DNA of 11,443 bases from Candidatus Heimdallarchaeota archaeon (GTDB taxonomy: Archaea > Asgardarchaeota > Heimdallarchaeia > Hodarchaeales > Hodarchaeaceae). The notes below the pieces were generated by a model, which was not told the DNA's origin, did no database searches, and saw only the letters and a program-made list of their open reading frames with translations. The stretch lies in NCBI GenBank assembly GCA_019057635.1, contig DXJL01000022.1, positions 1-11,443 of the forward strand, read 5' to 3'. A program made the position numbers and the translations under genes. Of this stretch, positions 1 to 11,443 are shown piece after piece. How positions within the stretch are numbered: position 1 is the first letter of the stretch; each line of letters starts with the position of its first letter.

Positions 1-20
1 GAAATTTCAGAGGTTTTAAA

Positions 21-1133
21 TTATTTTTGTATTTTTACCATAGCCTTCTTAGTAGCTTGAAGAGGTTCATCCACCATATATTCTTGAGATGCTTTCCATT
101 TTCCACTTGTGAAATCAAAATTTTCTGGATAAAAACAATAATGCATAGACCCCTGTGTTTTTGTATCAAGTACATAGATTTTAAAGTTAGGGATATTTTG
201 CCAGCAAGCATAGGTAAAATCAGAGGCTTGTCCTGGACTCATCGTTATCCAAATGAGGATTTTATTGTCTTTTAGTATATCAAGAGACAGGAAGAAAGGA
301 GGTGTATCCGTCTTTATACCATTATACAATCGTTCTTGTCTAAGGAGATCAACTGCTGACCCAAAAGCAATTATTGTTTCAGTAAGGTCAAAAATCTCTC
401 TATCGTACATAAATCTAATTACCCCGACATATTTTTCCTTCACAATTGAATACTCAGTTTCGACTACTTCTTTACTTAGGCCACTCTTGTCACAAAGTTC
501 GTTTATTGATAGTGAGGCATTCTCTGTTAAAAATTCAAGGATTTTACCTTGAGCAGGTGTAAATTCTGAGAAATTTCTTTTTATCTCTAAAGGGGTTGGT
601 AAACGAGGAGGATCTACTTCAAGCGTTGCAAACCAAATTGGCCATATAAAACTCCAACTTGATGTTCCAGCATTATATTTATCTAGATTCGGGTAGGATT
701 CAGTTCTAACCCCACTACTTTCTGAAATTTCAAACGAAGCAATTATTTTCTTTTCTACTAACGTTTCAAATAACATTTCAATATATTTTTGTGTACCAAT
801 CGGAATATCAAATTGAATAAATACTCCAATACTTCCCCCATAAATTCTTGTTCTATAGTGTGTATAAGGATGGGCAGTACATAATTCTTCTATAATTTCC
901 AAGCAAGGATAATCGGGAAGAATAGTAATTACATAAATACGTTGTAAACCCAAAGATTCAGGATTAAAGATTGCGATCGGATTTTTAATGACCCCTTTCG
1001 CTTTCAAAAGATCATATCTTTCAGTTGCTTCAGGTTCTGAGACTTTAATTTGGCGAGAGAGCTCACTCATCGACATGAAAGGATCCTGATTTAACGCCAA
1101 GAGGATCGCAAAATCTTCAAATTTGAGCTCCAT
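21..1133 (-). CDS. Tandem (duplicated) Lrp/AsnC-like winged-helix transcriptional regulator
   Basis: 370 aa ORF. N-terminal AsnC-type HTH (DFAILLALNQDPFMSMSELSRQIKVSEPEATERYDLLKAKGVI) followed by a RAM-like alpha/beta region. A second HTH (QGKILEFLTENASLSINELCDKSGLSKEVV) starts near aa 195. Confidence 0.75.
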   Translation of the reverse strand: MELKFEDFAILLALNQDPFMSMSELSRQIKVSEPEATERYDLLKAKGVIKNPIAIFNPESLGLQRIYVITILPDYPCLEIIEELCTAHPYTHYRTRIYGGSIGVFIQFDIPIGTQKYIEMLFETLVEKKIIASFEISESSGVRTESYPNLDKYNAGTSSWSFIWPIWFATLEVDPPRLPTPLEIKRNFSEFTPAQGKILEFLTENASLSINELCDKSGLSKEVVETEYSIVKEKYVGVIRFMYDREIFDLTETIIAFGSAVDLLRQERLYNGIKTDTPPFFLSLDILKDNKILIWITMSPGQASDFTYACWQNIPNFKIYVLDTKTQGSMHYCFYPENFDFTSGKWKASQEYMVDEPLQATKKAMVKIQK

Positions 1134-1190
1134 TCATTATCACACTTAAACTTGTACTCATTATGTTGATTTATGTTGTCTCTATATTAT

Positions 1191-1670
1191 TTACATGAAT
1201 AATTTAGTAGTTAAAGGTTCGGTACCACCAATCCCTTTAGGGGGATCAAAGACTAGAGAATCTTGAATACGAAATTTGTCGTAATTTGCATAAACAGTAC
1301 ATTCGAGTTTAATGATATACCATTCAGGTTCAGTCGCGTGATTATACATAAAGAGAACTGAATAGTTGGAGGGAATTTCATAAGTGTAGAATTTATGCTT
1401 ATAAACAACGCCAGAGGGAAGTTCTAGCTCCGCTTCTAGTTTGTAAAGATACCATCCTTCAAAATTTATATCCAAAGTGAAATGTACAACCACATCATCT
1501 TCTGCACCGTCGGAATCGGCATCAAAATAGTAAACATCATCAATTATTATTTTTACACGAACTCCGTCATCATCGTGGTAAACATGTGCCAACACGGGTG
1601 ATGGGGTCGCACTCAATATGAAAATAAAGATAAAGAGACAGGTTACAAAAAAAAATTTCTTTTTCATCAT
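1191..1670 (-). CDS. Secreted/surface beta-rich hypothetical protein with signal peptide and DxDxDG motif
   Basis: The ORF track starts at 1727, but the likely start is ATG 1670/1667, giving MMKKKFFFVTCLFIFIFILSATPSPVLA (basic n-region, hydrophobic h-region, VLA cleavage site). The mature part is Tyr/Val-rich with DADSDGAEDD and a C-terminal FDPPKGIGGTEP. Confidence 0.7.
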   Translation of the reverse strand: MMKKKFFFVTCLFIFIFILSATPSPVLAHVYHDDDGVRVKIIIDDVYYFDADSDGAEDDVVVHFTLDINFEGWYLYKLEAELELPSGVVYKHKFYTYEIPSNYSVLFMYNHATEPEWYIIKLECTVYANYDKFRIQDSLVFDPPKGIGGTEPLTTKLFM

Positions 1671-1806
1671 GGTTATGTGCTCTCTAGTATATTGAGGAAC
1701 TACTTTCACATCATGTTTTTTATACATTTGCGAGGAGAATTTCTCTAGGGCGTCTTATATAGCGGTGGCTGGGAAAAATTATCTTTATATCCTGAATTTA
1801 GCCCCC

Positions 1807-1858
1807 TAGTTCTTAGAAACGTAGTTTCAAGGAACTAAAATCAATCATTAAAAAAAAA
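1807..1858 (-). terminator. Candidate terminator of the ABC operon: T9 tract plus imperfect inverted repeat
   Basis: A9 on the + strand at 1850-1858 reads as T9 on the - strand, 33 nt after the permease stop. It is followed by the inverted repeat TAGTTCTTAGAAAC-gta-GTTTCAAGGAACTA (1807-1837, 12/14 paired). Confidence 0.4.
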
Positions 1859-1891
1859 CTCCCCCTAAACCCATCATTCCTCCAAGGTACT

Positions 1892-3493
1892 TTATTCGAG
1901 TCTATCTAGATGTCTAACTCCGATATAAAGAAAAATAAGTCCTAGAGTCGTCGTACAAAAGGCAACAATAGCCATTATGTAATAGAAGGAATTGATAATG
2001 CGGAAAGTATCATATAGGAATTGATCCAGAAATATAAGGCCAAGAAAAAATGGAATCATGATTAAGAATATGATGACTTGCATATTAACCATATATTCCG
2101 GAGCTTTGTCGTGAAATGCTGGATTACGTAGAAATAAACCGGTGGAAAACAAGGTTAAACCTGTAGCCATAATTATTTGAAAGATCACATTGAAAAAAAG
2201 CTCATATAATTGAATATTAGGAACTAGGAGAGAAATTATTACTTCCATTACAACCGCTAACGGGATGATAATTAAGAAATAGTGACATAACTTCGTTTTC
2301 ACAAAAGAAAATGTAGTAGTCGGAGTCTGTTTGTATAATAATAAGCTGTCTTTTCCCTGTAAACCAATTTCTCCCGCAACAAAAGCAGCTAAAAGAGGAG
2401 TAATCATGATTGTACTAACCATCGCACCTTCTACATCCTCGGGCTGCATAAGAAAGATATTGATGGATGCTACCAGTGCAATGACGTACAAGAGCATTGT
2501 CAAGTTTCTAACAGTACGAGTATATCCTTTCCAGCTAGCAGAAACCAATACTGCAAATGATCCATTCCCAAGTAACATAGTTAAAACACGATAAAATCTT
2601 CTACCTGGCTTAGCTTTTGCAGCTGAGAATGATTTCAATTCAAGACTATATAATCGATTAGCAAAAACTATCCCTGTAATGAAAACAACAATAGTAAAGG
2701 TAATCAGTAAGATTACTTGAATGAAAGTTGAAGGATTAATTCCGATGAGATTACCTGGAGATCGAGCAAATTCAATAATGATTTCTGCCCCCCAAGAACT
2801 AGGGAAAAACTTCAACAAGTCTCCAAACCATTTGCCTTTTTCTGGATCAAGAAGAAAATCAAAATAGCCACCCATCGCGGCATACATAAGACCAACTAAA
2901 GGAATAATTAATAAAAATGCCACACCCTTACCAATATCACGGCCTCTAGCATTTCTCATGAGAAATGACCTGATAAGTACCGCTGTGACATTCCCAATCC
3001 AAGAGGACGTTAAAAAAGTAAGAATGAATATTCCGAGAATAATTAGTACTTGGATCACACTTATGCCTAATGGAATCAATGCAATCGTGAACAAACTTCC
3101 AACTACTAGGGCGAAAGTGGCATAAAAAGGCATTTTACCAAGAAATTCTCCAAAGAGGAGATTTCCAGGGCTAACGGGAGTAGAAAATAAATTTTCAAAG
3201 TGATGATCTCGAATATCTTGCAGTATACTCATCATAGGTAAAACAAAGAAAATTAGGGAACAAAAGAACAGAATAAACTGAACAAGAACTATTGCAACTA
3301 GGGAAAATAGGTAGATGTCCATTTCTGATAGTAATGACTCTGCTAGTGAGGGTCCCAAATAGAAAATCCAGAAAATTAACCCCCCACCAAGAACGAAAGG
3401 GAGAATTGGACGGAATTGTCTAAAACGACTTGTTATCATGCGATAATCGGCTTTAGCAATTGTCCACCATTGAAAGGATATCATTCTGATCAT
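1892..3493 (-). CDS. ABC-2 type exporter permease (large, multi-TM, two repeated halves)
   Basis: Very hydrophobic ORF of about 533 aa. The N-terminal WWTIAKADYRMITSR amphipathic helix and LFSTPVSPGNLLFGEFLG motif are echoed in the second half (SASWKGYTRT...; LLLYKQTPTTTFSFVKTKL). ATG 3493 overlaps the ATPase stop (ATGA). An alternative ATG lies at 3484 after GGAGG. Confidence 0.8.
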   Translation of the reverse strand: MIRMISFQWWTIAKADYRMITSRFRQFRPILPFVLGGGLIFWIFYLGPSLAESLLSEMDIYLFSLVAIVLVQFILFFCSLIFFVLPMMSILQDIRDHHFENLFSTPVSPGNLLFGEFLGKMPFYATFALVVGSLFTIALIPLGISVIQVLIILGIFILTFLTSSWIGNVTAVLIRSFLMRNARGRDIGKGVAFLLIIPLVGLMYAAMGGYFDFLLDPEKGKWFGDLLKFFPSSWGAEIIIEFARSPGNLIGINPSTFIQVILLITFTIVVFITGIVFANRLYSLELKSFSAAKAKPGRRFYRVLTMLLGNGSFAVLVSASWKGYTRTVRNLTMLLYVIALVASINIFLMQPEDVEGAMVSTIMITPLLAAFVAGEIGLQGKDSLLLYKQTPTTTFSFVKTKLCHYFLIIIPLAVVMEVIISLLVPNIQLYELFFNVIFQIIMATGLTLFSTGLFLRNPAFHDKAPEYMVNMQVIIFLIMIPFFLGLIFLDQFLYDTFRIINSFYYIMAIVAFCTTTLGLIFLYIGVRHLDRLE

Positions 3494-4287
3494 GCCCTCC
3501 AAGGGGATATGCTTGAATTAGGGACTCCACTAGTAATTGCGATAAATGCCTCTTCAAGTGTACGTGTTTGAGTCTGATCTTTAATATCTGATACTGTTCC
3601 TATCGCTATTAACTGTCCATTATGGATGATACCAATCCGGTCACATAATTCTTCAACAACTGGAAGTCTGTGACTACTGATAAGAATAGTTTTTCCACGG
3701 TTTGACATATCTTTAACTAATTGTTTAACAGTACGAGCAGCTCGTGGATCAAGACCTGCAGTGGGTTCATCTAAAAAGATTACCTCAGGATCATGGATAA
3801 TTGCAGATGCTAATAACACTTTTTGACGCATACCTGTACTAAATCCTTCAATAAGATCATTTTTTCTATCTAAAAGATCAAAAAAGCTCAATAATTCATT
3901 TATACGTGGTTTTAACTTTGTTTTGTTAATGCCATAAAGAGAACCCATGAGCTCGAGAAACTCATAAGCAGAGAGTTTCGCATAGACTCCAGGAGATTCG
4001 GCAAGGAGGCCAGATATTGATTTTACTTGTTGAGCATCATTGAGGATATCAAATCCATTTATATTTGCTGTACCATTTGTTGGTTTAATAAGTCCATTTA
4101 ACAATCGAATTGTGGTTGTTTTTCCAGCACCATTAGGTCCAAGTAACCCAAAGGTTTCTCCTTGGTTAATAGTTAAGCATAGATCGTCAACCGCTTTAAT
4201 TTGTCCTTTCGAGTAAAATTTAGAAAGGTTTTTTATTTGTATTACTCCATTAGATCGATTTAATGTTTTTTCAGTTTTCATTAACAT
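3490..4287 (-). CDS. ABC transporter ATP-binding protein (ABC-2/DrrA-like multidrug family)
   Basis: Walker A GPNGAGKTT, signature FSTGMRQK, Walker B IFLDEPTAGLDP, H-loop ISSH, and C-terminal TLEEAF. AGGTGA RBS at 4289-4294 favours the second ATG at 4281. Confidence 0.95.
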   Translation of the reverse strand: MLMKTEKTLNRSNGVIQIKNLSKFYSKGQIKAVDDLCLTINQGETFGLLGPNGAGKTTTIRLLNGLIKPTNGTANINGFDILNDAQQVKSISGLLAESPGVYAKLSAYEFLELMGSLYGINKTKLKPRINELLSFFDLLDRKNDLIEGFSTGMRQKVLLASAIIHDPEVIFLDEPTAGLDPRAARTVKQLVKDMSNRGKTILISSHRLPVVEELCDRIGIIHNGQLIAIGTVSDIKDQTQTRTLEEAFIAITSGVPNSSISPWRA

Positions 4288-4306
4288 GTCACCTTTGAAT
4301 AATTGG

Positions 4307-4699
4307 TTATTTTAATCGTGTCCCACAAGTAGCGCAAAAAAAATCTGATGTATCGACCAATGAACCACAGTTGACACAAAATTCGTAGTTAGTTTGAGAA
4401 TGCTTTTCCCAAGTGGGTTGTAACGACTGAGATGGTCGTGAAACGTATCTAACTTGTTTTTCTGTATCAGGACTGGTTTGTTTTGATTCTAGAAATACAA
4501 TCACAGGAATAAAGGACACAATGAAGATAATAATTCCTAGAACAACAAAAACCATATTGAAAGACATTCCGTTTAAGAATGGAAATCCAACTAAGACTAA
4601 CATCAGAAATAACAGAAGAAAGCTGCTAACAATGAAAGCAACTAAATTTGGTTTCTGACCTTTCTGACGAGGTGGGATATAAGGGATGATAGGTATCAT
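4307..4699 (-). CDS. Two-TM membrane protein with C-terminal zinc ribbon
   Basis: Two hydrophobic helices (about aa 19-43 and 47-70), a polar linker, then FCVNCG-x7-FCATCG. GGTG lies upstream of the ATG, and the gene ends 19 nt before the ATPase, so it is probably the first gene of the operon. Confidence 0.8.
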   Translation of the reverse strand: MIPIIPYIPPRQKGQKPNLVAFIVSSFLLLFLMLVLVGFPFLNGMSFNMVFVVLGIIIFIVSFIPVIVFLESKQTSPDTEKQVRYVSRPSQSLQPTWEKHSQTNYEFCVNCGSLVDTSDFFCATCGTRLK

Positions 4700-5037
4700 T
4701 AATTTTACACCAATTTTATTTTTGTAGGTTGATGATTGACATTATTCGTCAATTACTATTTTTTGGTAACATGTTTAAATATTCTTCGATTGTGGAAAAA
4801 ATCCCTGATATGAACTGTCACCTCTCAATTGTCGAAAAATTAAGGATTAGTTCTGTTATCTTCAAGAAATTTGTACCTTTCACTCAAACAGTTATACTCT
4901 TGTAAAAAATGATTAGTAAATTGCATAAATGATTCAATCCTATGATATTTAGATATTTCATCTCACCAGAAGGTTTAAAAAGAAATTGGTAATTAACTAA
5001 TTATAGTAATACTACATTCGAAAGGAATGGACTTCAA
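4700..5037. promoter_or_regulatory. Divergent promoter region with candidate archaeal TATA boxes
   Basis: 338 bp AT-rich gap between divergent operons. TTTAAA near 4775 serves the - strand operon, and CCAGAAGG-TTTAAAAA at about 4966-4981 (BRE/TATA-like) serves the + strand operon. Confidence 0.45.
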
Positions 5038-5574
5038 GTGAAAAAGCTCTCAGATAGTGAAAAGATAGTGATTCGAGAGATATTTAGAAGCCCATCCATT
5101 ACATTGAATGAATGTGCAGAAGTGCTAGAGAACGCTGAAAATCGCCAAGTACGTAAGCCTAACAAAGCTGTTGACTTACGATCTGTATCTAAATTTAAAT
5201 CTGTTGGGTATAAAAAGATTAGAGAAGGATTGTTAAAACTAGCCAATGATTTTCGGCTAGATCTTTCACTACAGGCTGACACTGCTGAAGGTAAAAAGGA
5301 AGAAGAACAAGTAAACGAGATATTGCTCAGGAATGGAATTCTGAAAGGATTTGATTTTCGTGTCAATGCTATGGTATACCTATTCATTAATCTACAAGAA
5401 CAATCCATTCTTCCTTGGCAAGCACATCATTGTCGACCTCTATGCAAGACGGATTGTACAAATATTCTCGACACTCTTCGTTCTGAACATGGTTTACCTT
5501 CTCCAAATATCCAATTAGATGTTATAGACCTTATAGAAATTACTATAAAAGAAATTATTGCTCGTGAAACGTGA
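5038..5574 (+). CDS. Putative archaeal HTH transcriptional regulator with C-terminal His/Cys metal-binding motif
   Basis: GTG start. N-terminus LSDSEKIVIREIFRSPSITLNECAEVL is HTH-like. C-terminus GILKGFD...VYLF...PWQAHHCRPLCKTDCTNIL resembles an archaeal family with a W-x2-H...C-x3-C-x3-C cluster. Confidence 0.55.
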   Translation: MKKLSDSEKIVIREIFRSPSITLNECAEVLENAENRQVRKPNKAVDLRSVSKFKSVGYKKIREGLLKLANDFRLDLSLQADTAEGKKEEEQVNEILLRNGILKGFDFRVNAMVYLFINLQEQSILPWQAHHCRPLCKTDCTNILDTLRSEHGLPSPNIQLDVIDLIEITIKEIIARET

Positions 5575-6339
5575 TTGATAATGAATGATCTACCTCATAT
5601 AATCGGTTCTGATATCCCATCTTCTCCACCGGAGAAACCACGTATTATACGCCCTAGCAGAAATTTTCTGTACAAAAATTATTTTCTGTTTCTTTTGACA
5701 GCTGTAATATTCATTGGGGCAATGATTGTATTTTTAATAGTTGTTAATACATTAATTGGAAGTTCTAGAGGGCCAACAGTCCAACAACAGTTAACCGAGA
5801 TGTATGTCCTCCTTTCGGTAGGATTTTCTGTTTTATGGTTAATAGCGTTTGTCATTTATGGAATTGGCATGTATCTCTACGTTAGACAAATGGTTTTCAT
5901 TGTACATGGGAGTGAGATTGTTGTGAAAAAAGGATTAATTAATAAAACCGAGAAACATGTTCCTTACAGGACTGTAACTCATATTAGTATGCGATCAGGG
6001 CCTTTTGATCGGTTATTCAATATTGGTACAATTGAAATCCAAACAGCAGGTGGAGCTAGTTCTTCTTTGGAGTCAATGGCTGAAGAAAAATTAGAAGGGA
6101 TAATTATCTATCGTGAGGTCCGTGATTATATCTTAACCCAACTACGTTTGTTTCAACAACAAGAAAAGGAAGACTCAACCGTTGATAATAGCGTACAAGA
6201 CTCATCCTCAAGTTCGAGAGAGGACGCTCTTTTAGGATCCCTTCAGGATATTAAGACTCTCTTATCTGAGAAATTCCAAGCCATGGAAGATAAATTAGGA
6301 GAGATTTCTGAGGAAATGAAGAATCTCGGACAGCACTAA
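5575..6339 (+). CDS. Membrane protein with bacterial PH domain (bPH_2/DUF304, YdbS-like) and C-terminal coiled coil
   Basis: Two TM helices, then EIVVKKGLINKTEKHVPYRTVTHISMRSGPFDRLFNIGTIEIQTAGG (typical bPH_2), an acidic Ser-rich linker and the heptad tail LLGSLQDIKTLL. It abuts the upstream gene, and the start may be ATG 5581. Confidence 0.85.
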   Translation: MIMNDLPHIIGSDIPSSPPEKPRIIRPSRNFLYKNYFLFLLTAVIFIGAMIVFLIVVNTLIGSSRGPTVQQQLTEMYVLLSVGFSVLWLIAFVIYGIGMYLYVRQMVFIVHGSEIVVKKGLINKTEKHVPYRTVTHISMRSGPFDRLFNIGTIEIQTAGGASSSLESMAEEKLEGIIIYREVRDYILTQLRLFQQQEKEDSTVDNSVQDSSSSSREDALLGSLQDIKTLLSEKFQAMEDKLGEISEEMKNLGQH

Positions 6340-6346
6340 TTGTAAT

Positions 6347-8197
6347 TCAGTGGATGATCATTTTTAGGGGGAATAGGAGCTCAAAGATATTTCCTTTAGG
6401 ATCTAATGGAGTAATTTTCAAAGTTCCACCGTAATACTTCATGATAACAGAGGCAAGAGCAATAGGAAGATAATATCCTCTAGACTCCCATTTCTCTGTA
6501 ATAGATGAAATAAGTTTAGCACTGAGATGTTGAGAAATTGGTTGCGAATTGGTATCATGGATGCGGATACAAAGATTCGAGGAGAGAATCGAGGCATCGA
6601 TTAGAATGGGAGGTTCTGAATGATCAGGATCTAGCATACTAGAACCAGTACTCACAATAAATCGTAATAATTCATAAAACACATCAAATAAATTACTATC
6701 CGCCTTTAGTACAATACTTGAAAGAAATGACTCTTGTATTTCAATTTGCTTGAGATGAGAATACGGTCTAAATTTATTTATAGCCTCATTAATTAAGCTG
6801 AGAACTTTTAGTTTTTCGGTCTTACCTGGGGTTTCTGATTGAAGTACAGCAAAAATTTTATTCACTACTTCAATATTTCGCGAAGAATAATTGACAATCT
6901 TTCTTAATTGTTTGACCATTTCTTGATCGAATTCTTTCTTAGAATGATGTTTTTGTTCCAACATATCCAAGCCAAAAAGGATTTTCTGTAGATCATTATT
7001 CAGGAAATGAGTTAACATGGCATAATAGAGCTCTTCTTCAAGTTTGATCTTTTGGATTTGCTTTTCTGATTTTCTAAGCTTTTGTTCCACTTTTTTCAGT
7101 TTGGTGATATCAGTGAAGACTACTAAAACACCCTTAAAATCATCTTTCGTGGAATGAATAGGGGTTGCTGTAACTATAATCGGTATTCGTTTGTTATTTT
7201 TTCCTAATACTACTGTCTCATATCTACTACTGTAGCCTTCCTTTCGTTTAGCTGTCTCACTTCTAACCATTTCCAAAGATTCAGGTGAAATAAAATCTGA
7301 CCAGTGCCTACCGATTAATTCTTCTTCTTCGTATCCTAATAGGCTCGTTACTTGGGGATTAGCGAAGGTGAAGAAACCTTGGGGATCCTCTAATACAACC
7401 CCTTCCTCCATTTTATTAATGAGCATTTGATACTTTTCCTTAGCTTCCTGTAATGCAATTTCAGCTCTTCTTCGTTCTGAAATCTCACGAATGATCCCTC
7501 TGAATCCATGTTTTCTTCCTGAAGAGTCAAGTATGAGAGATATAGACACTTCTGAATAGCCCATTGCGCCATCTTTCCTAATAAATTCCAGTTCAAACTC
7601 TTTTACAGGCTTTCCTGTTACGTACACGTCATTAAATGCTTTTAATACCTGTATAGAGACTGATTCACTACAGTATTGTCTATAATTCATCCCCATGATT
7701 TCATTTTCAGTGTATCCCAAAATCTTGAGCAAATTTTTATTGAAAAAGGTAAAATTACCAGCTAGATCTACCTCATAATAGCTATCTTCTATATTTTCGA
7801 GAAGTGTTCGATATTTTTCCTCTGATGCTCGTAATGTTTCTTCTACTCTTTTTTGCTCTGTGATATCTCGGACAATACCTTGAACAACCTTTTCCCCGCT
7901 AATCTCAAATATTCTTGAGGAGACTTCTGCAGAAAATACTTCACCACCCTTTTTCAGAAAATCAATCTCAAAATCTACAAAACCCATTTTTGTGATCGTA
8001 TCAAAAGCTCGTTTCGATTCTTCAAGAAATTCCGGAGGATGAAGATCAGAAATTTTTAAATTAAAAATCTCTGCTTTTGTGTATCCAAAAAGCTCTAATC
8101 CCTTTTGGTCAATATCAAGGATTTTTCCTTGAAGGTCATGAAAGAAAATGGCATAATTACTAAAATGGACTTGGTTACTATGCTTCTGTTCACTCAC
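6347..8197 (-). CDS. Cytoplasmic triple PAS/PAC sensor with degenerate histidine kinase-like C-terminus
   Basis: Three PAS/PAC repeats ending IVRDITEQK, IIREISERR and VFTDITKLK. H-box-like THFLNNDLQKI, followed by a HATPase-like fold with degenerate N/G1/G2 boxes. No TM segments. Confidence 0.85.
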   Translation of the reverse strand: MSEQKHSNQVHFSNYAIFFHDLQGKILDIDQKGLELFGYTKAEIFNLKISDLHPPEFLEESKRAFDTITKMGFVDFEIDFLKKGGEVFSAEVSSRIFEISGEKVVQGIVRDITEQKRVEETLRASEEKYRTLLENIEDSYYEVDLAGNFTFFNKNLLKILGYTENEIMGMNYRQYCSESVSIQVLKAFNDVYVTGKPVKEFELEFIRKDGAMGYSEVSISLILDSSGRKHGFRGIIREISERRRAEIALQEAKEKYQMLINKMEEGVVLEDPQGFFTFANPQVTSLLGYEEEELIGRHWSDFISPESLEMVRSETAKRKEGYSSRYETVVLGKNNKRIPIIVTATPIHSTKDDFKGVLVVFTDITKLKKVEQKLRKSEKQIQKIKLEEELYYAMLTHFLNNDLQKILFGLDMLEQKHHSKKEFDQEMVKQLRKIVNYSSRNIEVVNKIFAVLQSETPGKTEKLKVLSLINEAINKFRPYSHLKQIEIQESFLSSIVLKADSNLFDVFYELLRFIVSTGSSMLDPDHSEPPILIDASILSSNLCIRIHDTNSQPISQHLSAKLISSITEKWESRGYYLPIALASVIMKYYGGTLKITPLDPKGNIFELLFPLKMIIH

Positions 8198-8480
8198 TTT
8201 TAGAGCCAGCTTAACTTTCTTGTAGTTTGAAATATCATACTGAAGCTTAAGATAGTATTAAGTCTAATATATTATTAATCTAGCGTTTATGAAGAAAGAG
8301 AAGTAACTGAATGTTTCTTAAAAGATGTCAATTGGGGACATTTACATTGTCGAAATCTAAGAAATATGAAACATTAATAGAAAATATACATAGATTGCAG
8401 AATATAAATAATTACACAAGCAATTAGTCTCTGTGAGATAATTAGAGATATTAGCTGTGTTAGAGGTAGATTTGAGTCTG

Positions 8481-8508
8481 TTCCAGATTATATGGAAATA
8501 ATCTGGAA
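8481..8508. repeat. Perfect 11-bp inverted repeat
   Basis: TTCCAGATTAT-atggaa-ATAATCTGGAA, roughly in the middle of the intergenic region between the divergent PAS gene and glnS. Confidence 0.8.
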
Positions 8509-8780
8509 TTGCGTGTATATTCATAAGAAACTCTTAAGTAAATAGAAGTGACGATTTTATTCGAATTTCACAGACGATTGTTAATACCAAATGTCGATTT
8601 TTTCGTCCTCTGCACCAAAAATATAACCCCCGATGGAGATTTCAATAGTAAAAATGAAAAAGAAGAAAGTGAATAAATCACAATGTTGGGAAATATTCCC
8701 ACAATTAGCGGTTTCAAACAACTCTATTTTTAAAATTCTGACAAAAGGCCTCGTAGACTGATTAGTCAAAAGATTTTTGC

Positions 8781-10550
8781 TTGAATCGATCTCTTAGAAG
8801 TGGTATACCCTTGAAAACCTCAAATAACATACCAGATAAACCAGAAAAGGATGAATTTGGACTTGATTTTATCCGAAAGATAATTGTTGAGGATATAAGA
8901 ACTAATAAAAATGAAGGTCGAGTCCATACGCGTTTTCCTCCTGAACCAAATGGTTGGATGCACATTGGACACGCTATGGCTATCTATTTAAGCTATAGTG
9001 TCGCTCAAGAATATAATGGCCTTTTTAACTTAAGGTTTGACGATACCGATCCTTCCAAAGAAAGTATGGACTATGTAGAGGCAATTAAAGAGGATGTTCA
9101 ATGGTTAGGGGCTGAATGGGAGGATCGATTATACTTCGCTTCAGATTATTTTGAGAAACTGTATGAATTTGCAGTTGCACTGATTAAGGCTGGTAAAGCG
9201 TTCATCTGTGATTTGAGTGTTGAGGAGATAAGAGAACAAAGAGGAACTCTAACAGAACCAGGAGTAAACAGTCCTTACCGAAATAGATCAGCTGAAGAAA
9301 ACTTTGATTTATTTAAGCGGATGCGTGAAGGTGAATTTGAGGATGGTTCGAAAGTCCTACGCGCTAAAATTGATATGACTTCTCCAAATCTTCTAATGCG
9401 TGATCCGATCATGTACCGGATCAAAAGGGTAAGTCATTATAGAACTGGAACAGAGTGGATAATTTACCCTAGTTATGATTTTACTCATGGGGAATCTGAT
9501 GCAATTGAGGGAATAACTCATTCTCTCTGTTCACTAGAGTTTGAAACCCATAGGCCTTTATATGACTGGTTTATAGATGAATTGCTAGCATTAGGAACAT
9601 TAAAACATAAACCTCGGCAAATTGAATTTTCTCGCTTGAATGTAACATATACTATAACGAGTAAACGTAGATTACTAGAATTAGTTAAGGGAGAATATGT
9701 TTCTGGATGGGATGATCCACGAATGCCAACAATAGCTGGGATGCGGAAACGAGGATTCCCAGCAAGTGCGATTAGAACTTTTCTTGGTAGAGTGGGTGTT
9801 ACAAAGAGAGAAAAAAATATCGATGTTGGTTTATTGGAAGCTTGCGTGCGTGATGAATTAGATAAGGAAGCTAATCGTGTATTGGCTGTCTTAAATCCCT
9901 TACGAGTTGTTATTACGAACTATCCAGAAGACCAAGTAGAACATCTAGAAATACCAAATCATCCAAAAGATGAATCTAGAGGTACCCGTAAAGTACCGTT
10001 TTCACGAGTGCTTTATATAGAGCAAGAAGATTTTATGGAAGACCCTCCTAAAAAATTCTATCGCTTAACGCCGGGTAGAGAGGTTCGATTACGGAATGCA
10101 TACTTTATTACATGTACTGATGTCAAGAAAGATGAGTCTGGGAAAATACTTGAAGTTCATTGTACATATGATCCCAACACAAGAGGAGGATCATCTCCAG
10201 ATGGGAGAAAAGTAAAAGCAACCATACATTGGCTTTCCCGAGATCATGCATTGAAAGCGGAAATTCGCTTATACGATCGATTATTCAATCGAAAAGATCC
10301 CTCAGGTTTACCTGATTATAATTCTGATTCGTTGAAATCGATAACTGGATATGTAGAACCCAGTTTAAAAGAAGCTAAACCAGCTACCCACTATCAATTT
10401 GAACGAGTAGGATATTTCTTTACTGATCCAGAGGAATTTACCAAGAAAAAACTAGTTATCAACCGGACGATTACATTACGTGATACTTGGGCAAGAATCA
10501 AGAAACAACTTCCTCAACCAAAGAAAAAGAAGCAGAAAAAAAAGAAATAA
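8781..10550 (+). CDS. glnS: Glutamine--tRNA ligase (GlnRS), bacterial type
   Basis: [11 protein letters not shown]-x2-[108 protein letters not shown] and NRTITLRD are all colinear with E. coli GlnS. The start is uncertain (TTG 8781 or TTG 8811). Confidence 0.96.
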
Positions 10551-10587
10551 TTCTTCTTGATCGATTCGGATTAAAAACTAAAGGTAA

Positions 10588-10986
10588 TCAGTTGTTAGGA
10601 GTTATTTCCAAATACACACGTTCTGTTTCTTTTCTCCAAAATGCTAATTTCGTGAAAGCGATGAGAATTTTCACAAGGAATGTTTTTGCTCCTTCCATTG
10701 TTTCAAAGGCAAATTGCTCCTCTTCTTTAGCTAGCACTCGTGCCTTTACTTCAATTTCAGGGCCTTTTAGCTTGCCACGTATTGTACATGGGGCAATTTT
10801 TGCATCCGAATTATTCCTTAAACGTTTTATTTTGTAGGAATTCTTTCTGGTTGATACATATAAGCGATCATTATTCCTCACAAATTCTACTGGAGTAGCT
10901 ACACCTTTTCCACTTTTATAGTACGTTGTTAAACTGATCGTTCGATGTCCTGCTAAATAATCAAATGGGTGTGTATTTTGATTCAT
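10588..10986 (-). CDS. PPOX-class (pyridoxamine 5'-phosphate oxidase-like) probable F420-dependent oxidoreductase, Rv2061-like
   Basis: ISLTTYYKSGKGVATPVEF...LYVST...SYKIKRLRNNSDAKIAPCTIRGKLKG matches the family pattern LTT-x2-K-x-G-x2-V-x-TPV...K-x-KR-x-RNN...APC-x2-RG. Confidence 0.85.
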   Translation of the reverse strand: MNQNTHPFDYLAGHRTISLTTYYKSGKGVATPVEFVRNNDRLYVSTRKNSYKIKRLRNNSDAKIAPCTIRGKLKGPEIEVKARVLAKEEEQFAFETMEGAKTFLVKILIAFTKLAFWRKETERVYLEITPNN

Positions 10987-11091
10987 CTTAATTCAATAGA
11001 ATCATTTTATTGTAAAATTATTAATGAATCGTGTTTGAATTCAGGAATATATCTAGATTTTTTAAGCTCACCATAAATGGGAAAATTAGAA

Positions 11092-11163
11092 CAGCCCCAT
11101 CCAGATTCGAACTGGAGTCTTCAGATTCAGAGCCTGAGGTGCTAACCACTACACTATGGGGCT
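11092..11163 (-). tRNA. tRNA-Gln (anticodon CUG), no intron, CCA not encoded
   Basis: Reverse complement: AGCCCCA TA GTGT AGTGGTTA GCAC C TCAGG CT-CTG-AA TCTGA AGAC TCCAG TTCGAAT CTGGA TGGGGCT G. It folds as a full cloverleaf. Confidence 0.96.
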
Positions 11164-11204
11164 TGACTGTAATTTATATGCATTTAATGTATGTAGAGAA
11201 GAAA

Positions 11205-11279
11205 TGGCAGCCCCGTCCAGATTCGAACTGGAGTCGTGAGGGTCAAAGCCTCATATGATAGCCTCTACACCACGGGGCT
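11205..11279 (-). tRNA. tRNA-Gln (anticodon UUG), no intron, CCA encoded
   Basis: Reverse complement: AGCCCCG TG GTGT AGAGGCTA TCAT A TGAGG CT-TTG-AC CCTCA CGAC TCCAG TTCGAAT CTGGA CGGGGCT G CCA. It folds as a full cloverleaf. Confidence 0.97.
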
Positions 11280-11319
11280 TTAGTATTACTTAACAGTATC
11301 CGAGTGAATCTAGCTAGGT

Positions 11320-11340
11320 ATTATTTTATTAAACATTATT
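11320..11340 (-). promoter_or_regulatory. Candidate TATA box for the tRNA-Gln pair
   Basis: The - strand reads AATAATG-TTTAATAA-AATAAT about 50 nt upstream of the mature 5' end of tRNA-Gln(UUG). Confidence 0.35.
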
Positions 11341-11443
11341 TTTGTTGATTTCGGATAATTCTCCTTTTGGTAGCTTATATTCGTATCCGTCAAATTAATA
11401 GAACTATAATGTAATTAAAAAAGGGTAATCCAAATGTGAGATA

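Follow-up and report, generated by a model that had tools for sequence, protein, structure and literature searches.

For the bacterial (E. coli) GlnRS system, Table 1 of PMC9976931 lists a tRNA-Gln identity set consisting of G73, U1-A72, G2-C71, G3-C70, G10, U34, U35, G36, A37, and U38. In the archaeal indirect route, which runs through ND-GluRS and GatDE, GatDE reads the D-loop and A1:U72 of tRNA-Gln, according to the account in a 2022 review (PMC9499178); the same account describes all known archaea as being without GlnRS and gives tRNA incompatibility as the cause, citing Tumbula et al. 2000. A transfer of GlnRS to the Archaea is asserted in passing in another 2022 paper (PMC8879553), and a 2024 preprint (bioRxiv 10.1101/2024.07.04.601786) names GlnRS as a neighbor of cox genes in Hodarchaeales and Kariarchaeaceae. 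Our literature search found Hodarchaeales GlnRS mentioned only in passing, in a passage of that preprint, and found nothing on tRNA sets. Divided tRNA sets are described in PMC9976931, which refers to Salazar et al. 2003, for H. pylori (GluRS1/GluRS2) and A. ferrooxidans, in which GluRS is duplicated.

We analyzed a stretch of 11,443 bases (referred to here as the window), which is an entire contig (C166) of a 3.19-Mb assembly (214 contigs, 91.6% complete). The window's genome is labeled G000, and its family, a genus-level group of the Hodarchaeales, is labeled f1. Four features of the window are considered below.

8781..10550, plus strand: glnS, bacterial-type glutamine--tRNA ligase; open reading frame of 589 aa from a TTG start; TIGR00440, 692.3 bits against a cut-off of 425.8
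10588..10986, minus strand: small open reading frame, PPOX-class F420-dependent oxidoreductase; TIGR03666, 107 bits against a cut-off of 84.9; PF01243
11092..11163, minus strand: tRNA-Gln(CUG), set 1; ARAGORN; Rfam RF00005, 63.8 bits against a gathering score of 29; R1, 94.8 bits
11205..11279 (body 11208-11279), minus strand: tRNA-Gln(UUG), set 1; ARAGORN; Rfam RF00005, 56.9 bits against a gathering score of 29; R1, 88.3 bits

Comparison of the locus with described systems

The locus resembles the E. coli system in its bacterial-type enzyme and in a large part of the tRNA identity set, as both window tRNA genes carry G73, G2-C71, G10, Y34, U35, G36, and A37. However, 3 of the 10 determinants are absent: U1-A72 is replaced by A1-U72 (reversed but still a weak pair), G3-C70 by C3-G70, and U38 by A38 (CUG gene) or C38 (UUG gene). 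The enzyme also differs, in that T replaces E. coli D235 and Y replaces K401, and the archaeal host has GatDE as well. The initial annotation of this DNA had pointed out the differences at C3-G70 and position 38 and had named G73 and A37 as identity elements for E. coli GlnRS, all of which agrees with Table 1 of PMC9976931.

With the archaeal route through ND-GluRS and GatDE, the window genes share A1-U72 and an archaeal body, and the genome carries GatD and GatE. Unlike tRNAs of that route, they have G73 and not A73, A37 and not G37, and an altered D-loop base, and a GlnRS is present. The likeness to the GluRS systems of H. pylori and A. ferrooxidans would lie in the coexistence of two charging routes, with a few identity nucleotides dividing the tRNAs between them; there, however, the enzyme was duplicated, whereas here the tRNA set appears to have been duplicated and the second enzyme horizontally transferred. 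We regard the locus as a probable case of tRNA identity coevolving with a transferred synthetase.

The window tRNA genes and their surroundings

The tRNA genes were called with ARAGORN and the Rfam tRNA model RF00005, and their bases were read from the minus strand. The only tRNA genes that ARAGORN found in the window were these two, both tRNA-Gln and both on the minus strand; they belong to RF00005 and have a YUG anticodon. Each begins with 5′ AGCCCC and has A1-U72, G2-C71, C3-G70, G10, G15, and G12:C23. The discriminator is G73 in both (position 11092 in the CUG gene and 11208 in the UUG gene), position 37 is A37 in both (11127 and 11243, respectively), and the base before A21 is U in both (11144 and 11260, respectively). 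CCA is encoded in the UUG gene (11205-11207) and is not encoded in the CUG gene. The initial annotation had placed A1-U72, AGCCCC, G15, G73, and A37 in both isoacceptors, and in the minus-strand reading all of these coordinates are correct. Its statement that A1-U72 is read by GatDE agrees with PMC9499178, which names the D-loop in addition. Among GatDE-type features, the archaeal-type A1-U72 is present in both genes, and the D-loop base before A21 is U versus the C or A of the second gene set described below. The archaeal-type A73, given in PMC9499178 with reference to Marck and Grosjean 2002, is absent from both.

The glnS and tRNA genes are convergent in the window, with a spacing of about 600 to 700 nt, and are therefore not cotranscribed in f1. 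The PPOX-class open reading frame sits between them; it probably lies outside the glnS/tRNA-Gln system and may be the cause of the 589- to 622-nt gap in the clade of the window's genome, compared with 34 to 93 nt in other f1 genomes. A search for RNA runs containing positions 8781 to 11443 gave none.

Two tRNA-Gln sets in one family

Six tRNA-Gln genes served to construct a covariance model (R1), with which 41 class genomes were searched; most of the matches that scored at least about 53 bits were retrieved, giving 107 matches in 86 loci. Eighty-three of these are Gln genes that combine A1 with a YUG anticodon; A1 was used as a selection criterion, so its presence in 83/83 is not independent. 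The other 24 matches are Glu, Asp, Gly, and other tRNAs, together with five Gln-bodied genes with a CUA anticodon, three Gln-like genes whose loops are odd, and a single UUG gene that has C1.

In f1, the Gln genes form two sets. Set 1, to which the window genes belong, consists of a CUG gene and a UUG gene with G73, A37, and U before A21, and it was found in 12/12 GlnRS-bearing f1 genomes, at a distance of 34 to 743 nt from glnS in 11 of them and of 117 kb in the remaining one (G015). Both G015 and another of these genomes, G010, are single-contig genomes that carry set 1 and glnS, so the arrangement is chromosomal. Set 2, with A73, G37, and C or A before A21, is located elsewhere in the genome in 8 of the 12 GlnRS-bearing f1 genomes (14 genes), and most of its genes have an intron in the anticodon loop or the T loop. 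When the f1 genes of set 1 (n = 25) and set 2 (n = 21) were compared, only 3 of the 73 model columns were without a common base, namely, the base before A21 (U versus C/A), position 37 (A versus G), and position 73 (G versus A). All three diagnostic bases are fixed in 25/25 set-1 genes, while the two sets share the acceptor stem (AGCCCCG) and a large part of the T arm. The D-loop base before A21 is thus a third diagnostic position, beyond the two (73 and 37) first proposed.

The initial annotation had interpreted the window genes as native archaeal tRNAs retuned at two positions. Archaeal descent is borne out by A1-U72 and by acceptor and T stems that match those of the canonical paralogues, but the altered genes appear to be duplicates and not the native set, since a native A73/G37 set persists in 8/12 GlnRS-bearing f1 genomes.

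We also constructed a tRNA tree from 58 genes of families f1, f2, and f5, using 65 columns from which the anticodon loop and position 73 had been removed. The set-1 UUG genes joined the set-2 UUG genes in a group of 21 rows (SH-aLRT 100), within which the set-1 UUG subgroup had a support of 90. The set-1 CUG genes were placed apart from the UUG rows, in two other groups, and the CUA genes grouped with the set-2 CUG genes. This nesting suggests that each isoacceptor was duplicated and altered separately, gaining G73 and A37 independently, in line with the parallel change in both genes that the initial annotation had proposed. Anticodon-stem constraints could mimic ancestry in a tree of 65 columns.

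Association of G73 and A37 with glnS

Next, we looked at which genomes carry the altered bases. Class genomes in which no GlnRS was found have A73/G37 genes only (14 genes in nine genomes: G001, G006, G007, G013, G017, G022, G023, G026, and G030), with two exceptions that could be assembly gaps: in G021, a G73/A37 pair abuts a contig end, and G029, a genome that is 83% complete, shows the f4 pattern. Outside the class, we sampled 71 genomes and fetched 40 regions of GlnRS-free families, the top-scoring of 98 listed matches, which yielded 39 Gln genes from 28 genomes of GlnRS-free Asgard families. Among these 39 genes, 38 have A73 and 1 has G73 (G089, family f11); 32 have G37 and 7 have A37. 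G73 and A37 were found together in 0/39. The seven A37 genes are all six fetched genes of family f14 (one per genome, from six genomes) and the single gene of family f27. The archaeal norm of A73 given in the initial annotation is both stated in PMC9499178 and seen in 38/39 genes; its norm of G37 holds for 32/39 and fails for the seven genes with A37.

The recurrence of G73/A37 (12/12 in f1 and 0/39 outside) is more than chance. The initial annotation had allowed that the two bases might be equally common in archaea without glnS; this does not hold for the combination, given the A73/G37 genes of the class genomes in which no GlnRS was found and the 0/39 outside, but A37 alone does occur in 7/39. 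Only G73 and the combination of G73 with A37 track glnS, and they do so only in f1. As A37 is common in the GlnRS-free f14, A37 alone is not, by its distribution, a GlnRS adaptation. Moreover, A73, in most cases combined with A37, is the discriminator of the glnS-linked tRNA-Gln genes in f3 and f4; f3 genus g8 has a CUG gene in which G73 goes with G37; and in two metagenome-assembled contigs (named Thermoplasmata and Methanomassiliicoccales), a GlnRS gene lies beside an archaeal CUG gene with A73/G37. Since the glnS-linked tRNAs of f3, f4, and Thermoplasmata have A73, G73 is not needed for glnS linkage. Given these A37 and A73 counterexamples, the identity rules probably differ between GlnRS-bearing lineages.

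Origin and spread of the GlnRS

The collection copy of the window GlnRS (P0001) is 579 aa long and covers 98% of the open reading frame. Its Pfam domains, those of a class I E/Q synthetase, are tRNA-synt_1c (PF00749) and two C-terminal domains, PF03950 and PF20974. Its best relatives of solved structure are bacterial (P. aeruginosa 5bnz, 678 bits; E. coli, 655 bits), compared with 427 bits for the human enzyme and 413 bits for the yeast enzyme, and it is 64 to 65% identical to homologues of Chloroflexi, Deltaproteobacteria, Calditrichaeota, and Firmicutes. In the alignment, the E. coli residues L136, R341, R402, R410, R412, and Q517 are retained.

In a FastTree phylogeny of 162 rows, the GlnRS sequences of f1, those of f3 and f4, and 27 close bacterial sequences formed one clade of 54 rows with a support of 99. 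The f3 and f4 sequences grouped together (support 100), and the order within the clade was an unresolved three-way split between f1, f3 plus f4, and the bacteria, which is compatible with one or two transfers of GlnRS into Heimdallarchaeia. The N-extended representatives, taken as eukaryotic or eukaryote-like, were distant from the window GlnRS. The TIGR00440 match, the structural relatives, and the tree support a bacterial type for the GlnRS beside the tRNA genes, which the initial annotation had called acquired.

Among the 301 Asgard genomes searched, 40 had a GlnRS above the cut-off, all in three families of one class: f1 (11/20, plus the window's genome), f3 (21/29), and f4 (7/11 over the cut-off and two partial matches). 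Within the same 301 genomes, GlnRS was not found in 27 other Asgard families, including f11 (0/76), f14 (0/68), and f27 (0/7). The GlnRS proteins that go with set 1 are only 65 to 86% identical.

Two candidate traits of the enzyme were set aside. The first was coadaptation at the position of E. coli D235, which is T, S, or N in f1 and V or N in f3 and f4; the bacterial relatives vary there too, with D in 34, N in 19, I in 6, V in 3, A in 1, and H in 1 of 64. The second was a Lys-rich C-terminal tail, which bacterial relatives have as well (median count of K plus R after the LRD-W motif, 5.5 in 42 proteins of the Hodarchaeales clade versus 4 in 55 others). A sister group that retains D235 (P0045 to P0050) is named Hod-, Heimdall-, or Thorarchaeota by the sources, and a contig scan with P0048 returned only relatives of 59 to 72% identity, with 78 of the 80 loci kept being bacterial.

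GatDE and the probable remnant of set 2 in the clade of the window's genome

GatD was above the cut-off in 36/41 and GatE in 37/41 genomes of the class, including the window's genome (C183). Of the 24 GlnRS-bearing genomes, 23 had both; in the other one, G040, neither was found. Family f4 has two GatDE pairs. GatE scores fell to 333 to 352 bits in the window's genome (G000), G002, G018, G020, G004, G005, and G006, compared with 533 to 578 bits in the rest of f1. According to Pfam, the GatE proteins of G000 and G020 and the second copy of G019 have GatB_N only, with no GAD and no GatB_Yqey, whereas those of G010, G012, and G026 and the first copy of G019 have GatB_N, GAD, and GatB_Yqey. In our reading of these domain profiles, the single GatE of the window's genome looks like a divergent paralogue without a recognizable tail domain; its reading frame is intact, and GatD is present alongside it.

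No YUG gene with A73/G37 was found in G000 (91.6% complete, in 214 contigs), G002, G018, or G020. Instead, each of these genomes has one gene that combines a set-2 body and A73 with an intron of roughly 36 nt; its loop is UUCUAU-intron-N, which gives a CUA anticodon and U37. As we read the G000 gene, a 4-bp helix, TTCT/AGAA, would be consistent with canonical bulge-helix-bulge splicing downstream of position 37. When the entire G000 assembly was scanned with a loose pattern, Gln-type acceptor halves turned up at only three loci, namely, the two window genes and the CUA gene (C20). No ordinary decoder of CAA or CAG other than the window genes was therefore found in this 91.6%-complete assembly.

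Explanations for the second tRNA-Gln set

We consider it reasonably probable, though well short of certain, that the window genes are a second, glnS-linked tRNA-Gln set that was duplicated from archaeal genes and is the substrate of GlnRS, with set 2 being the substrate of ND-GluRS/GatDE. On this account, a Hodarchaeales family would have acquired a bacterial-type GlnRS, and ordinary archaeal tRNA-Gln genes would have been duplicated in the GlnRS-bearing members of f1. The copies (set 1) would have kept the archaeal body with A1-U72 and C3-G70 while changing at position 73, at position 37, and at the D-loop base before A21, and they would have become the substrate of GlnRS in a direct route. 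Set 2 would still serve ND-GluRS/GatDE, that is, the indirect route, in most of f1; in the window's genome and its nearest relatives, it would have shrunk to one CUA gene, with a divergent GatE. Gene anatomy, linkage to glnS, paralogy, diagnostic positions, and distribution among genomes are shown by the sequences; the assignment of each enzyme to a set and the role of G73/A37 in charging are what we infer from them. Set 1 was most likely shaped so that the acquired GlnRS charges it directly and, perhaps, so that it evades the indirect route as well, and given the GatD and the intact GatE frame of the window's genome, it may still be on the indirect route there. A further-reaching version of the account is one that we put forward tentatively, as possible rather than probable: two insulated Gln-tRNA routes would form a natural orthogonal pair that arose through tRNA duplication after horizontal transfer, with GlnRS serving the G73/A37/U20a set and ND-GluRS/GatDE serving the A73/G37 set, and the window's lineage would be finishing a switch to the direct route, its native set being a conserved CUA relic and its GatE lacking a recognizable tRNA-binding tail.

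Drift or hitchhiking offers a neutral alternative, in which G73, A37, and the D-loop U are quirks of a duplicated pair that happens to lie near glnS and have no role in the choice of synthetase. It could draw on the A37 that is common in f14 without GlnRS, on the A73 at the GlnRS loci of f3, f4, and Thermoplasmata (some with G37), on a tRNA pair that is not in an operon with glnS in f1, and on the variability of the D235 site in bacterial relatives also. Still, each of the three diagnostic positions belongs to an element that GlnRS or GatDE reads, the three bases are fixed in every set-1 gene despite the divergence of the f1 GlnRS proteins, the gain appears to have been separate in the two isoacceptors, and G73 is rare elsewhere (1/39), so we judge neutrality to be unlikely. 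The changes might also act mainly as antideterminants, keeping ND-GluRS/GatDE off set 1 or GlnRS off set 2, with GlnRS accepting either discriminator. The argument for such insulation is that G73 goes only with two coexisting full sets, in f1, that the D-loop, an element read by GatDE, contains one of the diagnostic positions, and that in f3, f4, and Thermoplasmata the GlnRS-linked tRNAs have A73; however, A1-U72, the main GatDE element, was kept in set 1. Insulation overlaps with the account of a duplicated set charged by GlnRS and is compatible with it, and as the main cause we think it quite improbable.

Retuning of the native tRNA-Gln genes at positions 73 and 37, so that GlnRS replaced the indirect route, would fit the window's genome taken singly, in which no other ordinary tRNA-Gln gene was found, and G73 and A37 are indeed bacterial determinants (PMC9976931). 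This explanation is contradicted by the genomes with two sets, namely, the 8 of 12 GlnRS-bearing relatives with a separate A73/G37 set. The set-1 UUG genes nest beside the set-2 UUG genes as paralogues, GatD and GatE are retained, and the CUA gene, a relic of set 2, is still in the window's genome; retuning of the native genes thus strikes us as very improbable. An artifact, in the form of a misbinned contig or of tRNAs imported from bacteria together with glnS, might be suspected from the window being the whole of an 11.4-kb contig of a metagenome-assembled genome. Yet the GC content of the contig (35.2%) is near that of the genome (36.2%), the same arrangement is found in the single-contig G010 and G015 and in 12/12 relatives, and A1-U72 and the stems are common with archaeal paralogues, whereas bacterial tRNA-Gln has U1-A72. 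We give an artifact hardly any credence.

If a duplicated, glnS-linked set is indeed what GlnRS charges, its significance would be as follows. GlnRS is fixed in three families of one archaeal class, against a long-held absence attributed to tRNA incompatibility, and this class, the Heimdallarchaeial class, is the archaeal class nearest to eukaryotes. Family f1 would offer a concrete way around the barrier, in which the tRNAs are duplicated, three identity positions are altered, and the copies are kept at the synthetase locus, and the old argument that there is no archaeal GlnRS becomes directly testable with defined transcripts and enzymes. The family looks like a series of successive replacement stages, from the indirect route only, through both routes, to a dominant direct route, and it may hold a ready-made orthogonal pair for genetic-code engineering.

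Additional observations

Reassignment of UAG through the CUA gene was considered for G000 and rejected, as TAG ends 294 of the 1,225 open frames of at least 300 codons and the median run-on after TAG, TAA, and TGA is 10, 10, and 9 codons, respectively, with no sign of a code change. A tRNA-Gln(ttg) called by ARAGORN in its intron mode at C20:58726-58840 was likewise rejected as a Gln gene; its structure is poor (Rfam, 29.5 bits), and the sequence makes better sense with a UGG anticodon arm and an insert in the D region. Finally, both window genes have G12:C23 and so break the C12:G23 rule that PMC9499178 gives for archaeal tRNA-Gln. G12:C23 also occurs in most of the other Asgard tRNA-Gln genes that we fetched, so the departure from the rule as worded there is in large part phylum-wide.

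GatDE and tRNA-Gln genes in GlnRS-bearing families

The amidotransferase of the indirect Gln-tRNA route, GatDE, was located in the genome of the window (G000) and in another GlnRS-bearing family of the same class (f4) at the following positions.

G000, C183:32189-35372: GatD/GatE locus (loci L001 and L002, compared with L241 to L246)
G033, C20:30306-33664: GatD/GatE, family f4
G037, C54:67246-70580: GatD/GatE, family f4

The sole GatE of G000 is a divergent paralogue (334 bits versus 533 to 578 elsewhere in its family, f1), in which Pfam detected no GAD insertion and no GatB_Yqey tail. One genome, G019, carries both forms, the divergent G000-like GatE and a canonical one. Genomes of family f4 have two GatD/GatE pairs each, and G033 and G037 carry the second of these on the contig that also contains glnS. 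Their three tRNA-Gln genes are a CUG gene with A37, a UUG gene with G37 and, near glnS, an intron-bearing UUG gene with A37.

Variant Gln-type tRNA genes

We found two kinds of tRNA gene with Gln-type features and an unusual anticodon loop, one in G000 and its homologues and one in genus g8 of family f3, another GlnRS-bearing family.

C20:11132-11240, minus strand, outside the window: Gln-bodied tRNA gene of G000, anticodon CUA
L023 (G002), L027 (G004), L029 (G005), L057 (G018), L060 (G020): homologues of this gene
L088:21-92 (G032), L093:962-1033 (G036), L098:21-92 (G040): Gln-like tRNA gene near glnS, genus g8

In the G000 gene, a Gln-type body (acceptor AGCCCCG, A1-U72, A73) is combined with an intron of about 36 nt and the anticodon loop UUCUAU/N, which reads as a CUA anticodon followed by a pyrimidine (position 37). 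The CUA-type loop is kept in six genomes (G000 and the five listed with it), and the homologue in G001, G019 and G021 has the loop UUCUGG (CUG, G37). The CUA gene may act as an amber suppressor, serve some non-translational purpose or be a relic; TAG was not depleted among the stop codons of G000. The g8 gene combines A1-U72 and A73 with an anticodon loop of six bases (TTTAGG or TTTCGG), and the same three genomes also carry a CUG gene in which positions 73 and 37 are both G.

Among the Asgard tRNA-Gln genes aligned in A2 and A3, the 12-23 pair is G12:C23 in the majority (D stem GUGU/NCAY); C12:G23 or a different pair occurs in a few, including genes of G028 and G038 and several from family f4. 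A review gives G12:C23 as the eukaryotic state and C12:G23 as the archaeal one (PMC9499178).

Neighbors of GlnRS genes

Genes adjoining glnS were identified in the window and in two metagenome-assembled contigs, 3.7 kb (L217) and 29 kb (L227), named Thermoplasmata and Methanomassiliicoccales.

L217:459-534: tRNA-Gln(CUG)
L217:1048-2685: GlnRS
L227:3803-3876: tRNA-Gln(CUG)
L227:4001-5647: GlnRS
Window 6347-8197, minus strand: protein of 616 aa adjoining glnS, containing three PAS (sensory box) domains

In both contigs an archaeal tRNA-Gln(CUG) (A1-U72, A73, G37) is followed directly downstream by a bacterial-type GlnRS, and these loci may represent a second, independent acquisition of GlnRS in archaea together with a linked tRNA. 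Matches of the window's PAS protein to families of sensor histidine kinases were weak and partial.
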